Assembly: GCA_016929395.1 (NCBI GenBank)
Contig: JAFGIX010000069.1
Coordinates: forward strand, 4,986 to 68,985
Direction of reading: 5' to 3'
Source of the DNA: Candidatus Zymogenus saltonus
GTDB lineage: Bacteria; Desulfobacterota; Zymogenia; Zymogenales; Zymogenaceae
Length of the DNA: 64,000 bases
Made by a program: the position numbers and the translations under genes
Notes under the pieces: model-generated
Told to the model about the DNA's origin: nothing
Seen by the model: only the letters and a program-made list of their open reading frames with translations
Databases searched by the model: none
Shown here: positions 1-64,000 of the stretch, piece by piece
Numbering within the stretch: the first letter of the stretch is position 1
How the letters are laid out: each line of letters begins with the position of its first letter

Positions 1-2
1 CA

Positions 3-119
3 AAATTCACCGGGGTCGTGGAGATAGTCTTGAGAAACAGGAGATCGAGCGTAATTATCACCCCGGAGGATAGAGAGGCCTTCGTGAAATGTGCGAAAGG
101 TTTTCTCTCGAATGGATAG
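3..119 (+). CDS. 3' end of a gene running in from upstream (partial, product unknown)
   Basis: The open frame enters from the window edge and ends at TAG 117-119. No recognisable motif. Confidence 0.2.
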   Translation, partial: KFTGVVEIVLRNRRSSVIITPEDREAFVKCAKGFLSNG

Positions 120-209
120 ATGGTCGTTTGAAGAAGTCTATTGTGTAATCTCGCTTTTTGAGACACAGAGTTTTTTCAGGTCAATCAATCATTTTTTAAG
201 AGGAATGAA

Positions 210-1508
210 ATGAAGGTCGTAAAATATTTTCTCGCGGGGCTGGGGATCATCTTTCTCCTCCCGGTTCTCCTCATCTCCGTTATGCTGATCTACTGGGATC
301 TTCGCTCCCCGCCCCCCTTCGAGATCGATCCGGTCTTAAAGCTTGAAAACAGGGTGGCCGTTCCCCACGGCGATGATCCCAGGACGCTCCACAAGTCCAA
401 CACGGACATGGTCTTCTACAACGGATCGTTTTTCCTTATCCACGCCCGGACGAAGTGGCACCTGGAGGACAAAAACGGGGCCCTCATCGTCCAGAGGTCC
501 AACGATGCCGTAAACTGGGAAGAGGTTGCAAGCATCACCGTCCCGGACACGGACGTAAGGGACCCGAAGTTCGCCGCCATCGATGGCAGGCTCTTCGTCT
601 ACTTTCTACCCAACTTCCTATTCGACCCGGAGCCGATGACCACCTACTGGACGGTCAGCGACGACGGGGTCAACTGGGAGACGCCCAAGGAGCTCGATAC
701 GATAGCTGTGGTTGACCGCCGCGGGGACAGTACGGCGGGGAAGGTCACGTCCGGCGGGTGGAACCTGTGGAGGCCTAAGACCAAAGACGGGAAGAACTGG
801 TATGTGATGGCCAGCGGCAACAAGAAGAGGGCGGAGGTCGGCGTCGGGTACGGCGGGAAGATCGAGGGGGACGATGTGGAGGACGAGGGAACGACGCATA
901 TGATAGTCCTCTTAAGGTCGAGCGACGGTGTCAACTGGGAGGAGGTGTCGGAGGTCTACGTCGCCCGCGGCCTCTTCGAGCCGTGCATGGAGTTTCTGCC
1001 GGACGGCCGGATCATCTCGGCAATCCGATGCAGCAGCCTCGGCACCGGCGGGTACGCCTTCGGCAATCCAACGGCGAACACGATCATCGCCGTATCCTCA
1101 GAGCCGTATAAGGAGTGGAAGTACTCCTACAGCTTCATAACGAGGCTCGACGGCGCCACGCTCTTCCCCGTTAACGGGAGGATATTCGCCGTGGGGAGAA
1201 ACCACATGGGCCCGAGGTTTGACATGGGCAATCACCTGGCGACGAAGAGGACCGCCTTCTACGAGGTGAAGGAGAAGGAGCTGGTATTTCTTTTCGACCT
1301 TCCCAGCAACGGCGACACATCGTACACCGGCGTGGTCAGGAGGGGCGACTACATCTACGCCAGCTACTACACCTGCCCCGTCGACAAGGACTACCCGTGG
1401 GTTGTGGGGGTCTGCTTCTTCCCGAAGACCGAGATTCGGGTGGTCAAGCTCTCCGCCAAGGGATTGCTGGAATACGCCGACAGGGTCGGGGCATCGGGCG
1501 GGAGGTAA
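210..1508 (+). CDS. BNR/Asp-box repeat protein, sialidase-like glycosyl-hydrolase fold, N-terminally membrane anchored
   Basis: 432-aa ORF with an N-terminal hydrophobic anchor (FLAGLGIIFLLPVLLISVMLIYW). Three Asp-box-like motifs S-x-D-x-G-x-x-W are present (SNDAVNWEE, SDDGVNWET, SSDGVNWEE). Periodic codon usage is consistent with coding. The internal ORFs of the other frames are GC-driven artefacts. Confidence 0.7.
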   Translation: MKVVKYFLAGLGIIFLLPVLLISVMLIYWDLRSPPPFEIDPVLKLENRVAVPHGDDPRTLHKSNTDMVFYNGSFFLIHARTKWHLEDKNGALIVQRSNDAVNWEEVASITVPDTDVRDPKFAAIDGRLFVYFLPNFLFDPEPMTTYWTVSDDGVNWETPKELDTIAVVDRRGDSTAGKVTSGGWNLWRPKTKDGKNWYVMASGNKKRAEVGVGYGGKIEGDDVEDEGTTHMIVLLRSSDGVNWEEVSEVYVARGLFEPCMEFLPDGRIISAIRCSSLGTGGYAFGNPTANTIIAVSSEPYKEWKYSYSFITRLDGATLFPVNGRIFAVGRNHMGPRFDMGNHLATKRTAFYEVKEKELVFLFDLPSNGDTSYTGVVRRGDYIYASYYTCPVDKDYPWVVGVCFFPKTEIRVVKLSAKGLLEYADRVGASGGR

Positions 1509-1556
1509 CGCCCTTTTTAAGCTCTCTTATGAGCTGTAAAGAAAGGAGGCTTTAGA

Positions 1557-1670
1557 TATGAAATCGAAGGACAAGATGGCATTTGTCGTGAGAATTCTTA
1601 TTTCTCTCGTTATAGGCTTTCTGGTGGTCTACCCGACGATAGTCTACGGGAGGCACTTTCTCATCAAATA
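1557..1670 (+). CDS. small hydrophobic (single-TM) peptide, 37 aa
   Basis: ATG lies 9 nt after GGAGG (aaagGAGGctttagatATG). It encodes MKSKDKMAFVVRILISLVIGFLVVYPTIVYGRHFLIK and sits immediately downstream of the BNR gene. Confidence 0.4.
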
Positions 1671-1720
1671 AGATTATTTGACCTAAAGACCATTGGAAAT
1701 AGAAAGGGAGTTTTAGATAG

Positions 1721-1831
1721 ATGGAATTTGTCAAATCCAAATTGTGGCTTTCAATAAAAGTCGTCTACTGGACCCTTGTCTTTGCGGCGGCGGGATTCTT
1801 CTACTGGCTGATATTCACCACGCTCCTTTAG
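1721..1831 (+). CDS. small hydrophobic (single-TM) peptide, 36 aa, paralogous context to the previous peptide
   Basis: ATG is preceded by GGGAG and the same 'ttttagata' spacer as the upstream peptide. It encodes MEFVKSKLWLSIKVVYWTLVFAAAGFFYWLIFTTLL. Confidence 0.4.
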   Translation: MEFVKSKLWLSIKVVYWTLVFAAAGFFYWLIFTTLL

Positions 1832-1850
1832 CAGGGGTGGCCGGTATTTA

Positions 1851-2110
1851 TTCGTGACCCCGCTTTTGCTGCAGGGGGGCTGGACAAAGTTTCACTGGTT
1901 TTCCGCTTCCCAAGGGGATGACGCTTTTCCTACAGGAATGATACCTATTCTGCCATTCTTGGTTTGACCGGGAATCCAGAAAAATATCAACTGGATTCCC
2001 GCTTCCGCGGGAATGACAGTATATACACTGTTACCGCAGCAGGGGGGAGCGTAAAAAGCTTCTGGATTTACGCTTTCGCTGGGATGACACGATATTCCCT
2101 GCTGCGTAAA
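1851..2110. repeat. cluster of REP-like hairpin-forming repeats (GGATTCCCG...CGGGAATGACA family), with about three degenerate ~65-90 bp units
   Basis: Units such as 'ctggattcccgcttccgcgggaatgaca', 'ggttttccgcttcccaaggggatgacg' and 'ctggatttacgctttcgctgggatgacacg' each contain a dyad. 'gcagcagggggg' is repeated at the start of units. The same family recurs at 62990-63185. Confidence 0.5.
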
Positions 2111-2340
2111 ACGGTGGTGTGAAACGGGTCTATGTTAGTCTTAGGCTTAGTGGATGGGTTTCTATTTCATTGAAAGGGAGAGAGGTTTTGCCCGCCTTGC
2201 CGCCCTCCCCGAACGGGAGAACGCTGCACTACCATAAGAAAGCGGCCGACAGATTTGCGATCTACTGCGTCACCCGGTAGGCGCCCCGTCATATTTCCAC
2301 AGAAAAATATCGTAAAAATATCAAAAAACTTAAAAAATCC

Positions 2341-2369
2341 TTGACATATTAGAATATATATACTAATAT
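2341..2369 (+). promoter_or_regulatory. sigma70-like promoter of the TetR gene (TTGACA - 17 bp - TAATAT)
   Basis: TTGACA at 2341-2346 and TAATAT at 2364-2369, in an AT-rich tract directly upstream of the ORF. Confidence 0.45.
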
Positions 2370-2383
2370 AATAGTACTATTAT
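2368..2383. promoter_or_regulatory. perfect 16-bp palindrome ATAATAGTACTATTAT, candidate TetR operator overlapping the -10 element and start codon
   Basis: The sequence is self-complementary. It overlaps the ATG at 2382. Confidence 0.5.
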
Positions 2384-2972
2384 GGGAAGAAAGGCGAAAT
2401 TTGGTGGGACCGATTTCCTCGACGCGGCCTTGAAGCTCGTGGCGGAGGGGGGTGTGGGGGCGGCCACGGTGTCCGCCATCGCGGAAGAGCTGAAGGCGCC
2501 GATAGGCTCCGTCTACCACAGGTTCCCCACAAAGGAGATACTCCTTGCCGAGCTCTGGCTCAGGAGTGTGGAATCCTTCCAGCACGGATTCTTGGAGGCG
2601 TTGGGCCGCCTCGACGGGCTTTCGGCGGCGCTCCACACCCCCCGATGGGTCAGGGAAAATCCGATCGAGGGCAAAGTCCTTTTGGTCCACAGGCGGGAGG
2701 AGCTGGTCTCCGGGGATTGGCCCGGGGAGGTCAGGGAAAAAGCGGCGCGCCTCTCCCGGGGGCTGGACGAGGGGATAAGGGATTATGCCCGGCGAACCTT
2801 CGGCGACGTTGCGGAGACGTCCATTTTGAAGACGACTTTCGCGCTGATCGACGTCCCCTATTCGGCGACAAAGAGGTATCTTGTGATGGGAAAGATCCCC
2901 CCGAAAATGTTAGACAAGATGATAGAAAAGACATTTTACGCCGTTATCGGAGGAAGAGATGAAGATCTATAA
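2382..2972 (+). CDS. TetR/AcrR family transcriptional regulator
   Basis: N-terminal HTH typical of TetR (TVSAIAEELKAPIGSVYHRFPTKEILLAELW). Length is 196 aa. Confidence 0.85.
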   Translation: MGRKAKFGGTDFLDAALKLVAEGGVGAATVSAIAEELKAPIGSVYHRFPTKEILLAELWLRSVESFQHGFLEALGRLDGLSAALHTPRWVRENPIEGKVLLVHRREELVSGDWPGEVREKAARLSRGLDEGIRDYARRTFGDVAETSILKTTFALIDVPYSATKRYLVMGKIPPKMLDKMIEKTFYAVIGGRDEDL

Positions 2973-3468
2973 CGTACACGAGCGAAATTTCAGCGCAGAC
3001 CTCGAAAAGGTCGGCGCCCTGTTGAATACCCTGGCGGGAGAAGACGACCGACTCTGGCCGAGGGAAAATTGGCCCCCCATGGAGCTTGACGCCCCAGTCG
3101 GGGAGGGGGTGAGGGGTGGACACGGGCCGATAAGATATTTTGTGACCGAATACGTCCCCGGAAGGAGGGCTACCTTCGATTTCATCGACCAGGGCCTCTC
3201 CGAGGGGCTTAACGGACGCCACCTATTCGAGGTCGTTCCACGCCGGGGGTCGGTACTGCTTCGCCACATCGTTGACGCCGACTGCGACCTGAAGAAATGG
3301 CTTAAATGGCAGGTGTTCATCGGCCCCCTTCACGACGCCCTCATGGAGGACGCCCTTGACAACGCCGAGGTGGAGCTGAGCGAAAATCCTAAAAAGCGGT
3401 CGAGGTGGAGCCTCTGGGTCAGGTTCCTCCGCAGGATGTTGGCACGAAGGCGCCGGACCTCCTCATAG
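2959..3468 (+). CDS. hypothetical protein, possibly a small ligand-binding (SRPBCC-like) protein co-transcribed with the TetR gene
   Basis: 169-aa ORF overlapping the TetR stop by 14 nt. No catalytic motif was recognised. Confidence 0.55.
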   Translation: MKIYNVHERNFSADLEKVGALLNTLAGEDDRLWPRENWPPMELDAPVGEGVRGGHGPIRYFVTEYVPGRRATFDFIDQGLSEGLNGRHLFEVVPRRGSVLLRHIVDADCDLKKWLKWQVFIGPLHDALMEDALDNAEVELSENPKKRSRWSLWVRFLRRMLARRRRTSS

Positions 3469-3502
3469 GCCGCATCGTTAATCTTGTTGTTTAGACGGTT
3501 AC

Positions 3503-3542
3503 GGCAAGGGGGCCGAATAGATAATGAAGAGGCCCCCTTGCC
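3503..3542. other. strong stem-loop (12-bp perfect GC-rich stem, 16-nt loop) without a U-tract
   Basis: ggcaagggggcc ... ggcccccttgcc, 35 nt after the stop of the preceding ORF. Confidence 0.4.
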
Positions 3543-3818
3543 TGTCAACGCAATGTATATACGGCGCATCTCACCACAGGCTGAAGGCGTCTCCTTAAAC
3601 ATCAAATAGCTCCAAATCCCTTCATATCCCGCATACTTTAATCAAAATCGGGCGGAGACCTCCCGAAAATCCGTTCCCCTAAAGACTTCCCATTTGGCGA
3701 TAAGGGTGGTAAAATAATCTGCAAAGAGGATTAATTTACCAAAAAATCGCTAAACTTAAGAACCATATCGAAAAAAATCTGTCTTATCTCTAAAACCAAC
3801 GAAGTGTGGGAGGTAAAC

Positions 3819-6230
3819 ATGAGAAGGATAATTCTGCTTTTTATCATCTCGACTTTTTCATTGTCGATATTGACGTTTTCACCGGTTCAGGCGTTTTCGG
3901 AGGAGGAGACGAAGCTTCCCGAGCTTCCGAACAGCTCCGTATCCGTGCCCTGGTCCGATTTCAAGGACCTGATCAAAAAGCTCCTCGTTCCGCCGGAGGA
4001 GCCGCCGGAGCCCCCCCTGCCCCCGATTGACTACTCGATATCCGAGTCGCACTACGCCGGCAGGTTGGAGGGGGAGAGCGCGGTCTTCGATGCGGAGTTT
4101 GCCGTCGACGTACTTGCCGAGAACAAGTGGATAGAGGTGCCGATACTCTCAAGCAGCCTTGCGGTCTCCGACGTTACCATGGACGGCAAGGGTGTGACGC
4201 TGAGGACGTCGGGGAGCTACTATTATCTGATCATGAACAAACCGGGAAGACACATTCTAAAGCTCACGTTTTACAAGCCGGTGGATAAGGGATCGGGGAA
4301 GGTGGGCGTCAACGTGCCGATACCGATGGCGCCCGTATCCACGCTGGAGTTTTCCGTGCCCAAGCCTGGGATGGATTTCACGATCGATCCAGCAAATTAC
4401 AAGAGGACGACGGGTTTGGAGGGATCGACAAGGCTCGAAGCGGCGCTGCCGGTGACAAGCAGCGTCTCCATCTACTGGAGTCCCGCGGTCCCGGAGGAGA
4501 TATCGGGAGAGCTCAGGGTCATGGCCAAGGTCAATACGCTGATCTCTGTGGGGGAGGGCTTTCTCGGCGGGGTATCGACCATCAACTACGAGATCCTCCA
4601 CAAATCGATATCCACCTTCTCTTTTCTGGTGCCGAAGGATATTGATATTATTGACGTCAAGGCGGAGGGGATCAGGGACTGGGAGATAACCCCCGAAGGG
4701 GAAAAGGTGAAGGTGACCGTCAATATGAGCTTTGAGGTCAGCGGCGACTTCAGCCTGGCGGTAATCTACGAGAAAAACATGGGGGACACCACGGCCCAGG
4801 TGGATGTCCCGGAGATAGAGGTCCTCAATATTGTTAGGGAGCAGGGCTTTATGGCGGTTACAAAATCGACGGAGGTAGAGGTGGTCGAGCTAAAGGCCGA
4901 GAACCTAAGCCCCCTCGACGTTACGGAGCTCCCCGGGGAGCTGATCTCCGCCACCGAAAACTCGATCCTCTACTCATATAAATACCTGAAACACCCGTTC
5001 GGCCTGAGGCTCGACGTCACGAAGAACGAGGACGAGGAGGTTGATACCTGCGTCATCATAAAGGAAGAGCTGACTTCCCTTCTTACCGTCAGGGGGGACC
5101 TGGTCACCAGGGCGCGCTTTACCGTGAGGAACACGACCGAGCAGTTCCTGAAGCTCAAGATAGATGAGATGTTTGCAGAGGAGCCTGCGGGGGAGGATAC
5201 TGCGGATGAAGGATCGGTCGGGGAAGATATGGGAGAGGGAACAACCAAGGTGTGGAGCGCCTTCGTCTCCGATAAGCCGGTAAAGCTTACGAGGGACAGA
5301 TACGGCAGGGTTTTGATCCCGCTGGACAGGTCGGTCAAGACGGACGGCGGGATGACCTCTTTCGTCGTGGAGATGACCTACAGCACAGAGACGAAGCCGT
5401 TCAACAGGATAACGGGCTGGAGGACGTTTTACGCGCCTAAGACCGACTACAGGGTGGGAGAGATGACCTGGACACTATATCTCCCGAAGAAATACGTTTA
5501 CAGAAACCTCGGGAAGGATATGGAGCTGATATCGGCTCCTGTGATTTTTCCCGTATCCAAGCCGGGCTACGACGACACGGGGGATATGGGAATCTCAACG
5601 GGTGAGGGATTTGTGGCCGAAGAAGAGATGTCGATGGAAAAGAAGGAGTATGCCCCCGCCCCGTCGGGGGGGCTCCGGAGCCAGACCGAGATGAACGTAA
5701 TCAGAGACAGTATCGACACCATAGGGGGCAAATCGGGAAGGAAGCGGGGGGTCCTGCCGGTAAGGGTCGATATCCCATTTTCCGGTTATAAGTTGGACTA
5801 CAATAAGACGATCGTAAAGAAGGGGGAGGAGTCCATCGTCAAGTTCAGGTTCCAGGGAATGGACGTTAAGAGATGGATCTCCTATATTGAGATACTGGCG
5901 TGGGCCACTTTTTTCGCCACCCTGCTGTTCGCCGTCAGGTCTGCGAGAAAGAGGAAGAGGCTCTACATAAATAAGGATAAGTCGATAGCCGTCGCCGTTT
6001 CCTTGGGGGTAATAATCCTCTTACACCTTTTTTTCATCCTCGATTTCCACGCGCTCAAGTGGGGTCTGTTTTGGGGGCTGGTTGTCGGGCTTCTCTACTA
6101 TCTGAACGATATCAGGCACGAGGTCAAAAAGAGGCTGGCCGAAATCAGGAAAGACAAAGCAGAGGGCAAGGATGAAAAGTCCGAGAAGGATGAGTCGAAG
6201 AAGAGGCGGACGAAGAAAGATGAAGAATAG
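3819..6230 (+). CDS. large secreted protein with a C-terminal TM anchor and lysine-rich cytoplasmic tail (paralog A)
   Basis: The ORF track starts it at 3804, but ATG 3819 is preceded by GGGAGG (3807-3812). The signal peptide is MRRIILLFIISTFSLSILTFSPVQA. The N-terminal motif VPWSDFKDLIKKL is followed by a Pro-rich linker. A C-terminal hydrophobic helix is followed by a KDKAEGKDEKSEKDESKKRRTKKDEE tail. Confidence 0.8.
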   Translation: MRRIILLFIISTFSLSILTFSPVQAFSEEETKLPELPNSSVSVPWSDFKDLIKKLLVPPEEPPEPPLPPIDYSISESHYAGRLEGESAVFDAEFAVDVLAENKWIEVPILSSSLAVSDVTMDGKGVTLRTSGSYYYLIMNKPGRHILKLTFYKPVDKGSGKVGVNVPIPMAPVSTLEFSVPKPGMDFTIDPANYKRTTGLEGSTRLEAALPVTSSVSIYWSPAVPEEISGELRVMAKVNTLISVGEGFLGGVSTINYEILHKSISTFSFLVPKDIDIIDVKAEGIRDWEITPEGEKVKVTVNMSFEVSGDFSLAVIYEKNMGDTTAQVDVPEIEVLNIVREQGFMAVTKSTEVEVVELKAENLSPLDVTELPGELISATENSILYSYKYLKHPFGLRLDVTKNEDEEVDTCVIIKEELTSLLTVRGDLVTRARFTVRNTTEQFLKLKIDEMFAEEPAGEDTADEGSVGEDMGEGTTKVWSAFVSDKPVKLTRDRYGRVLIPLDRSVKTDGGMTSFVVEMTYSTETKPFNRITGWRTFYAPKTDYRVGEMTWTLYLPKKYVYRNLGKDMELISAPVIFPVSKPGYDDTGDMGISTGEGFVAEEEMSMEKKEYAPAPSGGLRSQTEMNVIRDSIDTIGGKSGRKRGVLPVRVDIPFSGYKLDYNKTIVKKGEESIVKFRFQGMDVKRWISYIEILAWATFFATLLFAVRSARKRKRLYINKDKSIAVAVSLGVIILLHLFFILDFHALKWGLFWGLVVGLLYYLNDIRHEVKKRLAEIRKDKAEGKDEKSEKDESKKRRTKKDEE

Positions 6231-8274
6231 GGCTGTAAAGGCGATAGGCCGTTCGGCGGTCTTGCGTTCGGCGGTTTTGATATCTTTCTTCCTTATCCTG
6301 TCGCTGGCACTGTTTCCCCTTGCCGGCTCGGCGGTCGCCGCCGGGGAAAAGGGGAAGGCGCCCGATATGCCCAACACCGACATCACCATACCGTGGGATG
6401 AGTTCAAGGCGCTGATAGAGAAGTTCTTCGAGGAGGAACCGACCCCGCCCACGCCTCCTCCGGTCGAGCTGTCCGTCAAGGAGGCAAAATACACGGCCGA
6501 TCTCTCGCCAGATCTTATCACCGTAAACGCCGACCTTGACGTTATCACCTTCGGTGAGGGTTGGCGGGAGCTTCGGGTCATCGGGGACGGGGCCTCCCTC
6601 GTCTCGCTTACGGTGGACGGGAAATACGCCCCCACGAAGACGAAGGGCGATTCGGTCTACGTCTATCTGAAGGGGAACGGGGCGGAATCCAAAAGGTACA
6701 ATGTGGGGGCGCGCTTTTATGTCTTTGCACCGAAGACGCCGGGCCCACACAGTGTAACTTTTTCGGTTCCAGAAGCGGCCGTGGGCACGATAGCGATGGG
6801 CTACGACCGCAAGTTAGAGAACGTAGGCATAAACGGGATCGTCACATCGAGGTCGGCTGGAAGGGTAAACGGCGTCTTGAGGGGTGAAGGGGCGATAAAG
6901 ATAGACTACACCGTGTCAGCGCCGACGGAGGAGAGAGAGGCGGTCAGGAAGAGTAAACCCGAAGAATCTATAGTCCTCTCCGAGGTGATGACGGTGATGG
7001 ACGTCGAGGAGGAGGCGCTCTTTGTCGACGCCGTCGTTGACTTCGAGGTTCGGGGCGCCCCGACCACCTCATTTGAGATAGGGTTCCCCGATTATCTGGA
7101 GCTGATCGACGTCACGGGCGAGGGGGTCTCGGGATGGGAGCTCAACGAGAAGAAGAACGGTCTGAAGGTAAGGATCGGCTACGAGGTCGTCGGAAACTAC
7201 TCGCTGACGCTCTCCTTCGAGAAAGATTTTCCCGAGGGCACAAAAGAGATCGAGTTTCCGAAGATCGTGCCCTTAAGCGTCAAGCGGGACGCGGGCTACC
7301 TTGCCGTGGTATCGGGCGGCGGCTTTGAGATATCGGAGGGAAAGTATGCGAAGATCGCCCCCCAGGATCCCTCGGAGCTTCCAAGCAAGCTCTTGAACCT
7401 GAAGGGGCTTTCGCCGGTGCTGTCCTACAGGTACACCAACCCCAACTGGCTGCTGGCGCTTAATGTGGAGAAGGGGGAGCTTCTCCCGGTCCTCTCAGCC
7501 AACGCCGATTCGGCGAACGGCGTGGGCGTTGTCACGGCGGACGGAAAAATGGTGTTGAGGACCCACTTCTATATCCGAAACAGGAACCTACAGTACCTTA
7601 AGATCACGATTCCGGAAGGAGGGGAGTTCTGGTCGGCGAGGTTAAAGGGAAGGCCGCTCAAGGTATCCGTAGACAGCGAAAAGAAGATACTCGTTCCCCT
7701 TCCCCTGACGGTTGAGAGAAATGCCGAGCCATTTTTGGTGGAGACGGTCATCTTCGTCCCCGTGGACGAGTCGGACACCCTGGGAAGGATATTAATCGAG
7801 CTTCCCACGCTCAACATCCCCGTCTCGGAGATGATGCTGACCCTCTACCTCCCGGAAAGAAACGATTACGTTCTCTTCGGCGGCGATATGGAGGAGATCG
7901 AGTACTTTGAGAGGATCCTTGAAGAAAAGGACACCTCCTCGGCATTTTACCAGAAGAACATCAAGCTTAGGAGGGACGTCTACGAGAGGCAACAGATGCT
8001 GGAGGACGTGATCAACAAGGATGAGTCGATCGCCCCCGATTCGTCGACTGGCGAAGACGTTTCGTCCCAGTTTCAGATACCCTTAAGGGGGGAGATCCAC
8101 CGCTTCGTGAAACTCATCGTGATCTCGGAGAAGAGCCACGTCACGGCGAATTATGTGAACGGTCGCCTCATGGGAGGGATAAAGCTGGCAGTCTTTTTAG
8201 CCCTCGCCATCGCGCTTTTTATCGGGGGAAGGAGGTTTGTCAGGGAGATGGGCATCAGGCTTAAAAAGAGCTGA
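6220..8274 (+). CDS. large secreted protein with a C-terminal TM anchor (paralog B of the upstream gene)
   Basis: The ORF track starts it at 6172, but the signal peptide begins at MKNRAVKAIGRSAVLRSAVLISFFLILSLALFPLAGSAVAA (ATG 6220). That start overlaps the upstream stop by 11 nt. It carries the same N-terminal motif (IPWDEFKALIEKF) followed by a Pro-rich linker, and a C-terminal TM (IKLAVFLALAIALFIGG). Confidence 0.8.
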   Translation: MKNRAVKAIGRSAVLRSAVLISFFLILSLALFPLAGSAVAAGEKGKAPDMPNTDITIPWDEFKALIEKFFEEEPTPPTPPPVELSVKEAKYTADLSPDLITVNADLDVITFGEGWRELRVIGDGASLVSLTVDGKYAPTKTKGDSVYVYLKGNGAESKRYNVGARFYVFAPKTPGPHSVTFSVPEAAVGTIAMGYDRKLENVGINGIVTSRSAGRVNGVLRGEGAIKIDYTVSAPTEEREAVRKSKPEESIVLSEVMTVMDVEEEALFVDAVVDFEVRGAPTTSFEIGFPDYLELIDVTGEGVSGWELNEKKNGLKVRIGYEVVGNYSLTLSFEKDFPEGTKEIEFPKIVPLSVKRDAGYLAVVSGGGFEISEGKYAKIAPQDPSELPSKLLNLKGLSPVLSYRYTNPNWLLALNVEKGELLPVLSANADSANGVGVVTADGKMVLRTHFYIRNRNLQYLKITIPEGGEFWSARLKGRPLKVSVDSEKKILVPLPLTVERNAEPFLVETVIFVPVDESDTLGRILIELPTLNIPVSEMMLTLYLPERNDYVLFGGDMEEIEYFERILEEKDTSSAFYQKNIKLRRDVYERQQMLEDVINKDESIAPDSSTGEDVSSQFQIPLRGEIHRFVKLIVISEKSHVTANYVNGRLMGGIKLAVFLALAIALFIGGRRFVREMGIRLKKS

Positions 8275-8836
8275 TATTCTGAGACGTTAAAATATTCCCT
8301 CCTCAAATACGGATCGAATCGGCAAGATATTTAATGGGGGGGTAACGTCTCATTTAAAATTGACTATTGCAGCAATGAAGGGGGGTTTATCTTAGGAGGG
8401 AACGGGGACAGCCACAAATCTCAAAAATGCGAAGCGGGCGGAGGCTTGAAACGGCTGACGCCCGTTGTGTTTTTCAGTTGATACAGTTCCGGTTTTTTAA
8501 GCCGACCGGGTATTGAAAAAATCGGGAGTATAGCTAAGCGACTGAATGATTTAAGACACCTTTTGATATTTAATTGGGGGATGATGGTTTAAGAAAGGAT
8601 GGTGGCCTTTTGCTGGGCTGGGACTCTCAACGCAGATCGAGGCTTTCCCAACCCTCGCCTCATTTTTCGCCGGGCCCCCCTTCCCGCCCCCGGCATAATA
8701 TTCGCCTGCTCTCCTTGAGAAATGGCCCCTAATATAAACTGAGACCCCCCCTCTTTCAATAAAACAACCGACAGCCCAAAAACGGGGGATCAGATAACAT
8801 GGCCAGACCTGCCCACATGGCCCGACCTTCAGGGAC

Positions 8837-9685
8837 TCACTCCGCCGCCGTCACGCACCTAAACCCGACGTTTCCAAAGCGCGCCTTCAGGTTGGCCGGA
8901 TGGGCAAGGGAGACCCCGATTTCATCCTCGCCTGTAAGGTAGCTTCCTCCCATCAATGTTTTCAGGGGGTTGGTCAAAAAGGAGAGGGAGTTTATAAAGG
9001 GGACGAAGGAGAGAAAACCTGTCTTGCTTTCGTCTATTGTCCACTCCCAGGCGTTTCCGACAACGTCGTAGAGGCCGAACTCGTTGGGGGGGTAGCTCCC
9101 CACGGATCTTATCTCCCCCTTTTCTTTTGTGTGGAGCTTTTCGTTGGTGCGGTAGTTGGCCTTTTCGGGATCGATCTCGTCTCCCCAGGGGAATCTTGCA
9201 GTGCTATTGCCCCTTGCGGCGGCCTCCCACTGCTTCATGGTGGGGAGGGACTTCCCCTCCCATTTTGCGTAGGCCATCGCCCCCTCCCAGGAGACGGTGA
9301 CTACCGGGTGGTTTTCGTAGCCCTCGACGACGGAAAAGACGCCCTCCCCGCTGCCTTCGGCACTATTCTTTGTGATCTTGAACTCGGAGCCCTTGTCCGT
9401 ATTCACCCAGAGGAGCCAGCCTTCCTTTACCTCCGGATATACGGCGTTCAGGAAGCGGGCGAATTTCTCATTCGTCACCTCGAAGGTGTCGATGTAGAAG
9501 GGATCGAGCTCGACGATCTTCTCTTTATCGGGATCGCCGCAGCTCATTGTGTAGCTCCCGCCGGGGATCAGCGCCATTGATTCGGCGTCAGGCGCAGGGG
9601 CGGCCGTGTCTTGAAAGGCGAAGGAGTATGAGAAAAGAAGAAGCGGTAAAAATATAAGGCCGAAAATTTTTATATATCTCTCCAT
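8837..9685 (-). CDS. formylglycine-generating enzyme (FGE/SUMF1) family protein, secreted
   Basis: Signal peptide present. FGE-family motifs GNAWEWT and GFRCV are present. Confidence 0.85.
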   Translation of the reverse strand: MERYIKIFGLIFLPLLLFSYSFAFQDTAAPAPDAESMALIPGGSYTMSCGDPDKEKIVELDPFYIDTFEVTNEKFARFLNAVYPEVKEGWLLWVNTDKGSEFKITKNSAEGSGEGVFSVVEGYENHPVVTVSWEGAMAYAKWEGKSLPTMKQWEAAARGNSTARFPWGDEIDPEKANYRTNEKLHTKEKGEIRSVGSYPPNEFGLYDVVGNAWEWTIDESKTGFLSFVPFINSLSFLTNPLKTLMGGSYLTGEDEIGVSLAHPANLKARFGNVGFRCVTAAE

Positions 9686-9794
9686 GGATTCCCTCCTGAA
9701 ATTCGATATTATATATATACAGGTTCCTTTCGGATTTTACAAGCTTTTTCATTTTTTTGTTGACTTATTTACAATCCACCATAAAATCGATGCT

Positions 9795-10547
9795 ATGAAG
9801 GTTCAGGTCTTGGGATCGGGGACGATCGTCCCCTCGGCTTTCCGGTCGGCGGCCGCCTATGCGGTGACGATAGGAGAACGAACGATTCTTCTCGACATGG
9901 GGCCGGGGCTCTTGAGGAGGATGGCCGAGGCGGGGATAGAGATCAACGGTGTGGACATGGTCTTTTTAAGCCACTTCCACCCGGATCATATCGGCGACTT
10001 CGTCCCTTTCGTATTCGCATCGAAATACCAGATCGGCCCGGCGAGGGAGAAAGACCTCACGATCCTGGCGGGCGTCGGGTTCGGCGAATTATACAACGGG
10101 CTGGTCGAGGTGTACGGGAAGTGGATTATTCCGGAGAGCTATGAGATACATATAGAGGAGATGGGGGTGGAGGTAAGGGAGTTCGACCGTTTTTCCGTAT
10201 CGACGACGAGGACGAACCACAATCCTGAAAGCATAGCGGTGAGGATTGATTCGGAGGGGCGGTCCCTCGTCTACACCGGAGACACCGACCTGTCCGAGAG
10301 CCTGATAGAGATCTCCGAGGGGGCGGATCTCCTTATCATCGAAACCTCCTTCCCGGACGGCATGAAGGTGCCGGGGCACCTGACGCCCGGCGAGGCGGCC
10401 GGGATCGCGGCCAGGGCGAAAGTGAAGAGGGTCATGCCGACCCATTTCTACCCGCCGATGGAGGATGTTGATTTGGCAGGCGCCTTCGGCGGGAGCTTTG
10501 AAGGGGAGGTGATCAGGCCCCGAGACCTGATGGTCATAGACATCTGA
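9795..10547 (+). CDS. MBL-fold metallo-hydrolase
   Basis: SHFHPDHIGD (HxHxDH) motif. Start placed at MKVQVLGSG rather than the upstream in-frame extension. Confidence 0.8.
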   Translation: MKVQVLGSGTIVPSAFRSAAAYAVTIGERTILLDMGPGLLRRMAEAGIEINGVDMVFLSHFHPDHIGDFVPFVFASKYQIGPAREKDLTILAGVGFGELYNGLVEVYGKWIIPESYEIHIEEMGVEVREFDRFSVSTTRTNHNPESIAVRIDSEGRSLVYTGDTDLSESLIEISEGADLLIIETSFPDGMKVPGHLTPGEAAGIAARAKVKRVMPTHFYPPMEDVDLAGAFGGSFEGEVIRPRDLMVIDI

Positions 10548-10761
10548 CCTTTATATACTAAGTTTTTAAAACCGATGAAATATCGATTTTGCATATTAAA
10601 TATCCCGGATTTTCCCTTTGGAGCTGCGATTCTCCCCCTTTTTCCACCTTTTCGTCTAAATAGCTTGTCAAGACCTTACTAATTGATATAATAGATACTT
10701 TAAATATTGGATAATGTTGTTTAAGCACCGGTTTTTCCAAGGTTAAAGAGGGGGTCTTTAA

Positions 10762-11682
10762 GTGCTTTTCCTGACGCTTCTCGTCCTTTCCATAGCGCCC
10801 GGGATATCGATACTCTGGTACGTCTACAACAAGGACAAGTACGAGAAGGAACCTAAAAAGCTTGTCGTTAAGACATTCATTTTGGGCGCCTGTTTTACCA
10901 TACCGGCGGGGCTTCTGGAGGTTGCAATCCAGTCGATTACCGGGATAAGGATGGAGGGGAGTCTCGTACAGGGATTTATAGGGGCCTTCTTCTTCGTGGC
11001 TCCCATAGAGGAGTACGCCAAATACCTCGCGATAAGGATAAAGGCGTTTAGGTCAAGCGAGATGAACGAGGTTATGGACGGGATAGTCTACGGGGTCGCG
11101 GCGGCTATGGGATTTGCGACCCTGGAGAATATCGCATACGTGTTTCAGCACGGGATCGGAACGGGGGTGATGAGAGCCTTTCTCTCTGTTCCGGGCCACG
11201 GGATAGAGGGGGCCATCATCGGCTATTACCTCGGTCTGGGGAAGTTCAACCCAAAATCACTGAGAAGAAATACTCTAACCGGCCTGACAATCGCCATTTT
11301 CTTCCACGGGACGTTCGACTTCTTCGCATTTTCCGGGTCCGCCCTGGCGATATTTATAATCCCCCTTATCTTCTTCATGTACCTGTCGTTCAGAAAGAGG
11401 GTCCGTCTCGCCCTGAAGAATTCCCGATTCAGGGACGGCAGGGACACGGAGGAGTTCCCGACGAAGGTGATAAAGATGACCACAAAGGGCGTTGTCAAGA
11501 TTATTTTCGGGATCTTTTTTATATCATTTTCGGCTCTCATCCTGATCGGCTCCATCGCCGCCGCATCCGAGGGGGATTGGGACGCGGCGGAGTACGGCTT
11601 TTCGATATTCTTTACCGTTATCCCCACCGTGGTCGGGACTTTGCTTATTTTTTCCTCGAGGAAGGACAGGGTGGAGGCTTGA
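10762..11682 (+). CDS. PrsW-family intramembrane metalloprotease
   Basis: Multi-TM protein with EEYAKY and FHGTFDF motifs characteristic of PrsW. GTG start. Confidence 0.7.
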   Translation: MLFLTLLVLSIAPGISILWYVYNKDKYEKEPKKLVVKTFILGACFTIPAGLLEVAIQSITGIRMEGSLVQGFIGAFFFVAPIEEYAKYLAIRIKAFRSSEMNEVMDGIVYGVAAAMGFATLENIAYVFQHGIGTGVMRAFLSVPGHGIEGAIIGYYLGLGKFNPKSLRRNTLTGLTIAIFFHGTFDFFAFSGSALAIFIIPLIFFMYLSFRKRVRLALKNSRFRDGRDTEEFPTKVIKMTTKGVVKIIFGIFFISFSALILIGSIAAASEGDWDAAEYGFSIFFTVIPTVVGTLLIFSSRKDRVEA

Positions 11683-11766
11683 GCCGCGGCCGGGGGTCTT
11701 TTAAGCTTTTAGCGCTCCGAACCATTCTGAGATTGTTAAAGAGAAGCGGTTTTTTACAATATAGAT

Positions 11767-12354
11767 TTGTATCATATGAAAAATTTTAAAAAAAATGTAA
11801 ATAGCTCTATGTTAGACGCGCTTTTCAGAACAGGTTTTAAAACGCTATTGATCCTGATTTCGGCCGTCTTTCTGTCCGCCTGCATGGTGCTCCCGGGGCG
11901 GGTTTCTGGAAACGCAATCGTCTCGGAGAGATACGACTTCAGCCTGGATATCCCGGACTGTGACTTCGAGGCGAAATATGCAAAGGATATCCCCCTTATC
12001 TTCATCAATCCCGAGACGGGGGCGACCGTCACCGTCACGGTGTCCGATGACGTTTACGGCGGCAAGATGAGCGGTGATGGAGATTTGGCTCTCGAGTACA
12101 TTGCGAGGGGGCTCTTCCTCTACGTAAAAAATAAAAAGTATATCGAGTCCCGAAAGTCGACCCTGGGGGGGGACGAGGCCTGGCATCTCAAGCTTTCGGG
12201 GGAGTTTAAGGAGGTGCCCCTAATATTTTCAACATACGTTTCAAGGCACAACAAAAAAATATACGACGTGACCCTCTTTTCCTCCCCTGAGGATTTTGAT
12301 AGCTCATACGTTTTATTTACGAAGATTGTAGACAGCTTCAAGTTTAAGGACTGA
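11767..12354 (+). CDS. hypothetical lipoprotein
   Basis: Signal peptide with lipobox (LSAC). No other motif recognised. Confidence 0.55.
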   Translation: MYHMKNFKKNVNSSMLDALFRTGFKTLLILISAVFLSACMVLPGRVSGNAIVSERYDFSLDIPDCDFEAKYAKDIPLIFINPETGATVTVTVSDDVYGGKMSGDGDLALEYIARGLFLYVKNKKYIESRKSTLGGDEAWHLKLSGEFKEVPLIFSTYVSRHNKKIYDVTLFSSPEDFDSSYVLFTKIVDSFKFKD

Positions 12355-12362
12355 AGGGTTAA

Positions 12363-13142
12363 ATGAAGGAATTTTTTGAGACATTGGGAAAGTGGTTCAT
12401 AAAGGCCATGCTCTACCTCGAGGGAACTACAAGGCTCACCTTGGAGGCGGGGAAGGTGCTCTTGACTCCCCCCTTGAATCTCCGCTCGGCCGTCGACCAG
12501 ATCGAATATATAGGGATAAAGTCGATGCTGATCGCCCTCATAACGGCGCTCTTTACGGGGGCGGTAATGGCGCTGCAGATGGCCTTTGCGCTTAAGAGGT
12601 TCGGGGCGGCCGATTTTGCCGCAAACGTCCTGGCCGTGTCGCTGGTCAGGGAGCTGGGTCCCGTCCTCACGGGGCTTTTAGTGGGAGGAAGGGTGGGCGC
12701 CGGGATCACCGCGGAGGTGGGCTCCATGCAGGTGACCGAGCAGATAGACGCGATAAAGGCGCTGGGGGCCGATCCGGTAAGGGAGCTCGTGGTCCCCAAG
12801 ACCTTGGCCTGCATGATAGTCCTTCCCATCCTTACGGTATACGCCGATATCGTGGGAATTCTCTCCGGGATGGTCGTTACCGTAATAGAGCTGGGGGTGG
12901 AGCCGGTCAAGTATCTTGATCAGGTCGTCAATGTGCTGACGATAAGCGACTTTATCGGCGGGCTTGGGAAATCCTTCTTCTTCGGAATAATAATAGGGAT
13001 CGTCGGGTGCTACCGCGGCTTCACAACCACCGGCGGGACCGTGGGAGTCGGAGTTGCCACGACATCTTCGGTCGTAACGATCTCCCTGTCGATACTTGTG
13101 GCGGACTTCTTTCTAACGAAATTATTTATGCTCCTGTTTTAG
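12363..13142 (+). CDS. mlaE: MlaE-family ABC transporter permease
   Basis: Characteristic MlaE TM protein (LVRELGPVLTGLLVGGRVGAGITAEVGSMQVTEQIDA). Confidence 0.9.
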   Translation: MKEFFETLGKWFIKAMLYLEGTTRLTLEAGKVLLTPPLNLRSAVDQIEYIGIKSMLIALITALFTGAVMALQMAFALKRFGAADFAANVLAVSLVRELGPVLTGLLVGGRVGAGITAEVGSMQVTEQIDAIKALGADPVRELVVPKTLACMIVLPILTVYADIVGILSGMVVTVIELGVEPVKYLDQVVNVLTISDFIGGLGKSFFFGIIIGIVGCYRGFTTTGGTVGVGVATTSSVVTISLSILVADFFLTKLFMLLF

Positions 13143-13152
13143 CGGAGAAGAA

Positions 13153-13893
13153 ATGTCGTTTATAGTCTACAGAGGAATAGAGAAGGCGTTCGATGAGAAG
13201 GTTATATACCGGGGGCTCGACCTCTCCATCAACAGAGGGGAAACGATAACCATAATCGGCGGCAGCGGATCGGGCAAGAGCGTGCTGCTCAAGATGATGA
13301 TAGGCCTGATAATGCCGGACAGGGGGGAGATAATTGTCGACAAGACGAACATCGTCGAACTCTCAAAGGAGGAGCTCGTAAAGGTGCGGAGCAGGATAGG
13401 GATGCTATTTCAGGGGGGCGCTCTCTTCGATTCGATAAACGTCGGGGAGAACGTTGCCTACGGCCTAAAGATGCACACGGAGATGTCGGATAAGAAGATA
13501 GAAAAGAAGGTCTCCCGCTGTCTTGAAATGGTGGGGCTTTCCGGAATCGAGGGGATGATGCCGGTAGACCTGTCGGGGGGGATGAAAAAGAGGGTGGCCT
13601 TGGCCCGCGCCATCGCCTACGACCCGGAGATCATCCTCTACGACGAGCCCACGACGGGGCTCGACCCGACAAATGCAAACAGGATCAACAACCTGATAAT
13701 AGAGATGCAAAAACTGCTCAAGGTGACGTCTGTTGTGGTAACCCACGATATGAACTCGGCCTTTTCCGTCTCCGACAGGATGGCCATGCTCTACAGGGGA
13801 AAGATAGAGGTCGTGGGGACGACAAATGAAATCAAAAAGTCGAAAGAACCGCTGGTCAACGACTTTATTCGTGGAAATATTGGAGAGCTCTAA
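13153..13893 (+). CDS. mlaF: MlaF-type ABC transporter ATP-binding protein
   Basis: Walker A GGSGSGKS and ABC signature LSGGMKKRVALARA. Confidence 0.9.
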   Translation: MSFIVYRGIEKAFDEKVIYRGLDLSINRGETITIIGGSGSGKSVLLKMMIGLIMPDRGEIIVDKTNIVELSKEELVKVRSRIGMLFQGGALFDSINVGENVAYGLKMHTEMSDKKIEKKVSRCLEMVGLSGIEGMMPVDLSGGMKKRVALARAIAYDPEIILYDEPTTGLDPTNANRINNLIIEMQKLLKVTSVVVTHDMNSAFSVSDRMAMLYRGKIEVVGTTNEIKKSKEPLVNDFIRGNIGEL

Positions 13894-13905
13894 AGGAGGC
13901 TTCTT

Positions 13906-14769
13906 ATGGCAAAGAAGACTATACAGGAAATAAGGGTGGGTCTGTTTATCTTCGTGGGCCTTGCCCTCGCGTTCATCTTGGTTTTTTCCATCGGGAGCGA
14001 AAAACACCTCTTCGAGGAACAATACACCCTTTACGCCCACTTCAAGGACGTGGGGGGGCTGAGGGCCGGGGCCCCGGTGAGGCTCGCCGGGGTGGATGTG
14101 GGCACCGTTTCGGTGGTGTCGTTTCCGACAGATCTCGAAAAGAAACTGATAGACGTTGAGCTAAAGATAAATACGGACGTGAAAAAGAGGATAAGGGCCG
14201 ACAGCGTGGCCAGCATAAAGACGAAGGGGGTTCTGGGGGATAAATACATCGCTGTTACCATGGGGAGTCCCGCTGAAAAGATGTTGACGAACGGCGAGCG
14301 TCTTGAGTCGGAAGAATCGGTGGAGCTCTTCAACTATCTGGAGCGCGCGGACAAGATCGTAGACAACACGCTTTCCATCACCGAGTCCCTGGACACGTTT
14401 CTCAAACCGATCAAGGACAAGAAATCGGGTGAAAACGTCGCCAGAATACTCAAATCGGCCGATGAAATCGTAACCGAGGTAAAGGAAGGGGAGGGATCGC
14501 TCCACACCATCATATACGGGGGGAAGGAAGAGACGGCCGATACCATAAGCAACCTCGATGCCTCCCTGGTAAGCCTAAGGAGCATACTGGAGAAGGTGGA
14601 CAAGGGTGAGGGGACTCTCGGGGCGCTTGTAAATGACCCGACCGCCTACGAGGATCTGAAGATACTCCTGGGGGGGGCGAACCGGAGCAAGGTGATCAAG
14701 TCCGTTGTGAATTACAGCATTCAGAAGAAGAAAAGGGAAATAGAAAGGGAGGAGAAAAAGGATAAATGA
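13906..14769 (+). CDS. mlaD: MlaD/MCE-domain protein
   Basis: N-terminal TM followed by an MCE domain (RAGAPVRLAGVDVGTV). Confidence 0.85.
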   Translation: MAKKTIQEIRVGLFIFVGLALAFILVFSIGSEKHLFEEQYTLYAHFKDVGGLRAGAPVRLAGVDVGTVSVVSFPTDLEKKLIDVELKINTDVKKRIRADSVASIKTKGVLGDKYIAVTMGSPAEKMLTNGERLESEESVELFNYLERADKIVDNTLSITESLDTFLKPIKDKKSGENVARILKSADEIVTEVKEGEGSLHTIIYGGKEETADTISNLDASLVSLRSILEKVDKGEGTLGALVNDPTAYEDLKILLGGANRSKVIKSVVNYSIQKKKREIEREEKKDK

Positions 14770-15275
14770 CGGCAGATATTTTAAAGGGGAGGGCCTTTGT
14801 GTTCGGTGACGACATCTCCACCGACCACATCGCCCCCGGAAGACATTTCCATTTAAGGTCAAACCTCCCGGAGCTCGCAAAGCACGTTTTGGAGGACGTG
14901 TACCCCGGTTTCCATGAAAAGATCTCCACCGGCGACTTCATCGTTGCCGGAAACAACTTCGGCCTCGGGTCTTCCAGAGAGCACGCCCCGAGGATAATCA
15001 AACTTGCCGGGGTGGGGGCGGTGATCGCCAAGTCGTTTGCCAGGATATTTTTCAGAAACGCCATAAACGTGGGGCTCCCCGTGATTATGGCCGATACGGG
15101 AAACATCAAGGAGGGGGATGAGATCGAGGTGGACCTTAACAGCGGGATCGTAAGGGACATAACGGTCGGTTTCGAGCTCGAGTTCCCGCCCCTTCCCGAT
15201 GTCATGCAGACGATCCTGAGAGACGGCGGGCTGGTCGACCATATAAACAAGCACGGGGATATCAAGACCGGATAG
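14766..15275 (+). CDS. LeuD-family (3-isopropylmalate/homoaconitate dehydratase small subunit-like) protein
   Basis: GLGSSREHAP and FARIFFRNAINVGLP motifs. Overlaps the mlaD stop by 4 nt. No large subunit in the window. Confidence 0.8.
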   Translation: MTADILKGRAFVFGDDISTDHIAPGRHFHLRSNLPELAKHVLEDVYPGFHEKISTGDFIVAGNNFGLGSSREHAPRIIKLAGVGAVIAKSFARIFFRNAINVGLPVIMADTGNIKEGDEIEVDLNSGIVRDITVGFELEFPPLPDVMQTILRDGGLVDHINKHGDIKTG

Positions 15276-15385
15276 GGATAGGATTTTTTGTCGGGCGGGG
15301 TTTGCGATCTTATCCAAGATGGCTGTCGGGTTTCCTGTTTTTATAAATTTAAAAGAACAACGCTGCAGAAAGGACGAAGCACAGT

Positions 15386-16624
15386 ATGTCCAAGACCTAT
15401 TTCAATTTGCCCCCATTGGGAGGCAAAATAGAGATTACTACCGACGGGGACCTTATCGTCCCCGATGACCCGATCATACCTTATATTGAGGGGGACGGCA
15501 TCGGCCCCGACATATGGAAGGCCGCGGTCCTCGTGTTCGACGAGGCGGTGATGCTCGCCTACAAGGGCGACAGGGAGATTAAGTGGTTCGAGGTATTGGC
15601 CGGGGAAAAGGCCAACGAGCACTGCGGGGAGTGGCTGCCGCAGGAGACCTTCGATGCCATAGAGAAGTATCGGGTGGCGATAAAGGGCCCACTGACCACT
15701 CCAATCGGCGGCGGGATAAGGAGCCTTAACGTGACGCTGCGCCAAAAGCTCGACCTCTACGCATGCATCAGGCCGGTCAAGTATATCCCAGGGGTGCCGT
15801 CGCCCGTCAAGGAGCCGGAAAAGGTGGACATGATCATCTTCAGGGAAAATATGGAGGACGTCTACGCCGGGATAGAGTGGAGCGGCTCCTCGGATGAGGC
15901 GAAGAGGCTTATATCGATCCTCGACAAGAGCTTCGGCGTCAAGATCCCGGAAGGCTCCGGCGTAGGGATAAAGCCTATCAGCGAGGGGGGCACCAAACGC
16001 CTTGTGAGAAGGGCCATTAAGTACGCCCTCGAAAATGATAAAGAGAGCGTGACCCTGGTCCACAAGGGGAACATCATGAAGTTCACCGAGGGCGCCTTTC
16101 GGGACTGGGGCTACGAGCTGGCAAAAGAGGAGTTCGACGACGTGACGGTAACAGAGTCGGAGCTCGACGGCGAGCTTCCCCCGGGGAAGGTTCTCATCAA
16201 GGACAGGATAGCGGACGCGATGTTTCAGCAGGTCCTCCTGAGGCCCTCCGAATACTCAGTTATAGCGACCCCGAACCTCAACGGCGACTACCTCTCCGAC
16301 GCCCTGGCGGCCCAGATAGGGGGCCTTGGGATGGCGCCGGGGGGAAACGTGGGCGACCGGTGCGCCCTCTTCGAGGCGACCCACGGAACCGCCCCGAAGT
16401 ACGCAGGCCAGGACAAGGTTAATCCCGGCTCCCTCATCCTGTCGGGCGCTTTAATGCTCGATCATATGGGATGGACGGAGGCGGCCGAGAAGATCCACGC
16501 GGCCATTTCGAAGACGATCTCCCAGAAGAGGGTCACCTACGACCTGGAGAGACAGATGTACGGCGCGACCCTCCATTCCTGCTCCGGCTTTGCGGAGACG
16601 ATCGTAGAGAACATGGCGGAATAG
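15386..16624 (+). CDS. icd: NADP-dependent isocitrate dehydrogenase
   Basis: 412 aa with IDH family signatures throughout. Confidence 0.9.
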
Positions 16625-16802
16625 TAGACTTTTGTCCTTTGGATTGTGTTGTGTATTGCAGCCGGAAAGCGGATGAGAAGAGGGCGGATTACGCCTCGTG
16701 GGAGAAATTATTGAGTCGCCGTCCCGTTTTGGATGCAGGGAGGGACGGGGGAGTGGGAATTTGTAATGGAAAATCTTTATCGTATATAACGGGGAGGACA
16801 AA

Positions 16803-17735
16803 TTGCCTCGAAGACCTAAAATAGCGGTGGTAGGCGCCGGAAACGTGGGGCAGTCGGCCGCCCTCTTCATCGCCGAAAAGGAGCTGGGCGACGTCGTCCT
16901 CGTCGACATCGTCCCCGATATGCCGAGGGGGAAGGCGCTCGATATCCTCGAGGGCGCCCCTGTTGGATATTTCGACGTCGATGTCAGGGGGGAGAGCGAT
17001 ATGGGGGCTATCTCCGGCGCCGATCTTGTGATCGTCACTGCCGGCTCCGCCAGAAAGCCGGGCATGACGAGGGACGACCTCCTGGAGGTCAACGTCAAGG
17101 TGGTCAAGTCGATCGCCGAAAATATCAAAAAACACGCCCCGGAGGCGTTCGTAATCGTGGTGACCAATCCGTTGGATGTCATGGCCTGGGTGACAAAGGA
17201 GGTGACCGGCTTTGACCGGAGACGCGTCGTAGGGATGGCGGGGGTCCTTGACGGTTCGAGGTTCTCCGCCTTTATCGCAGAGGAGCTTAACGTCTCGGTG
17301 AAGGACGTTTCCGCGATGGTGATGGGGGGGCACGGCGACTCGATGGTGCCTATCGTCAGCTGCGCCTCGGTTTCGGGAATCCCAATAACTGAGCTTCTCC
17401 CCAGGGAGAAGATAGATAAGCTGATCGAGCGCACCCGCTTTGCCGGGGGGGAGATAGTGAAGCTTCTGGGGACGGGAAGCGCCTACGTATCCCCTGCCGC
17501 GTCTGCCGTGATGATGGCGGAGGCCTGCCTGAGGGATCAGAGGCGGATCGTCGCCGCCTCGGCCTGCCTCGAGGGTGAGTACGGGATCTCCGGGATATAT
17601 CTCGGCGTTCCGGTAAAGTTGTCAGGTTTGGGTGTCGAGGGCATCATCGAAATAAAGCTGACGGATAAGGAAAGGGAGATGCTTGCCGCCTCCGCCGAAG
17701 CGGTGAGGGACGAGATCAAGAAGGTAAAGCTGTGA
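16803..17735 (+). CDS. mdh: malate dehydrogenase (LDH-like)
   Basis: Rossmann GAGNVG, 310 aa, TTG start. Confidence 0.9.
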   Translation: MPRRPKIAVVGAGNVGQSAALFIAEKELGDVVLVDIVPDMPRGKALDILEGAPVGYFDVDVRGESDMGAISGADLVIVTAGSARKPGMTRDDLLEVNVKVVKSIAENIKKHAPEAFVIVVTNPLDVMAWVTKEVTGFDRRRVVGMAGVLDGSRFSAFIAEELNVSVKDVSAMVMGGHGDSMVPIVSCASVSGIPITELLPREKIDKLIERTRFAGGEIVKLLGTGSAYVSPAASAVMMAEACLRDQRRIVAASACLEGEYGISGIYLGVPVKLSGLGVEGIIEIKLTDKEREMLAASAEAVRDEIKKVKL

Positions 17736-17742
17736 GGGCAAT

Positions 17743-18582
17743 GTGAGGAGCCTGTCATACGATACGGTCGTTGGCGCGGTAAGAGAGCTCGTCGTCTCGG
17801 CGAACAGAAACCTCCCCGAAGACGTGATAAGGGCGGTCAAAAAGGCGCGGGAGATCGAGGAGTCGCCGAGGGGGGTTGAGGTCTTAGATGAGATCATCGA
17901 AAACGCGAGGATCGCAAAGGAGAGGGGGCTTCCCCTCTGTCAGGATACGGGAACGGCGGTTTTTTTCGTCGAGAGGGGGGAGGAGGTAACGGTTACCGGC
18001 CCCGGCCTCGAAAGGGCGATCTTTGAGGGGGTGAGGCTCGGCTACACCGAGGGAAATCTCAGAAAATCCACCGCCCACCCCTTGACGAGGGAGAACGTGG
18101 GGGACAACACTCCCCCAACGATCCACATAACGATAGTACATGGGGATAAACTGAAGCTCTCCTTTCTCGCCAAGGGGGGCGGGGCGGAAAACATGAGCAG
18201 GCTCTTTATGCTGTCGCCATCCGAGGGGGAGGAGGGCCTTATCGGGAGTGTTGTTGAGACGGTGGAGAAGGGAGGCGCGAAGGCCTGCCCGCCACTGATC
18301 GTGGGGGTGGGGCTCGGGGGCACGTTCGATACGGCGCCGATCTTGGCCAAGGGAGCTCTTTTGAGGGAGGTCGGCTCGGCCAACATGGATAAAAAGATCG
18401 CCGAGATGGAGGGGAAGATCCTAAAGGAGATTAACAAGCTGGGCATAGGCCCCATGGGCTACGGCGGTAGGGTCACGGCGCTCGCCGTCCATATCGAACT
18501 CCGCCCATGCCACATCGCGAGCCTGCCGGTGGCGGTGAACCTCCAGTGCCACTCCGCCCGCCACGGTGAGGTGGAGCTGTAA
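17743..18582 (+). CDS. Fe-S hydro-lyase (class I fumarate hydratase / tartrate dehydratase) alpha subunit
   Basis: LPLCQDTGTAVFF motif. GTG start 8 nt after the mdh stop. No beta subunit follows. Confidence 0.8.
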   Translation: MRSLSYDTVVGAVRELVVSANRNLPEDVIRAVKKAREIEESPRGVEVLDEIIENARIAKERGLPLCQDTGTAVFFVERGEEVTVTGPGLERAIFEGVRLGYTEGNLRKSTAHPLTRENVGDNTPPTIHITIVHGDKLKLSFLAKGGGAENMSRLFMLSPSEGEEGLIGSVVETVEKGGAKACPPLIVGVGLGGTFDTAPILAKGALLREVGSANMDKKIAEMEGKILKEINKLGIGPMGYGGRVTALAVHIELRPCHIASLPVAVNLQCHSARHGEVEL

Positions 18583-18595
18583 CCTGTTTTAATAA

Positions 18596-19687
18596 TCAGC
18601 TTGTTATTTTTTTGTTAGTAAGAAGACCCAGCGAGTTTAGTATTTCTTGTAATGATTCCAAGTTATTTATTGCAGATTGTAAATCCTCAACCCTTAAATA
18701 CTCAACCGATTTTCTAAAACCCTCTGATAAAGATGATATTTCATTTCTAAATTTCTCGATCTCCGTATCATTAGATACTATTATTACTTTCTGTATGCTC
18801 GGATCTCTATTTACAATCTTCTGTAAATTTAATATGGCTGAATCACGTCCCCCTCTACGGTGAACTTCAAAAGCATAAGCTATTATTCCCAAATTTGCAA
18901 TTCTACTTTTCCAAATAACATCGATTCTGCTACCGGCTGCTATTTTAATTTCTTTATCTACATCAAAACCAAGTCCGTCACCTAATTTTAAAACCAAGTC
19001 AACTACTTCATCATGATCAAAATCTTCTGAAACTTCTGAAACTAAAACATCACCTTCTTTTTTATCAGGTACATTCATACTAATATAATACAGGAGGAAA
19101 TCTAGATAGAAAAGGTCTTCAAATTCTTTGAATTCATTGATAATTTTATCTTTAACCGCATTTACCAAATCACAAAACAATTTATACTGTTTTCCACTTA
19201 TCGCCGCTGATTTTGGAAGCTCCTTTTCTGAAACACCCAGAGCAATTAAACCTTCTTTTGATCTTCTGTTGTAAATCGGATATTTACTGCTATCACTGTG
19301 GGTTAATATCTCTGAAACAGCGGCTGCCCCCATCATTCTGACATTTTTGATAATTAGATCAAAGCGTTTTTCAATAGGTTCATTGCTAAATAAAAGGTAA
19401 CCAAAGGAATCACGTATTTTTTGTATATCAGATTTGAGCATTTCTTGTAGGAGGTAATCTTTATTAGTCCAACTATTAAAAGCCCATAATTTGTGTATCA
19501 TCTCACGTAGTGTTCCCTCATCAAGTTTCAGTAATCCCTCTTTTGAGAAGTACTTTTTGAAAAATTTATTATTATATGTCCGTTCTTCTTCCCAAATTTT
19601 TCCTTCAGTTTCAATAAATTTCTTGAATTTGGGAATAACTTTTTTAATATACTCGGTATTTACATCAACCATTTTTTTAAATCGCAA
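18596..19687 (-). CDS. hypothetical protein on a strongly AT-rich foreign segment; C-terminal PD-(D/E)xK-like pattern, candidate orphan nuclease / defence gene
   Basis: 363-aa ORF with Lys/Ile/Asn-rich composition, unlike the flanking genes. C-terminal FDVD...IDVIW...AFEVH pattern. The start could be TTG 19687 or ATG 19672. Confidence 0.75.
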   Translation of the reverse strand: MRFKKMVDVNTEYIKKVIPKFKKFIETEGKIWEEERTYNNKFFKKYFSKEGLLKLDEGTLREMIHKLWAFNSWTNKDYLLQEMLKSDIQKIRDSFGYLLFSNEPIEKRFDLIIKNVRMMGAAAVSEILTHSDSSKYPIYNRRSKEGLIALGVSEKELPKSAAISGKQYKLFCDLVNAVKDKIINEFKEFEDLFYLDFLLYYISMNVPDKKEGDVLVSEVSEDFDHDEVVDLVLKLGDGLGFDVDKEIKIAAGSRIDVIWKSRIANLGIIAYAFEVHRRGGRDSAILNLQKIVNRDPSIQKVIIVSNDTEIEKFRNEISSLSEGFRKSVEYLRVEDLQSAINNLESLQEILNSLGLLTNKKITS

Positions 19688-19746
19688 AATTTGTTAATAT
19701 TTATAGACATGATATATAAAATTGCCTAATTAGTCAATTCATATTG

Positions 19747-21171
19747 CTATTTATTTCTAAACTCGCCATACTCGGCGATGTGAAGCGCCGCCCTCCCCGC
19801 CCCGAATATAGTCGGGTGGGTCGACACCCCGTTTGACGTCAAAAATCTCATTGAGTCTATCCACACGTCAAAGGAGTAGTAGAGGGGGAGCACCACCAGC
19901 ATCGTCTTCTTAGATTTCTCGTGAAACTTGACCAGGGCGTCGAGGAGGTACTCGTTGTACTCCTTCCTCGAAAAGAGGTGGGCGAACTCTATGTGGTGCT
20001 GGTAGATTATCGTGTCTGTGTTCTCGTCGTTGTCGATGGCCGTGAGGACCTGCTCGAAGACCCCCGGGAAGCCCCCGACGGCGGCGAAGTCGAGGGGGTT
20101 TTTTATCCCCGTACCGGCGCTGGGGATCAGACCTGCCAGCGTTTCCTGGGTTTTTTTCGTGTACGGCGGGACCTCAAGGCCGATCTTCGGGAGTGTGTCC
20201 GCCGCGATTATTCCCTCTCCGCCGCCCCTGTTCACTATGGCGATCCTCCTCTTGGGAGTTCCCCGCATCTTCGTGAAGGCGGAGATCGTCTCGACAATCT
20301 CGTCGAAAGTCAGGACGGAGATAGCCCCAGCCTGGCGGACGGCCGCGTTCCAGACGGCGGCGTCTCCGGCAAGGATGCCGGTGTGGGACGCCGTGGCCGT
20401 GACCCCGGCCTTTGTCACCCCCGCCTTCAAGATCAGCACCGGCTTTTTCTTCGCCGCCGAGCCAAGGAGCCTTAAAAATCTCTCCCCATCCTTGATCCCC
20501 TCGATGTACATGGCGATTATCTCGATCTTCGGGTCGTGAGCCATGTATTCCAGAAAGTCCTCGACCGTGAGATCCACCGAGTTGCCAAGGCTGACCGCCT
20601 TGTTGTGAAAAAATCCGTAGATATCCCCGCTCCAGGCCAGGGACTGGGCCGTCCCGCCGCTCTGGGAGATGAAGCCGAAGTTTCCCACCTCCTTTGAAAA
20701 TATCCCAGGGGGATAGGCCAGGCCCGTCTCCGGCGAGAAGACGCCCAGGCAGTTGGGGCCGATGATCCTGACGCCGCTCTCGACCCCGGCGGCCTTAAGG
20801 TCCTCCTGAAGCGCCCTCCCCTCTTCCGACTCCAGATCCCCGAAGCCGGCCGAGAAGACGTGGGCGACCTTTAGCCCCTTCGCCCCGAGCATCCTTACGG
20901 CCTCCGGCACTTCGACCGCGGGGACCGCGATGACGGCGTATTCTATCCCGTCCGGGAGGTCGGTGATGGAATCGAAACAGTCAAATTCGTGCCCCCCTCC
21001 GCCGTCCGTAGAGACGACGGAGATCTTGCCCTTGTAGCCGAAGTTTTTCAGGGCGGTGATAAACATCCCCGCCCCCTTGAATCTCTCCGTCTTTCCTATA
21101 ATGCAGACCGACTTCGGGTTAAAGACCGCATCCCAGAACGGCGCCTTTTTGTTGTCAATTTTTCCTGTCAT
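19747..21171 (-). CDS. CoA-binding acyl-CoA synthetase (ADP-forming) alpha-type protein
   Basis: 474 aa with a CoA-binding Rossmann domain and a succinyl-CoA-synthetase-like domain (FISQSGG). Confidence 0.8.
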   Translation of the reverse strand: MTGKIDNKKAPFWDAVFNPKSVCIIGKTERFKGAGMFITALKNFGYKGKISVVSTDGGGGHEFDCFDSITDLPDGIEYAVIAVPAVEVPEAVRMLGAKGLKVAHVFSAGFGDLESEEGRALQEDLKAAGVESGVRIIGPNCLGVFSPETGLAYPPGIFSKEVGNFGFISQSGGTAQSLAWSGDIYGFFHNKAVSLGNSVDLTVEDFLEYMAHDPKIEIIAMYIEGIKDGERFLRLLGSAAKKKPVLILKAGVTKAGVTATASHTGILAGDAAVWNAAVRQAGAISVLTFDEIVETISAFTKMRGTPKRRIAIVNRGGGEGIIAADTLPKIGLEVPPYTKKTQETLAGLIPSAGTGIKNPLDFAAVGGFPGVFEQVLTAIDNDENTDTIIYQHHIEFAHLFSRKEYNEYLLDALVKFHEKSKKTMLVVLPLYYSFDVWIDSMRFLTSNGVSTHPTIFGAGRAALHIAEYGEFRNK

Positions 21172-21548
21172 ATATCTTCCGGTTCCTTAAAAAACTCCCA
21201 ATTCGTTGTAACGGTTTCGGAATAAAGATTACTGCGCTTTAAGCTGGTTTGTCAAGAATTTGCGGATTATTTTTCCATTTTTATTTTTAAAGGGTGTCAT
21301 CTTGGTCTTTCAGGGAAATATCATCAGTCCAACCTTATGCTTATAAATAGAATAGGTTGTTTACAGATTTGATTTAATAATATGGGCGGTCTAAGCTAAA
21401 TGGGAGGAGGGGATGGATAAAACGTTTGCAGTCCCCATTGTCGGCGGACGATATTGTCAGACGTTGTTTCTTTCATTTTGTCGGGCTATCTAACTGGTAT
21501 TCATTGTTGTCGAAGGGTATCTGTTCGGTTAATGCCGCATAAAGACGC

Positions 21549-21591
21549 AAAAAAAGGCGTGGATTGGTCTGAAAACGACTCAATCCACGCC
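21549..21591 (-). terminator. intrinsic terminator of the AraC-type regulator gene
   Basis: 11-bp perfect stem GGCGTGGATTG / CAATCCACGCC with a 14-nt loop. On the + strand it is preceded by A7, which is a T-run on the - strand. Confidence 0.6.
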
Positions 21592-21785
21592 CCCTCGTTA
21601 AATTTGGACATTTTGGAAAGCCACGAACCCGGCTCCTTATTACATTATTTCCTCTTTAAGCTTTCTTCGATGAAATCGATTGACAACAGGCCCCGGGAGC
21701 TGTGCCGATGGACCGTAACTGATGCGTAAAGTCGACGCCCGGAGGTCTCATCGGCCCTAAACGGCGGCCGTATGGTTGCCCTGCT

Positions 21786-22472
21786 TTACATGTCCCCGTT
21801 TCTTCGCATCTCCGTGGAGGTGAGATCGAAGTTCTTTTTAAACTCCCTGCAGAAATACCCGAAGTGGTTGTATCCGACCGCCTCGGCTATTTTGTGGACG
21901 GGGAGCCGGGAATGCATCAGGAGCTCTCTTGCCTTATCCATCTTGATGTCCCTCAAAAAGGACTTGATTCCCTTGCCGTATCTCTTCTTGAAGTGATAGA
22001 ATAGTTTTTGTCTGCTGATATCCACGGCGTCACAGAGGTCGTTTACCTGAATCCTGTTCATGTAGTTTTCAAGGAGGTAGAACCTTACCTTCTCGATCGG
22101 ATCCATCTCCACCTTTGGATCCCCTGAAATCATGTTTACCGCATTTGTTATCTCGTCGAGCTTTATCGGCTCTTTGATGTAGTAGCATGCTCCGGAGTTC
22201 AATGCCTCGATGGCAAGATCCTCCGAACTGACCGGGGCAACGGCTATTGTAGGAATGGCCCACTTCTTGGCCTCTTTGATTACCGAGATGCAACCGTCTC
22301 CCTCTAGGGAGAGGTTTATAACGATCACATCCGTCTTAAGGGAACGTATCGTGTCTATGGCGTTTATGGAATCCTTTATCCAGAGAAGGTCGAACTTATT
22401 CCCAACGGCCGAATCGAGCGATTTGACAAATTGATCGTTATTGTCACATACTAAAAGTCTTTTTTTTGTCAT
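21786..22472 (-). CDS. response-regulator receiver domain fused to an AraC-type HTH; the receiver appears degenerate
   Basis: N-terminal CheY-like fold (LLVCDNND...VIVINLSLEGDG) with Asn where the phospho-acceptor Asp is expected. C-terminal AraC HTH. Confidence 0.75.
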   Translation of the reverse strand: MTKKRLLVCDNNDQFVKSLDSAVGNKFDLLWIKDSINAIDTIRSLKTDVIVINLSLEGDGCISVIKEAKKWAIPTIAVAPVSSEDLAIEALNSGACYYIKEPIKLDEITNAVNMISGDPKVEMDPIEKVRFYLLENYMNRIQVNDLCDAVDISRQKLFYHFKKRYGKGIKSFLRDIKMDKARELLMHSRLPVHKIAEAVGYNHFGYFCREFKKNFDLTSTEMRRNGDM

Positions 22473-22963
22473 GATGTTTCCTCTTCATTACGGTTTTTAG
22501 AATTTATTTGTGTTCTTAAATGGTTTCAAAAATTTTAATAAAGATCAAACTAATTAAATATCTTAAATTTTCTCAATTGGACTACTAAGGTTTTGAAAAC
22601 AACCGTTATATAAATTGAAGAATTTTCCCCACCTATGACATATAAAATAAGCAATATATATGCCAAATTACTAAATTTCAGCCATATAAATAGTACAGTA
22701 ATTACAACAATTTACGGCCTTATTGCAGTAATGGAGGGGAAGGGAGAAACAAGTGAAATAATCATTTTTCTACACCTTCTTTGTTGTGTGGTGAAAAACT
22801 TAATGTTATTAGATAGTTACAGGGAGTTGCACAATTGTAGGATATTCTCTAAAATCTGTTCAAATTGATGAAATTTTATATGCACGAAATAAATCATGAT
22901 GAAAATATCCAACGCCTGTTTAAAGGAAAGGATTACTTTCGGATGGAATGGTCCCGTTGTTTC

Positions 22964-22992
22964 TTGACATATATTTACCTTCCCATTATAAT
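22964..22992 (+). promoter_or_regulatory. consensus sigma70 promoter upstream of rph (TTGACA - 17 bp - TATAAT)
   Basis: TTGACA at 22964-22969 and TATAAT at 22987-22992. Confidence 0.65.
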
Positions 22993-23087
22993 GATTTCCC
23001 GAAATGGAGTCATAAGGAAAAGATGGGGGATTAATTATGGATTATAGACATATCAAGGTCGACAAGAAGCCCAAGGATTCCCATTGG

Positions 23088-23819
23088 ATGAGGGCGGACG
23101 GCCGCCAGCCGAATGTAATCCGGCCGATAAGTATAGTGAGAAACTACATATCTTATGCCGAGGGAAGCGCCTTGATAGAGATGGGCAATACGAGGATTGT
23201 GACCACCGCATCGGTGGAGGAAAAGGTCCCCCAATTTTTGAAGGGCAAGGGGGGGGGATGGGTGACCGCCGAGTACGGGATGTTGCCTCGCTCCACCGAT
23301 ATCAGGATGACCAGAGAGACGACCCAAGGTAGGGCCGGCGGAAGAACGCTGGAGATACAGCGGCTTATAGGGAGGGCGCTCAGAGCCGTGGTCGATCTCA
23401 GGGCGCTGGGGGAGAGAACCATCTGGATTGACTGCGACGTGATCACGGCGGACGGGGGCACCCGCACCGCATCGATCACGGGTGGATTCGTCGCGTTGGC
23501 TGAGGCCATCATCAAGCTGAAAAGAGAGGGGGCGATAAAGCGGTTCCCGATAAAGGACTACGTCGCCGCGGTCAGCACGGGGGTCATCGACGGAAAGAGC
23601 ATGATAGACCTCGACTACAAGGAGGACTCGAGGGCCGATGTGGATATGAACTTCGTAATGACGGGAAACGGGCTCTTCGTGGAAATCCAGGGCACCGCTG
23701 AGGAGCACCCGTTCAGCAAAGACCTCTTTGACGAGATGGCGGGTCTTGCGGAGGAGGGAATTAAAACCTTGATCGAGAAACAGAGGGAGGTGCTGGGGGG
23801 ACTCCTTGAAAAAATGTGA
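23088..23819 (+). CDS. rph: ribonuclease PH
   Basis: [14 protein letters not shown]... is a typical RNase PH N-terminus, with conserved synteny with rdgB. Start placed at the internal Met 51 nt into the tracked ORF. Confidence 0.9.
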
Positions 23820-24426
23820 AGTCTTAATCGCAACGAAAAACGAAGGGAAGGTAAGGGAGTTTATTCAGATATTTGATGAAATCGGCATTGGGGGCGGGAT
23901 TGTGGTCAAGTCCCTTTTGGACTTTGGGGACACGCCGAAGATAGAGGAGACGGGAAGGACGTTTTCGGAAAACGCCCTGATAAAGGCGAGGGCGGTGGCA
24001 AGGATGGAGAGGATCAGGGGGAGCGTTGTAATAGCGGACGACTCGGGGGTCGAGGTCGAGGCGTTGGGGGGGAGGCCGGGGGTAAACTCCGCCAGGTACG
24101 CTGGCCCGAACGCCACCGACGAGGAGAACAACGAAAAGCTCTTAAGGGAGCTTTCGGGGGTCGCCGAAGGGGAGAGAGGGGCGTCCTTTACGATTGCGAT
24201 CGCAATAGTCGGGAGGGGTGGAAAGGAGGGCGTGGTTATGGGGCGCTGCCCCGGAGTTATAATAACAGTTCCAAGGGGAAAGGGTGGCTTCGGGTACGAC
24301 CCGATCTTCTTCTATCCTCCTCTGAACAAGACGTTTTCCGAGATGGACGATTCGGAGAAAAACGGGATAAGTCACAGGAGGATCGGCATAGAAAGGCTCG
24401 CCGAGATCCTGCCAGATTATCTATAA
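23806..24426 (+). CDS. rdgB: non-canonical purine NTP pyrophosphatase (RdgB/HAM1)
   Basis: Family motifs ([25 protein letters not shown]). Confidence 0.9.
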
Positions 24427-24607
24427 ATCGCGGCACACCGCCGAGCTGAAGGGGGGTGAGGGGACGGTCTTTTAATCATCTCACCTAAAATACGATTGTC
24501 TCTTTATATCATTTCCGATAATTGTTTGAATTCCCGCCTCTTGCATTTTTAAGACGATTTTGATATGGATTACCGGCTCAAAAAAAACCGAAACGTTTTT
24601 GTAAAGT

Positions 24608-24642
24608 AAAAAAAAGAAAATTAGCTTATTGCAAAAATAAGC
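24608..24642 (-). terminator. candidate intrinsic terminator downstream of the RNase J-like gene
   Basis: GCTTATT gcaaaa AATAAGC hairpin followed on the - strand by a T-rich run. Confidence 0.4.
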
Positions 24643-24761
24643 GTGAGCTCCCGCCGCTTACGCCTCTTTATACCACCGAAACAAGGCTGACAGTTTCAAC
24701 AAGAAAAAATTCTGCCGATCTATTGATCCCCCGAATATCGTATCGAGTCCCCACCAAAAGA

Positions 24762-26363
24762 TCAGGACCGCTCCTCTTCGAGCTCCATCAGGAGATCCTT
24801 TATCTTTTTGATCTTTTGATACACCGCCTCTTCCCGGGCCGGGACTTCTTCGGCCTCGATCTCGCCGATCCTCTTTTTGATGTAGTGGAGGTCCTTGAAC
24901 ATACGTGACCCCTTGAGCTCCACCATCTCCCCCGCTTCCGTAATCGAGACGCTCTGAAACTCCTTGTTCGTTTTGAGCTCCACCGTTTCTCCCCAGTGGG
25001 GTACGTAGGAGGTGAGGGAAAGCTCCGACTCCAGGGCCCGGGCGAAGGAGAGAGACGCCCTTTCCTCCCCGTGGACAACGAAGACCGTCGGGGAGTCTCC
25101 GCGGAAGTGGGACGCCCAATCCAAAAGGCCGTTTCTGTCTGCGTGGGCGGAAAATCCGCCGATGGAAAAGATCTTCGCGTTTACCTTTACCTCCTCGCCC
25201 ATGATCCTGACCTCGTCCGCGCCTGTTACTATCATCCTTCCCAGGGTTCCCTCCGCCTGAAATCCCACAAATATCACAGAAGCCTCCGGGCGCCAGAGGT
25301 TGTGCCTCAGGTGGTGTTTTATCCTCCCCGCGTCGCACATCCCGCTGGCGGAGATGATTATCGCGCCCCCCGCCATCTGGTTTATCTCTATCGATTCCCT
25401 GGTTGACTGGGTGAACGTGAGGGTCGGGATATTCAGGGGGGTCTCCCCGGAGCTCAGGAGGGCGTGGGTTTCCTCGTCGAAGCACTGGGGATTTTCCTTG
25501 ATGATCTCGGTGGCGGAGGTGGCCATGGGGCTGTCAACGAAGATCGGAACATCATTCAGGTATCCGTCCCGGTAAAGCTCTGAGAGGTAAAATATTAGCT
25601 CCTGAGTCCGCCCCACGGCGAAGGAGGGGATTATTACCTTTCCGCCCCCATTTACGGTCGTGAGGATAGCCTCCTTGAGCTCCTCCTTGCTCTCTTCGAG
25701 GCTTTTATGGAGCCTGTTTCCGTATGTGGACTCGATAAAGAGGAAGTCCGCCCCGGTTATAATGCTCGGGTCCCTGATGATCGGCTGGTCCGGCACCCCC
25801 ACGTCGCCCGAGAAGACCAGCCTCGTCTCTCTCCCCTCGTCCTTAACGAACAGCTCCACCATTGCCGATCCGATGATATGGCCGGCGTCCCTGAAAACCG
25901 CCCTGATGCCCGTCGCCGCCTCGAACTCCTGATCGTAAAAGACCCTCTGGAAGTGCTTCAGGGATTTCACGGCGTCGTCCGTCGTGTAGAGGGGGGGCAC
26001 CTCGCTGAGGCCCCTCCTGAGGTTCTTGTTGCTTTTCCAGCTCGACTCCATCTCCTGGATGTGGGCGCTGTCTAAAAGCATGAGCTCGCAGAGGTCTGCG
26101 GTCGCCTTTGTGGAGAATATCTTTCCCCGAAAGCCGGACTTGACAAGCTTCGGGATAAGCCCGCTGTGGTCGATGTGGGCGTGGGTCAGGATCACCGCGT
26201 CTATCTCGGAGGGATCGTAGATGTACTCCAGTTGATTTCTCCTGGTGAGCTCCCTTCGCCCCTGGAACATGCCCGAGTCCACAAGGATGTTTGCAAGGTC
26301 GGTGCTTATCAGAAAGGACGACCCGGTAACGGTCCTGGCTCCGCCGATAAATGTAACTCTCAT
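24762..26363 (-). CDS. beta-CASP family MBL ribonuclease (RNase J / CPSF-like)
   Basis: HAHIDHSG motif with beta-CASP and RNA-specificity regions, 533 aa. Confidence 0.85.
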   Translation of the reverse strand: MRVTFIGGARTVTGSSFLISTDLANILVDSGMFQGRRELTRRNQLEYIYDPSEIDAVILTHAHIDHSGLIPKLVKSGFRGKIFSTKATADLCELMLLDSAHIQEMESSWKSNKNLRRGLSEVPPLYTTDDAVKSLKHFQRVFYDQEFEAATGIRAVFRDAGHIIGSAMVELFVKDEGRETRLVFSGDVGVPDQPIIRDPSIITGADFLFIESTYGNRLHKSLEESKEELKEAILTTVNGGGKVIIPSFAVGRTQELIFYLSELYRDGYLNDVPIFVDSPMATSATEIIKENPQCFDEETHALLSSGETPLNIPTLTFTQSTRESIEINQMAGGAIIISASGMCDAGRIKHHLRHNLWRPEASVIFVGFQAEGTLGRMIVTGADEVRIMGEEVKVNAKIFSIGGFSAHADRNGLLDWASHFRGDSPTVFVVHGEERASLSFARALESELSLTSYVPHWGETVELKTNKEFQSVSITEAGEMVELKGSRMFKDLHYIKKRIGEIEAEEVPAREEAVYQKIKKIKDLLMELEEERS

Positions 26364-26594
26364 TTTATATCCCGATTTGATATTATATAAGACTGTATCA
26401 TATCAGATAGAGGCAGAGCTTTCAAGGAGTTAGACGTATAAAAAACTTTTTCCCCATACCATCTCTCTTTCCCCTCTGAATCCGTCCATTCCTTTTGACT
26501 TGACCTTGAGATTGATATATGATAGTAAAGTCCCTTGTTTTATGCGTACTCGATCCCGGCGTAATATTTTACTGTAGTCTTTAGGGGAGATGAG

Positions 26595-27848
26595 ATGCCT
26601 CTTTTAGATTACCCCATGTTGAGAAATGTGGAGGTTATTCCTGTAGACCTAAAGGGCAAACCGGGCGTTGCCCTAAGGGACCCCCTTTGCTATGCCGAGG
26701 AGATGATAGCCCTCCCCAGCGATGCGCTGGCGGTTCTCCAGTTTTTCGACGGGAAGAGGAGCATCGACGACATCTTGAAGGAGATTCACGTTCAATACGG
26801 CGGAGAGGGCGTAATCAATATAGAGGATATAGAGACCCTGGCGGTAAGCCTCGATGATCACCTCTTTCTGGTAAGCGAGAGATTCTTGAGGGAGAAGCGC
26901 AGGATCGATCAGGAGTTCTACCGCTCCGATATACGCCATTCGGTTCATGCGGGTCTGAGCTATAACAGCGATCCCGAAGGGCTGGTTGGGGAGCTGAGCT
27001 CCTACTTCTCGAAGGCGGCGCCGGTCTCTCAGGAAATCGCTGGAACGGGGGACGGCCTCAGGGCCGTGATAGCGCCTCATATCAGTATAGCGTCCGGGGG
27101 AGAGTGTTTCGCCCACTCCTACAGCGTGGTAAAGGCGTCGCGCAAGGCCGACCTCTACGTCATCCTCGGGATCGGCCACGCCGGCCTCGAAAACCTCTTT
27201 GCGGGGACGAAGAAGGACTTCGAGACCCCCCTTGGAACGGTAAAGACAGATACCGAGTTTATGGATAGACTGAGCGTGGGATTCGGCGGTGAAAACGGCG
27301 GCAGGCTCTTTTCGGGGGAGGCGCTCCACAGGACGGAGCATACCATCGAGTTTCAGGCGGTCCTTCTGAAGTATATCTTCGGAGAGGAGCCCTTTGTCAT
27401 CGCCCCTATCCTCACCTCCTTTCCCTACCAGCTTGTCGTCGAGGACAGGTTCAAAGACGATAAAGAGCTGATAGAGCAATTCATCTCGGCGCTGAGGAGC
27501 GAGATCGGGTCGTATTCGGGAAGGGTCGTTATTATCTCCTCGGTCGATTTCGCCCACGTCGGCGTCAAGTACGGGGCCGAAAAGCCGTTAACGGCCGAAG
27601 AGCTCGAAGACGTAAAGAGGCGCGATGACGAGATGATCGAGATCATCTGTGAAGGCGATGCGGAGAGATTCGCCTCACACGTAGGCGAGGATGACGACAA
27701 GCGGAACATATGCGGGTTTTCGTCGATATATATAATGTTGAGGGTCATCGAGGGATTGAAGGGAAGGCTTTTGAGATACGACAAGACGATCATGGACAAC
27801 CAGAACTCCACCGTTACGTTTGCGGGGATGGCGTTTACGGATAATTGA
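26595..27848 (+). CDS. MEMO1-family protein (AmmeMemoRadiSam system protein B-like) with a ~100-aa N-terminal extension
   Basis: Memo-family core with His/Asp/Cys motifs (GIGHAG, DFAHVG). Confidence 0.75.
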   Translation: MPLLDYPMLRNVEVIPVDLKGKPGVALRDPLCYAEEMIALPSDALAVLQFFDGKRSIDDILKEIHVQYGGEGVINIEDIETLAVSLDDHLFLVSERFLREKRRIDQEFYRSDIRHSVHAGLSYNSDPEGLVGELSSYFSKAAPVSQEIAGTGDGLRAVIAPHISIASGGECFAHSYSVVKASRKADLYVILGIGHAGLENLFAGTKKDFETPLGTVKTDTEFMDRLSVGFGGENGGRLFSGEALHRTEHTIEFQAVLLKYIFGEEPFVIAPILTSFPYQLVVEDRFKDDKELIEQFISALRSEIGSYSGRVVIISSVDFAHVGVKYGAEKPLTAEELEDVKRRDDEMIEIICEGDAERFASHVGEDDDKRNICGFSSIYIMLRVIEGLKGRLLRYDKTIMDNQNSTVTFAGMAFTDN

Positions 27849-28164
27849 GCCGGGGTCGTCGCCGGGTTTAAGGGGTGTTTACATTATGCTTGGGTGTTTT
27901 TTTCGCCGTGGGGGGGTGGAAGGTATTGTTCATATGTCGTAATATCACAAATGAGATATACGATAGAGGTTTTACCCGCTAGATATTAAATGGGGCATTC
28001 AGGGGTCGGAAGGGCGGATTTTATAAGATAGCACCGGAGGTTTTAGTTTCACCTTTTCAAGCTGGGGAAGCGCGTTTTGCGGGCGCTTGAGGATGATTGC
28101 CCCCGGCGCCGCTTGGACAGTGGGGATCATCCAACAAAACGAGATTTAAGGAAGAAAAGAAGAT

Positions 28165-29337
28165 ATGGCAAAGAAAACGGCTCTGATACTCCCGGAGGGT
28201 TTCGACGATTTCAACTTCGGCCCGGGTCACCCCATGCAGTGGGAGCGTGTCCTCTATGCCATGGAGTTGATAGAGGCCTACGGACTCGATTCCATAAAGA
28301 ACGCCTCCTACATGGCTCCAGTCAGGGCGGCGGAAGAGGAGGCCTACCCCTTTCACGACAAGGATTATATCTCGATCCTCAAGTCGGCCAACGACGGCAA
28401 CTACGAGAAAGAGTATTCCAAGTACGGTATAGGCCCGGGCGACAATCCGGTGTTCCCGGGACTATTCGATTTCGCCCTGACGGTCCTTGGCTGCACCATG
28501 ACCGCGGCAAGGTTGATAGGGGACAAGGAGGCCTCCTTCGTCTTCAACATAGCGGGGGGGATGCACCACGCGATGAGGAACAGGGCGTCCGGCTTCTGTT
28601 ACATAAACGACATCGCCGTCGCCATCAACTACCTTTTGGAGAGAAAGATGAGGGTCATGTACGTCGACATCGACTCCCACCACGGCGACGGCGTTCAGGC
28701 CGCCTTTTACGACACGGACAAGGTACTCACACTCTCCTTTCACGAAAACGGGCAGACCCTGTTTCCCGGCACGGGGTTTCCGAACGAGATGGGCCGCGAG
28801 AAGGGAAGAGGATACGCAGTGAACGTCCCCTTGAAACACGGGAGCGACGACGCCACCTTCATCAAGGCCTTCGATCAGATATTCCTGCCCCTCTATGATA
28901 AGTTCAATCCCGATATTCTCGTAAGCCAGGTAGGCTGCGACATGATGTTGACCGATCCCCTGACCAACCTCGCCCTGACCAGCAACGGCTACGTCCACGC
29001 CGTAAAGGAGATGAAAAAGAGGGCCAAGAAATGGCTCGCCCTGGGGGGAGGGGGATACAATCCCTTCAACACGTCGAGGCTCTGGACGCTGGTCTGGGCT
29101 ATAATGAACGATCTGGAGCTCTCGGACACGCTCCCGGAATCCTTTGCGAAGAGGGCCCTGGATGTGGGATATACGCTTTCTGGACTTCACGACGCCCCCT
29201 ACAGCCTCGACGAGTGGAGCAGGCATGAGGTTATTAGCGAGGTTCAGAGGAATATAAGAGAGATCGAGAGGGATATCTTCCCGATTTTCAAGATAAAGGT
29301 GAAAAAGAGGTTCTTGGACGATTACTTCTTTATTTGA
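28165..29337 (+). CDS. histone deacetylase-family amidohydrolase (AcuC / acetylpolyamine aminohydrolase-like)
   Basis: DIDSHHGDG motif with HDAC family signatures. Confidence 0.85.
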   Translation: MAKKTALILPEGFDDFNFGPGHPMQWERVLYAMELIEAYGLDSIKNASYMAPVRAAEEEAYPFHDKDYISILKSANDGNYEKEYSKYGIGPGDNPVFPGLFDFALTVLGCTMTAARLIGDKEASFVFNIAGGMHHAMRNRASGFCYINDIAVAINYLLERKMRVMYVDIDSHHGDGVQAAFYDTDKVLTLSFHENGQTLFPGTGFPNEMGREKGRGYAVNVPLKHGSDDATFIKAFDQIFLPLYDKFNPDILVSQVGCDMMLTDPLTNLALTSNGYVHAVKEMKKRAKKWLALGGGGYNPFNTSRLWTLVWAIMNDLELSDTLPESFAKRALDVGYTLSGLHDAPYSLDEWSRHEVISEVQRNIREIERDIFPIFKIKVKKRFLDDYFFI

Positions 29338-29474
29338 GGACGCTCCTTCTGTCAAAGCCGTTTCTATTCGGATAAATGAGAGGGGCATTTTGGTTTGATC
29401 GATGTCTCGATGTAGAGTTTCATTGCTGACGAAACCGGGACCTTTGCTCCTTATAAAAACGGTGATCTTGCCCA

Positions 29475-31076
29475 ATGGAATCCATAGTTAAAATAATTGA
29501 CGGGTTGAAGAGACCGTCGGCCTACGGAAATCGCCACAAGGTGGATGAGGTCAAGGTCGTTCAGACCCACATCTCCGTTGTCTTTCTCGCCGGGGATTTT
29601 GTCTACAAGGTCAAAAAGCCGGTGGACTTCGGCTTTTTGGACTTCTCCACGCTTGAAAAGAGGAAACATTATTGCAACGAGGAGGTGAGGCTCAACAGGC
29701 GGCTCTGTCCCGATATCTACCTCGACGTGGCGACCGTAAACGACCACAATGGGGAGATCGCGGTCGGGGGCGCCGGGAAGGTCATTGATTATGCAGTCGT
29801 CATGAAGAGGATGCCCGAGTCGGGGATGATGGACCTGATGCTCGAAAGGGGCGAGGTCACCAAGGATCATATCACGATGATCGCCGAGGTGCTGGCCCGG
29901 TTTTACGAACGCGCAAAGACGGGGGAGGGCGTTGACGAGTTTGGAACCGCCGAGGCGATAACGGTAAACACCGCCGAGAACTTCGACCAGACGTACAAGT
30001 ATATCGGGGAGACGATCGATCGGGATACCTACGACGACATAAAGAATTTCACAGACAACTTCTATCTTAAGAAGGCCGACCTGATCAAAAGCAGGATCGA
30101 TGAGGGCTTCATCAGGGAGGGACACGGCGACCTCCACTCGAAAAACATCTGTATCGCCAAAGGCGGCGTGTACATCTACGACTGCATCGAGTTCAACGAG
30201 AGGTTCAGGATCGGGGACGTTGCCAACGACATCGCCTTTCTGGCCATGGATCTCGACTTTCACCTCCACCCCGGTCTTTCAACCCACTTCGTCAACGAGT
30301 ACATCCGCCTGACGGGGGACACCAGGCTTTTTGATATGCTCAAATTTTACGCCTGCTATCGGGCCTTCGTCAGGGGGAAGGTTCTGAGCTTCCAGCTTGA
30401 CGGCGCCGAGATTTCAGACGAGGGGAAGGAGCGGGCGAAAAGCGAGGCGCGGCTCTACTTCGCCCTCTCCCATTACTATGCCGTCTCCGAGAAGAGACCC
30501 TTTCTGGCGATCACCTTCGGGTTCTCCGGGACGGGAAAGAGCGGCCTGACCCGTATCGTGGCGGAGGAGACAGGCGCCGAGTTAATAAGCTCCGACGTCG
30601 TGAGAAAAAGCCTTTTCGGCATCAAGCCTGATGAGCACGTATACGAGGCCCCGGGGGAGGGGATATATTCATCGGATGTCTCGAAGAGGACTTACGACGA
30701 GATTTTCGGACTGGCAAGGGAGACCCTCGCCGGGGGGCGTCCGGTGATTCTGGACGCCACGTTTCTCAAAGAAAAGGGAAGAAGGGACGCCAAAGAGTTC
30801 GCTCAAGAGACGGGGTCACGGTTTTTTGTTATTGAGACGACCTGTCCCGAGGAGGTCGCAAAAAAGCGGATAGTCAAGAGGATGGAGAAGGGAAGCTACT
30901 CCGATGCCACGGTCGACGTCTACGAAAGGCAGCTCGAGGAGATGGAGCCCCTCTCGGTCGATGAAAGGGAGTTTGCGATTTCGGTTGACACGACGGCGCC
31001 CAAGGGGGTGAACGTCAGGACCGTTTTGAGATACATTTTATTAAACGACAAAGGCAAAGATGGCGGTCGGCGTTGA
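29475..31076 (+). CDS. bifunctional aminoglycoside-phosphotransferase-like kinase / P-loop ATP-binding protein
   Basis: N-terminal HGDLHSKN (Brenner motif) kinase fold. C-terminal GFSGTGKSGL Walker A domain. Confidence 0.75.
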   Translation: MESIVKIIDGLKRPSAYGNRHKVDEVKVVQTHISVVFLAGDFVYKVKKPVDFGFLDFSTLEKRKHYCNEEVRLNRRLCPDIYLDVATVNDHNGEIAVGGAGKVIDYAVVMKRMPESGMMDLMLERGEVTKDHITMIAEVLARFYERAKTGEGVDEFGTAEAITVNTAENFDQTYKYIGETIDRDTYDDIKNFTDNFYLKKADLIKSRIDEGFIREGHGDLHSKNICIAKGGVYIYDCIEFNERFRIGDVANDIAFLAMDLDFHLHPGLSTHFVNEYIRLTGDTRLFDMLKFYACYRAFVRGKVLSFQLDGAEISDEGKERAKSEARLYFALSHYYAVSEKRPFLAITFGFSGTGKSGLTRIVAEETGAELISSDVVRKSLFGIKPDEHVYEAPGEGIYSSDVSKRTYDEIFGLARETLAGGRPVILDATFLKEKGRRDAKEFAQETGSRFFVIETTCPEEVAKKRIVKRMEKGSYSDATVDVYERQLEEMEPLSVDEREFAISVDTTAPKGVNVRTVLRYILLNDKGKDGGRR

Positions 31077-31226
31077 ATCGCTGAAGATACGTGGGGAACG
31101 GCGGAAGGCAGATTTCGTTGTAAAATGGTTTTTAATACAATTAAGGTGCAAAAGACCTTGAGACGTCGGCTTCCTCTATCTTCGGGGCCGAGGTTTAAAT
31201 TAACTTAATATCTACGGAGGATATTA

Positions 31227-31937
31227 ATGAAAAAGACAAGATTAAAAAAGAGTGTTGCCGCCGCGGTTGCGGCCCTGGCCATAAGCGCGCTTTTTCTTCT
31301 GCCTTCAATGGCACAAATCAAGGATATCTCGATGTGGCTGGAGAAGACCACCTTCAGCCCCGGCGAGAGGATAGTGCTGCACTTCAAGGCGCCGGCGTCC
31401 TTTCCCACAAGCGCATGGATAGGTATAATTCCGTCCAACATCCCCCACGGGAGCGAGGCGACAAACGACCAGAACGACATCGAGTATAAGTACCTTCAGG
31501 GGATGACCTCCGGGACCCTCTACTTCACCGCCCCCAGAATAGCCGGCACCTACGACTTTCGGATGCACGACAGTGACAACAACGGTTCGGAGGTGGGATC
31601 GATGCCTTTCTATGTGGTTTCATCGTCCGGGGGGGGCGTTTCTCTGAGCATAGACAAACGCTCTTACCGCCCCGGCGAGCAGATCAGGGTTACGTTCACC
31701 GCCCCGGCGACCTATCCGAGTAACGCCTGGATAGGGATCATCCCGTCCAATATCCCCCACGGGAGCGAGGCGACAAACGACCAGCACGACGTGGCTTACC
31801 AGTACCTCAAGGGGATGACCTCCGGGACCCTCTATTTCACGGCGCCCGGCAATCCCGGCTCCTACGATATGAGGATGCATGACAGCGACTCCAACGGTAC
31901 CGAGGTCTCCTCGGTAAGCTTTAACGTATCCTACTGA
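31227..31937 (+). CDS. secreted protein made of two tandem ~105-aa repeats of an unrecognised domain
   Basis: Signal peptide present. Two near-identical repeats (AWIGIIPSNIPHGSEATNDQ...GMTSGTLYFTAP...RMHDSD), also visible as a DNA-level duplication. Confidence 0.7.
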   Translation: MKKTRLKKSVAAAVAALAISALFLLPSMAQIKDISMWLEKTTFSPGERIVLHFKAPASFPTSAWIGIIPSNIPHGSEATNDQNDIEYKYLQGMTSGTLYFTAPRIAGTYDFRMHDSDNNGSEVGSMPFYVVSSSGGGVSLSIDKRSYRPGEQIRVTFTAPATYPSNAWIGIIPSNIPHGSEATNDQHDVAYQYLKGMTSGTLYFTAPGNPGSYDMRMHDSDSNGTEVSSVSFNVSY

Positions 31938-32117
31938 TAGGAATTGGGGGAGGTTTTTCAAAAATAGAAAAAACGGCTCATTGATTTCACTTTCGGGGGG
32001 TCAGTATTGGCCCCCCTCTTTTTAGATACGACAAGGGAATATCGAGCGGCGGCCTTATCTTTAAGGCCGCCATCGGCGGCGCCGATAATGAAGAGGAGGA
32101 TGAAAATCGACTGAAAG

Positions 32118-33278
32118 ATGACACAGAACGAATATGAAAATAATGCCGAGGATCACAGGATAGTAAAGCTGATCCCCCTCTTCGTTGCCATCTCCGTATT
32201 GGGGCTGACCCTGGGCCTTACGCTTCCGGTTCTCTCCCTTGCCATGGACAGGGTGGGGGCGTCCGTCACCCTTATCGGGCTGAATACGCTCTTTGCAAAC
32301 CTTGCGGCGCTCATAACGGCGTCGCTGACGCCTGTGGTCATAACAAAGGTGGGCGGCAAGCGCCTTATAGCCTGGGGCCTGATATTTGCCGGACTCACGC
32401 TCACCCTCTTCGCGTTCTCCACTGACATCCCCTCGTTCTTCGTGTTCAGGATCGCGAACGGCTTCAGCTTCGGGTTCATCTTCGTCGCCACAGAGACCTT
32501 TGTAATTTCCATGAGCAGCCCGGAGAGGCGGGCGCGAAATATGGGCATCTACGGCATGGCCATGGCGACGGGGGGGGCCTTCGGTCCGGCCATAGGCTTT
32601 ACGCTATTTGAGAAAAGCCCGGGACTACCCTTCCTGACGGGCGGAGCGATATGCCTTGTGTCGATCATAATATTTCTTTTGCTCTTCAGGCCGACCGAGA
32701 CCCTGAAGCAAAGCCCGAAAGGCGTCCTCTCGCCCGCGAAGATTGCCATTCCCCTGGGGGCCGCCGTCGCCTTCGGATTTATCCTGGAGGGGGTCTCCGC
32801 CCTGATACCGCTGTATCTTAAGGAGATAAAATTCCCGCCGAAGAGCATGGGATACATAGTCACCGCCTTTCAGCTTGGGGCTATACCCCTCCAGTATCCA
32901 CTATGTTTCATCGCGGACAAGTTCGGGAAAAGGCGTTACCTGGCCACGATATACATACTGATCGGAATCGGCTTCTTTACGATCCCCCTGTTCTCGGCGA
33001 TGAAAATCTTTTTGGTGCTCTCCTTTCTAATCGGCGGGGCTATCAGCTCCATCCATCCGGTCGGGATGGCCATCGCGGGAGACGACGTTAAAAAGGACGA
33101 ATATTCCCAGGCGGCGGCCTATATGTCTATAGGGTTTTCTATGGGCGCGATATTCGGCCCATATATCCTCTCCCTTGCGATGGACACCTTCGGATACGAG
33201 TACCTCTTTTACACATCGGGGACGGTGCTCGTCCTCCTCTCGCTCCAGCCGATAGTGAGCGTTCTGAACAGATCTTAA
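32118..33278 (+). CDS. MFS transporter
   Basis: 12-TM-like hydrophobicity pattern and MFS motifs. Confidence 0.85.
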   Translation: MTQNEYENNAEDHRIVKLIPLFVAISVLGLTLGLTLPVLSLAMDRVGASVTLIGLNTLFANLAALITASLTPVVITKVGGKRLIAWGLIFAGLTLTLFAFSTDIPSFFVFRIANGFSFGFIFVATETFVISMSSPERRARNMGIYGMAMATGGAFGPAIGFTLFEKSPGLPFLTGGAICLVSIIIFLLLFRPTETLKQSPKGVLSPAKIAIPLGAAVAFGFILEGVSALIPLYLKEIKFPPKSMGYIVTAFQLGAIPLQYPLCFIADKFGKRRYLATIYILIGIGFFTIPLFSAMKIFLVLSFLIGGAISSIHPVGMAIAGDDVKKDEYSQAAAYMSIGFSMGAIFGPYILSLAMDTFGYEYLFYTSGTVLVLLSLQPIVSVLNRS

Positions 33279-33385
33279 GATTAAGGCTTCATCCGAAAGG
33301 TCTTTTTCAAGGCCGGTGTCGACAACAGAGTCAAGACCTCCGGCCGATGAAGAGCAGCCGCGGGTTCCTCGACAAACAGGTCTGA

Positions 33386-34528
33386 TCATTTCCGACAGAC
33401 GAGAAACGGGAGGTCCCTCAGTCTTATAAGGAGCTTTATGTCGAAGCCCTCCTTTGTCTTGAGGTGGGCTTTGAGGATATTTCCCTTTGCGGAGATATGC
33501 CTCACCGAAAAGAGCTCGGAAAAGGGCGTAAGCCCGGAGAGGCCCCTCCCCCTCCTCAACCCGTCCTTGAGGAGGTCCTCGTCCCTCTCGGCCGATTCTT
33601 CGTCCGGATAGTAGATGACCAGGATTATGTCCTGCTCCTTTCCCGTCTCGGCAGGGCGGATGCCGAAGGCGAAATAGGTATAGGGCGAGAGGTGATAATC
33701 GGGAAGCCCCCATTCATCCGGGCTTCTGCTCATCAGGGAGTTTTCCCCGTAGAGTTCCGTTGCCGTCACCGCCGAAGAGATGTAGAGGGATGTCACGTCT
33801 CCCGCCTCCTCGACTATCGTCGAGATCTCCTTGTCGCCGGAGAGTATTCCGTTGTCGAAGCCGTCTATGTAGTCCTTCAGGAGGTCGATCGTCGGCGCGT
33901 GGGCTATGGTGTTCCTGTTTACGAAGGTGAGGTTTGAAAAGGTGAGGGGAAGCCCGCCCATCATGAGGGCATTGGTCAGGGGGAGCGAGTAGAGGGTGTG
34001 GCCCCGGTAATCCTCCGCGCGATAATGGTATTCGATCAGGCGTTTCGTTATCGCCTTTCGGTCAAAGTCCCCAGTAACGACCATCACCGAGTGGGCATCC
34101 GTCCTTGCCACAATCTTTGTCGCGAAGCCGCTTGGGTCAAAGCCCAGGGAGGCGTTTTCCGAGAGGAGGAAGGACATCTCCCCCATGGAAAAAATGAAGC
34201 TGTCCACCTCGGAAAAAAAAGCGATCTTGTCTCTCATGGGTGATGAGTGACGGACCTCGTTAAGACCGAGGAGCGTTTTCGCCCTAATCAGGTTTGAATA
34301 CTCGATGGATTGGTATTTCCTCATCGGGACGGCCGAAAAGGGATTTAAGACCTTTTCTTTCGGGGGAGTGCAGGATACGGCGAATATTGAGGTAAGAAGG
34401 AGGGCGGCACATAAGCCGATATGGTATCTGGGTCGATACGGCGTGAAGCGGGTCGCCTCTCCCGCTTCGCTCGATGCCGCACCCCTTCTCTTTGACCACA
34501 GCCGTTGCAAAAAGCCGCTCTGTTGCAT
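33386..34528 (-). CDS. hypothetical lipoprotein / exported protein
   Basis: Signal peptide with lipobox-like AVSC. No other motif. Confidence 0.55.
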   Translation of the reverse strand: MQQSGFLQRLWSKRRGAASSEAGEATRFTPYRPRYHIGLCAALLLTSIFAVSCTPPKEKVLNPFSAVPMRKYQSIEYSNLIRAKTLLGLNEVRHSSPMRDKIAFFSEVDSFIFSMGEMSFLLSENASLGFDPSGFATKIVARTDAHSVMVVTGDFDRKAITKRLIEYHYRAEDYRGHTLYSLPLTNALMMGGLPLTFSNLTFVNRNTIAHAPTIDLLKDYIDGFDNGILSGDKEISTIVEEAGDVTSLYISSAVTATELYGENSLMSRSPDEWGLPDYHLSPYTYFAFGIRPAETGKEQDIILVIYYPDEESAERDEDLLKDGLRRGRGLSGLTPFSELFSVRHISAKGNILKAHLKTKEGFDIKLLIRLRDLPFLVCRK

Positions 34529-34827
34529 GGGCGTGTCCTCTTCGTAGTCGATCTTTATGTAAATATACCGACTGCTTCCGAGGGGAGACCGCTCAGTATC
34601 GGGTTTTTGGGAGGCGGATGGATCTTTATAAATTCCCCCCTCGACTTATATATATGCTACCATTGGAAGCGTCTTTTAGTCAACGTTTTATATGAGGGTT
34701 TTGAATAGATATTATATCGCTCAAAAAACGCCCCTCCGTTTCGTTGACGACTTATTGGCAAAATATTTTTTGACAACTCGGCCCAATAGAGATAACATGT
34801 TAGGCCGATTCTTTGGGTTAAGGGAAA

Positions 34828-35628
34828 TTGACGATTTTACAGAAGACCGAGAAGGCCCTCGATTCCCATGTGGGCAAGGCGATTATCAAATACGGGATGA
34901 TAAGGCCCAATGACGTTATTATGGTGGCTTTCTCGGGGGGGAAGGACAGCTGGGCCCTCTTGTTTACGCTCAGGCGGCTTATGGAGAAGGCGCCGGTAAA
35001 GTTCTCCATCAAGGCGGTTCACGTCGACGTAGGATTCCCGGGGACGGACACGGCGCCTATCGAGGAGTATCTCGACTATCACAAATTCGACTACGAGATA
35101 TTGAGGACGGGGATCTACAAACTCACAAAGATGAAATTGAGCCCCGACCAGAATCCGTGCCCCTTTTGCGCAAGGATGAGGCGCGGGGCGCTTTATGGTA
35201 GAGCGAATGGGGGCGGCTTTACGACGATAGCCTTAGGTCACCACCGGGAAGACCTTCTCGAAACGCTCCTGATGAACCTCTTTTTCAACGGGCTTCTTCG
35301 GGCGATGGCCCCCAGGTACGTCGCCAAAGATTACGGTTACGCGGTTATCCGCCCGATGGTGTTCGTAGAGGAACGGCTGATCTCCCGCTACGCGAGGCTG
35401 ATGGATTTTCCGATTGTCGATATTTGCCCTCACAAGGCGAAGGCTGTGGGCAAGCGCTCGGAGATGAAGGAGCTGATCTCAAACCTCGAGAGGAAGTACC
35501 CGAAGATAAAGAAGATAATGTTCAGGGCGCTGGGCAATGTCGATGCGGATCATCTCATGGACGAAACCCTTTACGGGTTTAAATCCTTGGGAGACGGGAT
35601 AGACGTAAATGAAGACAGTAGATGTTAA
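34828..35628 (+). CDS. ttcA: tRNA 2-thiocytidine biosynthesis protein TtcA (PP-loop ATPase)
   Basis: SGGKDS PP-loop and CPFC Cys motif. TTG start. Confidence 0.85.
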   Translation: MTILQKTEKALDSHVGKAIIKYGMIRPNDVIMVAFSGGKDSWALLFTLRRLMEKAPVKFSIKAVHVDVGFPGTDTAPIEEYLDYHKFDYEILRTGIYKLTKMKLSPDQNPCPFCARMRRGALYGRANGGGFTTIALGHHREDLLETLLMNLFFNGLLRAMAPRYVAKDYGYAVIRPMVFVEERLISRYARLMDFPIVDICPHKAKAVGKRSEMKELISNLERKYPKIKKIMFRALGNVDADHLMDETLYGFKSLGDGIDVNEDSRC

Positions 35629-36226
35629 AACCGATACGGACCGGGCCGTCTCCCTCGCCGTCGAGGCGCTGAGGCGGGGGGAGGTGTTGATCTATCCCAC
35701 CGATACCCTCTACGGGCTCGGCGCGGACGCGAGAAACAAAAGGGCGATATCGAGGCTTATGGAGATAAAGGGTCGGTCCGCTGGCCTCGTCTTTTCGGTG
35801 ATGCTCGGGGACGTGAGCGAGCTTGTAAAGCTGGTCAAGGTCAGGGGCGGATTAAGGCCGGTCCTCAAGATGCTCCCGGGGCCGTATACGTTTGTCTTTC
35901 CCTCGAAGGAGAAGCTCCCGGATGGAGTCATAGGGTCGGGGGTGGGGATAGGGGTCAGAATCCCGGACCACCCGGTGGCCCTCAAGATCGCTATGGAGTT
36001 CAAGGCACCGATAATCACGACCAGCGTAAACAGGACGGGGGAGCCGCCGCTGACGAAATCGAGGGAGATCGTCGAGATGTTCAACGACGAGGTGGACCTC
36101 TTCCTCGATTCGGGGGATATAGCCGGCGTGCCCTCCACGGTAATATCGTTTGTGTCCCATCCGCCGAAGGTCTTGAGGGTGGGCGCCGGTGATACGGCTT
36201 TCTTGAGCGAAATTGAAACTCTATAA
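35609..36226 (+). CDS. tsaC: L-threonylcarbamoyladenylate synthase (TsaC/YrdC family)
   Basis: YPTDTLYGLGADA motif. Confidence 0.85.
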   Translation: MKTVDVKTDTDRAVSLAVEALRRGEVLIYPTDTLYGLGADARNKRAISRLMEIKGRSAGLVFSVMLGDVSELVKLVKVRGGLRPVLKMLPGPYTFVFPSKEKLPDGVIGSGVGIGVRIPDHPVALKIAMEFKAPIITTSVNRTGEPPLTKSREIVEMFNDEVDLFLDSGDIAGVPSTVISFVSHPPKVLRVGAGDTAFLSEIETL

Positions 36227-36287
36227 GGGGAGCTTCTTGGCTCAAAGACCGGGAGTCGTCTCGTACTGAGATATTTGGGGATTTGAC

Positions 36288-37724
36288 ATGGCTTTTGACT
36301 TTGACCTCGATGAGATGTTCGGTTGGGCGCGGGATCACTACAGCCTCGGCTTTAAGAGGCCGGGGACCCATGAGGGAATGAGGGCGGAGGAGTATATCTA
36401 CGGCCTTTTCAAGGGATTCGGGCTTCCCAAAGTTGCGATCGAGGACGTCCCCTTTTTCGGCTGGTTTCACGAGAAGGCTCACATTATCGTTCACGGCGCG
36501 GCGGCGGGTTCAAAGAGCTTTCCCTGCGAGCCTATCGTCTACACCGCCTTTACGGCTCCTTCGGGGATCACGGCCCCGATAATCGATGTGGGGTTTGGGG
36601 CGAAGGAGGACTTCGATAGGATTGATCTCAAAGGCAAGATCGCCCTCGTGACTTACGCCCACGGCCGCCTTCCTTACGACGTCATGTACGAGATAGGCTA
36701 CTACGTCCACGACCCGGAAGGCAGCATGGCAGGGAAAGACCAGGTGATGTCGTGGATTGCCGAGGAGGAGCAGAGGGTCTATGAGGCCGCTGTGGATGCG
36801 GGGGCGGCGGGTTTTATCGGGGTGTATCCCCTTGACATCACCCCTTACCTCTGCTTTGAGGGAGGGGACGCCTTTACCGGAACTGTTGGCTCGATTCCGG
36901 GGGTGGGGTTAAAAAAATCTGACGGGGAGCTTCTTAGGGAGCTGGTTTTAAAGGATGATATTTCGGCCACAATCGTTCTCACAGGCGAGATGAGAAGGAG
37001 CGTCACCCGAAACATAGTCGGGATTATTCCGGGGGAGTCGGAGCGGGTAATCCAGGTCACATCCCACCACGACTCGATGTGGCTGGGCGCCACCGAAGAC
37101 GCCTCCGGCGTCAGCGTGGTGTTGGCGTTGGCCAAGGCGTATGCGGATAGATACAGGGACAAGAGGCCGAAGAAGACCCTGGTCTTTCTGCTGGAGGCGG
37201 CGGAGTGCCTCTTCGTGATCGGCTCCAGGGGCTACATATCGAGGCACAGGGAAGATTTGATAAGAAACCTCGTGTGCGACCTCCACGCCGAGCACCTCGC
37301 CCTGGAGTTTGCCGAGGGTGATAACGGCGTGCTCGTTCCGACCGGCGACATCATGCCGAGGGCGCTGTTCGTAACTGACGCCGGCCCCCTTGTGGAGATC
37401 GTGAAGGGGGCGGTGGTGAAAAACAACCTCAGGAGGACGGCGATGATACCTGCCGATACTCCCTTCGGCGTCCCCACGGACGCAACGGCGTACAACAGGT
37501 CGGGGATTCCGGTCGTCAGCTTCATCTCACCCCCGCTCTACTGGAACGGGATCGAGGACACCTGGGACAAGCTCGCCGTCGACGAGCTTATCCCGACGGC
37601 AAGGGCGTTTTCGGACATGGTCGAGGCCCTTCTCGAGGCCGATCCCGACACGATCAGAAAACCGGCCCCCCCGACCGGCGGGTACATCACATACGGCAGT
37701 CGGGTGAAGGATAAAAAGGGGTGA
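36288..37724 (+). CDS. M28-family Zn peptidase with PA domain
   Basis: HHDSMWLGATEDASGVSVVLALAKA motif. Confidence 0.8.
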   Translation: MAFDFDLDEMFGWARDHYSLGFKRPGTHEGMRAEEYIYGLFKGFGLPKVAIEDVPFFGWFHEKAHIIVHGAAAGSKSFPCEPIVYTAFTAPSGITAPIIDVGFGAKEDFDRIDLKGKIALVTYAHGRLPYDVMYEIGYYVHDPEGSMAGKDQVMSWIAEEEQRVYEAAVDAGAAGFIGVYPLDITPYLCFEGGDAFTGTVGSIPGVGLKKSDGELLRELVLKDDISATIVLTGEMRRSVTRNIVGIIPGESERVIQVTSHHDSMWLGATEDASGVSVVLALAKAYADRYRDKRPKKTLVFLLEAAECLFVIGSRGYISRHREDLIRNLVCDLHAEHLALEFAEGDNGVLVPTGDIMPRALFVTDAGPLVEIVKGAVVKNNLRRTAMIPADTPFGVPTDATAYNRSGIPVVSFISPPLYWNGIEDTWDKLAVDELIPTARAFSDMVEALLEADPDTIRKPAPPTGGYITYGSRVKDKKG

Positions 37725-37865
37725 GCCGCTCGTCACAAGGGCGAACACATATCCCAAATCCCCATGCTTTTCGGCGGTCAGGCTTTTTTATAAGGTTGCC
37801 CCATCGACTCCTTTCAATGCTGCCCAATCGTCATTTTGTGTGGGGAAATGATGGGTCGGAGAACT

Positions 37866-38069
37866 CTATAGATCCACGAGATCCCCGTTCGGCATCAAGT
37901 CGTCTTCAGGCGGCGAGCCGGTCTCGTTGAAGATCTTCTTCCTCACACAGGTTTCCGATTTTTTCTTGTTATTACAGTACTCGTCGATCAACGAAGCGCA
38001 GGTTTTTTTATAGGAATCCCGGTATTTCTTCAAGAATCCGCAATCCTCGAACTTCTCACACATATCCAT
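37866..38069 (-). CDS. small Cys-rich protein (67 aa), hypothetical
   Basis: Five Cys residues. Purine-rich RBS-like GAGAGAGAAG upstream. Confidence 0.3.
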   Translation of the reverse strand: MDMCEKFEDCGFLKKYRDSYKKTCASLIDEYCNNKKKSETCVRKKIFNETGSPPEDDLMPNGDLVDL

Positions 38070-38248
38070 TTTTTCTTCTCTCTCAAGTGGTTTTTCTTAA
38101 AGCAGATTGTCAACAGTAAAAATCGCTATTTACCGTGCATCCGTTTACAAAGCACCGATTGGGGATTGAATATGAGATTACCCCGTCTCTCATCAGTCCT
38201 TTTTCGGCGCAGAAAGTACTTCATTCGTTTTAAATCGGATTTATGCTC

Positions 38249-38271
38249 AAAAAAAAGCGGCTTTCGGCCGC
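38249..38271 (-). terminator. candidate intrinsic terminator (GCGGC tttcg GCCGC + T8 on the - strand)
   Basis: Short GC stem followed by an 8-nt T-run on the minus strand. Confidence 0.45.
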
Positions 38272-38329
38272 CTCACTCTAAACCCAGATTTTGAGATTTG
38301 CTTTTTCCATAATCGGTCAAAAAAATCGT

Positions 38330-38560
38330 CCCTATCCCAACATGCCTTTTCCGCCCCCACCCCCCCCCTCAGCTCGACTTTCCCACCTCCCCTAACTCAA
38401 CTTTCCCACTCCTGTCTCAATTTCCCTGTCTCCCCGACTCAACTCTCCCCACCCCAACTTGCCTTCCCCCCCTAATTCAACTTTCCCACTCCCCACCCGA
38501 CTCAAGTTGCCCGACCCTCGACACAATTAACTTCCTCTACCCCTTCTTGAATCCTACTGA
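38330..38560. repeat. degenerate tandem repeat, ~22-bp unit (CTCAACTTTCCCACTCCCC-like); pyrimidine-rich on + and purine-rich on -
   Basis: About six to eight imperfect copies (cagctcgactttcccacctcccc, taactcaactttcccactcc, ccgactcaactctccccacccc, taattcaactttcccactcccc, ...). Confidence 0.6.
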
Positions 38561-38642
38561 CCCGTTACCTAAAAATCCCTGCCCCCCTTTTAAATCCTCT
38601 CGGCATTTTGTATAAACCTATTCTGCCCTTTCTTTATTGGGA

Positions 38643-38906
38643 CTAATCAGAATACTTGATATCGAAGTCCGATTCCATCTCGTCTATAAATTCCAGGGTC
38701 GCCTTGAAGTATTCCAGGGTGCCGTGCTCCGTTCCCTTCATCGCTTCAAGTTTCTTGACCTGGTTTTCCTCTGTGGCCTCCGGTGAGGTTATATGGAGGT
38801 ATATCCTGTCCCTCAACGATGAGTCGTCACAGGAGATCGACAGGGAGCCTTCGGAAAACGAGATCTCACCTATTTTTGTTCCGCTTTTTATAATGTCAGC
38901 TTTCAT
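38643..38906 (-). CDS. hypothetical protein (87 aa)
   Basis: ORF with coding-like composition. No motif. Confidence 0.45.
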   Translation of the reverse strand: MKADIIKSGTKIGEISFSEGSLSISCDDSSLRDRIYLHITSPEATEENQVKKLEAMKGTEHGTLEYFKATLEFIDEMESDFDIKYSD

Positions 38907-39130
38907 ATTAAATTCCTATTTGGGAATTATAGCATAAGTGACAGATGAGAGACAAGAAAAAATAGACTTTTTCGAGAGGAGCACAGAGTTTTTATTTTTT
39001 CCTCTTTTTATCGGAGAGGACGATTCCGGATCCGCTTTTCGAATATTTTATTGTGTCTGGACTGTTTTGGAAGTTTGCCTGCCAATATTGTCGACCGTAA
39101 TTACTCCTTTATCTTGGTAAAGTTTTTCTA

Positions 39131-39466
39131 TCAATTCAGGAACCTAACATTGCAGTAGGACTCCCGCTCTTCGATCTGGCGGATGATCTCCCTCTTTACT
39201 TCCCAGTCGTCCTCTATCGGCTCGACGCTGGAGACCTGCTGTCCCTTATCGTTCACCGCATATTTATATTTTACTATATATCCCGGCACCACGGCGAAGC
39301 GTCCGCCTCCCATCCCGCAGCAGGAGGTATCCACGACTCCGAAGCCGATTATGGCAAGGACTTCTCTGTCGTTGAGGGCGATTTTCAGCTCCTTCTCCGG
39401 CGTGTAAGACCCCGCAATGGCGGTGACCTCTTCTTCGAGGTTTGGGTGTACGTAGTCTTTTGTCAT
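39131..39466 (-). CDS. hypothetical protein with GFGVVDTSCCGMGGG motif (111 aa)
   Basis: ORF with a conserved-looking Cys-Cys-Gly-rich core. Confidence 0.5.
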   Translation of the reverse strand: MTKDYVHPNLEEEVTAIAGSYTPEKELKIALNDREVLAIIGFGVVDTSCCGMGGGRFAVVPGYIVKYKYAVNDKGQQVSSVEPIEDDWEVKREIIRQIEERESYCNVRFLN

Positions 39467-39646
39467 CTATATCCCCTTTTCGGATTTACAATATTTCTTT
39501 GTTTGATATTTTACGCTTTTAATATAGCAAAGATGTGCGTTTTTGTCAAGGTGTTGGGAGTTGCATTGTGTCGGCATGACCTTCGGGATATTTAGCGTGA
39601 TCATCTTTCCGTTCGGCATGTTGATAAAAAAGGTGATGAAAAAAAG

Positions 39647-39655
39647 AGTGCTATA
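39647..39655 (+). promoter_or_regulatory. extended -10 promoter element (TGcTATAAT) upstream of the substrate-binding-protein gene
   Basis: TG at 39647-39648 and TATAAT at 39650-39655, 44 nt upstream of ATG 39699 with its own RBS. Confidence 0.45.
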
Positions 39656-39698
39656 ATGTAGAATATGTCTTTATCAGATCTGTTTATGGGGGGATGAG

Positions 39699-40686
39699 AT
39701 GAGGTATATAAAAATTTTAACGGTCTTTGTTTTATTGATCTTAATCGCCGTTCCCGCCGCTGAGCCGCAGGAACGCCATCCGATGGTGATTGCAATTTCG
39801 CCCTGGATAGGGTACGGGCCGCTTTACGTCGCTAAGGAGAAGAGGTTTTTTGATGACCTCGATGTGGAGATAAAGATAATCAAGGAGCAGGACAAGCGGA
39901 TAGCCCAGCTGATGGGGAGGTACGCCCAGATAGTCGCGTGTCCGGCCGGGGCTATGGTCAGAAACAGCAGGAAGGAGGTCGAGTTCAGGGCGTTTTTGGT
40001 GATCGACGAGTCGAGGGGGGGGCGACGGACTCGTGGCCATGAGGGGGATTTACGATATACGCGACCTTGCGGGGAGGAAGGTCTCGATGGCCCTTTACAC
40101 CCCCAGCGAGTTCTGGTTCGATATGCTCTTGGAGAGAAGGGACCTGGAGGATCTCAAGGAGGAGATAAGTTTTGTAAACTTCGAGGGATTGGAGGCCCTT
40201 TCCGCCCTTAGAAGGGGGGACGTTGACGCAATGGTCGGCAGGGAGCCGTTTTTGTCCTCGGCCGTGAGGGAGTTTAAGGGAAACGTCATAGCCACAAGCA
40301 GCGAGACCCCCGGTCTCGTGGTGGACGTCCTCTTCTCCCAGAGGGAGACGATCGAGAGGAGGCACGGCGACTTCGAGAAGGTGGTGAGGGGCGTTTACAG
40401 GGCCGTAGACTGGATGGAGAGAAATCCCGGCGCGGCGAAGGGGATTATCAAGAAATATCTTGGGGAGAACTACAGGGTCGCCTCCGATTTCGACAACACA
40501 TTTTCCGCGGTATCCTTTTACGACAGGAATATGAACCTGCGCTATTTCGGCACGGAGGACCATCCGGGGGACTTCGAGGATACATTGGACGAGATTATCG
40601 ATTACTGGAGAGACAAGGGCGAGCTCTCGTGGAAGCCGGACCCCGAGGATTTTATCGAGTATTCACTGGTGCCGACGTACGAGTGA
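39699..40686 (+). pseudogene. NMT1/THI5-like ABC-type substrate-binding protein, interrupted by a frameshift in a G6 homopolymer
   Basis: Two ORFs (39699-40211 and 40033-40686) in different frames. Together they make one continuous SBP if a single G is removed from or added to the run at 40017-40022. Confidence 0.7.
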
Positions 40687-40725
40687 TTTTATCAATCTCA
40701 TTTTTACTAAATTTCAGAGTTGTCG

Positions 40726-42483
40726 ATGAGCCGAAAAAGGTCAAAAGAGGTCGAGTTTCAGGGCTTGGGCGTTTCTCCCGGAGTGGCGATCGGTAGGGCG
40801 GAGCTTTACCTGAACGAGGTTGAAGAGACGGCCGTAATACAGATTCCGCCCGATGGCAGGGAGGATGAGGTCAAGCGTTACTTCGACGCCCTATCAAGCG
40901 TCAAGGAGCATCTTGCCGGGGACGCCCGTATCGTGTCGAAGATGATCGGGCGGCCGGAGGCGGCGATCTATATTGCCCAGCTGGAGATGCTTAAAGGCAC
41001 GCTTTTTCAGAAGGCGATTCCGGAAGGGATAATGGAAAAGGGGATAAACGCCGAGGCGGTGGTTTTGGACAGGCTCAAGTCTTTCGAGAGGATGGAAGAG
41101 GGGCTGTCCGGCTCTCACTCGGAGATGAGAGAGAAGCACAAGATGGACATCAGGGACCTCAAGCGGCACATCATCGGGCGCCTGATGAAGAAGAATCCCC
41201 AGTGTCTTCTCTTCTTTGACGATGTGATCCTTGTGGCGCCGGAGCTTCTGCCCTCGGACATTACCCTTTTTTCCCAGAGGCAGGTCTTGGGGATCGTCAC
41301 CGAGACGGGGGGGAGAAACAGTCACGCCGCCATTCTGGCGAGATCCCAGGGGATACCCGCTGTGATGGGGATAAATAGGTTCACAAGGAAGGTCGGGATG
41401 GGGGATGGTCTCATCATCGACGGCTCTTCCGGGAGCGTTTACCTCAATCCGAAGCAGAAGACCCGGAAGAGGTATCTTGAGAAGAGGGACCGTGAAATTT
41501 CGGCCAGGCAGGAGATGGAGAGGCTGATCGATCTCCCTTCGGTGACGACGGACGGGGTCCATGTCTCGATTATGGCCAACATCGGGAGGAGCGAGGACGC
41601 GTCCCTAGCTAAGAAGTACGGTGCCCAGGGTATAGGCCTTTTCAGGACGGAGCTGCCGTTTCTGATGGGGGAGCACTTCGTCTCGGAGGACGAGCAGTAC
41701 GAGCTTTACAGGGAAGTCATATCGATGATGGACGATCTGCCGGTAACCATAAGGACGCTCGACCTGGGGGGGGACAAGTTTTTCGCCCATGACCTGATAG
41801 ACAGGGAGGACAATCCCTTTCTCGGCTTGAGGTCTATCCGATTTTCAATGAAATACGCCGACATCTTTTTGACGCAGTTGAGGGCCATCCTTCGGGCGTC
41901 TGCCCACGGCAGGGTCAAGATAATGTTTCCGATGGTTACATCGATAGTCGAGATAGAAGAGATACTCAAGATCTACGAGGCTGCGAAAAAGGATGTGATA
42001 GCCAAGGGAATAAAGCCGAAGCACGAGCCGGCGCTCGGAATCATGATAGAGGTTCCCTCGGCGGCGCTGATGGCGGGGGAGTTCCTTAGACACTTCGAAT
42101 TTGCCAGCATAGGGACAAACGACCTGATTCAGTACACGCTCGCCGTGGATCGCGGAAACAGGGCGGTATCCGGGCTGTATACGCCCTACGAGCCCTCGGT
42201 GCTGAAGCTGATAGCGATGGTTGCTAAGGCGGGAAAGGCCTGTGGAAAGGAAGTAAACGTCTGCGGGGAGATGGCGTCAAATCCCCTTCTGGCGTCCCTC
42301 CTCGTGGGTCTCGGCATAAGGGTCCTCTCGATGGAGCCGAGGAGCATATTGAGGGCCAAGAGCGCCCTCCTCTCGACGGACGCAAAGAGGGCGGAGGCCG
42401 TGGCAAGGAGGGTCCTTGGGATGGCCACACCGCTGGAGGTCGAGAATTTTCTGAGAAACGAGCTCCATGTGAACGGTATATAG
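40726..42483 (+). CDS. ptsI: phosphoenolpyruvate-protein phosphotransferase (Enzyme I-like)
   Basis: GGRNSHAAILARSQGIPAV phospho-His motif and C-terminal PEP-utilising domain. No HPr gene adjacent. Confidence 0.8.
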   Translation: MSRKRSKEVEFQGLGVSPGVAIGRAELYLNEVEETAVIQIPPDGREDEVKRYFDALSSVKEHLAGDARIVSKMIGRPEAAIYIAQLEMLKGTLFQKAIPEGIMEKGINAEAVVLDRLKSFERMEEGLSGSHSEMREKHKMDIRDLKRHIIGRLMKKNPQCLLFFDDVILVAPELLPSDITLFSQRQVLGIVTETGGRNSHAAILARSQGIPAVMGINRFTRKVGMGDGLIIDGSSGSVYLNPKQKTRKRYLEKRDREISARQEMERLIDLPSVTTDGVHVSIMANIGRSEDASLAKKYGAQGIGLFRTELPFLMGEHFVSEDEQYELYREVISMMDDLPVTIRTLDLGGDKFFAHDLIDREDNPFLGLRSIRFSMKYADIFLTQLRAILRASAHGRVKIMFPMVTSIVEIEEILKIYEAAKKDVIAKGIKPKHEPALGIMIEVPSAALMAGEFLRHFEFASIGTNDLIQYTLAVDRGNRAVSGLYTPYEPSVLKLIAMVAKAGKACGKEVNVCGEMASNPLLASLLVGLGIRVLSMEPRSILRAKSALLSTDAKRAEAVARRVLGMATPLEVENFLRNELHVNGI

Positions 42484-42550
42484 GAGGGCGAAATAGCCTT
42501 ATATTGTTTTGGGTGCGGATTTCTAAATCGGAATTGTCTTGCCGGTTTGA

Positions 42551-43342
42551 TTAAAACTCCATCCTCTTTCCGATTTTGACTTCCGGGGAATCCCCTGGGA
42601 AATTCCCGAAGGGGCGGTCGTGGCCGGGGACTACTATCCCCGGGATGGAGAGGATTTTCCTGACGCTCTCCCTGTGGGCGGCGAGGTCTATATGAGGCTC
42701 GTCGAATATGTCGGAGTCGGATGCTATCATCCTTCGGCTGACGGCGTCCCCTGCTATGATGAGGTTGGTTACATCTCCTTTTACGATATAGGAGGTGTGG
42801 TGTTTTGTGTGGCCGGGGGTCTCTATGGGGGTAACGCACCTCGGAATATCGGTTCCCTCCTCTATCCAGAGGTATCCGTCCCCCTTTGCGCTTAATCCCC
42901 CCTCTATGGAGCGCCACTTTTCAAGAACCCTCCCGCTGTGCTCCATAAGCGCGTCGCGCCTGTCGATAATGATAGAGTCGTCGAGGTATGGGAAGTAACC
43001 CTTCATATAGTCGAATTTGTCCTCGGCCTCGGTGAAGTCGATGAGCCATTTCAGGGAAAAGCGAAAATCTTTTAGGCTCGCGATCTTGGGCGCCTTTTGA
43101 AAAAGCTCGTTTCCGCCGGAGTGATCTCCGTGGAAGTGGGTGTTGAAGACGTGGGTTACGTCATCAGCCGAAAAGCCGAGCTTTTTTAGGGCGGACAGGA
43201 GATCGTCCCGGCCGTAGAGGCCCGTGTCGAACAGCATAAGGTTCTCCCCGTCGTCGACCAGCGTGCTTACGCAGGGAAGGCGGGAGGTCTTGCCAAAGGC
43301 CTTTACGGGCATCGAGGTCAATATGATATGTGCTACCGGCAT
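42551..43342 (-). CDS. MBL-fold metallo-hydrolase
   Basis: HFHGDHSGG motif. Confidence 0.8.
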   Translation of the reverse strand: MPVAHIILTSMPVKAFGKTSRLPCVSTLVDDGENLMLFDTGLYGRDDLLSALKKLGFSADDVTHVFNTHFHGDHSGGNELFQKAPKIASLKDFRFSLKWLIDFTEAEDKFDYMKGYFPYLDDSIIIDRRDALMEHSGRVLEKWRSIEGGLSAKGDGYLWIEEGTDIPRCVTPIETPGHTKHHTSYIVKGDVTNLIIAGDAVSRRMIASDSDIFDEPHIDLAAHRESVRKILSIPGIVVPGHDRPFGNFPGDSPEVKIGKRMEF

Positions 43343-43393
43343 AACTTGATATGATATAATATTGCGTCGGCGCAGTAAAGTAAAAAATTAGTT

Positions 43394-43927
43394 TTGCAGA
43401 TCAGGGTTGTTTTGGAAAATCGTCAGGAGTTTATTTTTTTGAAGGCACAGTCCGTTACAATAAGGCCCTACAAGACCGGGGACGCGAGGGCGGTCATCGG
43501 GATCATGCGGGAGGTATTCATCGATGAGTATGGGTGGACAACGGCCTTTTTGAGAGAGGCGGTAAGGACGTTGAGGAAGATGCTGATGACGATGATCCCG
43601 GTAAGCGAGCTGTTTCTTGTCTGTGAGTCAAGGGAAGGGCTTTGCGGGGTGATGTTTCTTAAGGTGGGGGAAGAGGACTCCGCCTTTATCCGATGGCTTG
43701 CGGTAAAGAGGGGTTACCGCGGGCGGGGGATCGGGAGGATTTTGCTAGAGGCGGCCCTTGAATTTTCCAGGGAGGCGGGATACGAGAGCGTGAAGCTCAT
43801 CACGGTCGGCCAGTTGCATGAGGCGATGGAGTTATACAGGTGTGCCGGGTTCATCGAGGTCGGTCAAAAGGAGACGGTCTTATGGGATATGGAGATGAAC
43901 GTCCATTATATGGAGATTCGTCTATAA
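43394..43927 (+). CDS. GNAT family N-acetyltransferase
   Basis: RGYRGRGIGRILLEAA acetyl-CoA-binding motif. Confidence 0.75.
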   Translation: MQIRVVLENRQEFIFLKAQSVTIRPYKTGDARAVIGIMREVFIDEYGWTTAFLREAVRTLRKMLMTMIPVSELFLVCESREGLCGVMFLKVGEEDSAFIRWLAVKRGYRGRGIGRILLEAALEFSREAGYESVKLITVGQLHEAMELYRCAGFIEVGQKETVLWDMEMNVHYMEIRL

Positions 43928-44050
43928 ATTTTTGCCTAACATGTCGACCGTCTATTGACAAAGCCTTTAAAATCCTATATGAATAGTGAACGGTAAGTCA
44001 AAAAAGCACTTTATATTGTAAAATAACTTAAGCTGTTTGAGGAGGAAGCG

Positions 44051-45916
44051 ATGAGCAATTACGTTGTTGATGAGCGGGACCAAAAGTTTGTCTTGTACGA
44101 ACAGTTGGACATAGAGAAGCTCACGGGGTATCAGAGATACTCGGATTTTTCAAAGGATGTCTTCGATATGGTAATCGAAGAGGCCCGCAAGTTTACCGTG
44201 GATATCTTGGAGCCCACGGTCGAGGAGGGGGAGAAAGAGGGGTGCAGCCTCAAGGACGGCGTGGTATCCGTCCCGAAGTGCTTCCACGAGCCTTACAAGA
44301 CATTCTGCGAGGGGGGCTGGCTGAGCATGGTTCACAGTCCCGAGGTCGGCGGACAGGGAATGCCCCAGATTTTGGGGACGGCGGCCAGGGAATATTTTAA
44401 CGTCAACTTTTCATTCTTGGCCTACGTGGGGTTGACCGAGGGGGCCGCCCACCTGATTCATAATTTCGGCACCGAGGAGCAGAAAAACAAGTATTTGTAC
44501 AAGATGTTCTCCGGCGAGTGGGGTGGATCGATGGTCCTTACGGAGCCTGGGGCCGGAACGGACGTGGGGTCGCTTAAGACCTCCGCCAAGAAGAACCCTG
44601 ACGGCACCTACTCGATCACCGGGACGAAGATGTTCATAACCGGAGCCGATCAGGACCTGGTTCCGAACATCGTACACCCGGTTCTCGCCAGGGTCGAGGG
44701 TGCGCCCGCCGGAACCAAGGGTATATCAATCTTCCTCGTTCCCAAGTACCTCGTGAAAGACGACGGCAGCCTGGGCGAGAGGAACGACTGGAACGTCTCA
44801 AACATCGAGAAGAAGATGGGGATCAAGGCCTCGGCCACCTGCGTTGTGAACTTCGGCGACAACGGCAAGTGCTACGCAGAGATCCTGGGCGAAGAGGGCC
44901 AGGGGATGAAGATCATGTTCGTCCTCATGAACGAGGCGAGGATAGGTGTCGGAATACAGGGGCTTACCGCCGCCTCCAGGGCCTATCTCTACTCGGTCAA
45001 GTACGCAAAGGAGAGGCTCCAGGGGTCCGACCTCGCAAATTTCAGGAACCCGGACGCCCCGAGGGTCCCCATCATCAACCACCCGGACGTGAGAAGGATG
45101 CTCCTCTGGATGAAGTCCCACACAGAGGCGTTGAGGTCGCTGGTCTACTACACCTCCTGGTGCTCCGATATGGCGGTAGTGGCGGAGAGTGAAGAGGAGA
45201 GGGAGAAGTGGCACGGGATTCTCGAGGTCTTGACGCCGATCCTCAAGGCGTACGGGTCAGACACCGGCTTCAAGGTGGCAGACCAGGGGATCATGGTTCA
45301 CGGGGGATACGGCTACACCTCCGATTACCCGGTGGAGCAGATACTGAGGGACGTGAAGATCGCCGCCATCTACGAGGGGACGAACGGCATCCAGTCCCTC
45401 GACCTCGTGGGGAGGAAGCTGGGCCAGAAGAAGGGGCAGAACTTCATGAGCCTAATGGGCGAGATATACGGCTTTATATCCAGACAGGAGAAAAATGAGA
45501 AGATAAAAGACCTCGTAGCCAAGCTGAAGGAGGGGGTCGATACCCTGGGCGAAATGGCCGGCTTCTTTGCGAAATGCGGCAAAGAGGGCAAGTTCCTCGT
45601 GCCGGTCGGTAACGCCTACCCGTTTCTGAACCTCATGGCCACGGTTCTTTCCGCCTGGATGCTCGTCTGGCAGGCCTCCATCGCCTCGGAGAAGCTCGAC
45701 GCGATGGCGAAAGAGAAGGGGGCCGATCCCTCCGACTGGGGGAAGTGGGCCGAGTTCATAAAGGACAACGCCGACGCCGCTTACTACTCCGGAAAGGTGG
45801 CCGCCGCCAAATATTACGTCAACAACGTCCTTCCGGGGATAGACTCCATCGCCAAGGCGATCAAGACGGAAGACCTCTCGATCATGGAGATCGCGGAGGA
45901 GTCGTTCGCCTTTTAG
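44051..45916 (+). CDS. long-form acyl-CoA dehydrogenase
   Basis: 621 aa with ACAD N-terminal, middle (TEPGAGTD) and C-terminal domains plus a C-terminal extension. Confidence 0.85.
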   Translation: MSNYVVDERDQKFVLYEQLDIEKLTGYQRYSDFSKDVFDMVIEEARKFTVDILEPTVEEGEKEGCSLKDGVVSVPKCFHEPYKTFCEGGWLSMVHSPEVGGQGMPQILGTAAREYFNVNFSFLAYVGLTEGAAHLIHNFGTEEQKNKYLYKMFSGEWGGSMVLTEPGAGTDVGSLKTSAKKNPDGTYSITGTKMFITGADQDLVPNIVHPVLARVEGAPAGTKGISIFLVPKYLVKDDGSLGERNDWNVSNIEKKMGIKASATCVVNFGDNGKCYAEILGEEGQGMKIMFVLMNEARIGVGIQGLTAASRAYLYSVKYAKERLQGSDLANFRNPDAPRVPIINHPDVRRMLLWMKSHTEALRSLVYYTSWCSDMAVVAESEEEREKWHGILEVLTPILKAYGSDTGFKVADQGIMVHGGYGYTSDYPVEQILRDVKIAAIYEGTNGIQSLDLVGRKLGQKKGQNFMSLMGEIYGFISRQEKNEKIKDLVAKLKEGVDTLGEMAGFFAKCGKEGKFLVPVGNAYPFLNLMATVLSAWMLVWQASIASEKLDAMAKEKGADPSDWGKWAEFIKDNADAAYYSGKVAAAKYYVNNVLPGIDSIAKAIKTEDLSIMEIAEESFAF

Positions 45917-46191
45917 TGTCGGGGAGGGTCGGTCGGCTTTTTAGAATGGGTCGGGATTGTTTTATGACTTATGATTTAAGGGTAAGGGTTAGGGGGATCA
46001 TAGATAATTATTTTGACGTGTGAAAACTGAAAGGGGGGGCCCATGTTACGTATTAGTATTAATATCGGCCCCCCTTGTGATTCAAGCGTGCGGGGAAAAC
46101 GGTTTTTAGTGGAACTGGTTTAGGGGGGGAGATCAATCGGTTTGTCGGCACGGTCGGGGGGGTCGCGGCAATTATCTTGACATGTGAAATC

Positions 46192-46218
46192 TCAGGGGGG
46201 AGGGCTGTCGTCCCCCCT
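46192..46218 (+). terminator. intrinsic terminator (GGGGGGA...TCCCCCC + TTTT)
   Basis: ggggggagggctgtcgtccccccTTTT. Confidence 0.5.
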
Positions 46219-46374
46219 TTTATTGTTGGATATCGGGTTTTTAAATTTGGCTGGAGAGCCTTGACCGATGAAGTTCGGCCTCTCCATGTGCGGTAAAATC
46301 GAAAGAGACCTTTATTAAAAAGAAAGGTTTATCAACAAGCAGACTTCCTCCTATCGATTGATTCAGTCTAATCC

Positions 46375-47181
46375 CTATCGGTTGAGAACGTCGTCCTTTT
46401 TGCCTCTTTTCTCCTCCTCGTGTTTTGTAAGTATCTCCTGGGCAAGGGCGAGGTATGCCATGGCGCCCTTCGAGTTTATATCGGAGAGGATGACCGGCTT
46501 TTTCATCATCGGGGCCTCGGCGAGCCTTACTGTCCTCGGGATGATCGTCGAGAAGACCTTTTCCCCCATCGCCTTTTTTATATCCTCGGCCACCTTCTTG
46601 CCGAGATTCGTCCTGAAGTCGACCATGGTCAGAAGAACGCCCTCTATCGTGAGGGACGGGTTGTAGGTCCTTGCCACCTCCCGGGCGGTTTGAAGGAGCC
46701 TTCCAAGGCTCTCCTTGGAGAAGTACTCTCCCTGAACCGGGATGAGGATCGAGTCCGCCGCAATCATCGTGGCTATGGAGATCGACCCGAGGGAGGGAGG
46801 ACAGTCGAGGATTATATAGTCATAAAACTTGTCGACCTCTGCGAACATCTGCTTGAGCTTGAACTTGTCCTTCTTCATAATCTGGTTGAGAATGTCCTCC
46901 TCGCTGGATGATTTGACATTTGACCCGATTACGTCAAGGAACTTTATCTCCGTGTGAAAGATGGCCTCTACGATCGAGACATCGTGGTAGAGGAGATCGT
47001 ACAGGCCGTACTTGTTTCCCTTCTTGTCATGTTCGAAGGAGGACGAGACACCGCACTGGGGATCGATGCCGACAAGCAGCGTCCTTACTTCAAGGGCCGC
47101 TACGCTCGCGGCGAGGTTGACGGCGGTCGTGGTCTTGCCCACGCCCCCCTTCTGGCTTACTACGGCTAAAACTCTGGCCAT
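46375..47181 (-). CDS. ParA/MinD-family P-loop ATPase
   Basis: Deviant Walker A KGGVGKTT, 268 aa. Confidence 0.85.
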   Translation of the reverse strand: MARVLAVVSQKGGVGKTTTAVNLAASVAALEVRTLLVGIDPQCGVSSSFEHDKKGNKYGLYDLLYHDVSIVEAIFHTEIKFLDVIGSNVKSSSEEDILNQIMKKDKFKLKQMFAEVDKFYDYIILDCPPSLGSISIATMIAADSILIPVQGEYFSKESLGRLLQTAREVARTYNPSLTIEGVLLTMVDFRTNLGKKVAEDIKKAMGEKVFSTIIPRTVRLAEAPMMKKPVILSDINSKGAMAYLALAQEILTKHEEEKRGKKDDVLNR

Positions 47182-47687
47182 ACGGTGAATTACACTCCTT
47201 AAGAGAAATCTATAATTGCGGCTGTAATGAACTCAAATAAAAGAGCTTCGCACCCCTTGACGGCTTGACCTAAGTATCGGGACACTCTTTCTGCAATGGT
47301 TAAACAGCCTCAAAAAACTATTCTCATCGCGGGAACGTAAAGACGAAAAAACTGTTTTTTTCCATTATCTCTGATTCCCACTCGTTTTTCAAATGCCTTC
47401 AACGACAATTTGAGATTTTCGGTCGATACGAAAAATCCCTTTATTACGAGAGCGCTTCGATTCTTGCGCGGGTTCTCTTTCAGCCTTTGTTACCATGATA
47501 AACCGCCGGGTCGATCGCCGATATCGATCAACCCCTCAATCAATATCTCTATCGGATTCTCATATCTCAATGCCCTGAACATCGACCCAAGCATCAGCCA
47601 ATCGGCTTAATCTTAATTACGGACCTCTATTCCGACCGGCCCCTCTCATATTTGCATGCTCTCAGACCTCAAACACTCCAACGAGGA

Positions 47688-48911
47688 TCACCCCTCATCA
47701 TTTTCTTGAGGTTTTGCAAGGGAGCCGGCCATCTTGTTCAGCAGGTCGGAGTCTTCCTTGAACTTCCTCAAATCCTCATCGTCTATTTTGCCCTTGTCCG
47801 AGACCTTTTTTAGGATTCCGCCCATGTCGGCGTAGAGCCTCTGGATATCGTCAAGGTGTTTTTTTGTGGCTTGGGATTCTTCCGCCAGGATTTCCCCTTC
47901 GGCTGTTTCCGGCTTTTTTACGGACTCCAAAAAACCCATCAGTTTTTTGAGGCCGTATTCCAGGCCGCTTTGGGCCTGTTTTATCGCGTAAATCGATTTA
48001 TCGGAAAGCTCCACCTCTCCCGAGGCGATCTCCTTTGATACCTCGGCGATGTTTGAGAGCTCCGATTCGATAAGGTCGAGGCCCATGTAACGGGTTGCGC
48101 TCATGAGGGACAGAGACGCTTCTTCGAGATCGAGGACGGCCTCTTTTTGGGGCGAGGATGTGGAGATGGAATCGAGGATCTTGGAGATATTCGCTGTAAA
48201 CTCCTTCAATCGAGAAATGTAGTACTCCAACAGCTCCGGGTCGTCTTCGTATATATCCTCCTCGAAGTAATCTTCCGGCGCTTCTTCGTCGGCGGCCGGT
48301 ATGGCTGAGAAAGATATCTCCTCCGAGAGTCGAGGCGTCTTCAGGATCCTCGGCAGTATCTCGATCCCGACCAGGCGGTTCGGATCGAGAAAATCCTTTA
48401 TATCCTTTGCAAGGGAGAGGGATATCCCCCTGACCGTGATAATCTTTGCCAGGGGAGCGTTGGCGATATCCTCTATATTTTCAAATCCATTCTCGATGAG
48501 TGCCGTGGCCTTTTCTCTGCCGATTCCGGGGATCATCAATAATTTTTCAATCTTCGATTCATCGACGGGCTTATCTCGTTTTTCATAGACGACTTCTGTC
48601 ACCTCCGGCTCGGCCACCTCAGGCGGTATGACTTTCTCGAGCTCTTTAAATCTACCCTTGAATTTGACCAGGTTTTCGCCTATCTCTCCGGGACTGTCGA
48701 GGATGTCGGTTAAGTCTATAAGGGAATCCTCGATTTCCTCGATGCCGGTCATCCTGACGGCCCAGATAAACTCGTTGACCTCGGTTCTGAGCCCCATTAC
48801 GTTTTTTGGCGATGGATCTTCTATTGCGCCTTCAAGCTTTGTCTTTACGTCGGCCATGAACCTGGGGGACATTTTGCCGGTTATAGTTTCCAGCTCATCT
48901 ATAAGAGACAT
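47688..48911 (-). CDS. hypothetical protein with a tandem helix-hairpin-helix (HhH)2 DNA-binding module
   Basis: LLMIPGIGREKATALIENGF and IITVRGISLSLAKDI HhH motifs. Acidic coiled-coil-like N- and C-terminal regions. 24 nt downstream of the CheB-like gene. Confidence 0.65.
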   Translation of the reverse strand: MSLIDELETITGKMSPRFMADVKTKLEGAIEDPSPKNVMGLRTEVNEFIWAVRMTGIEEIEDSLIDLTDILDSPGEIGENLVKFKGRFKELEKVIPPEVAEPEVTEVVYEKRDKPVDESKIEKLLMIPGIGREKATALIENGFENIEDIANAPLAKIITVRGISLSLAKDIKDFLDPNRLVGIEILPRILKTPRLSEEISFSAIPAADEEAPEDYFEEDIYEDDPELLEYYISRLKEFTANISKILDSISTSSPQKEAVLDLEEASLSLMSATRYMGLDLIESELSNIAEVSKEIASGEVELSDKSIYAIKQAQSGLEYGLKKLMGFLESVKKPETAEGEILAEESQATKKHLDDIQRLYADMGGILKKVSDKGKIDDEDLRKFKEDSDLLNKMAGSLAKPQENDEG

Positions 48912-48935
48912 AAGAATAGATCCTTATACACGTTT

Positions 48936-50012
48936 TCAAGAGACATTAATAAGGCCGTTTAGATTGACCATGTCATAGACGTCTCCCATGAGGTATTCGA
49001 GAATCCTCGGCAGATTATCTATGTCCGCCATAAGATCCACGGCGCCTTCCCTTACCGCGTTTTCCCCGACTATCGGAAGCACTCCCCCGCCCTCGCTGAT
49101 GGCTATTGTGGTGCCCCCCCGATCCTTTATCGCCTTGAGGCCCTGAATTCCGTCGTTGCCGATTCCCTCCACGAGGATTCCCATGACCAGATCCCCGAAG
49201 GCCTCGGCCGTGCTCTTCATCATCGTATCGATGGTCCCGGTTTTGTAAGGCAGCGAGACCAGCTTGCCGCCGCCGTCGACGGTGCCCTTAATCCCGAAAG
49301 AATCCCCCAAAGACGTCGTGTAACAGACCCCCCCGACAATATTCTCCCCCGCTACGGCGCCCTTGATCGACCATTGGGTGTACCTGTCAAATTTCGATAT
49401 GAATTTCTCAATAATCTCCTTGGGAAGGGGTAGTGACAGAAAGAGGGCCGTATCGTTTCTCCTCGGGAGCGTCGAGGCCAGCTTCAGGGCCGAGGAGATA
49501 CCGACCCTGGGCACCCCCAATACCAGAAAATAGGTCGGCTTGTCTTTACAGCTTTCCCAGCCCGGCTTTTCGTACAGGGTGAGCTTTACCCTTTTCAGCC
49601 TCGTGATGTCGGCTTTGGAAATGGTGTCGATCGATTTTATGAACTCCTTTAGGAGGTTGTCTGAGGGATTTCTTATTTCATCGGCCGAAAGGGAGATGAA
49701 GTCGAGTAGTCCGAGGCGAAATGCGTCAAACATGCTCGAGGCAGTATCAGAGGTGTTCCCGACCCCAAGGACCTTGTAAGGACCGTGGAGCTGAACGAGC
49801 TTGAGCTGTCTCATAGTGGCCTTGTGATCGCCGGAGAATCCGAGGACGACCACAACATTCCCCCGCTTCTCGAGCTCCGTTGTCGCCTCCTCCACATCGG
49901 AAAAGATCCCTATGACCTGGGCCGAGTCGTTAACCCTGAGGAGGGTCTCGACGGCTCCCCTTAGCTTCTCGTCCGAAATTATTATCGCAACCCAAGTTTT
50001 CATATGATTCAT
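48936..50012 (-). CDS. CheB-like protein (receiver + methylesterase fold) with degenerate catalytic residues
   Basis: Aligns along its whole length to CheB, including the GIGNDG block. The phospho-acceptor Asp is replaced by Gly (VVVLGFSG). The esterase Ser (GASTGG replaced by GVPRVG) and His (QHMP replaced by SLPLP) are substituted. Confidence 0.7.
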   Translation of the reverse strand: MNHMKTWVAIIISDEKLRGAVETLLRVNDSAQVIGIFSDVEEATTELEKRGNVVVVLGFSGDHKATMRQLKLVQLHGPYKVLGVGNTSDTASSMFDAFRLGLLDFISLSADEIRNPSDNLLKEFIKSIDTISKADITRLKRVKLTLYEKPGWESCKDKPTYFLVLGVPRVGISSALKLASTLPRRNDTALFLSLPLPKEIIEKFISKFDRYTQWSIKGAVAGENIVGGVCYTTSLGDSFGIKGTVDGGGKLVSLPYKTGTIDTMMKSTAEAFGDLVMGILVEGIGNDGIQGLKAIKDRGGTTIAISEGGGVLPIVGENAVREGAVDLMADIDNLPRILEYLMGDVYDMVNLNGLINVS

Positions 50013-50203
50013 TAAGTCCCTTTATGTAAAATACCGCTTTATAATGATTCTAATGCTGTTTTTTTTACTTAATTCTTTTTATAAACTTAAAAAGCAAAAA
50101 ATTCAAGTCTTTTTTTTGTACTGCTGTTCCGGTGTATTTTGGGGAGGTGAGGTGGTGGAAAAAGTTAAAGTACAAATCACAATATTATACAAATAATAAA
50201 TCC

Positions 50204-50233
50204 AAAAAAGGGTCAATTGTACAGTCTTGACCC
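50204..50233 (-). terminator. intrinsic terminator of the Zn-ADH gene
   Basis: GGGTCAA ttgtacagtc TTGACCC stem-loop with a T-run on the - strand. Confidence 0.5.
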
Positions 50234-50327
50234 GCACCCGACTTTCTTAAATATCCGCCGTCCTCCGGTCGAGGTTATCGTAAAAAAACGGGGCTATAGA
50301 AATGTGAGGCCGATTCCTGTAAACAGG

Positions 50328-51551
50328 CTAATCGAAGACGAAGGCGGTCTTTACGGCCCCGTACCTCTCCTTGAACACGTTTACCTTTATCGCCTCCCTG
50401 TAGTCCTTCAGGGGGAATTTGTGCGTAACATATTTTTCGAGGTCTATCTTCTTTTCCCTTATCAGGTCCAGGGCCACATCCCAAGTATAGACGCTCTTTC
50501 CCTTGTAGTCCTGCATCCCGTATCCGAGGGATCCGGTCATGGTGATCTCCTTGAACCAGATGGGGGTCAGGTCAACCTTTTCCGTTGCGGCAAGGCCGAT
50601 GAGCCCGTAGAATCCCCCTGTCCTGATGAGCCTCAGCGACATCTGCATTGTCGCGGCGTGGCCGACCGTGTCGAATATTTTGTCAACGCCCCCCATCAGT
50701 ATCTGATCGCCTAAAATCGGCTTGTAGACCCTTGCGCCTGTCATCTCTGCTATTATCTCGTATATCGTCCTTTTCTCGCGGCCCGGGTAGATGACTATAT
50801 CGGCCCCCGCCTCTTTCGCTATCCCGCCGCTGAAGGGCGATTCTTCGATCACGACGATCTTGGCCTTTCCGCCGAGTCCCCTTATGGCAGCGACCGCGGA
50901 GAGCCCAAGCGGCCCCGCCCCTATCACGATTACGGTGTCGCTGTCGTCCGGGAAGTTATTCATGACGGGGTGGAGGGACGAGCAGAAGGCGTCGATCATC
51001 ACAGCTGTCTCGTCGCTTATGCCGTCGAGCCTGTAGATCTGGGATTTATGGGCGAGAAAATATTTGCTCCAGCCGCCCCCGGTCTCATTTGAGTAGCCGG
51101 TGTTCGCCCCCCTGGCGATTTTCCCCTCGGCCGAGTTTTCGCAGACGGAAGGCTCCCCCCGGGCGCAGCTTGGGCAAATCTCATCCATCCCCCTCGCCTC
51201 GCACGACAGGGCCGGGTTTACGACCACCCTGTCGCCTGCTGAAAATCCCCTGACGCCGCTTCCCACCTCGGCCAGGGTGCCGGCGTTTTCGTGTCCCGGT
51301 ATGAAGGGGAACGAGGCGAACGGGCTCAGGGTGGGGCTGTCGGCCATCTTTATGGCGCTCATGTCTGAGGCGCATATCCCTGAGAGCTTCGTCTTGACGA
51401 CCGCCCAGTCCTCGTTGGGGAGGGTCGGCTCCTCGACTTCGGCAAGCCTTATCGGCGAGATCGGGCTCCACATTACGCTTTTTGTTATCATCCCCCCAAG
51501 CGTCATTCCGAGGAACCTAAGAATACTGAAATTATAGACAATTGCTTTCAT
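50328..51551 (-). CDS. zinc-dependent alcohol dehydrogenase family (MDR) protein
   Basis: GHENAG catalytic-zinc motif and structural-zinc Cys cluster. Start set at MKAIVYN, preceded by GGAGG. Confidence 0.8.
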   Translation of the reverse strand: MKAIVYNFSILRFLGMTLGGMITKSVMWSPISPIRLAEVEEPTLPNEDWAVVKTKLSGICASDMSAIKMADSPTLSPFASFPFIPGHENAGTLAEVGSGVRGFSAGDRVVVNPALSCEARGMDEICPSCARGEPSVCENSAEGKIARGANTGYSNETGGGWSKYFLAHKSQIYRLDGISDETAVMIDAFCSSLHPVMNNFPDDSDTVIVIGAGPLGLSAVAAIRGLGGKAKIVVIEESPFSGGIAKEAGADIVIYPGREKRTIYEIIAEMTGARVYKPILGDQILMGGVDKIFDTVGHAATMQMSLRLIRTGGFYGLIGLAATEKVDLTPIWFKEITMTGSLGYGMQDYKGKSVYTWDVALDLIREKKIDLEKYVTHKFPLKDYREAIKVNVFKERYGAVKTAFVFD

Positions 51552-51618
51552 AATGCCTCCGGTTAAAAAGATATAATCTTGATAAAGTATCAAACGATAA
51601 ATATCAAATGATAACACG

Positions 51619-52458
51619 TCAAAACTTCGGGGAAAAGTAGGTCTCGATTCTAACCGGCTCTCCCAGCCTTCCCCTTATGTCTGTGTCCTTCCAGTAAAGC
51701 TCAGCCATCTTCACACCCTCCCTCATATGCCCCTCGATCTCGACTCGTATCTCCTCAATCTTCTCGTCGTCAGCGTTTTTCGGGACGTAGAATGGTCCAG
51801 TAAAAATATATACGATCTTGGAAAGTGGCGCCGGCATCCACATCCCGTCCCAGGTGGGAAGGGTGAAGTGTGGCCTTGCCGCGGCGCTCATAACCAAAAT
51901 CGGAGATCCCGACTCCCTGGCGAGGTGAACGAGACCCTTCTTCAAAACGAGGGCGGGCCCGGAGGGGCCGTCGACCGTAAGCCCGGCGTGGAAACCCTCG
52001 TCTTTGATGAGCTTGATCATGGCGTCGAGGGCCTCCTTGCCCTTCATGTCCTTTATCCTGCCGCCCTTCTTCACCTTTTTTGGTGCGCCCCTGACCGTTA
52101 GTATCCCCACCGATTTCATCGTCCGGGCGCCCACCTCGCCGCTGTCCTTGTGGCTGCTCATTATCACGTGGCGTTTGTGGCTTGCGTACATGAAATAATA
52201 CTGGGCGTATCTGTGCCAGTGGGCATAGATGATCCCCTTCCCTTTTGAGAGAAGCTCATCTTCGAGGGGCTTTCCTATCACGTACACCTTGGAGGACTTG
52301 TAAAAGGAGCCGATTATCAGCATCATTGACGGTATCCCGGTTTTGAACATGAGCCGCCGGGTCGGCTTGAAACGACTGTCGTCATAGGGGCCGAAGTGAA
52401 CCCCGTATTGCTCGGGATTTTTTATGTCCCATGGGAAATCGTTGTTTTTTTTCTTCAT
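51619..52458 (-). CDS. DUF374-like / lysophospholipid-acyltransferase-like protein
   Basis: TVDGPSGP motif. Confidence 0.5.
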   Translation of the reverse strand: MKKKNNDFPWDIKNPEQYGVHFGPYDDSRFKPTRRLMFKTGIPSMMLIIGSFYKSSKVYVIGKPLEDELLSKGKGIIYAHWHRYAQYYFMYASHKRHVIMSSHKDSGEVGARTMKSVGILTVRGAPKKVKKGGRIKDMKGKEALDAMIKLIKDEGFHAGLTVDGPSGPALVLKKGLVHLARESGSPILVMSAAARPHFTLPTWDGMWMPAPLSKIVYIFTGPFYVPKNADDEKIEEIRVEIEGHMREGVKMAELYWKDTDIRGRLGEPVRIETYFSPKF

Positions 52459-52596
52459 ATCAATTTGGGCAATTGTTTTTTACCGTTTAAGACATCATGA
52501 TAACAGAAAAATCGTACCCGTCCAAATAAAACGAGAGGGAGGCTTGAGATGGCGGAAGGATCGCCCACGATGTGTCGGGGAGTTTAAAATCGCCCT

Positions 52597-53399
52597 TTAT
52601 TTCTTCCGTCCCCCGAGGTAGTACTCCCTCACCATGTTGTTTCCCCTCAAGTTTTCGGCCGTGCCCTCGAGCACGATCCTCCCGGTCTCCATGACGTAGC
52701 CGAAATCGGCGACCTCAAGGGCCATCCTGGCGTTTTGCTCGACGATCAGAACGGTCACCCCCTCCCTGTTTATCTCCCTTATTATGCCGAAAATATCCTT
52801 GACCAGCATCGGGGCGAGGCCCAAGGACGGCTCGTCCAGCATCAACAATCTGGGCCTCGACATCAATCCCCTGGCGACGGCGAGCATCTGCTGCTCCCCG
52901 CCGGAGAGGGTCGACGTGATCTGCTTCTTGCGATCCTTCAGTACAGGGAAATATCCGTTTACCCTTTCGAGGTCTTCCTTTATCCCGGCCCTCTCCCTTC
53001 TGATATATGATCCCATCTTGAGGTTTTCCGATACGGTGAGATCGCCGAAGAGCTCGCGCCCCTCGGGGACGCAGGATATCCCCGCCCTGACAATATGCTC
53101 CGGCCTCATGGAGTCTATGGGACGGCCGTCAAAGAGGATCGTCCCTTCATCTCTGCGGCCACGGATCAATCCGGAGATCCTTTTTAAGACGCTGCTCTTT
53201 CCCGCCCCGTTCGCTCCGAGGAGGGCGACCACGCTCCCCTCCTCGACGCTCATGGATAGATCGGAGACGACGGCAGACGCGTCGTAGCGGACCTCCACCC
53301 CCGTCAGCTCAAGAAGGCTTTTGCGGCCCCCTTTTTCGGGCGAGACGCCTTTAGATACGCCTCTCCCTCTTTTTTTCTCTCCCATCTTCAAATCCAGAA

Positions 53400-53403
<4 letters not shown>
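52597..53403 (-). CDS. livF: branched-chain amino-acid ABC transporter ATP-binding protein
   Basis: Walker A GANGAGKS and ABC signature. Confidence 0.9.
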
Positions 53404-54182
<779 letters not shown>

Positions 54183-55151
54183 CTAAACGCCCCTCTTTAT
54201 CCGCGTCGAAAGGAGTCCCTCGGGCCTTATTATCAGAACGACGATGATCACTATGAATGCGAAAGGGGTCTTGTATCCCATGGATATGTAGCTCCCGAAG
54301 AGGTTCTCGGAGACGCCGAGCATCCACCCCCCGATGATGACCCCAGGGAGGCTCCCCAGCCCCCCGAGGACCGCCGCCGAGAAGGCCTTGAGAAACGGAA
54401 ACAGTATAACCGTGTTGTCGAGGTTGAGCTTGGCCGCAGTCAGTATTCCTGCTGTGGCGGCCAAAACCGAGCTTATCCCCCAAGTGACGGCGAAGATGGT
54501 CCTGGTGCCTATCCCCATGAGGCCCGCCGCCTCCCTGTTCTGAAAGGTCGCCCGCATCGCTATCCCCAGCCTCGTGAATCTGAAAAAGAGGTAGAGGACG
54601 ACGATAATGCAGCTGGTTATCCCAAGGATAATCAGATCGAGCTGGTCTATTGGGATTTTTCCCAGCTTAAACAGTTTGAAGTCGCTCAGGGGCGGCGGCA
54701 TGGCGTAGACCTCCGTCCCGAAGAGCCCGATTATGGTGCCGTCCAGTATCTGCCAGAGGCCTATGGTTATGACGATGAGTCCCAGGTGGCTCGGCTCTTT
54801 CGCGGGCCTCAAGAAGACGACCTCGAGGATCACGCCGAAGAAAAAGGCGAAGACGGCCGTAAGGACGGCTATGAGGGCAAACGCTAAGATGGAGAAGTTA
54901 TCCACGTTAAGCCCGCCGAGGATGCCGATACGGCAGGCCCAATCGAAAAGGTGGGCCGATATGGGGCCCGTATATTTTGTCATCATCATGTATATTAAAA
55001 ACGTGGAGAAGAGCCCCATGTTGCCGTGGGCGAAGTTCAGCACATCGTTCGTCTTGTAGATCATGACGACTCCCAAGGCAATCATCCCGTAGAGGCTTCC
55101 GGTGGCGAGCCCCTGGATCGTGAGGTATGCCATGGTCTCCGGGGTATTCAT
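54183..55151 (-). CDS. livH: branched-chain amino-acid ABC transporter permease
   Basis: LivH-type N-terminus (YGMIALGVVMIY...NFAHG). Confidence 0.9.
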   Translation of the reverse strand: MNTPETMAYLTIQGLATGSLYGMIALGVVMIYKTNDVLNFAHGNMGLFSTFLIYMMMTKYTGPISAHLFDWACRIGILGGLNVDNFSILAFALIAVLTAVFAFFFGVILEVVFLRPAKEPSHLGLIVITIGLWQILDGTIIGLFGTEVYAMPPPLSDFKLFKLGKIPIDQLDLIILGITSCIIVVLYLFFRFTRLGIAMRATFQNREAAGLMGIGTRTIFAVTWGISSVLAATAGILTAAKLNLDNTVILFPFLKAFSAAVLGGLGSLPGVIIGGWMLGVSENLFGSYISMGYKTPFAFIVIIVVLIIRPEGLLSTRIKRGV

Positions 55152-56284
55152 CTTACTCTCTTCCCCCTGTATAATCTTCCGCCCTTTATCTTGAGCGCCA
55201 GTTGAGACAGCATCCCGCTCAGTCCTCTCGGCTGAAAGATAACGATGACGATCATTATGGCACCTGAGATGATTGCGCTGGCAAAACTGTACTTCGCAAA
55301 AAGGAGGGGGATGACCGTCAGAAGTCCCGCCCCCAGTATCGAGCCGAAAATTGAGCCGAGCCCTCCCACCACGATCATGGCGATCATGTCGATGTTGATC
55401 ATGATTCCGTACTGGGAAGGCTCGATGAAGTCCATCATGTTCGCGTGGAGGGCGCCGGCGACCCCCACATAAAACGCTGACACGGCAAAGGCCATGGTCC
55501 TGTAGCGGGTGACGTTGATCCCCAGGGCGCCAGACGCCGCCTCGCTATCGCCTACGGCGATAAAGGCCCTACCCACCTTAGATCTCACGATCTTGAGCGC
55601 AAAGAGAATCAACAAGAGCGCGGCCAAAAGTATTATGAAGTAGACCTGATTTTCGCTTGAGAGCTTTTGACTGAAGATCGAGACCTCATCGGTTACCGAG
55701 TGGCCGAAGAGGCTGATGGCGGGGGTGCGAAGCCCGCTCCTTCCCCCCGTTATCGACTCGGTCAGGACGAGGGACTGCTCCACGAATATGCCGAAGCCGA
55801 GGGTCACTATGGCAAGATAGGGACCCTTTGTCCTCAGGGCGATGAATCCGAGCACCAAACCGATGACCGATGCCACGAAACCCGAAAGGATGACGGCGGC
55901 GATAAACGGCGTTTCGATGTTGAAGGGAAGCTTGAGATGGATAAGAGTCATGACCGAAAAATATGCCCCCACCGCCATGAAGCCGGAGTGTCCCAATGAT
56001 ATCTGCCCCGTGTACCCCACGAGGAGGTTCAGCCCCACCGCCACGATGATGTTTATCAGGATGAGGTTTGCGACGTAAACGAAATATTTCCCGGCGAAGA
56101 TCGGGAACATGAGGAGAAGGACTATAAGCAGAATAACGCCGACGGCAGAGCGGACGCTCTTTATAAGCCTGATGTCGTTGTAGTAATCGTGCCTTTTATT
56201 CATGGAATTCACATTGTATGGATGAGCTTCCTCATCTGTATGAAAAGCTAAAAAAACGATTTTAAGAGATTTTTTTTGAGACAA
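55148..56284 (-). CDS. livM: branched-chain amino-acid ABC transporter permease
   Basis: LivM-type motif GYTGQISLGHSGFMAVGAY. Confidence 0.85.
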   Translation of the reverse strand: MSQKKSLKIVFLAFHTDEEAHPYNVNSMNKRHDYYNDIRLIKSVRSAVGVILLIVLLLMFPIFAGKYFVYVANLILINIIVAVGLNLLVGYTGQISLGHSGFMAVGAYFSVMTLIHLKLPFNIETPFIAAVILSGFVASVIGLVLGFIALRTKGPYLAIVTLGFGIFVEQSLVLTESITGGRSGLRTPAISLFGHSVTDEVSIFSQKLSSENQVYFIILLAALLLILFALKIVRSKVGRAFIAVGDSEAASGALGINVTRYRTMAFAVSAFYVGVAGALHANMMDFIEPSQYGIMINIDMIAMIVVGGLGSIFGSILGAGLLTVIPLLFAKYSFASAIISGAIMIVIVIFQPRGLSGMLSQLALKIKGGRLYRGKRVR

Positions 56285-56566
56285 CGGGGATTCTTTATCG
56301 TTTTCGCCCCTTTATGTTTTTAGAGCCGGTCATCTTTTCCCACTCCCAGTCTTTTCGGGTCCCGGGATTAGTCCGTTACTGTATAACAAAAGATTTTGAT
56401 AAATTCAAGATTTTCTTTGACATTACGCTTTATTCTTATATAAAATTAGCTACACATTCGGATTTATGCATATCTTTTTGAATATCACCTTTACGGTATG
56501 ATTTATTCCGGAGGAAGATTGACCAAATATATAGTTAATAATTGAAATTATATTAAGGAGGAGATC

Positions 56567-58270
56567 ATGGCAAAGAAGAAGACCGAAGCAAAAACATCTA
56601 AGAAGCCGTGGGTGGAGTTTTACCCCGAGGGGGTTCCCGAGACTATCGAGTTTGAAGATACGACGATCGTCGAGGCGATGGAGCGGACGGTGAAGAGGTT
56701 TCCGAACAACCCCTCCGCGTACTTCATGGGCAAGACGATCACGTTCGGGGAGTTCGGGGATATTGTCAAGCGCTTTGCGACCGCAATGGCTGGGATGGGC
56801 GTGAAGAAGGGGAGCAGGGTTGCCACCCTCCTCCCGAATATCCCCCAGATGGCCATCGCCTACTACGGTGCCATGATGGCCGGCGCCACCCTCGTTCTCA
56901 ACAATCCCCTCTACACCGACCACGAGCTTGAGTATCAACTGAACGACTCGGAATCGGAATATCTTGTCACCCTCGACCTGTTGGCGCCCAGGATGATAGC
57001 TTTGAGGCCCAAGACCAAGTTAAAGAAGATAATCGTCTGCCACATAAACGACTACCTTCCCTTTCCGAAAAAACAGCTCTTTCCCCACGTCAAGAAGGCG
57101 ATGTTCAGAAAGATCGAAAAAACCCAGGATGTCTTCGAGTTTTTGGACCTCATAAGGAAGAACAAGCCGAATCCCCCGAAGGTCAAGTTCACCTTCGATG
57201 ATATGGGGACGATCCAGTACACGGGGGGGACGACCGGCGTCTCCAAGGGAGTCGTGTTGAGCCACGGGAACCTTAGCAAAAACGTCCAGCAGATCTCCGC
57301 CTGGTACCCGAGCTTCGTTCAGGGGGAGGAGTCGGCCGTTGCGTGCCTCCCATTCTTCCACTCCTTCGGGATGACGTGCGTTATGAACTTCGGCATATGG
57401 AACGGCTGGGCGGGGGCGTATATCCCCAGGCCGGAGCCCCAGCCGATCCTCGAGGCGATAGACAAGCACAAGCTCTCCTTTCTCCCAGCCGTCCCGACGA
57501 TGTTCATCGGGATGCTCAGGCATCCGGATTTCAACAAGTACGACCTGAGCTCGCTGAAGGGATGCTTCTCCGGCGCCGCCCCCCTGCCCCTGGAGGTCAT
57601 CAAGGAGTTCGAGGAGGCCACCGGCTCCCAGATATGCGAGGGGTACGGGCTTTCGGAGACGACGCCGGTGACCCACATCAATCCCTTCGGCGGAAAGACA
57701 AAGGTTGGAAGCATCGGGCTGCCCGTGCCTAATACCGAGGTCAAGATTGTAGACATCGATACGGGCAAGAAGGAGGTTGCAATCGGAGAGCCGGGGGAGG
57801 TTATTATCAAGGGTCCCCAGGTCACGGAAGGGTATTACAAAAAACCGGAGGAGACGAAAAAGGCGATAAAGGACGGCTGGCTATACACCGGCGACATTGG
57901 GACCATGGACGAGGAGGGTTATTTCTACATCGTGGATCGGAAGAAGGACATGATAATCGCCGGCGGTTACAACATCTACCCCAGAGACATCGACGAGGTC
58001 CTCTTTGAGCATCCGAAGGTGGTGGAGGCCTGCACCATCGGCGTGCCCCACGAATACCGGGGGGAGACCGTCAAGGCCTACGTAGTCCTCAAGGAGGGGG
58101 AGACCGCGACAGAGGAGGAGATGATCGACTACTGCAAGGAGAAGCTCGCCAAATACAAGGTCCCGAAGCTGATCGAGTTTACTGACAGCCTACCCAAGAG
58201 CGCCGTCGGAAAGATATTGAGAAAGGAGCTCAGGGCCATGGAGCTCGAAAAGATAGATAAGAAGAAATAG
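56567..58270 (+). CDS. long-chain fatty acid--CoA ligase (AMP-binding)
   Basis: YTGGTTGVSKGVVLSHGN AMP-binding motif, 567 aa. Confidence 0.9.
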   Translation: MAKKKTEAKTSKKPWVEFYPEGVPETIEFEDTTIVEAMERTVKRFPNNPSAYFMGKTITFGEFGDIVKRFATAMAGMGVKKGSRVATLLPNIPQMAIAYYGAMMAGATLVLNNPLYTDHELEYQLNDSESEYLVTLDLLAPRMIALRPKTKLKKIIVCHINDYLPFPKKQLFPHVKKAMFRKIEKTQDVFEFLDLIRKNKPNPPKVKFTFDDMGTIQYTGGTTGVSKGVVLSHGNLSKNVQQISAWYPSFVQGEESAVACLPFFHSFGMTCVMNFGIWNGWAGAYIPRPEPQPILEAIDKHKLSFLPAVPTMFIGMLRHPDFNKYDLSSLKGCFSGAAPLPLEVIKEFEEATGSQICEGYGLSETTPVTHINPFGGKTKVGSIGLPVPNTEVKIVDIDTGKKEVAIGEPGEVIIKGPQVTEGYYKKPEETKKAIKDGWLYTGDIGTMDEEGYFYIVDRKKDMIIAGGYNIYPRDIDEVLFEHPKVVEACTIGVPHEYRGETVKAYVVLKEGETATEEEMIDYCKEKLAKYKVPKLIEFTDSLPKSAVGKILRKELRAMELEKIDKKK

Positions 58271-58301
58271 CGACGGGAGGGATCATTTGGTGGTCTAAAG
58301 G

Positions 58302-58330
58302 GGGCCCCGGAAAATTCGGGGCCCTCTTTG
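58302..58330. terminator. convergent-gene terminator hairpin (GGGCCCCG gaaaatt CGGGGCCC + tctttg)
   Basis: 8-bp GC stem between the fatty-acid ligase and the C45-like gene. Confidence 0.5.
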
Positions 58331-58356
58331 CTTGTCGGCCTGTTGACTTCTATTAA

Positions 58357-60246
58357 CTATTCCAACCCCGCCTGGAGGCTGAAGGCTATGGGGATGTCCT
58401 TTAGGATCATCTCCCTTGAGAACGGTCTTTCGAGGCACTTCTCGGCGTAGGCAGTAAGAAATCCGTTTAATCCGCTCAGATGATCGTCCTTTGCCTCTTC
58501 CTTAAGAGCAATTACCTCTTTATATTTCAAGACCGCCTCGTCCCGCTTCCCCATGAGGTCAAGGGCCTGCCCCGAGAGGAGACAGGCCAGGCCCCTCTCG
58601 TTTAGCGTCTGGGGTAGCTCGAGGGAGTCTTGAAGGAGCTTTTCCGCCCCCTCGTAGTCGCCCATGACGATCAGGAGCCTCGCCAGCATCCGGTAGTAGG
58701 CGGGCTCTTCAGTGTCCTGCGCCATGGCCCCCTCCAGCATCGCCAGCGCCTCGCGGATTCTCCTGAAGTCGTCTTCATAGGCAATGTATGCGTCCATGTA
58801 TGAGGAAAATCCGTCCCTCTTGGCGCTGCTCTTCCACCGGTAGCTGGAAAGAATCTTCGGGTAGACCCTTGAGGGCTTTTCCTCGAACTCCGCCCAGAAG
58901 TCGAATCCGATGTATTCGTTTGCGCAGGCGGGCTCTTTCCCCGCCGCGGTCCAGAAGAAGCCGTCCGCCGGCAAAAATATTACCGAGGTCACGTTGTTTG
59001 CGCCGCAGACGGTGTGCCCGAAGCTCCTCTCGGCGTTCAAGATCGGGTCGATGTGGTCGCTCATGAACTCAGCGGCCAGGGCCGGCGTGATCCTCCCGTA
59101 ATTTTCCTCTATCAGCCGGGTGAGCCTCACGTACCTCCCCATCAGGTTCCTCATGACAAGGCTGTATCTCGCCATAAGATCTACTTTTTCAAGCTCTTTA
59201 GTCGTGGCGAAGTTGGTCAGGGCTATGGAGTCTCTCTCCATTTTCCTTATCCCCAAAAGGTCTGGGCTCGATTCAAAGACGACGGCTTCCTTCGTCTTAC
59301 CGTCGGCTACGAGAAACCCGAAGGCGCCGCCCCTTTTGTTCTCCCTCAGGATCTCGGCCGCACCGTCGATGTCCTTTGCCCCCCTCATGATCATGTTCTC
59401 AAATATTGTAAAGGAGACACCAGCGGGGTCTGCCCCGTCGTATCCCATGAAGTGCCCTCCGATCACCATTCCCATCTCGTTCATGGCGGAGTTGCACTTT
59501 ATAAGCCCCGCCGTGGAGACCCTCACGTAGCGATAGCCGTCCTCCGGCTCGCAGAAGAAGATCGTTTGGTTAGGCCCCCAGAGACCCTGTCCCGAATAGT
59601 CGGTGTTTCTCCCGAAGACGAGCTTTCCCCCCGCGGTCGCCCTTCCCGCCGCGGCGAAGCTGGAGCACCCCCCGGCGTCTTTGACGAGCCCGAAGTCGAT
59701 CGCCTTTTTACCGATCACCCCCGGAACCATGGCCATGGAGAGGTCGGAGTAGAAGTTGGCGATAAAGACGTCCCGGTAGTCGAGGCCGGCCCCGTCCGCT
59801 ATCCCCTTTATCTCTTCGAGGTATTCTCCGGGGGTGTTAGCCTCAATCGGAGCAAAGATCTTTATCTCGAGGTACTTCATTAGGAGCCACCTCATCCACG
59901 CCGGCTTCTCGGCGTACTGGACGTTTTTGGAGATCGGATCGGAAAAGAGGGGAACACAACCCTCCCTGATCTCATCGGCCAAGAGTTTTCCATGCTGATA
60001 GCCCATCTCGTAGGGCGTCCCCTTGAGCTTGATTATGTTGTTTCCCCCCTCCCTTCTCAAGGAGGCGTCGCCGAATTTCGAAACGCCGTCCTCATCGGCT
60101 ATTTCAAGCATCTTTAGGGAATCGATTACCTTTGCCTCGGGCATAAAGTTTGATCCATCGCTCACCGAGTTTATCCTGACGAAGTAGAGACAAAAAACCA
60201 CCAGGACAAAAATCAGTGCGAGGATCGTAAACGCTGCCTTTTTCAT
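58357..60246 (-). CDS. C45-family Ntn-hydrolase (acyl-CoA:6-aminopenicillanic acid acyltransferase-like) with an N-terminal TM anchor and C-terminal TPR-like region
   Basis: GGCSSF autoproteolytic/nucleophile Cys motif. N-terminal hydrophobic helix. C-terminal repeat region. Confidence 0.7.
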   Translation of the reverse strand: MKKAAFTILALIFVLVVFCLYFVRINSVSDGSNFMPEAKVIDSLKMLEIADEDGVSKFGDASLRREGGNNIIKLKGTPYEMGYQHGKLLADEIREGCVPLFSDPISKNVQYAEKPAWMRWLLMKYLEIKIFAPIEANTPGEYLEEIKGIADGAGLDYRDVFIANFYSDLSMAMVPGVIGKKAIDFGLVKDAGGCSSFAAAGRATAGGKLVFGRNTDYSGQGLWGPNQTIFFCEPEDGYRYVRVSTAGLIKCNSAMNEMGMVIGGHFMGYDGADPAGVSFTIFENMIMRGAKDIDGAAEILRENKRGGAFGFLVADGKTKEAVVFESSPDLLGIRKMERDSIALTNFATTKELEKVDLMARYSLVMRNLMGRYVRLTRLIEENYGRITPALAAEFMSDHIDPILNAERSFGHTVCGANNVTSVIFLPADGFFWTAAGKEPACANEYIGFDFWAEFEEKPSRVYPKILSSYRWKSSAKRDGFSSYMDAYIAYEDDFRRIREALAMLEGAMAQDTEEPAYYRMLARLLIVMGDYEGAEKLLQDSLELPQTLNERGLACLLSGQALDLMGKRDEAVLKYKEVIALKEEAKDDHLSGLNGFLTAYAEKCLERPFSREMILKDIPIAFSLQAGLE

Positions 60247-60311
60247 AAAAACCTCTTTTTAGTTAAAGTTCTATTTTGATATTCGATCTATTTTAATTGA
60301 AAAAACCGCCC

Positions 60312-61058
60312 TTAAAAATCGTCCCTCACTCCCATATACCGGGCGAGGCCTTCGGCGAGCCTTACGAAAACCTCCACATCGGCGGAGCTCTTGAAAAGGG
60401 GGGTGATCTCCACGATAAGGCCTCCCGGTAAAAACAAGATGTTGTAATAGGTGTGGGGGAGCCGGGCCATGAGGATCGCGACCACGTCGGCGGTGAGGAT
60501 TACGTCAAAGGCATCCTCGCTGTTTACGGCAAAGATTGTGTGGGTCTTGGCGAACTCCGGGAACCGCTCCTCAATATCGAGGGCCTTCTTGCCCCCCGGC
60601 CCGGGAACTATCGATATCGCGAGTAGAAACATCTTTTTTAAAAGATTCCCCTTTACCTCGGAGTGGGAAAAGAGAAAAACGGGCCCCAATATGGGAATCT
60701 CCATAAATACAGTGATGAAATACTTCAGGTTCTCGTCGCTGGCCCCCTTTTTCGAGCCGCTCTCGACCCCCTTGTACCCGCTGTAGAAATAACCCTCCCC
60801 CTCGGACAGCGGAAGCCTGATGATGTCCCCGTACACCCCTCCCGGTGGAACGCTGAGCCTATCCTCCAGCATCTTACCAAAGGCGTTGTCTTCGTCCTTC
60901 TCGGCGACCGAAAGCCCCCTCGACTTGGCGTAAGAGGAGACCGCCCTTTTCAGTCTCCTGACGTTATAAACAATATAGTGAAAGACGGAGTAGAAGACAA
61001 CAACGAGAATTATAACAATGATGATGTTTTCGGTTTTAGACACCGAAAGCCCCTTCAA
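60312..61058 (-). CDS. membrane-anchored hypothetical protein (paralog 1)
   Basis: N-terminal TM. Shares LPLSEGEGYFY and IEERFPEFAK...ILTADV blocks with the next gene. Confidence 0.6.
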   Translation of the reverse strand: MKGLSVSKTENIIIVIILVVVFYSVFHYIVYNVRRLKRAVSSYAKSRGLSVAEKDEDNAFGKMLEDRLSVPPGGVYGDIIRLPLSEGEGYFYSGYKGVESGSKKGASDENLKYFITVFMEIPILGPVFLFSHSEVKGNLLKKMFLLAISIVPGPGGKKALDIEERFPEFAKTHTIFAVNSEDAFDVILTADVVAILMARLPHTYYNILFLPGGLIVEITPLFKSSADVEVFVRLAEGLARYMGVRDDF

Positions 61059-61159
61059 ATTTGTCGATTTGATGTAAAATTAAAGGTACCGTTAAGTGTC
61101 CGTCTAAAGTGCTTCATAAGAGCGAAATCAATAACCTGAAATGCGACGGCTTTATAAGT

Positions 61160-61951
61160 TTAAAATTTACCCATATCGCTTAAGGCCCGGGCGAGGGTTT
61201 CCGACCAAGTGACGTAACGCTCTATCTCCTCTGCGCGCTTCATCTTCGTCTCGATGACTATACCGAATCCCGAAGGGGCAAAGCATACGTTTGCTGGCTT
61301 ATTCCCAGGGTGCGTCATAAGTACCAACATTACGTCGGCCGTGAGTATCGCCCTTTCCGCGCCCTCCACATCCTCGGTGAAGACGTTGTATACCTTGGCA
61401 AAATCGGGGAAGCGCTCCTCTATCTCCATAAGCTCGACGTTTCCCGCCCCAAAGACCTTGTTCAGTACCAAATTGATCACGGCCTTGGCGAGCCTCCCCT
61501 TTAGGGGGATGTGCTGAACCACGAAGGTCCGCTCGGCTATCGGTATATCGGTGAACACGACGATATACTGGCTTTCGGATACCGATGCCGTCTCGGATGA
61601 AGAATCACTCGTCTCCTGGAAACGGGTGTAAAGATAGCCCTCCCCGTTGGAGAGGGGAATTTTGACAATGTCCTCGATATTTCCCATATCCGGAAGACCG
61701 AAGCTCTGTGTGATCCTCGCATTTAGGTCGCCGCTCCGGTCGTCCGGAATGATCGTGAGCCCCCTCGTCTGGGCAAAGGCTATCAACGCCTTCTTCGCCC
61801 TGCCGGTAAAGAGGCCGACCTTGGCCTGTCCCGGATAGAGTGGTTGGGCCTTCATCTTTGCCCGCCTCGATCGATAGATGATAAAGACGAGGACGATGAA
61901 AAAGATGGTGGATGCAACATATCCGGTTATTACTAATGTCATGTCATGCAT
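61160..61951 (-). CDS. membrane-anchored hypothetical protein (paralog 2)
   Basis: N-terminal TM. Carries IPLSNGEGYLY and IEERFPDFAK...ILTADV blocks. Confidence 0.6.
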   Translation of the reverse strand: MHDMTLVITGYVASTIFFIVLVFIIYRSRRAKMKAQPLYPGQAKVGLFTGRAKKALIAFAQTRGLTIIPDDRSGDLNARITQSFGLPDMGNIEDIVKIPLSNGEGYLYTRFQETSDSSSETASVSESQYIVVFTDIPIAERTFVVQHIPLKGRLAKAVINLVLNKVFGAGNVELMEIEERFPDFAKVYNVFTEDVEGAERAILTADVMLVLMTHPGNKPANVCFAPSGFGIVIETKMKRAEEIERYVTWSETLARALSDMGKF

Positions 61952-62071
61952 AATGTGTAACTTGACAAAAAATTTGAACCCTATTTATGGTCATGGTCTT
62001 CGTCAAATCCACGATTTAACATGGATTGTCGGAGTCGCCTCAAACCTCGAATGCCCGTTGCGAAGTTTCCC

Positions 62072-62941
62072 TTACTTCGCCACCTCGGCCCAGGCGTCCT
62101 TGATTACCACGTCCCCCCTGTTGACCGCGGCCTCGAGGCCGACTATTTTGGTATCACCCTTGTCCTCGGTGAGCCAACCCTTGGTGATTACCGTGTCTCC
62201 CGGCAGGACGTTCCTCGAGAATCTAACCTTGAGCTTCTTCAGCTTCGTAGGGTCGCCGCCGCAGGCGTTGTCCACAACCGCCTTCTGGACGAAGGCCATG
62301 GTGCAGAGCCCCTGGAGGATTATGCCGGGAAGCCCCACCTTTACCGCGAAGTCGGGATCGACGTGTATCAGGTTGTGGTCGCCCGAGGGCTCCGCGTAGA
62401 TGTAGGTCTGCCCCAGCTTGACCTTCATCTCTTCCGTGAAGAGGATATTCGGTTCCTCCGCCTTCTCCTCGACGGCCGGCTTTTTCTCCCTCTTGGCATC
62501 CGGCCACCGCTCGAAAAAGCCGATAACCAAACTCATCACGAGATCGCCCGCCTCGTCCACCGAGTCCACCTTTACCTCTAAAAGCTCGCCGGTTCCCTTG
62601 TCGATGACGTCCTTTACGGTCGCCGTGGTCTTGAGCTTCGTCCCTGGGATAAGGGGCTTGGGCCACTCGAAGTACTGCTCCCCGTGGACGACGTACGCCC
62701 AGTTGATCCCGAGGGTCGGCTCCTTCAGCACTTCCATTATCCCCTTGGCCCCGATGTCCTTGCTGACGGCATAGAGGGGAGGGGCCACGGTTCCCCCTTC
62801 TCTCGCCCCGTTGATATAGGCCTCGTTGTAGTCGTTGGTCGCCAGGGCGTAGTAGATCGCCTCCCTGTTTACGACCTCCCCGTCCACCGGCCCGAACGTC
62901 TTTCCGATAAGATCACGATTAATAGCCATTTTAGGCCTCAC
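62072..62941 (-). CDS. MaoC-like (R)-specific enoyl-CoA hydratase / dehydratase with a double hot-dog fold
   Basis: 289 aa. The C-terminal hot-dog carries DHNLIHVDPDFA. The N-terminal half is a second, degenerate hot-dog. Confidence 0.8.
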   Translation of the reverse strand: MRPKMAINRDLIGKTFGPVDGEVVNREAIYYALATNDYNEAYINGAREGGTVAPPLYAVSKDIGAKGIMEVLKEPTLGINWAYVVHGEQYFEWPKPLIPGTKLKTTATVKDVIDKGTGELLEVKVDSVDEAGDLVMSLVIGFFERWPDAKREKKPAVEEKAEEPNILFTEEMKVKLGQTYIYAEPSGDHNLIHVDPDFAVKVGLPGIILQGLCTMAFVQKAVVDNACGGDPTKLKKLKVRFSRNVLPGDTVITKGWLTEDKGDTKIVGLEAAVNRGDVVIKDAWAEVAK

Positions 62942-62989
62942 GAAAAAGGTGTATGAAAAAGAACACTACTTGTTTTCTATTCCCCGTTT

Positions 62990-63185
62990 GACAAGGGGAA
63001 CGATTATTTCGTAATTCCCGACTCGATCGGGGATCAAATATCCTGTCATTCCCAACTCTATTGGTAATCCATTATTCTGTCATTCCCGACTTGATCGGGA
63101 ATCCAGATAGATATTCATCCCTACATACGCAGGGACAGGCTGGATTCCCGCTTCCCAAGGGAATGACATATAATGTTACTCCCTT
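62990..63185. repeat. second cluster of the REP-like hairpin repeat family (TGTCATTCCCGACTTGATCGGGAATCC / GGATTCCCGCTTCCCAAGGGAATGACA)
   Basis: Three units with internal dyads. Same family as 1851-2110. Confidence 0.5.
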
Positions 63186-63362
63186 GTTTTTGCTCCCAAA
63201 TAGATATGGAATCCATTAAAGATGTTAGACAAAAAAATACCAGAAAAAGGGGCGTGTGTCAAGAAAGGGGTGAAACGACTTTTAGTAAAACCGCCGCCGA
63301 AATTGACACCAAAAAGTATCTGTGATACATTTAGTCAATTAAAAAATATCTTGGGGGTCTTT

Positions 63363-63839
63363 ATGAGCGTCAAAACATTATCCGACAAAGCCAATCTCTA
63401 CAAGATTGTCGCGTTTCTCATTCTTGTAGCGGCGGCCCTTGCCCTTGCCACCTGCGGCAAGGAGCCCACCGACGAGGAGAAGATCGAGGCGTTGATCAGG
63501 GACGCAGCGGAGAAGGCGGAGGCCAAGGATATCAGGGGCGTGTTGAAACACGTTTCCGAGTCGTACAAGGACAGGGAAGGGAACGACAGGAACCAGATCA
63601 AGGGGCTATTGTTTGTCTACTTTCAGGGGTACGAAAAAATCGGGATTTTCATTCGGGATATTAAGGTCGAAGTAAAGGGAGACGATGCTATGGCCGTTGT
63701 CAAGCTGGTATTCACCGGTGGCGCCGAGATCATCCCGGAGTCCGGGAGCGGCTACGTCCTCGATCTGAAGCTGAAGCGGGAGGAGGGCGACTGGCGGGTG
63801 GTGCGCGCCGGCTGGACCGAGTCGAAGGTGCTGTTCTAA
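63363..63839 (+). CDS. hypothetical lipoprotein
   Basis: Signal peptide with lipobox LATC (MSVKTLSDKANLYKIVAFLILVAAALALATC). Confidence 0.55.
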   Translation: MSVKTLSDKANLYKIVAFLILVAAALALATCGKEPTDEEKIEALIRDAAEKAEAKDIRGVLKHVSESYKDREGNDRNQIKGLLFVYFQGYEKIGIFIRDIKVEVKGDDAMAVVKLVFTGGAEIIPESGSGYVLDLKLKREEGDWRVVRAGWTESKVLF

Positions 63840-63877
63840 CTCGTTGTCTCCATTTTCACTGTTTCCTTGGAGGGCAG

Positions 63878-64000
63878 ATGAAGATCTATAAATCCCTGCT
63901 GCTCCTGTTTGCGGCGGGCGTCGTCTTGGCGGCGCTTGTTCTGGGGTGCGCTAAAAACCCCGAATACTGGTTCAACAGGGGTCTTAAAGAGAATGACCTC
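63878..64000 (+). CDS. lipoprotein, partial (runs off the window end), possibly TPR-containing
   Basis: MKIYKSLLLLFAAGVVLAALVLGCAKNPEYWFNRG, with a signal peptide and lipobox. Confidence 0.5.
   Translation, partial: MKIYKSLLLLFAAGVVLAALVLGCAKNPEYWFNRGLKENDL

Follow-up and report, generated by a model that had tools for sequence, protein, structure and literature searches.

The 64,000-nt stretch of DNA that was analysed, referred to below as the window, contains a gene coding for a 432-aa sialidase-like protein and, directly on its 3' side, two micro-ORFs of 37 aa and 36 aa, which are named here pepA and pepB (Table 1). The coordinates and translations of both micro-ORFs were found to be as described in the initial annotation, and the ribosome-binding site that it had reported in front of each of them was confirmed. 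The gap between the partner gene and pepA and the gap between pepA and pepB are both 49 nt long, and pepA and pepB are single-copy within the 64-kb window. The GGAGG sequence of pepA is kept in the related loci L001, L002 and L003 and lies within an island of identity to L001, and the GGGAG sequence of pepB is kept in L001. The duplicated stretch noted earlier upstream of both ORFs is also present and comprises 19 nt with 84 % identity (1540-1558 vs 1701-1719). This duplication is common to the window and its closest relative L001 only and is absent from L002 and L003, therefore it is not a deep feature of the locus.

Table 1. Genes and translation initiation signals of the locus, in window positions.
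Feature	Position	Strand	Remark and source
432-aa partner gene (sialidase-like)	210-1508	+	ORF listing
Shine-Dalgarno GGAGG	1545-1549	+	8 nt 5' of pepA ATG; read from sequence
pepA, 37-aa single-pass membrane micro-protein (predicted), MKSKDKMAFVVRILISLVIGFLVVYPTIVYGRHFLIK	1558-1671	+	ORF listing
Shine-Dalgarno-like GGGAG	1706-1710	+	10 nt 5' of pepB ATG; read from sequence
pepB, 36-aa single-pass membrane micro-protein (predicted), MEFVKSKLWLSIKVVYWTLVFAAAGFFYWLIFTTLL	1721-1831	+	ORF listing

The promoter/terminator scan revealed no promoter-like site between the partner gene, pepA and pepB, and terminator-like sites were rarer than in shuffled sequences. A weak hairpin at 1496-1513, with five G-C pairs, a loop of 8 nt and a TTTTT run on its 3' side, overlaps the stop codon of the partner gene and is retained in L001 in part only. 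The hairpin may reduce the read-through that reaches pepA and pepB, or it may be a chance structure; if functional, it would place peptide expression below 1:1 with the enzyme. The hairpin found 3' of pepB does not exceed shuffled sequence in stability (z -0.77), thus no clear terminator is defined there. Other elements were noticed further downstream. The spacer 3' of pepB (1883-2110) contains direct repeats about 96 nt apart (1883-1910 vs 1979-2006) as well as a perfect palindrome (1996-2013; TTCCCGC-TTCC-GCGGGAA) that occurs just once in the window; a similar palindrome lies in the opposite orientation in L001 (~5700-5725), inside an otherwise unrelated spacer. These repeats and the palindrome look like a small REP/MITE-like element. 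A sigma-70-like promoter (TTGACA-17-TAATAT, 2341-2369) overlaps a 16-nt AT-rich palindrome just 5' of a TetR-family gene (2382-2972), and this palindrome is probably a TetR autoregulatory operator. An 808-aa ORF (3804-6230) has a signal-like segment at the N-terminus, hydrophobic helices in its C-terminal part and a tail rich in Lys and Glu; it had no NCBIfam match and overlaps the start of a 700-aa ORF (6172-8274).

Among the checks of the micro-ORFs proposed in the initial annotation were the conservation of their reading frames in homologous loci and the pattern of synonymous and non-synonymous substitutions, and both of these spoke for the ORFs. Throughout the clade of the enzyme, from bacteria to archaea, all related loci retain the pepA and pepB frames. 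In the comparison of the window with its 89 % relative L001, dN/dS was 0.14 for pepA and 0.07 for pepB, with 0.13 for the partner enzyme, and the differences at codon positions 1, 2 and 3 numbered 1, 2 and 8 in pepA and 2, 0 and 7 in pepB. The alignment of the two loci is near-identical across each Shine-Dalgarno sequence and ORF, whereas the spacers and the region behind the pepB stop codon have diverged. The conserved frames, the low dN/dS, the third-position bias and the diverged spacers thus indicate, at the level of sequence comparison, that pepA and pepB are genuine protein-coding genes under purifying selection, which are presumably translated in vivo.

Two features of the region might nevertheless suggest chance ORFs in AT-rich intergenic DNA, or that the real gene is an antisense 62-aa ORF (1552-1740), which had been named earlier as a possible expressed gene. 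The GC content of the micro-ORF region is 41-45 %, against about 60 % in the partner gene and the neighbouring genes, and the ORFs are apparently uncalled in the NCBI record. However, the low GC content results from the F/I/L/V/K/Y-rich composition of the peptides, and GC3 of the micro-ORFs still amounts to 0.62-0.64. The antisense frame is interrupted by stops already in L001, and it is also broken in L003, L004 and L005. Together with the frame conservation across bacteria and archaea and the low dN/dS, these comparisons leave practically no probability to the chance-ORF and antisense-ORF readings, both of which are considered refuted. Identical peptides were gene-called only in a Logan assembly (P0005, P0056), and the identical partner protein (P0066) occurs in an NCBI Deltaproteobacteria MAG under the name 'exo-alpha-sialidase'; this fits pepA and pepB being unannotated in the deposited NCBI record.

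The AlphaFold2 model of the partner protein (pLDDT 92, pTM 0.91) comprises an N-terminal helix (residues ~2-31) and a six-bladed propeller. The Foldseek search with this model returned 5hx0, NanA, trans-sialidase and endosialidase (E 1e-14 to 1e-11) as well as the pseudaminidase, and the best matches were sialidases at probability 1.00. Sequence identity to such sialidase-fold proteins is 9-15 %. Four Asp-box-like S/T-x-D-x-x-x-W motifs are present (S97-D99-W103, S150-D152-W156, T191-D193-W197 and S237-D239-W243), and the partner family has many invariant R, D, E and Y residues, among them R117-D118-P119, E257, R273, R312, R330, R347, Y386 and Y387, which were considered with a view to the Arg triad, the Tyr/Glu nucleophile pair and the Asp acid/base of the sialidase active site. 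Profile matches remained weak: BNR_2 (14.2 bits, cut-off 31.4) and PF24067 (24.9 bits, cut-off 27) were below the Pfam cut-offs, the NCBIfam search gave nothing useful, and among PDB profiles the P. gingivalis sialidase and the pseudaminidase were matched with E values of 0.002-0.02. Thus, of the features that define family GH33, the six-bladed propeller and the Asp-boxes are present, and the curated threshold of the family model is not reached. According to the model, the partner would be a bitopic membrane protein and a putative enzyme, in which an extracytoplasmic sialidase-fold propeller is carried on an N-terminal anchor helix. A conserved motif, Y-W-D-x-R-x-P-P, is located just past this helix. 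Many Asgard homologues (P0150, P0132) possess additional transmembrane helices, from two to about five, on the N-terminal side of the conserved anchor helix, and these multi-helix versions still retain pepA and pepB.

The enzyme family also includes a widespread sister clade (L016-L021, L038-L101), whose members of about 380 aa are N-terminally anchored and have the same propeller at 35-42 % identity. The short insertions of the peptide-linked clade, which correspond to residues 55-59, 164-172, 178-180 and 206-228 of the window's protein, are absent from the sister clade. Transmembrane and domain identity were 0.51/0.67 and 0.41/0.60 in the peptide-linked clade versus 0.27/0.61 in the sister clade, which suggests, as a modest signal, that the anchor helix of the enzyme is relatively better conserved where the peptides are present.

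The linkage of the peptides to this enzyme was followed in a collection of 101 loci, which consisted of ten loci from genomes, those of the context look-ups and 80 retrieved from metagenomes with an enzyme alignment, and in which peptide HMMs were run over all six-frame ORFs. The ten genome loci came from a one-genome-per-species scan with the 432-aa protein and comprised three Thermodesulfobacteriota/Deltaproteobacteria (89, 71 and 67 % identity), one Spirochaetota (56 %) and six Promethearchaeota (Asgard; 46-50 %). In all ten, pepA and then pepB homologues follow the enzyme gene on its 3' side and on the same strand. In the whole collection, every locus with an enzyme at least 45 % identical to that of the window and with downstream sequence present had pepA-pepB directly behind it (31/31, the window not counted), and these loci come from Thermodesulfobacteriota, Spirochaetota and Loki- and Thorarchaeota. 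The genes of the linked loci are separated by short gaps or overlap (2-129 nt), with 6-129 nt from pepA to pepB in the scanned loci. Among the sister-clade loci (enzyme identity at most 42 %), in contrast, the HMMs found pepA or pepB in 0/55, and any small hydrophobic ORF was seen downstream in only 1/55 of those with at least 350 nt of downstream sequence. Six look-ups that started from peptide matches led to an enzyme gene immediately upstream in each case (6/6), and never to peptides away from it.

Two loci departed from this pattern only in appearance. The contig of L036 ends at the enzyme gene, and the enzyme and pepA of L023 share one reading frame owing to a difference of a single base. 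L023 (1880-2113) and L024 (1139-1423) belong to near-identical metagenome contigs that differ by this frameshift near the 3' end of the enzyme gene; the in-frame pepA of L023 reflects either a mistake in the assembly or a naturally occurring fusion of pepA to the enzyme. When all flanking ORFs with a length of 90 aa or more were clustered, no other gene family was common beyond close relatives, therefore the conserved unit is the enzyme-pepA-pepB trio. A conserved fourth gene was considered and dismissed, as two '460-aa' neighbours in L012 and L014 proved unrelated and the clustering recovered the enzyme only. Moreover, the divergence of the peptides follows that of the enzyme: the Mantel correlation of pairwise divergence was 0.70 for enzyme and pepA and 0.73 for enzyme and pepB, and none of 2000 permutations gave a value as high (0/2000). 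The linkage of pepA and pepB to one enzyme clade is strict and clade-specific, in bacteria and in Asgard archaea alike.

As had been stated in the initial annotation, each peptide is essentially one transmembrane helix, with a single strongly hydrophobic 19-residue segment (mean Kyte-Doolittle value 2.54 in pepA and 1.88 in pepB) in which polar residues are almost absent. Lys and Arg residues are located N-terminal of the helix in pepA, in pepB and in the partner enzyme. The pepA family shares the motif G-x-L-V-x-x-P-x-x-L-Y-G-x-H-F-L-I at its C-terminal, predicted outer, end, and the pepB family the motif W-x6-Y-W-x3-F-x6-F-x5-T-L-[LF], with the helix extending to the C-terminus. The periodicity of conservation peaks at 100-105 degrees in each peptide (shuffle fractions 0.03 and 0.01), which is alpha-helical and therefore places the conserved residues on one helix face per peptide, with G20, V23, P26, Y30 and H33 on that of pepA and Y16-W17, F21, A24, F27 and L30 on that of pepB; this signal, like that of anchor conservation, is modest and is derived from about 25 distinct sequences. 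Searches with alignments and HMMs built from locus-derived peptides (A1, A2) found 54 clusters of pepA in 5.8 billion proteins and, in 1.84 billion proteins, 25 genuine representatives at 50 % identity, all of 36-61 aa. The exhaustive profile search of these 1.84 billion proteins detected no fusion of pepA to a larger protein, and the sole long match (P0186) was a repetitive false positive. For pepB, ten clusters were found in the databases.

The window's peptides matched no Pfam or NCBIfam family and had no PHROGs or PADLOC match, and they showed no sequence match to the CydX, KdpF and AcrZ family models. Among 53 pepA and 11 pepB relatives, only scattered sub-threshold matches to unrelated multi-helix families were obtained; some pepA relatives weakly matched DUF2834, DUF4396, TatC and others in Pfam (E 1e-3 to 0.1), and because these matches are spread over unrelated multi-helix families, they were treated as hydrophobic-helix noise. 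The two peptides are also not duplicates of each other (hhalign probability 0.2 %).

Small hydrophobic ORFs preceded by strong ribosome-binding sites are also what would be expected of membrane-active toxins, and the initial annotation had offered two options for the pair, type I toxin-like peptides or small subunits of a membrane complex. Type I toxins such as Hok, TisB, Ibs and Ldr resemble pepA and pepB in being small and consisting of one hydrophobic helix. However, such systems are defined by an antisense or adjacent RNA gene with its own promoter and by a free-standing locus that is often multi-copy and lineage-restricted. Here, the minus strand showed no promoter-like site from 1500 to 1900, and Rfam (positions 1-4000, E<=1) gave no match at the peptides and two chance-level matches elsewhere. 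Even in the 89 % relative the spacers have not been conserved, and the peptides are single-copy, were never found alone, and are conserved behind one enzyme clade in two domains of life with differing cell envelopes. A two-peptide bacteriocin is opposed by the lack of a leader or double-glycine motif in the peptides. A lysis cassette of the holin type, in which the glycosidase would be the lysin, draws on the order of the genes, since small membrane proteins behind an anchored glycosidase recall the arrangement in phages, and on the marginal match of one family member to a holin family (E 0.05). Against this, and against a defence function, there were no PHROGs or PADLOC matches and no relative among 2.9 million viral contigs, and the chromosomal neighbours are variable and non-phage. 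A toxic or lytic function in any of these forms is thus highly improbable. The toxin option of the initial annotation is not retained, while the small-subunit option stands and fits the 31/31 versus 0/55 linkage, the co-divergence, the purifying selection at the level of the enzyme and the single conserved helix face.

The most probable role of pepA and pepB, to which a probability of roughly 60 % may be assigned, is that of N-in/C-out accessory subunits packing on the anchor helix of the sialidase-fold enzyme. Both peptides are below 50 aa with one predicted transmembrane helix, and they lie in the same operon as the partner and are co-conserved with it, as is typical of such subunits; by kind, pepA and pepB would accordingly be small membrane accessory proteins, as far as their sequences indicate. 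The three genes would be co-expressed as one operon, and the propeller would be held at the outer face of the cytoplasmic membrane by the N-terminal anchor helix. The Lys and Arg residues on the N-side of all three helices, along with the propeller being outside in the multi-helix Asgard versions, make N-in/C-out insertion of the enzyme, pepA and pepB the simplest arrangement. The one-face conservation of the peptides and the better-conserved anchor helix form the basis for the proposed packing, in which both micro-protein helices would associate with the anchor helix in a small parallel transmembrane bundle. The most conserved parts of pepA, pepB and the helix region of the enzyme are the outer helix ends, and these aromatic-rich ends (LYGRHFLI in pepA, FFYWLIFTTLL in pepB and IYWDLRSPP in the enzyme) may form a platform on which the propeller is positioned or stabilised next to the membrane, and may also aid its access to membrane-bound glycan substrates. 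The peptides would then act as stoichiometric accessory subunits, as CydX does for cytochrome bd and KdpF for KdpABC. The sister clade has the same anchor without the peptides, so the anchor alone does not require them.

The observation that the sister-clade enzyme works without peptides, which makes them dispensable for basic fold or anchoring, could also be read in favour of a regulatory role. The peptides might be bound regulators in the manner of MgrB, MgtR or AcrZ and would then inhibit the enzyme, alter its oligomeric state or specificity, or direct it to turnover. Such regulators would be expected to show the linkage, the co-divergence and the conservation of one helix face just as well, and the weak hairpin with its T-run at the enzyme stop codon could uncouple their expression from that of the enzyme. 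However, the peptides occur in every member of the clade, within one operon and with very short or overlapping gaps, which suggests constitutive co-expression, and the promoter scan detected no separate promoter. Regulation is therefore regarded as an unlikely explanation. It could further be supposed that the peptides form a membrane device of their own, an oligomeric pore or carrier for the released sugar, linked to the enzyme by pathway and without contact with it; the presence of two different conserved helices, each having a single conserved face, and the strict genetic linkage agree with this. Such a device is very improbable, as each peptide provides a single helix with almost no internal polar residues, no transporter-like family was matched, and the better conservation of the enzyme's anchor helix in the peptide-linked clade would be left unexplained.

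The role of accessory subunits has close analogues among known membrane enzymes and transporters. CydX (37 aa) and CydH/CydS of cytochrome bd oxidase are single-helix proteins of less than 50 aa, encoded directly downstream in the operon of the partner, membrane-bound to it and required for its stability or activity (PMC12648545). The pair of CydX and CydH, like pepA and pepB, represents two different small proteins serving one enzyme. There is, however, no sequence similarity between the two systems, and cytochrome bd is a polytopic redox enzyme, whereas the partner of pepA and pepB, whose association with them is proposed here, is a single-pass anchored extracytoplasmic propeller. Two further one-helix proteins, KdpF (29 aa) of KdpFABC and AcrZ (49 aa) of AcrAB-TolC, respectively stabilise and tune a membrane complex (PMC12648545). 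Both are unrelated to pepA and pepB in sequence and have multi-helix transporters as partners, and the gene for AcrZ lies apart from those of its partner, in contrast to pepA and pepB, which are next to their partner gene in every case. On the side of the enzyme, the closest known proteins are GH33 exo-sialidases and other sialidase-fold propellers (NanA, trans-sialidase, the Pseudomonas pseudaminidase and Dfer_1899, 5hx0), which share the six-bladed fold and the Asp-boxes but differ by the low sequence identity and the sub-threshold family scores given above. We know of no described sialidase with dedicated micro-protein partners, nor of a described precedent for a membrane-tethered glycosidase-fold enzyme with dedicated one-helix subunits, and the literature search returned no description of the enzyme-pepA-pepB module or of a sialidase with micro-protein partners. 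The new elements are therefore two undescribed micro-protein families, a single-pass partner with a glycosidase fold, and the spread of the intact three-gene module from bacteria to Asgard archaea.

A more far-reaching form of the accessory-subunit reading is put forward tentatively and is somewhat doubtful. The trio may constitute an obligate heterotrimeric membrane glycosidase, composed of the propeller and a transmembrane base of the anchor helix and the two micro-proteins, which would act on glycans of the cell's own membrane (lipid-linked or surface glycoconjugates) and whose compact module would have been passed on intact, by horizontal transfer, between Asgard archaea and sediment bacteria.

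Summarizing, annotation regularly overlooks micro-proteins below 50 aa, and a partner is known for few of them. In the case of pepA and pepB, comparative genomics alone was sufficient to assign a specific partner to two new families of micro-proteins, and the contrast of presence and absence between the peptide-linked clade and its sister clade is near-perfect. Since the three-gene module is common to Asgard archaea and anaerobic sediment bacteria, it would represent a clean case of the cross-domain transfer of a small, putative membrane complex.

Follow-up and report, generated by a model that had tools for sequence, protein, structure and literature searches.

The best-described relatives of the repeats reported here are the CGTC-tagged REPs, whose units consist of an unpaired tag (CGTC, TGTC or CCTC, with CGTC changed to TGTC in many), a stem of 8–9 bp that starts with an A-T and a T-A pair, a loop of 4 nt in family 1 and 5 nt in families 2–4, and a CCA tail (Di Nocera 2013, PMC3733652). 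These elements are multi-copy, with tens to thousands of copies across a host genome, and occur mostly as dimers in which the tags lie on the outside ('HH') of a variable spacer, while clusters and head-to-tail arrays are rare except in Neisseria and Wolbachia (PMC3733652). CGTC repeats are listed in five phyla, many REPs are argued to be transcribed, and CGTC repeats have no associated transposase, with no RAYT being flanked by them (PMC3733652). In Neisseria, the CGTC-1 repeat is dRS3 (PMC3733652), which is reported to serve there as a target of a filamentous-phage recombinase (PMC11893778). SsnA, a GIY-YIG nuclease of 94 aa, binds the NTS (CGTCATTCCCGCGMAVGCGGGAATCYRG), which extends dRS3 to 28 nt, when this is single-stranded DNA, and makes its cut a few nucleotides upstream of the motif (Chenal 2025, PMC11893778). 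Binding depends critically on the C that follows the palindrome and cutting on the three bases that precede the palindrome, while the RNA form of the motif is not bound (PMC11893778). Across phyla, Ssn genes are themselves flanked by NTS-type motifs (PMC11893778). No dedicated transposase has been found so far for the CGTC-type REPs, hence the interest in how they spread.

The window, by which we mean the whole 64-kb stretch analyzed here from the Deltaproteobacteria/Desulfobacterota MAG Candidatus Zymogenus saltonus, contains 9–10 units of the form YGTC-ATTCCCGN-(loop 4–5)-NCGGGAAT-CCAG in a fuzzy scan with the full unit, and these are very likely local accumulations of the known CGTC/TGTC-tagged REP family that includes Neisseria dRS3/NTS and the Ssn-related motifs. 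All of the units are confined to two intergenic clusters, with no others found by fuzzy scans in the 64 kb, and the portion of the genome that was read (64 kb plus an extension of about 5 kb) thereby gives 9–10 units at two loci with the consensus YGTCATTCCCG-N6-7-CGGGAATCCAG. Built of four parts, each unit is directional: the unpaired tag YGTC opens it and the unpaired tail CCAG closes it, and between them an 8-bp stem (ATTCCCGN/NCGGGAAT) encloses a loop of 4 or 5 nt. The preliminary description had reported hairpin repeats in two intergenic clusters, and this is borne out, as the strings it quoted are all in place and 8 units with no more than 4 mismatches are present where 0.08 are expected (100 dinucleotide shuffles, maximum 1). 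ctggattcccgcttccgcgggaatgaca sits at 1991–2018 (minus-strand reading TGTCATTCCCGCGGAAGCGGGAATCCAG), tgtcattcccgacttgatcgggaatcc at 63078–63104 and ctggattcccgcttcccaagggaatgaca at 63140–63168. Not only the whole units but also ATTCCC-N5-12-GGGAAT exceed the shuffled sequences (3 in the window against 0.16 expected, a count that 0 of 100 shuffles reach). The GGAATGACA 9-mer by itself is unenriched in the window, with 17 matches against 14.6 expected. The initial estimate of about three units per cluster is corrected to four in cluster 1 and five, perhaps six, in cluster 2, the sixth possibly lying at about 62975–63003. The units and the features that surround them are as follows.

1895–1923, minus strand: decayed unit found by fuzzy scans, minus-strand sequence CGTCATCCCCTTGGGAAGCGGAAAACCAG, tag CGTC; −2.5 kcal/mol, z −0.2, no significant hairpin
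1951–1979, plus strand: decayed unit of the 5-nt-loop type, TGCCATTCTTGGTTTGACCGGGAATCCAG, degraded tag TGCC, left half of a tags-outside dimer; −3.3 kcal/mol, z −1.1
1951–2018, no strand assigned: tags-outside dimer of a 5-nt-loop and a 4-nt-loop unit, 11-nt spacer, inverted repeat I2
1991–2018, minus strand: intact unit TGTC-ATTCCCGC-GGAA-GCGGGAAT-CCAG, 8-bp stem, 4-nt loop
2062–2089, minus strand: decayed unit found by scan, TGTCATCCCAGCGAAAGCGTAAATCCAG, tag TGTC; forms no hairpin by itself
2193–2280, plus strand: remnant of a 312-aa PD40-repeat gene, about its last 25 codons (blastn, 2193–2450 to L253 8662–8921, 79%)
62996–63105, plus strand: head-to-tail array with a 34-bp period (TRF, 3.3 copies, 72% matches)
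63010–63038, plus strand: decayed unit CGTAATTCCCGACTCGATCGGGGATCAAA in the tandem array, degraded tag CGTA; intermediate hairpin, 8-bp stem, loop CTTGA
63044–63072, plus strand: decayed unit TGTCATTCCCAACTCTATTGGTAATCCAT in the tandem array, tag TGTC
63078–63106, plus strand: intact unit TGTC-ATTCCCGA-CTTGA-TCGGGAAT-CCAG, 8-bp stem, 5-nt loop
63078–63168, no strand assigned: tags-outside dimer, 33-nt spacer, inverted repeat I1 with 29-nt arms that are 76% complementary
63140–63168, minus strand: near-intact unit TGTCATTCCCTTGGGAAGCGGGAATCCAG, tag TGTC, right half of the dimer 63078–63168; weak hairpin alone, −3.3 kcal/mol
63191–63215, plus strand: strongly decayed unit, recognized through its orthologous copy in the relative L125 (there CGTCGTTCCCAACTTGATTGGGAATCCAT)
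63234–63262, minus strand: sigma-70-like promoter TTGACA-17-TATTTT with TG, conserved in five related genomes

Intact hairpins are found in two units only. Folded as DNA, the unit at 1991–2018 reaches −9.0 kcal/mol (z −4.4, with 0 of 200 shuffles equally stable) and the unit at 63078–63106 reaches −7.6 kcal/mol (z −3.8), while in the units other than these two and 63010–63038 the predicted folds have lost the stem. The proposal that individual units fold thus stands for two strong hairpins and fails for most of the others, the decayed units probably being inert relics. Folding is also seen on a larger scale, as both whole clusters fold far better than their shuffles (z about −5), and the unit at 2062–2089 is enclosed by a 10-bp inverted repeat (CGCAGCAGGG/CCCTGCTGCG, 2035–2044 / 2097–2106) that is predicted as an outer stem when all of cluster 1 is folded. 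The nested inverted repeat of the preliminary description, cgggaatccag/ctggattcccg, is likewise present at 1969–1979/1991–2001. The tag of both intact units is TGTC (1991–2018 and 63078–63106), and a derived variant, CCCTTGGGAAGCGG, is common to the units at 1895–1923 and 63140–63168, which lie 61 kb apart and whose shared variant argues for copying between sites.

The units resemble the CGTC-1 and CGTC-2 REPs. Most of them carry CGTC or TGTC at one end, the predicted stems of 8 bp start with an A-T and a T-A pair and enclose loops of 4 or 5 nt (GGAA or CTTGA), and they end in the tail CCA(G), such that the unit at 1991–2018 fits the description of CGTC-1 and the unit at 63078–63106 fits that of CGTC-2. 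The likeness extends to their arrangement, as there are two tags-outside dimers (gaps of 11 and 33 nt) of the kind that in this family are often heterodimers with variable spacers and no flanking transposase. Some differences are also apparent. Clusters and head-to-tail arrays, rare among CGTC REPs outside Neisseria and Wolbachia (PMC3733652), are the form taken here by both loci, one of which includes a 34-bp array, and the position of cluster 2 between divergent genes is unusual for these repeats. A Desulfobacterota MAG as host may or may not be an extension of the five phyla in which CGTC repeats have been listed.

As in Neisseria, the units form a directional hairpin, cluster between genes and include one exact dRS3 (ATTCCC-N8-GGGAAT), the only match in the window being at 1995–2014, with the 5-nt-loop units having N9 instead. 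The unit at 1991–2018 agrees with the NTS consensus at 26 of 28 positions, its two mismatches (a T in place of the first C, and a G at loop position M) avoiding the critical positions, while the other window units have at least 5 mismatches. The bases reported to be critical to SsnA, a GTC ahead of the stem and a C behind it, are kept in the intact units. However, neither published search pattern recovers the 5-nt-loop variant GACTTGATC, which sets it apart from the Neisseria NTS/SRM motifs. The NTS has 0 matches in the window at no more than 1 mismatch, the search criterion of the original paper, and the SRM pattern (HGTCWY-N0-2-YYVSBRH-N0-5-WNVSBRG-N0-2-RNCYNB) also has 0, as it accepts the canonical NTS and rejects both intact window units. 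The same pattern rejects the 5-nt-loop 29-mer TGTCATTCCCGACTTGATCGGGAATCCAG, which flanks GIY-YIG genes in two metagenome loci (L151 and L199), and is therefore narrower than the family, so that counts made with it will underestimate family size. Unlike the Neisseria NTS system, no ssn gene lies within the 64 kb.

The array at 62996–63105 comprises 3–4 cluster-2 units, including those at 63010–63038, 63044–63072 and 63078–63106. Cluster 1 had been credited with direct repeats of about 65 bp, which are detectable and weak, with 54% identity over 81 aligned columns, and this identity stems from the embedded unit together with a GCWGCAGGGGGG box. The box lacks significant enrichment, as its 3 occurrences exceed an expectation of 0.86 but are also reached in 8 of 100 shuffles, and neither the box, the 65-bp repeats nor the other non-unit blocks of cluster 1 have copies elsewhere in the data searched with blastn. 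Within cluster 1, matches to other loci are confined to the dimer at 1951–2018, which aligns at 75–88% over 60–80 nt with many of them. In essence, the clusters are intergenic mosaics like the NIMEs of Neisseria and the BIMEs of E. coli, built from palindromic units of either orientation with other short repeated blocks in between, and like them they are tied to local rearrangement. They depart from both in that similarity among the non-unit blocks of cluster 1 is only 54%, with no further copies turning up in the searched data, and in that BIME units are of the GTAG type and linked to RAYTs, whereas the tags here are TGTC or CGTC. The original assignment as REP/BIME or MITE-like elements is accordingly kept for REP-type palindromes in BIME/NIME-like mosaics and given up for MITEs, as no target-site duplications are found.

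The family reaches well beyond this genome. An exact 29-mer of the unit at 63078–63106 occurs in at least 120 metagenome contigs and the general unit form in at least 120 viral contigs, which supports the view that the units belong to a very widely dispersed family. We sampled 240 such loci, chosen solely for carrying a unit. These loci yield 158 distinct 28-nt variants, of which 94–99% retain any given one of the eight stem pairs, and double compensatory changes are seen at five of the pairs, which together indicate that the hairpin is under selection family-wide. In one locus from a Proteobacteria MAG (L130, 15764–17441), three units of the family bracket apparent toxin-antitoxin genes, the candidate ORFs, assigned by eye, being possibly MazF/PemK-like and possibly of the PIN-domain type. 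A spurious ORF in the same locus (...VIPAKAGIQ...LDSRFRGND...) is the typical translation of such repeats.

Within the window, cluster 1 is intergenic and follows two tiny membrane ORFs ahead of the promoter of a TetR gene, while cluster 2 places 5–6 units in 433 bp between divergent genes. The latter lies between the promoter at 63234–63262 and the start of a MaoC-like gene (62929), and is therefore presumably part of a 5′ UTR. Comparison with relatives, whose GTDB label is Thermodesulfobacteriota, reveals turnover at this position. Synteny at the MaoC site is conserved in five relatives. In two of them (L127 and L128) there are no units, the promoter running directly into the ribosome-binding site across about 120 bp of intergenic sequence, while L125 (94% protein identity) has one unit where the window has 5–6. 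Alignments and a scan of L125 show that, of all the units, the one at 63191–63215 alone has an orthologue in this close relative, and no unit was found in the 20 kb read for each of L126–L129. At the corresponding promoter-to-MaoC position, L129 carries a different palindromic insert (about 9850–9960) with arms of about 24 nt, TTAAGGTGACACCATACTTAATTA / TAATTAAGTATGGTGTCACCTTAA, which suggests that hairpin elements from more than one family tend to settle at the MaoC site.

Such a position raises the question of whether the units act mainly as RNA hairpins that stabilize, terminate or modulate neighboring genes and are kept for that purpose. In its favor, cluster 2 probably belongs to a transcribed 5′ UTR of about 300 nt and many REPs are transcribed according to Di Nocera 2013 (PMC3733652), and the MaoC-like gene may be affected at the RNA level. 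As the main role of the units, however, we consider this unlikely. A terminator scan finds no terminator-like site inside either cluster, most of the window units no longer fold, the orthologous genes in L127 and L128 do without such elements, and the exact sequence is common to many unrelated contigs in which it stands beside unrelated genes. Moreover, SsnA does not bind the RNA form of its motif (PMC11893778). Rfam, at its gathering thresholds, recognizes no family in the window.

The TetR site has also been rearranged. We compared it with two relatives (L253 and L254) found through P0122, a member of a 90% cluster, in which the neighboring 432-aa protein is 89% identical; the next homologue of this protein, at 69%, is too distant for a comparison of the site. 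Both relatives have a single perfect unit, oriented the other way round, and after it an intact 312-aa gene with PD40 repeats (Pfam), which in L253 occupies 7809–8747. The 28-mer of the unit at 1991–2018 is identical in L253 with its orientation opposite. In the window, the 5′ part of this gene is lost and cluster 1 stands in its stead, the remnant of the gene persists at 2193–2280, and the ORF at 2119–2280 ends in ...NGRTLHYHKKAADRFAIYCVTR compared to ...DGRTLYYHKKMGDRFVIYSVSR in the relative. The truncation is also present, with 0 mismatches, in an independent Logan contig (L004), and the Logan contigs from SRR13394437 agree with the window at every position, truncation included. The boundaries of these contigs lie within the perfect units at 2018, 1995 and 63102, and beside one at 63124, which indicates that the repeats fragment short-read assemblies. 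As a sign of copy number the breaks are suggestive and ambiguous, as a perfect unit could cause them by being multi-copy or merely by being palindromic. The two sites are evolutionarily unstable, with units gained, one unit inverted and a neighboring gene deleted. The 432-aa protein (210–1508, plus strand) carries the NCBI name exo-alpha-sialidase and has no Pfam match; its homologues in Asgard archaeal MAGs (Promethearchaeota, Thorarchaeota and Lokiarchaeota) are 50–54% identical, an unusually close relationship across domains.

When ORFs beside units in the 240 loci were clustered, GIY-YIG genes tied with phage structural proteins, owing to recurrent related prophages in the viral sample and to long ORF calls that run into units, and the nuclease link was therefore assessed by an HMM search combined with distances to units. 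Ten Ssn-like genes were found in the 240 loci, 7 of them within 75 nt of a unit and 5 flanked on both sides at 19–50 nt, with the tags outside and the gene in either orientation. The GIY-YIG genes flanked by units encode about 90 aa, and the four flanked genes that were scanned are single-domain GIY-YIG proteins (Pfam PF01541, E 1e-15 to 1e-16). The exact 29-mer of the window directly flanks such genes in L151 (552–906) and L199 (7404–7761), and this unit-gene-unit order is typical of the Ssn system, whose single-domain GIY-YIG genes are of the cd10448 type.

The identity of the flanked gene also bears on whether these are classical REP/BIME elements made and moved by a RAYT, an association that the preliminary description had proposed to look for. 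Being short extragenic palindromes in inverted dimers and BIME-like mosaics, the units look the part, but a RAYT origin is very improbable. Their tag is TGTC or CGTC rather than the GTAG of RAYT-linked REPs, no RAYT is flanked by CGTC repeats (PMC3733652), a search of the 57 window ORFs yields no transposase family, and the gene that identical units flank elsewhere is a GIY-YIG nuclease. The 57 non-overlapping window ORFs are ordinary chromosomal genes (TCA-cycle enzymes, PtsI, FadD, ABC transporters and Mla proteins among them), with no transposase, integrase, RAYT, recombinase or phage gene, and neither tblastn nor a six-frame hmmsearch finds a GIY-YIG gene in the window.

Tags-outside dimers are the standard module of the family. 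In the 120 metagenome loci, 62 of 82 adjacent unit pairs are arranged with the tags outside at gaps of 2–53 nt, and 53 of the 62 are heterodimers of a 4-nt-loop and a 5-nt-loop unit; both window clusters contain a dimer of this tags-outside type (1951–2018 and 63078–63168). Since the same ends surround the dimers and the GIY-YIG genes, gene-less dimers and nuclease cassettes share ends. The sequence directly 5′ of each tag is T-rich and G-poor. Spacers vary between loci in both sequence and length, while the dimer ends are conserved. An origin of the units as MITEs from a DDE-type insertion sequence could account for the resemblance of the dimers to elements of about 70–90 bp with inverted ends, and for sites that are filled or empty among relatives. 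It is nevertheless even less probable than a RAYT origin, given the variable spacers between conserved ends and a window that contains no transposase. The check for target-site duplications gave none of at least 4 nt at 49 dimers, against 2.7 in controls with shuffled pairing, which argues against a classical MITE. That the units are attachment sites for a filamentous-prophage site-specific recombinase, as reported for Neisseria dRS3 (PMC11893778), is the least credible reading of all, for although the unit segment 1995–2014 is an exact dRS3, the window has no recombinase or phage genes and nothing is inserted at the units.

How a CGTC/TGTC-tagged family of this kind may behave can be outlined from the SsnA work (Chenal 2025, PMC11893778). 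Here, intact units would fold when the DNA is single-stranded, as during replication, during repair or in incoming DNA. A cognate Ssn, encoded elsewhere in the genome, would bind the folded unit by way of its stem sequence and of the C that follows this stem, and would cut a few nucleotides 5′ of the tag. Such cutting may limit or shape recombination and possibly spread the units. From the conserved critical bases and the flanking of nuclease genes by identical units in other contigs, we infer that a cognate Ssn encoded outside the window may act on the intact units in this organism. A further, more tentative suggestion, which we think could well be wrong, is that the tags-outside heterodimers are gene-less miniature versions of unit-ssn-unit cassettes, moved in trans by Ssn via single-strand cuts 5′ of the tags. 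Several observations are consistent with such mobility, namely the same ends around either a spacer of 2–53 nt or a GIY-YIG gene in either orientation, the lack of target duplication, the T-rich, G-poor 5′ flank where SsnA cuts, and the CCCTTGGGAAGCGG variant in two distant units. If it were true, Ssn would be the missing mobilizing enzyme of the CGTC-type REPs, and the window would record its recent activity in the gain of units at the MaoC site and in an inversion together with the loss of the 312-aa gene at the TetR site.

The repeat family is real but already described, and its presence here is in that sense an ordinary finding. What is new is confined to the 5-nt-loop variant missed by the SRM pattern, a clear pair of rearranged sites and, perhaps, the Desulfobacterota MAG as host lineage. 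Filled, empty and rearranged sites, along with the ends shared by dimers and GIY-YIG cassettes, bear on how the CGTC-type REPs spread. For practical purposes, the clusters are to be masked as REP-type repeats in annotation, as they break short-read assemblies and generate spurious ORFs, one example being the 52-aa ORF at 1964–2122 (...LDSRFRGND...FAGMT...), a mere translation of the repeats.

Two other genes of the window merit a brief description. A 533-aa metallo-beta-lactamase/beta-CASP protein (24762–26363, minus strand) reaches 427 bits with the NCBIfam model for type VII CRISPR-associated Cas14, below the cut-off of 800, and 307 bits with archaeal aCPSF1. A homologue of AmmeMemoRadiSam system protein B (26595–27848, plus strand) begins with an N-terminal stretch that is PqqD-like (NCBIfam, E 3e-6), which hints at a fused RiPP-recognition element.

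Follow-up and report, generated by a model that had tools for sequence, protein, structure and literature searches.

A translationally coupled pair of paralogous proteins, predicted to be anchored in the inner membrane and closest in predicted fold to Ost1/ribophorin I, in Candidatus Zymogenus saltonus

Like the two proteins described here, DUF4139/DUF4140 (MuiA-like) proteins are bacterial, large, secreted and rich in beta structure, and have no known function. In eukaryotes, the oligosaccharyltransferase (OST) subunit Ost1 (ribophorin I, RPN1) has a single transmembrane (TM) helix and two luminal beta domains that resemble each other, and binds glycosylated peptide (PMC7226087). Swp1 (ribophorin II) has a luminal domain followed by three C-terminal TM helices (PMC7226087). 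Published sequence searches found Ost1 only in eukaryotes and in TACK/Asgard archaea (PMC11417166), and for bacteria a single-chain OST is described (PMC11417166, PMC7226087). Our search of the literature on DUF4139 and on bacterial ribophorin homologues returned nothing relevant.

We analyzed two adjacent genes, designated A and B, in a 64,000-nucleotide stretch of DNA (the window). Their products are public entries of Candidatus Zymogenus saltonus (Table 1).

The A-B gene pair and its flanking regions

The initial annotation reported two consecutive genes of 803 and 684 aa overlapping by 11 nt, and this was confirmed: the ORFs lie on the same strand in different frames, and both products are present in public collections. 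Gene A is preceded by a Shine-Dalgarno sequence, GGGAGG, at 3808-3813, 5 nt upstream of the ATG. The start of gene B at 6220 is backed by the N-termini of its orthologues (MKNRAVKAI, MRNRAVKAI and MNNKAVKAI). Since the start codon of B lies inside the last codons of A, the two genes appear to be translationally coupled. The corresponding junction in relatives is an 11-nt overlap (L001), a 4-nt overlap (L010), a 1-nt overlap (L018) or a 6-nt gap (L002).

Pairwise comparison of A and B gave 27% identity over 584 aa (E=1e-52). The similarity spans nearly the whole ectodomain and extends beyond the N-terminal motif, which upholds the earlier view of a paralogous pair. Judged from the DNA, A and B are old paralogues that share one transcript and are coupled in translation.

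The block immediately 5' of gene A is a candidate regulatory element of the A-B operon, either promoter or 5'-UTR; the intergenic DNA outside it diverges from the counterparts in loci L012 and L011. A sigma-70-like site is located upstream of this block, at 3687-3715. An Rfam scan of 3300-8900 for regulatory RNA found nothing. The hairpin downstream of B possibly marks the end of a two-gene operon; it is weak evidence, because the number of such sites in the region is not above the shuffled expectation.

Table 1 Features of the A-B locus (positions in the window).
Feature	Position	Strand	Basis or remark
Conserved block 5' of A (...CTGTCTTATCT...CTAAAACC..., including the Shine-Dalgarno sequence)	3760..3818	+	Aligns with upstream regions of L012 and L011
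Gene A	3819..6230	+	ORF, 803 aa from ATG; exact public protein MBN1574164.1; orthologues 44-84% identity
A signal peptide, aa 1-25, MRRIILLFIISTFSLSILTFSPVQA	3819..3893	+	Hydropathy and sequence inspection; cleavage likely after VQA
A N-terminal helix motif, aa 41-57, VSVPWSDFKDLIKKLLV, and proline-rich linker, aa 58-69	3939..4025	+	Alignment and predicted helix 45-55
A periplasmic all-beta ectodomain (predicted), aa 70-572, about three beta-sandwich regions	4026..5534	+
A juxtamembrane beta hairpin, aa 640-680, GVLPV…DIPF.G…K.IV	5736..5858	+	Strands predicted at 657-663 and 673-680
A membrane anchor, three predicted TM helices and tail	5877..6227	+	Hydropathy; AlphaFold2 helices 681-712, 719-738, 744-802
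A/B overlap, 11 nt, ATGAAGAATAG	6220..6230	+	Two frames; B start codon within the last codons of A
Gene B	6220..8274	+	684 aa; exact public protein MBN1574165.1
B signal peptide, aa 1-41			
B N-terminal motif helix, aa 54-70	6379-6429		Proline-rich linker follows, aa 71-82
B beta ectodomain, aa 83-560	6466-7899		Helical linker follows
B juxtamembrane hairpin, aa 619-647	8074-8160		
B single TM helix, aa 651-672	8170-8235		12-aa basic tail
Terminator-like hairpin and T-run	8450..8476	+	176 nt downstream of B; consensus scan only

Predicted topology, fold and cellular location

Hydropathy and sequence inspection supported the signal peptides previously assigned to both proteins. A conserved N-terminal block followed by a Pro-rich linker had also been noted. 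The PWxDFKxLI helix is conserved in both A and B, each of which carries the linker, and PW.(D/E)F is nearly invariant in the 33 A-like and B-like relatives (P44, W45 and F48 of A), which makes this segment one of the most conserved. The ectodomains were predicted to be all-beta with pLDDT values of 80-90, in agreement with the earlier description of a mostly-beta extracytoplasmic region; the mean pLDDT of the whole A model was 74. The ectodomain of A contains an acidic insert particular to its lineage at aa 450-475 (nt 5166-5243). A marginal signal of internal duplication was seen between regions D1 and D3 only (hhalign probability 61%).

The ectodomain of A is followed by a disordered linker (aa 573-617), a helix (aa 618-637) and the juxtamembrane element, in which G644-V648, D651, I652, F654, G656, K663 and I665 are invariant across the A family. 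The most conserved segments of the family include the N-terminal helix and this membrane-proximal hairpin, and the invariant columns are mostly G, P, W and hydrophobic residues. HExxH, GxMEN and LPxTG motifs were absent from A and B; neither protein carries a catalytic motif.

Each protein had been described as ending in one TM helix and a short tail. This holds for B and not for A, for which hydropathy and AlphaFold2 predict three helices (TM1 at about 687-706, TM2 at 723-742 and TM3 at 747-766). The TM1-TM2 loop of A (RSARKRKRLYINKDK) is strongly basic and placed in the cytoplasm; a K/E-rich charged tail of 37 aa (aa 767-803; 15 K+R and 12 D+E), also cytoplasmic, follows TM3. MlaE, MlaF and MlaD, whose Pfam families were seen in the syntenic locus L002, are encoded at 12363-14769, so the organism has an outer membrane. 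In such a diderm, helical C-terminal anchors place A and B in the inner membrane, facing the periplasm. Thus, both are predicted to be exported by their signal peptides and held in the inner membrane by three and one helices, respectively, with beta-sandwich regions of about 500 residues in the periplasm.

In their structural models, A and B come nearest to Ost1/ribophorin I, both in predicted fold and in overall layout. When the B model was searched with Foldseek, the top eight PDB matches were all RPN1/Ost1 (E 5.6e-11 to 1e-8), and the next class scored about 1e-6. The AlphaFold2 models were built on only 32-33 aligned sequences, with pTM of 0.42-0.52 and TM-scores to Ost1 of 0.2-0.34, so the relative arrangement of the domains is uncertain. 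The likeness to Ost1/RPN1 (6c26_1, 6ezn_A, 6s7o_E) consists of a type I layout with a signal peptide, tandem beta-sandwiches outside the cytoplasm and a C-terminal TM helix, together with a lack of catalytic residues on both sides. The tandem sandwiches of the Ost1 fold are present in the predicted models, and the single C-terminal helix of the type I topology is found in B but not in A.

The differences are considerable. A and B are bacterial, about 200-350 residues longer than Ost1 with extra domains, and carry the N-terminal helix, the polyproline linker and the juxtamembrane hairpin. Unlike Ost1, they form a paralogous pair, lack the cytosolic four-helix bundle and have no STT3 partner among the ten other large ORFs of the window scanned with Pfam, and A has three TM helices. 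Ribophorin_I was not matched in Pfam by A or B (E<=1) or by the 33 relatives (E<=10), and a family profile searched against PDB sequences found no RPN1/Ost1 chain at E<=10. Alignment by hhalign against human RPN1 and yeast Ost1, a weak two-sequence profile, gave a probability of 0.2% (E 0.27). The three C-terminal helices of A recall Swp1 (PMC7226087); Ribophorin_II was likewise not matched in Pfam (A, B and 33 relatives), nor did a profile of the C-terminal region match PDB sequences at E<=10. The automatic UniRef name of A, 'OST subunit 2', was reproduced by no search and was set aside as an unreliable label.

Further resemblances concern the fold. The N-terminal beta domain of M1 aminopeptidases, LTA4 hydrolase and tricorn factor F3 (8slo_A, 1z1w_A, 5fwq_A) matches as an accessory domain only; A and B are membrane-anchored, lack the thermolysin-like catalytic domain with its HExxH and GxMEN motifs, and gave no Peptidase_M1 match in Pfam (A, B and 33 relatives). 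PIG-T, the scaffold subunit of the GPI transamidase (7w72_T), scored much lower and shows no similarity in sequence; a transamidase partner is lacking. Small CBM2-type and cohesin-type sandwiches (3ndy_E, 5dhe_B, 2xbd_A, 1ohz_A) superpose at 2.1-3 A; this is a match of fold only, at 5-13% identity, without a CBM match in Pfam, nor could residues of a binding face be identified.

A widespread family of coupled pairs and fusions

The pair had been regarded as unusual. However, an exhaustive profile search recovered about 9,400 clusters (50% identity), of which 3,270 scored E<=1e-30. The family, which occurs in lineages including Desulfobacterota, Acidobacteriota and Verrucomicrobiota, is common but unnamed. 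Word-indexed homologue searches gave 14-22 matches each owing to their word filter, and the size of the family was visible only by the exhaustive search. Every member carrying a source name is 'hypothetical' or misnamed.

The initial annotation had placed the proteins in no named family, and our searches agree. A and B had no match at E<=1 in Pfam or NCBIfam, no Pfam family recurred among the 33 relatives at E<=10, and Pfam found nothing in distant relatives, fusions or giant members. The PADLOC models of anti-phage defence were not matched, nor were PDB sequences by single sequences, the family profile or the C-terminal-region profile (profiles at E<=10). The suggested resemblance to DUF4139/DUF4140 or MuiA was not borne out, since PF13598, PF13600 and TIGR02231 were matched neither by A or B (Pfam and NCBIfam, E<=1) nor, for Pfam at E<=10, by the 33 relatives. 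The family is without a description in Pfam, NCBIfam or the literature and is named by no database. Defining it would close an annotation gap covering thousands of large envelope proteins.

Members occur nearly always in twos or threes, as coupled gene pairs, fused pairs of about 1,500 aa, gene triplets or giants of 2,000-2,800 aa. The order A then B was found in 7/7 related genomes of a reference-genome scan (L011-L017; copies are frameshifted in 2/7) and in L001-L003; this locus search used an A-only alignment and reached only relatives within Zymogenia. Coupled pairs were also present in two unrelated metagenome contigs (L010 and L018), and fused single polypeptides in P0037/L007, L008, L019, L006, P0036, P0040 and P0060, where a four-helix membrane cluster keeps both ectodomains periplasmic. 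These observations strengthen the earlier suggestion of a two-component envelope system. About ten distinct homologous neighbourhoods contained no conserved neighbour gene. The downstream FGE-sulfatase, PrsW, MBL and MlaEFD genes were considered as partners and rejected, their synteny being class-level and their strands or operons different.

The L008 and L019 fusions each join a leading half that clusters with A to a trailing half that clusters with B; in some other fusions both halves are A-type and arose by recent duplication (45% identical). Of the two L018 genes, the first clusters with A (96% bootstrap). For A/B orthology at greater depth the tree is suggestive and weakly supported, with one deep B clade at 43% bootstrap only. 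Three C-terminal helices are found in A and its close orthologues but are not conserved in the wider family, and both L018 genes encode one TM helix each; the number of TM helices therefore does not reliably tell A from B in the family as a whole.

Proposed function of the pair

We hold with moderate confidence that A and B are two subunits of a self-contained, non-enzymatic complex that is tethered to the inner membrane and serves in the periplasm as a scaffold or by binding a polymer. The two proteins would assemble as a heteromer. Candidate contact sites, as their conservation suggests, are the PWxDFKxLI helix at the N-terminus, borne on a polyproline spacer, and the GVLPV hairpin next to the membrane. 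Such a complex would form a platform without enzymatic activity at the outer surface of the cytoplasmic membrane, would need no other dedicated gene, and may bind an extended polymer, either an exported polypeptide or a glycan chain, by analogy with Ost1 holding a glycopeptide beside the OST active site. Two old paralogues that are constantly paired or fused are expected to form a heteromeric complex in the inner membrane, which is directly testable.

A purely mechanical role is rather unlikely. A and B would then be passive struts, spacers or tethers that span the periplasm, set the spacing of the envelope or connect the inner membrane with either peptidoglycan or the outer membrane, and do not handle exported polymers. 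The long modular ectodomains with polyproline spacers and disordered linkers, the lack of a catalytic motif and the expansion of relatives to 6-10 modules per protein (2,000-2,800 aa), an amplification typical of structural or 'ruler' proteins, are in keeping with this. However, Pfam detected no peptidoglycan-binding or outer-membrane-interacting domain (OmpA_C, LysM, SPOR, TPR and others), conservation is strongest in the membrane-proximal hairpin and the N-terminal helix and not at a distal tip, and the protein most similar in fold is a scaffold subunit close to the membrane. It is decidedly unlikely that the paralogues act independently, each as a homo-oligomer without an A-B complex, their adjacency being a residue of tandem duplication. 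In the 22-kb locus of one relative (L004) the gene stands alone, and the fusions of two A-type halves imply that homotypic pairing may be the ancestral state. Against this, even at 27% identity A still precedes B and the two remain tightly coupled, A-type halves are fused to B-type halves, and the first L018 gene is an A orthologue, so the duplication is older than the split of those lineages.

The surface-exposed adhesin or exoprotein pair proposed at first, perhaps related to DUF4139/MuiA, is very improbable. Alpha-helical C-terminal anchors in a diderm indicate the inner membrane and argue against surface exposure; no adhesin or autotransporter Pfam domain, LPxTG or other outer-membrane-targeting feature was found in A, B or (by Pfam) the 33 relatives; DUF4139, DUF4140 and TIGR02231 were not matched; and order and architecture are kept across phyla, unlike those of fast-evolving adhesins. 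Hardly more credible is the idea that A and B are genuine accessory subunits of a bacterial N-oligosaccharyltransferase, homologous to Ost1 and Swp1 and working with a PglB/STT3-type enzyme. The three helices of A mirror Swp1, the UniRef name of A points the same way, and the single helix of B mirrors Ost1 (PMC7226087). Nevertheless, neither sequences nor profiles resemble Ribophorin_I, Ribophorin_II, RPN1 or Ost1; Pfam detected no STT3/PglB-like or glycosyltransferase domain in the ten other large ORFs of the window that were scanned; and no oligosaccharyltransferase occurs in the 10+ homologous neighbourhoods. The three-versus-one helix pattern is not kept in the family, and A and B are paralogues of each other, unlike Ost1 and Swp1, which are not known to be related in this way. 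The described bacterial OST is a single chain and OST1 is confined to eukaryotes and TACK/Asgard archaea (PMC11417166, PMC7226087).

We give a slim chance to the family being genuinely homologous to Ost1/ribophorin I, as a very remote bacterial branch, with the A/B complex standing beside the Sec/YidC export site and holding nascent exported chains or their glycans. The non-catalytic ribophorin module of the eukaryotic and archaeal translocon-OST machinery would then have a counterpart widespread in bacteria, beyond eukaryotes and TACK/Asgard archaea. Should the likeness to Ost1 stem from shared ancestry or a shared way of working, it would bear on the origin of the accessory subunits of the eukaryotic OST and translocon. 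Even with nothing but a sandwich fold in common, the family remains a new and abundant component of the envelope in poorly studied phyla.

Gene pair and protein anatomy

Our ORF calls agreed with the two genes of 803 and 684 aa reported in the initial annotation, and place them on the same strand (table below). The ATG of A lies 5 nt downstream of a Shine-Dalgarno sequence (GGGAGG), and that of B falls within the final codons of A, so that the two genes overlap by 11 nt (ATGAAGAATAG). Orthologues of B start with MRNRAVKAI, MNNKAVKAI or MKNRLTKAI; therefore, 6220 was preferred as the start of B, and an upstream in-frame ATG is unlikely. Co-transcription and coupling of the pair are predicted directly from this arrangement. 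The GC content of the region was the same as that of its flanks, giving no hint of a foreign island. Both proteins are identical to public records (MBN1574164.1 and MBN1574165.1) named 'hypothetical protein' from the MAG of Candidatus Zymogenus saltonus (Desulfobacterota, class Zymogenia).

Coordinates of features in the window and in homologous loci.
Feature	Locus	Coordinates	Strand	Description
Upstream flank	window	210-1508		membrane-anchored BNR/BT_1020-like beta-propeller protein
TetR-family gene	window	2382-2972
Upstream gene	window	2959-3468
Hairpin	window	3503-3542		perfect 12-bp GC-rich stem, 16-nt loop
Sigma-70-like site	window	3687-3715		only one upstream of A
Imperfect palindrome	window	3707-3741		overlaps the -10 element
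Conserved block	window	3760-3818		about 59 nt, abuts start codon of A
Gene A	window	3819-6230	same as B	803-aa ORF from ATG
Acidic insert of A	window	5166-5243		aa 450-475
Unlikely start of B	window	6172		in-frame ATG
Gene B	window	6220-8274	same as A	684-aa ORF
RSAVL-RSAVL duplication in B	window	6247-6279		aa 10-20
Downstream flank	window	8837-9685	opposite	secreted FGE-sulfatase-family protein
MlaE/F/D genes	window	12363-14769
Split A/B	L016	6001-8263		long-read soil MAG MFD03899
Split A/B	L017	5983-10197		long-read soil MAG MFD04716
Three paralogues	L005	10001-21761		Phragmitibacter flavus, VAUV01000001.1
Giant with Malectin neighbour	L009	10001-19547		Verrucomicrobiota MAG, JAZDKK010000028.1

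The alignment of A with B spans 584 residues at 27% identity (E = 1e-52). It thus covers the entire ectodomain, beyond the N-terminal motif, confirming the earlier claim of paralogy. A shared plan was derived from alignments and two AlphaFold2 models. Signal peptides without a lipobox (ending SPVQA, followed by F, in A and SAVAA, followed by G, in B) precede a short conserved helix, (V/I)(S/T)(V/I)PW.(D/E)FK.LI, in which P44, W45 and F48 are nearly invariant among 33 sequences. Next come a polyproline spacer and an ectodomain whose roughly 500 residues form beta sandwiches (pLDDT 80-90). Between the ectodomain and the membrane anchor lie an acidic, poorly ordered linker that includes one helix, and then a strongly conserved juxtamembrane hairpin (in the A family, GVLPV..DIPF.G….K.IV). 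Among linear elements, conservation is highest in this hairpin and in the N-terminal helix carried by its polyproline stalk. Invariant columns are mainly G, P, W and hydrophobic residues; neither protein contains an HExxH, GxMEN or LPxTG motif, and A has one cysteine and B none.

Three transmembrane helices were predicted in A (about 687-706, 723-742 and 747-766), with a basic loop (RSARKRKRLYINKDK) between the first and second and a C-terminal tail of 37 aa (15 K+R, 12 D+E) after the third. B has a single helix and a 12-aa basic tail. The initial annotation was right on the signal peptide, N-terminal block, Pro-rich linker and beta region, and its single C-terminal helix holds for B only. The positive-inside rule puts the two tails in the cytoplasm and the two ectodomains outside it. 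MlaE/F/D genes, whose Pfam families were read in the syntenic locus L002, lie directly downstream, indicating a diderm organism. Thus, A and B are predicted to be exported and anchored in the inner membrane with periplasmic ectodomains, rather than surface-exposed as earlier proposed.

Two local peculiarities were observed. Within its third beta region, A carries an insert of about 26-30 aa that is acidic and disordered (EMFAEEPAGEDTADEGSVGEDMGEGT), and for which only its three closest orthologues have a counterpart. The RSAVL-RSAVL tandem duplication makes the signal-peptide n-region of B unusually long and basic, and is absent from orthologues.

An unnamed family organised in pairs and triplets

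A and B matched nothing in Pfam, NCBIfam or PADLOC, and neither single proteins nor profiles found a match among PDB sequences, in keeping with the initial annotation, which could not place them in a named family. Its guess of a DUF4139/MuiA-like protein found no match either: across the full set of 33 aligned members, Pfam at E<=10 gave no recurring family, with DUF4139, DUF4140, Ribophorin_I/II and BatD all absent, and Pfam was likewise empty for distant relatives, fusions and giants. The automatic UniRef name of A, 'Dolichyl-diphosphooligosaccharide--protein glycosyltransferase subunit 2', was reproduced by no sequence method.

Word-indexed searches gave only 14-22 relatives, nearly all in Zymogenia-type MAGs. 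An exhaustive profile search of 1.84 billion cluster representatives gave 9,400 proteins at E<=1e-3. Tightening the cut-off to E<=1e-10 or E<=1e-30 left 6,499 and 3,270 of these, respectively. Named members are 'hypothetical protein' in Acidobacteriota, Verrucomicrobiota, Candidatus Alcyoniella and unclassified bacteria. A and B thus belong to an abundant bacterial family without a name. One JGI entry is wrongly labelled 'pseudopilin PulG'; the central region of the giant member P0042 (2,507 aa, JGI) contains a segment like a prepilin/H-X9-DG-type protein (…MLLPALGKAKAKAQRI…FADGSVEQI…), which probably explains this label.

Among Zymogenia relatives, A is followed directly by B in L001 (11-nt overlap), L002 (6-nt gap), L003 and all seven genomes retrieved from the GTDB species-representative collection (L011-L017). 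In two of the latter, L016 and L017, the genes are split over several frames, probably by assembly frameshifts rather than as pseudogenes. Coupled pairs were also present in the unrelated metagenome contigs L010 (783 and 743 aa, 4-nt overlap) and L018 (754 and 777 aa, 1-nt overlap). Two complete units are fused in many representatives, each about 1,400-1,850 aa long in total (P0036, P0037/L007, P0040, P0060, L008, L019 and L006), in which the three helices of the first unit and the signal-peptide-like helix of the second form a four-helix membrane cluster, so that both ectodomains remain periplasmic. L007 carries a third family gene downstream of the fusion, and Phragmitibacter flavus three consecutive paralogues (1,140, 1,466 and 1,300 aa); L004 has a single family gene within its 22-kb locus. 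In giants of 2,000-2,800 aa (e.g. 2,315 aa in L009), the module at profile positions of about 220-540 is present six to ten times, with transmembrane clusters mid-protein and at the end. The family is organised in units of two or three copies. P. flavus is culturable, and the family could be studied there; its third paralogue gave weak TPR matches and its second a faint STN match.

In a neighbour-joining tree of ectodomains, first genes or halves grouped with A and second ones with B, including the L008 and L019 fusions. Four fusions depart from this pattern, both of their halves being A-type and the product of a recent duplication. Bootstrap support was 96% for A with the first gene of L018 and 43% for a single deep B clade, making an ancient A/B split likely, short of proof. 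Helix count is an unstable marker of type, as there is one helix in each L018 gene product and two or three in each from L010. That two diverged paralogues are persistently paired or fused can be read directly from these sequences.

Structural likeness and possible function

The AlphaFold2 models, built with 32-33 aligned sequences each, had a mean pLDDT of 74 (A) and 77 (B) and a pTM of 0.42 and 0.52, respectively. The top eight Foldseek matches of model B in the PDB were all RPN1/Ost1 (E 5.6e-11 to 9.6e-9, probability 1.00, 430-530 aligned columns), followed by integrin alpha legs (about 1e-6) and aminopeptidase N (about 1e-4). TM-scores were low (0.2-0.34) because relative domain orientations differ or are poorly predicted. 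The modelled domains are of the widespread LTA4H-N/M1-N sandwich type, and the Ost1 match may reflect no more than this common fold. Ost1/ribophorin I is closest in multi-domain layout and C-terminal helix, and a eukaryotic and archaeal OST subunit is thus, as modelled, the nearest structural analogue. Aligning the family with human RPN1 and yeast Ost1 sequences from the PDB by hhalign gave a probability of 0.2% and E of 0.27; therefore, the resemblance is structural only, and Ribophorin_I membership is not established.

Based on gene coupling, export and anchoring, the lack of a catalytic motif, the invariant G, P, W and hydrophobic positions, and persistent pairing, we infer that A and B would form a heteromeric complex. 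On the outer side of the cytoplasmic membrane, it would serve as a non-enzymatic platform and bind an extended polymer, either an exported polypeptide or a glycan chain; the juxtamembrane hairpin and the stalked N-terminal helix are candidate inter-subunit contacts. We give this proposal as a whole an even chance. The pair would then be a type I membrane scaffold like Ost1, differing in that it is bacterial and paired, with no oligosaccharyltransferase nearby. Analogy to the closest folds would make polymer binding the likeliest activity: the PIG-T scaffold subunit, the M1 aminopeptidase N-domain, which lines a peptide groove, the polysaccharide-binding CBM2 modules, and Ost1. Ost1 combines one transmembrane helix with two luminal beta domains that resemble each other, and binds glycosylated peptide, which it is thought to prevent from sliding back (PMC7226087).

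The main alternative is a passive strut or spacer spanning the periplasm; the module amplification in giants favours it, and we regard it as rather improbable. A further reading is that A and B are true OST accessory subunits. A Pfam scan of the ten other large ORFs of the window revealed no STT3-type enzyme or glycosyltransferase, and no homologous neighbourhood contained an oligosaccharyltransferase. Bacterial OST is a single chain, and sequence searches found OST1 only in eukaryotes and TACK/Asgard archaea (PMC11417166, PMC7226087). Such a role is very unlikely. Equally little credence is given to the adhesin or DUF4139 reading, as the proteins lack LPxTG and face the periplasm from the inner membrane. 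The interest lies in the family size, the annotation gap and a clear, testable pairing rule; the Ost1 link could bear on where the accessory subunits of translocon and OST came from.

Neighbourhoods and flanking sequence

No flanking gene was shared among about ten distinct neighbourhoods; thus, the system looks self-contained. The downstream FGE-sulfatase, MBL, PrsW and MlaEFD genes were rejected as partners, being class-level synteny in other orientations or operons; the FGE-sulfatase-family gene adjoins the pair in L002, not in L001. The L009 giant lies tail-to-tail with a gene encoding Malectin and Glycoamylase domains. Malectin is a partner of ribophorin I in eukaryotes, and this single case may be a coincidence.

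The block abutting the start codon of A (…GAACCATATCGAAAAAAATCTGTCTTATCTCTAAAACC…GGGAGG) has conserved counterparts in two orthologous loci, L012 and L011; in L011 the remaining intergenic region is unalignable. The block matched no Rfam family, and may be a promoter or 5'-UTR regulatory element. The hairpin (GGCAAGGGGGCC / GGCCCCCTTGCC), located 35 nt past the stop codon of the upstream gene and without a following T-run, may be a terminator or transcript stabiliser separating the A-B operon from upstream genes. The palindrome (TGGTAAAATAATC-N9-GATTAATTTACCA) is not conserved in L012, and may serve as an operator, e.g. one bound by the product of the TetR-family gene.

Follow-up and report, generated by a model that had tools for sequence, protein, structure and literature searches.

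The 64-kb stretch of DNA analysed here (the window), from the uncultured sediment bacterium Candidatus Zymogenus saltonus, contains, on its minus strand, a gene for an 87-aa acidic protein without an assigned function (JW984_13430, 38643..38906) that occurs only in Candidatus Zymogenaceae. The gene is preceded by a sigma-70-type promoter (38926..38955, minus strand) consisting of TTGTCT, an 18-nt spacer and a TG-extended TATAAT, which scored 10/12 with the TG extension in a promoter scan. The layout tttttCTTGTyT-N17/18-TGnTATAAT is located 20-28 nt upstream of the 87-aa gene, and the extended -10 promoter is conserved in at least seven related loci, including L011, L012, L008, L025, L010 and L001. 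Beyond the stop codon, a terminator scan identified a minus-strand intrinsic terminator (38246..38274; stem 38274..38254) formed by GAGGCGGCCGAAAGCCGCTTT followed by a T-run, and this terminator is near-identical in L011, the closest relative. The interval that separates the stop codon and the terminator stem (38275..38642, minus strand) measures 368 nt, is longer than the 264-nt coding sequence, and has the composition A.29, C.08, G.41 and T.21.

The repeat tract that is the subject of this work falls within this interval; it had been placed 3′ of the minus-strand ORF 38643-38906 and 5′ of a minus-strand intrinsic terminator, and both positions hold. Scanning between the stop codon and the terminator (38274..38246) revealed no promoter-like or terminator-like site. 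The original prediction had offered transcription either as a 3′ UTR or as a separate non-coding RNA; gene layout and comparison with relatives favour the former, while a promoter belonging to the tract itself is not evident. We infer that the array is the core of a long 3′ UTR on the mRNA of the 87-aa gene, with transcription deduced from the layout and the related loci.

The neighbouring genes encode small acidic proteins without assigned function and an M28 peptidase. A 67-aa gene lies downstream, ~270 bp from the array; a sigma-54 promoter considered ahead of it was rejected by eye, with spacing off the consensus. The three neighbouring proteins were also considered as RNA binders, and this idea was dropped: all three are acidic (pI 4.6-5.0) and none has a Pfam match.

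A degenerate tandem array with extreme strand asymmetry

Dissection by hand resolved the minus-strand array (38338..38516) into eight degenerate head-to-tail units of 16-35 nt, with a consensus of approximately TYRGGGGAGKGGGAAAGTTGAG and an overall composition of G 52.5%, C 6.7%, A 24% and T 17%. The units, all on the minus strand, are GGTCGGGCAACTTGAG (unit 1, 38501..38516), TCGGGTGGGGAGTGGGAAAGTTGAA (unit 2, 38476..38500), TTAGGGGGGGAAGGCAAGTTG (unit 3, 38455..38475), GGGTGGGGAGAGTTGAG (unit 4, 38438..38454), TCGGGGAGACAGGGAAATTGAG (unit 5, 38416..38437), ACAGGAGTGGGAAAGTTGAG (unit 6, 38396..38415), TTAGGGGAGGTGGGAAAGTCGAG (unit 7, 38373..38395) and the degenerate CTGAGGGGGGGGGTGGGGGCGGAAAAGGCATGTTG (unit 8, 38338..38372). 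Their lengths in this order are 16, 25, 21, 17, 22, 20, 23 and 35 nt, such that the ~22-bp unit proposed originally is correct as a mean and approximate for any single unit. Unit 7 carries GGAGGTG, read from the sequence as a perfect Shine-Dalgarno-like heptamer, and unit 8 holds a G9-T-G5 tract (38354-38368). The array is joined on the gene-proximal side by a degenerate part (38517..38603, minus strand) in which G-runs alternate with A/T-runs (for example GGGGGGCAGGGATTTTTA and GGATTCAAGAAGGGG) and a tandem unit is not clear; this part lies inside the zone with GC skew of -0.6 or below and is without a counterpart in L011. The recognisable units thus span ~180 bp, and the skewed zone (38331-38603) ~270 bp.

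Tandem Repeats Finder reported three overlapping arrays on the plus strand: 38365-38409 (period 23, 1.9 copies, 86% matches), 38377-38495 (period 42, 3.0 copies, 69% matches, score 102) and 38429-38459 (period 15). A score of 102 was reached by none of 300 dinucleotide-preserving shuffles of 38330-38560, and a score of 69 by one of the 300. The claim of a tandem repeat is therefore upheld, and the head-to-tail units exceed chance as in a VNTR or minisatellite. A repeat search found direct-repeat families of 22-29 nt (two or three copies each), whose start-to-start spacings are 38, 42, 63 and 103 nt; inverted repeats were absent. REP/BIME or CRISPR-type repeats were ruled out, there being no inverted repeats and the units being contiguous and degenerate.

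The composition of the region is extreme for the window. On the plus strand, positions 38330-38560 contain 49.8% C, 25.5% T, 18.2% A and 6.5% G; the earlier description of this strand as almost purely C/T captures the depletion of G, whereas with 18% A it is not free of purines. In 150-nt windows the GC skew falls to -0.84, the extreme of the 64-kb window (z = -5), and the most pyrimidine-rich 200-nt stretch of the window (77%) is this region.

Further copies, which the original prediction had proposed to look for, were not found: with a GGGAAAGTTGAG search, and likewise with an nhmmer unit profile run against the window and 27 loci, the array was the only repeat recovered. GGGAAAGTTGAG is present with up to two mismatches in five of the eight units. 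Its matches at this threshold total 11 against 7.4 expected, which is within chance, and the six lying outside those five units are isolated and carry two mismatches each. The array had no blastn match in plasmid or phage collections that would point to a mobile-element origin.

G-rich tails in related genomes

Tails that are rich in G and poor in C follow the 87-aa gene in several relatives. The tail measures 368 nt in the window, compared with 220 in L011, 186 in L012, 181 in L008, 246 in L025 and 160 in L010, and all six contain 33-41% G and 8-13% C. The G-rich tail and terminator are kept in L008, L009, L012 and L025, and the tail follows the 87-aa gene even where relatives lack the downstream 67-aa gene (gene calls place a convergent gene there in L008/L009). 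The tails of close relatives also contain clustered G-runs, but their lengths and unit sequences differ. More distant relatives are without the tail: in L001 and L007 (77% and 71% identical), as in L014-L017 (68-72%), 27-91 nt of normal composition take its place. The tail is therefore dispensable for the 87-aa gene.

The array is real and fast-evolving. An assembly artefact is countered by the L011-type tail, which shows no difference between L011 and L018, two genomes assembled independently. While the flanks and the terminator align well with L011, the array aligns poorly, and the window tail is ~150 nt longer. Similarly, the L025 tail is ~60 nt longer than those of its sisters L008 and L012 and is built from a different unit, GGTTGCTGGAYATTTAG. 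Copy number thus differs between genomes (368 versus 220; 246 versus 181/186), as expected of a VNTR or minisatellite.

These properties invite the main rival to an RNA-level reading of the G-tracts, namely a neutral hypervariable minisatellite in which a G-rich seed was amplified by slippage or unequal recombination in an unconstrained 3′ spacer, without function, and in which the composition is that of the seed plus homopolymer slippage. We regard this as a serious possibility, albeit a somewhat unlikely one. It accounts well for an array that diverges even from the closest relative between conserved flanks, for units homogenised within each genome (AAAGTTGAG in the window versus AAAGCTGAA in L011), for lengths ranging from 27 to 368 nt with many relatives lacking a tail, and for the detection of a clear tandem repeat by Tandem Repeats Finder in this genome only among the tails tested. 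Moreover, two contigs end inside or beside G-runs directly after the stop codon, as expected of slippage-prone tracts. The persistence of the composition is harder to reconcile with neutrality. Six tails share the G-rich, C-poor bias; they represent at least three sub-lineages, L008 and L012 being close sisters, and for every relative except the closest, synonymous sites have reached or nearly reached saturation (dS of the adjacent gene is 0.77 versus L011, 1.8 versus L010, and saturated versus L012). The L010 tail has this composition without an appreciable tandem repeat; the adjacent non-coding DNA between the 111-aa and 87-aa genes is free of the bias on the same strand (G 9-20%, C 12-24%); and independent units, GGGAAAGTTGAG and GGTTGCTGGAYATTTAG, have expanded at the same position. 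Nevertheless, clustering of G-runs and a lasting G-rich composition could arise without selection, through homopolymer slippage and repeated duplication of G-rich units.

Other intergenic regions of the contig show a milder enrichment of G-runs on the sense strand, so that part of the bias may be genome-wide. Milder G-run-rich 3′ regions occur elsewhere on the contig, for example at 45917-46374, and regions of this type hint that G-run-rich 3′ ends may be more widespread in the lineage.

Predicted RNA G-quadruplexes in the tail

The G-runs had been taken to make G-quadruplex (G4) formation plausible, and computation supports this, although the motifs present in this genome are of the long-loop type only. 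The minus-strand G4Hunter score has its maximum at 2.52, above the threshold of 1.5 and the highest value in the window; it exceeds 1.2 over two stretches (83 and 95 nt), which are the longest among the matches listed. No canonical G4 (four G-tracts of at least three, loops of 1-7 nt) was found in 38270-38650, and two motifs appear there once loops of up to 12 nt are allowed; canonical motifs were found in the L011 and L008 tails. The window tail contains 23 G-runs of at least three, compared to 15.1 expected from composition (p = 0.002), and clustering in relatives gave p =.015 for L012, p =.011 for L008 and p =.057 for L011. GGG is among the most enriched trinucleotides in four of six tails and is over-represented in all six for which a z value is available.

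G4-aware folding with ViennaRNA placed three G4s in the minimum-energy structure of the window tail, all on the minus strand: a predicted three-layer RNA G4 in GGGTCGGGCAACTTGAGTCGGGTGGG (38492..38517), which is also a long-loop motif; a predicted four-layer RNA G4 of the form GGGG-N10-GGGG-T-GGGG-N11-GGGG (38432..38469); and a predicted two-layer RNA G4 in the G9-T-G5 tract (38357..38367). The energetic gain from G4s was -30.4 kcal/mol, compared to -12.1 +/- 10.3 in composition-matched shuffles, 7% of which match it; for L011 the gain was -25.0 versus -2.3 +/- 5.1 kcal/mol. G4s were predicted in all five tails folded (L025 was left out), with gains in the top 1-13% of shuffles. The Watson-Crick fold of the 3′ UTR is no better than that of shuffles (z = +0.98). 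No Rfam family reached its gathering score anywhere in the window, and at E-values up to 10 the interval 38000-39000 gave chance-level matches only, to sroD and to a cyano_het sRNA over the terminator. The tail probably folds into RNA G-quadruplexes.

An RNA-level model and its alternatives

We tentatively favour, as quite possible though by no means assured, a model in which a slippage-driven G-tract array acts at the RNA level in the 3′ UTR of the Zymogenaceae-specific 87-aa gene. From the layout, transcription would start at the extended -10 promoter (38955-38926), cross the coding sequence and the G-rich tail, and end at the terminator (38274-38246). Judging from the relatives, the tail would evolve as ~20-nt units are locally duplicated or lost, by slippage or unequal recombination; a unit would supply one or two G-tracts and then a linker rich in A/U that ends in GTTGAG. 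What is conserved would then be a property of the RNA and not its sequence: rich in G, depleted of C, with the G's gathered in runs and almost no Watson-Crick structure. Such a tail may act in cis as a dense G-tract array able to form several RNA G-quadruplexes. The G-tracts could make the 3′ end refractory to 3′-to-5′ exonucleases, and a C-poor tail would give Rho no loading site; through both effects, the stability or amount of the mRNA of the 87-aa gene may be tuned. The tail may also serve as a platform for a G-tract-binding factor.

Functional RNA G-quadruplexes have been reported in bacteria, and those of E. coli and Pseudomonas have been mapped by rG4-seq (PMC6974567). The tail resembles these bacterial mRNA elements in having G-tracts on the transcribed strand, a high G4Hunter score and thermodynamically predicted G4s. 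It differs in its many G-tracts, which make up a degenerate tandem array that fills a 3′ UTR exceeding the coding sequence in length, in its predicted G4s, which lack the canonical short-loop motif, and in that relatives share the property and not the sequence. The likeness to bacterial VNTRs and minisatellites lies in the degenerate head-to-tail units, which differ in copy number and sequence between genomes and are homogenised within a genome; unlike in VNTRs, the strand asymmetry is extreme and always on the transcribed strand of one gene, and the composition outlasts the tandem structure.

An alternative action at the RNA level, which we judge unlikely, is that of a sponge or decoy: a single-stranded G/A-rich tail would titrate a CsrA/RsmA-type GGA-binding protein, a C-rich small RNA, or 30S subunits through Shine-Dalgarno-like GGAGG/GGGGAG motifs. 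Like CsrB, RsmY and RsmZ, the tails are non-coding RNAs of 150-370 nt with a GGA-containing unit every ~20 nt and an intrinsic terminator at the end, and the window tail, with 18 GGA motifs over its 368 nt, is comparable in density to CsrB. Most of the RNA is predicted to be unpaired, the GGAGGTG of unit 7 is fully complementary to the anti-Shine-Dalgarno core, and in the L025 lineage nearly all units carry YKGGRAYRTT, including GGGATGTT twice. However, the 18 GGA motifs do not exceed expectation (18.3 under mononucleotide and 20.1 under dinucleotide shuffling), L011 has 6 versus 9.1 expected, and dinucleotide-shuffle p values range from 0.36 to 0.98 across tails. In addition, hairpins that could display GGA in their loops are absent (fold z = +0.98, no inverted repeats), Rfam gives no match even at relaxed E-values, an independent promoter is not evident, and tblastn did not find CsrA, FliW or Hfq in 181 kb, a small part of the genomes. 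The fit to a CsrB/RsmZ-type CsrA sponge is poor: GGA is neither over-represented nor placed in hairpin loops or stem-loops, the RNA is a 3′ UTR without its own promoter, and covariance models of CsrB, CsrC and RsmX/Y/Z gave no match. The sponge RosA is reportedly a stand-alone small RNA in which the defined G-rich sites are few. The G-rich stretches of the tail could, like those of RosA, pair with C-rich regulatory RNAs; unlike in RosA, there are more than 20 G-runs in an array, and no C-rich partner is known in the lineage. In Bacillus subtilis, the G-rich regions of RosA pair with C-rich regions of the small RNA RoxS (PMC8216469).

A function at the DNA level appears very improbable. Here the array would provide iteron-like or UAS-like binding sites controlling the 67-aa gene, or a G4, i-motif or R-loop tract affecting transcription or replication. 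The mean unit of ~22 bp is roughly two helical turns, and the array lies upstream of the 67-aa gene at the distance given above. The G-rich strand is the non-template strand, and this arrangement is conducive to R-loops and DNA G4s; G-rich non-template-strand repeats that form such structures include immunoglobulin switch regions and mitochondrial CSB II. The array resembles them in that its tandem repeats are degenerate and G-rich and lie in a presumably transcribed region, on the non-template strand, but they are eukaryotic or organellar and served by dedicated downstream machinery. The spacing of units is irregular (16-35 nt) and unphased, between the array and the 67-aa gene lies a strong terminator, and no replication-initiator or regulator gene is adjacent. 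According to their gene calls, at least L008/L009 keep the G-rich tail without a downstream 67-aa gene, and in every lineage the bias tracks the transcribed strand of the upstream gene. An iteron-like or phased array is not borne out, its units being irregular and no gene for a cognate binding protein lying adjacent. The protein-binding array that had been suggested as an alternative to G4 formation was neither confirmed nor refuted overall, GGA not being enriched and the spacing arguing against a phased DNA-binding array.

Two further readings are highly improbable. Rho prefers a C-rich, G-poor composition, and the plus strand, where C makes up 50% and G 6.5% across a span exceeding 200 nt (80 nt or more being expected of such a site), has that of a Rho-loading (rut) site, but an antisense transcript acting in this way or as a C-rich regulatory RNA would have no plus-strand promoter-like site upstream and no plus-strand terminator or gene nearby, and in relatives the feature accompanies the 87-aa gene of the minus strand. 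Equally improbable is a small Gly-rich peptide from a 44-aa minus-strand ORF with a TTG start (38526..38392): the ORF is present and its 13-residue block GSGKVELGGEGKL matches a short L011 ORF at 10 of 13 positions, but the units are read in differing frames because their lengths are not multiples of three, start positions are non-homologous between the window and L011, the ORFs in the L025, L012 and L008 tails are unrelated, the ORF has no Pfam match, and chance alone should leave frames of this length open, since G-rich DNA has few stop codons.

Returning to the RNA-level model, its strongest form is a selected device, which we consider rather doubtful: a birth-and-death G-tract array in a C-depleted 3′ UTR, conserved in composition, that would form multiple RNA G4s or bind a G-tract-specific factor and thereby set how stable the mRNA of a lineage-specific small protein is in Candidatus Zymogenia, or how much it yields. 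Were the array neutral, it would be a hypervariable marker locus for Zymogenaceae populations, and a warning that repeats with extreme strand skew can survive between bacterial genes even when they serve no purpose. If it is functional, it would represent a bacterial 3′ UTR selected for composition and G-tract density instead of sequence or Watson-Crick structure, and a natural test case for RNA G4 arrays in bacterial mRNAs, a question that is poorly settled. If the selected-device reading is true, what defines this bacterial 3′ UTR element would be a physical property and not a motif or a fold.

A degenerate, strand-asymmetric tandem array

Within 38365-38495, Tandem Repeats Finder detected periods of 23 (86% matches), 42 (3 copies, 69%, score 102) and 15. 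Because a score of 102 was reached by 0/300 dinucleotide-preserving shuffles of the region and a score of 69 by 1/300, the repeat is more than low complexity. The original prediction of a tandem repeat at 38330-38560 holds, and the degenerate array is genuine and exceeds chance expectation. On the minus strand it consists of eight contiguous units of 16-35 nt (38338-38516), with a consensus of roughly TYR-GGGG-AG-K-GGG-AAA-GTTGAG. A repeat search of the region recovered direct-repeat families of 22-29 nt, each with 2-3 copies at spacings of 38-103 nt; inverted repeats were not found. The motif GGGAAAGTTGAG is present with ≤2 mismatches in five units; the remaining six hits across the window stand alone and carry two mismatches, and the total of 11 versus 7.4 expected is within chance. 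An nhmmer profile of the units found no match outside the array, either in the window or in 27 related loci. A 12-mer of unit 2, GGGGAGTGGGAA, recurs at 16748-16759 (plus strand) in the leader of an ORF starting at 16803, inside a canonical G-quadruplex (G4) motif at 16738-16757.

The strand asymmetry of the array is extreme. GC skew in 150-nt windows falls to -0.84, the extreme of the 64-kb window (z about -5), and the most pyrimidine-rich 200-nt stretch of the window (77%) lies here. The plus strand of 38330-38560 (C 49.8%, T 25.5%, A 18.2%, G 6.5%) had been described as almost purely C/T, which overstates the case, as its A content makes it G-depleted rather than purine-free. On the minus strand the array alone is 52.5% G and 6.7% C.

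The tail of the 87-aa gene and its counterparts in relatives

Promoter, ORF and terminator calls place the array within a single promoter-gene-tail-terminator unit on the minus strand. The 87-aa ORF (38906..38643) has ahead of it a sigma-70-type, extended -10 promoter (TTGTCT, 18 nt, TG-n-TATAAT; 38955..38926) and after it a putative 3′ UTR of 368 nt (38275-38642), longer than the coding sequence, and then an intrinsic terminator (stem 38274..38254, then eight T's). Between ORF and terminator no promoter-like or terminator-like site was found on this strand. The tail (A.29, C.08, G.41, T.21) would therefore be transcribed, as the 368-nt 3′ UTR of a ~670-nt transcript. Its Watson-Crick folding is no better than that of shuffles (z = +0.98), the terminator being the sole robust helix, and the region matches no Rfam family; Watson-Crick structure, a conserved ORF and a known RNA family are all absent from the tail. 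Past the terminator lies a Cys-rich 67-aa gene (38069..37866, minus strand). Upstream of it, a block at 38100-38140 (minus strand), GATGCACGGTAAATWGCGATTTTTACTGTKGACAAT, is well conserved in the aligned stretch of the closest relative (L011); it is sigma-54 -24/-12-like with the wrong spacing, and is probably a promoter or operator of the 67-aa gene.

The 87-aa protein is JW984_13430, from a MAG labelled 'Deltaproteobacteria bacterium', and its relatives come from Candidatus Zymogenus or Zymogenaceae; these belong to 'Zymogenia', a fermentative Desulfobacterota class reported from Zodletone spring as well as from hypersaline sites (10.1101/2021.03.22.436540). Both this protein and the 111-aa product of the gene immediately upstream are acidic, lack Pfam matches and are confined to this clade (22 homologues each), with their genes adjacent in every case. 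Elsewhere in the window, an NMT1/THI5-like substrate-binding protein gene (39699-40686, plus strand) is broken into overlapping ORFs (39699-40211, 40033-40686) by a frameshift, pseudogenisation or an assembly error, and relatives carry an AMP-binding enzyme gene at this place. A markedly AT-rich 363-aa ORF (18596-19687, minus strand; 42.6% G+C in the surrounding 2-kb bin versus ~53% for the contig) is probably foreign DNA.

The stretch from stop codon to terminator was taken from the related loci. The 220-nt tail of L011 (92% protein identity to the window; the same sequence as L018, from two independent assemblies) has recognisable homology to the array with fewer units (GGGGGAAAGTCGAG, GGAAAAGCTGAA and others). 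Aligned with the window, L011 shows good conservation of the gene end, the terminator and the sequence preceding the 67-aa gene; the array itself can barely be aligned, and the window is longer by ~150 nt. The 160-nt tail of L010 (87% identity) is G-rich with nearly no tandem structure, and those of L012, L008 and L025 (87-90%; 186, 181 and 246 nt) are G/T-rich with a different unit, GGTTGCTGGAYATTTAG. All of these tails contain 33-41% G and 8-13% C; the 111-aa/87-aa intergenic region, on the same strand, contains 9-20% G and 12-24% C. The adjacent gene has a synonymous divergence of 0.77 for L011 and 1.8 for L010, and is saturated for L012. Units and length of the tail turn over rapidly, and a G-rich, C-poor, G-tract-clustered composition persists in the closest lineages. 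These lineages share a conserved promoter ahead of the 87-aa gene. L008/L009 lack the 67-aa gene, and their next called gene is convergent; they nonetheless keep the G-rich tail and terminator, which indicates that the tail belongs to the transcription unit of the 87-aa gene.

More distant relatives (68-77% identity: L001, L007, L014-L017, L022, L027) have tails of 27-91 nt with ordinary composition, or none. The exceptions are patchy. In L020 (1528-1720) the tail is purine-rich (A.41, G.30) and 190 nt long, and the contigs of L023 (1684-1701) and L026 (1149-1170) break 18-22 nt past the stop codon, in each case immediately after an initial five- or six-G run, so G-rich tails may be under-assembled and commoner than complete loci show. 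The L001 lineage (L001 3776-3902; also L002-L006, L019) has a G/A-rich, C-poor stretch of 120 nt between the 111-aa gene and the promoter of the 87-aa gene; the 87-aa gene is there directly followed by its terminator.

G-tracts and quadruplex potential

The window's tail contains 23 G-runs of ≥3 versus 15.1 expected from composition (p =.002), with 90 G's inside runs versus 56 expected (p <.0005). Such runs are also in excess in L012 (p =.015) and L008 (p =.011), with L011 at p =.057 and L010 not significant. Recurrent enriched trinucleotides of the tails include GGG, TTT and AAA, so G-tracts alternate with A/U-tracts.

The proposed G-quadruplex potential has computational support. The highest G4Hunter score of the window, 2.52, falls here on the minus strand, and two segments, of 83 and 95 nt, exceed 1.2. 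With G-quadruplexes enabled, the ViennaRNA minimum-energy fold contains three (38517-38492, 38469-38432, 38367-38357), a gain of -30.4 kcal/mol versus -12.1 ± 10.3 in composition-matched shuffles. At least one is predicted in each of four related tails folded, with gains in the top 1-13% of shuffles. Canonical motifs (loops ≤7 nt) occur in the L011 and L008 tails; the window's tail has none, and two long-loop motifs.

Possible roles and origin of the tail

Taken together, the original observation stands and its interpretation is supported in part. We tentatively favour a model in which the transcribed tail is under RNA-level selection on composition, and would act as an array of G-tracts or G-quadruplexes, shielding or tuning the mRNA 3′ end and evading Rho. 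The main rival, a neutral minisatellite whose G-richness perpetuates itself through unit duplication and homopolymer slippage, is credible if on the unlikely side: more distant relatives dispense with the tail, and the clear tandem repeat is confined to this genome. A sponge for CsrA, for a C-rich small RNA (RosA-RoxS being a precedent; PMC8216469) or for 30S subunits via Shine-Dalgarno-like GGAGGTG is improbable and without specific support; the CsrA motif GGA exceeds the frequency predicted by composition in no tail. The case for a DNA-level binding array is weak, given irregular unit spacing, the terminator before the downstream gene and the loss of that gene in relatives, as are those for a plus-strand function, which lacks any promoter, and for a peptide, with inconsistent frames and no conserved ORF.

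Less pronounced G-run-rich 3′ or 5′ regions at other places in the contig (45917-46374, 16738-16765) point to the G-run bias being in part a general tendency of the lineage, which makes the finding less specific. The first of these (plus strand; G.35, C.15; 13 G-runs of ≥3) is non-coding and lies 3′ of a 621-aa ORF (44051-45916) read from its sequence as acyl-CoA dehydrogenase-like. Its GGGTCGG...TTTTTAG units resemble those of the L008/L025 tails, and a 34-nt direct repeat, AATTATYTTGACRTGTGAAA.CT.A.GGGGGG, at 46006 and 46170 is followed in each copy by a G6-7/C6 hairpin; cumulative GC skew and gene orientation switch at this stretch.

The array resembles bacterial rG4-containing mRNAs (PMC6974567) and intergenic VNTRs, and lacks the tested defining features of CsrB/Rsm sponges, iterons, REP elements and CRISPR arrays. 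With a clean comparative signal and a credible neutral origin its interest is modest, and it is most suitably classed as a further case of a G-tract-rich, putatively G4-forming minisatellite, distinguished by filling a long bacterial 3′ UTR and by keeping its composition but not its sequence.
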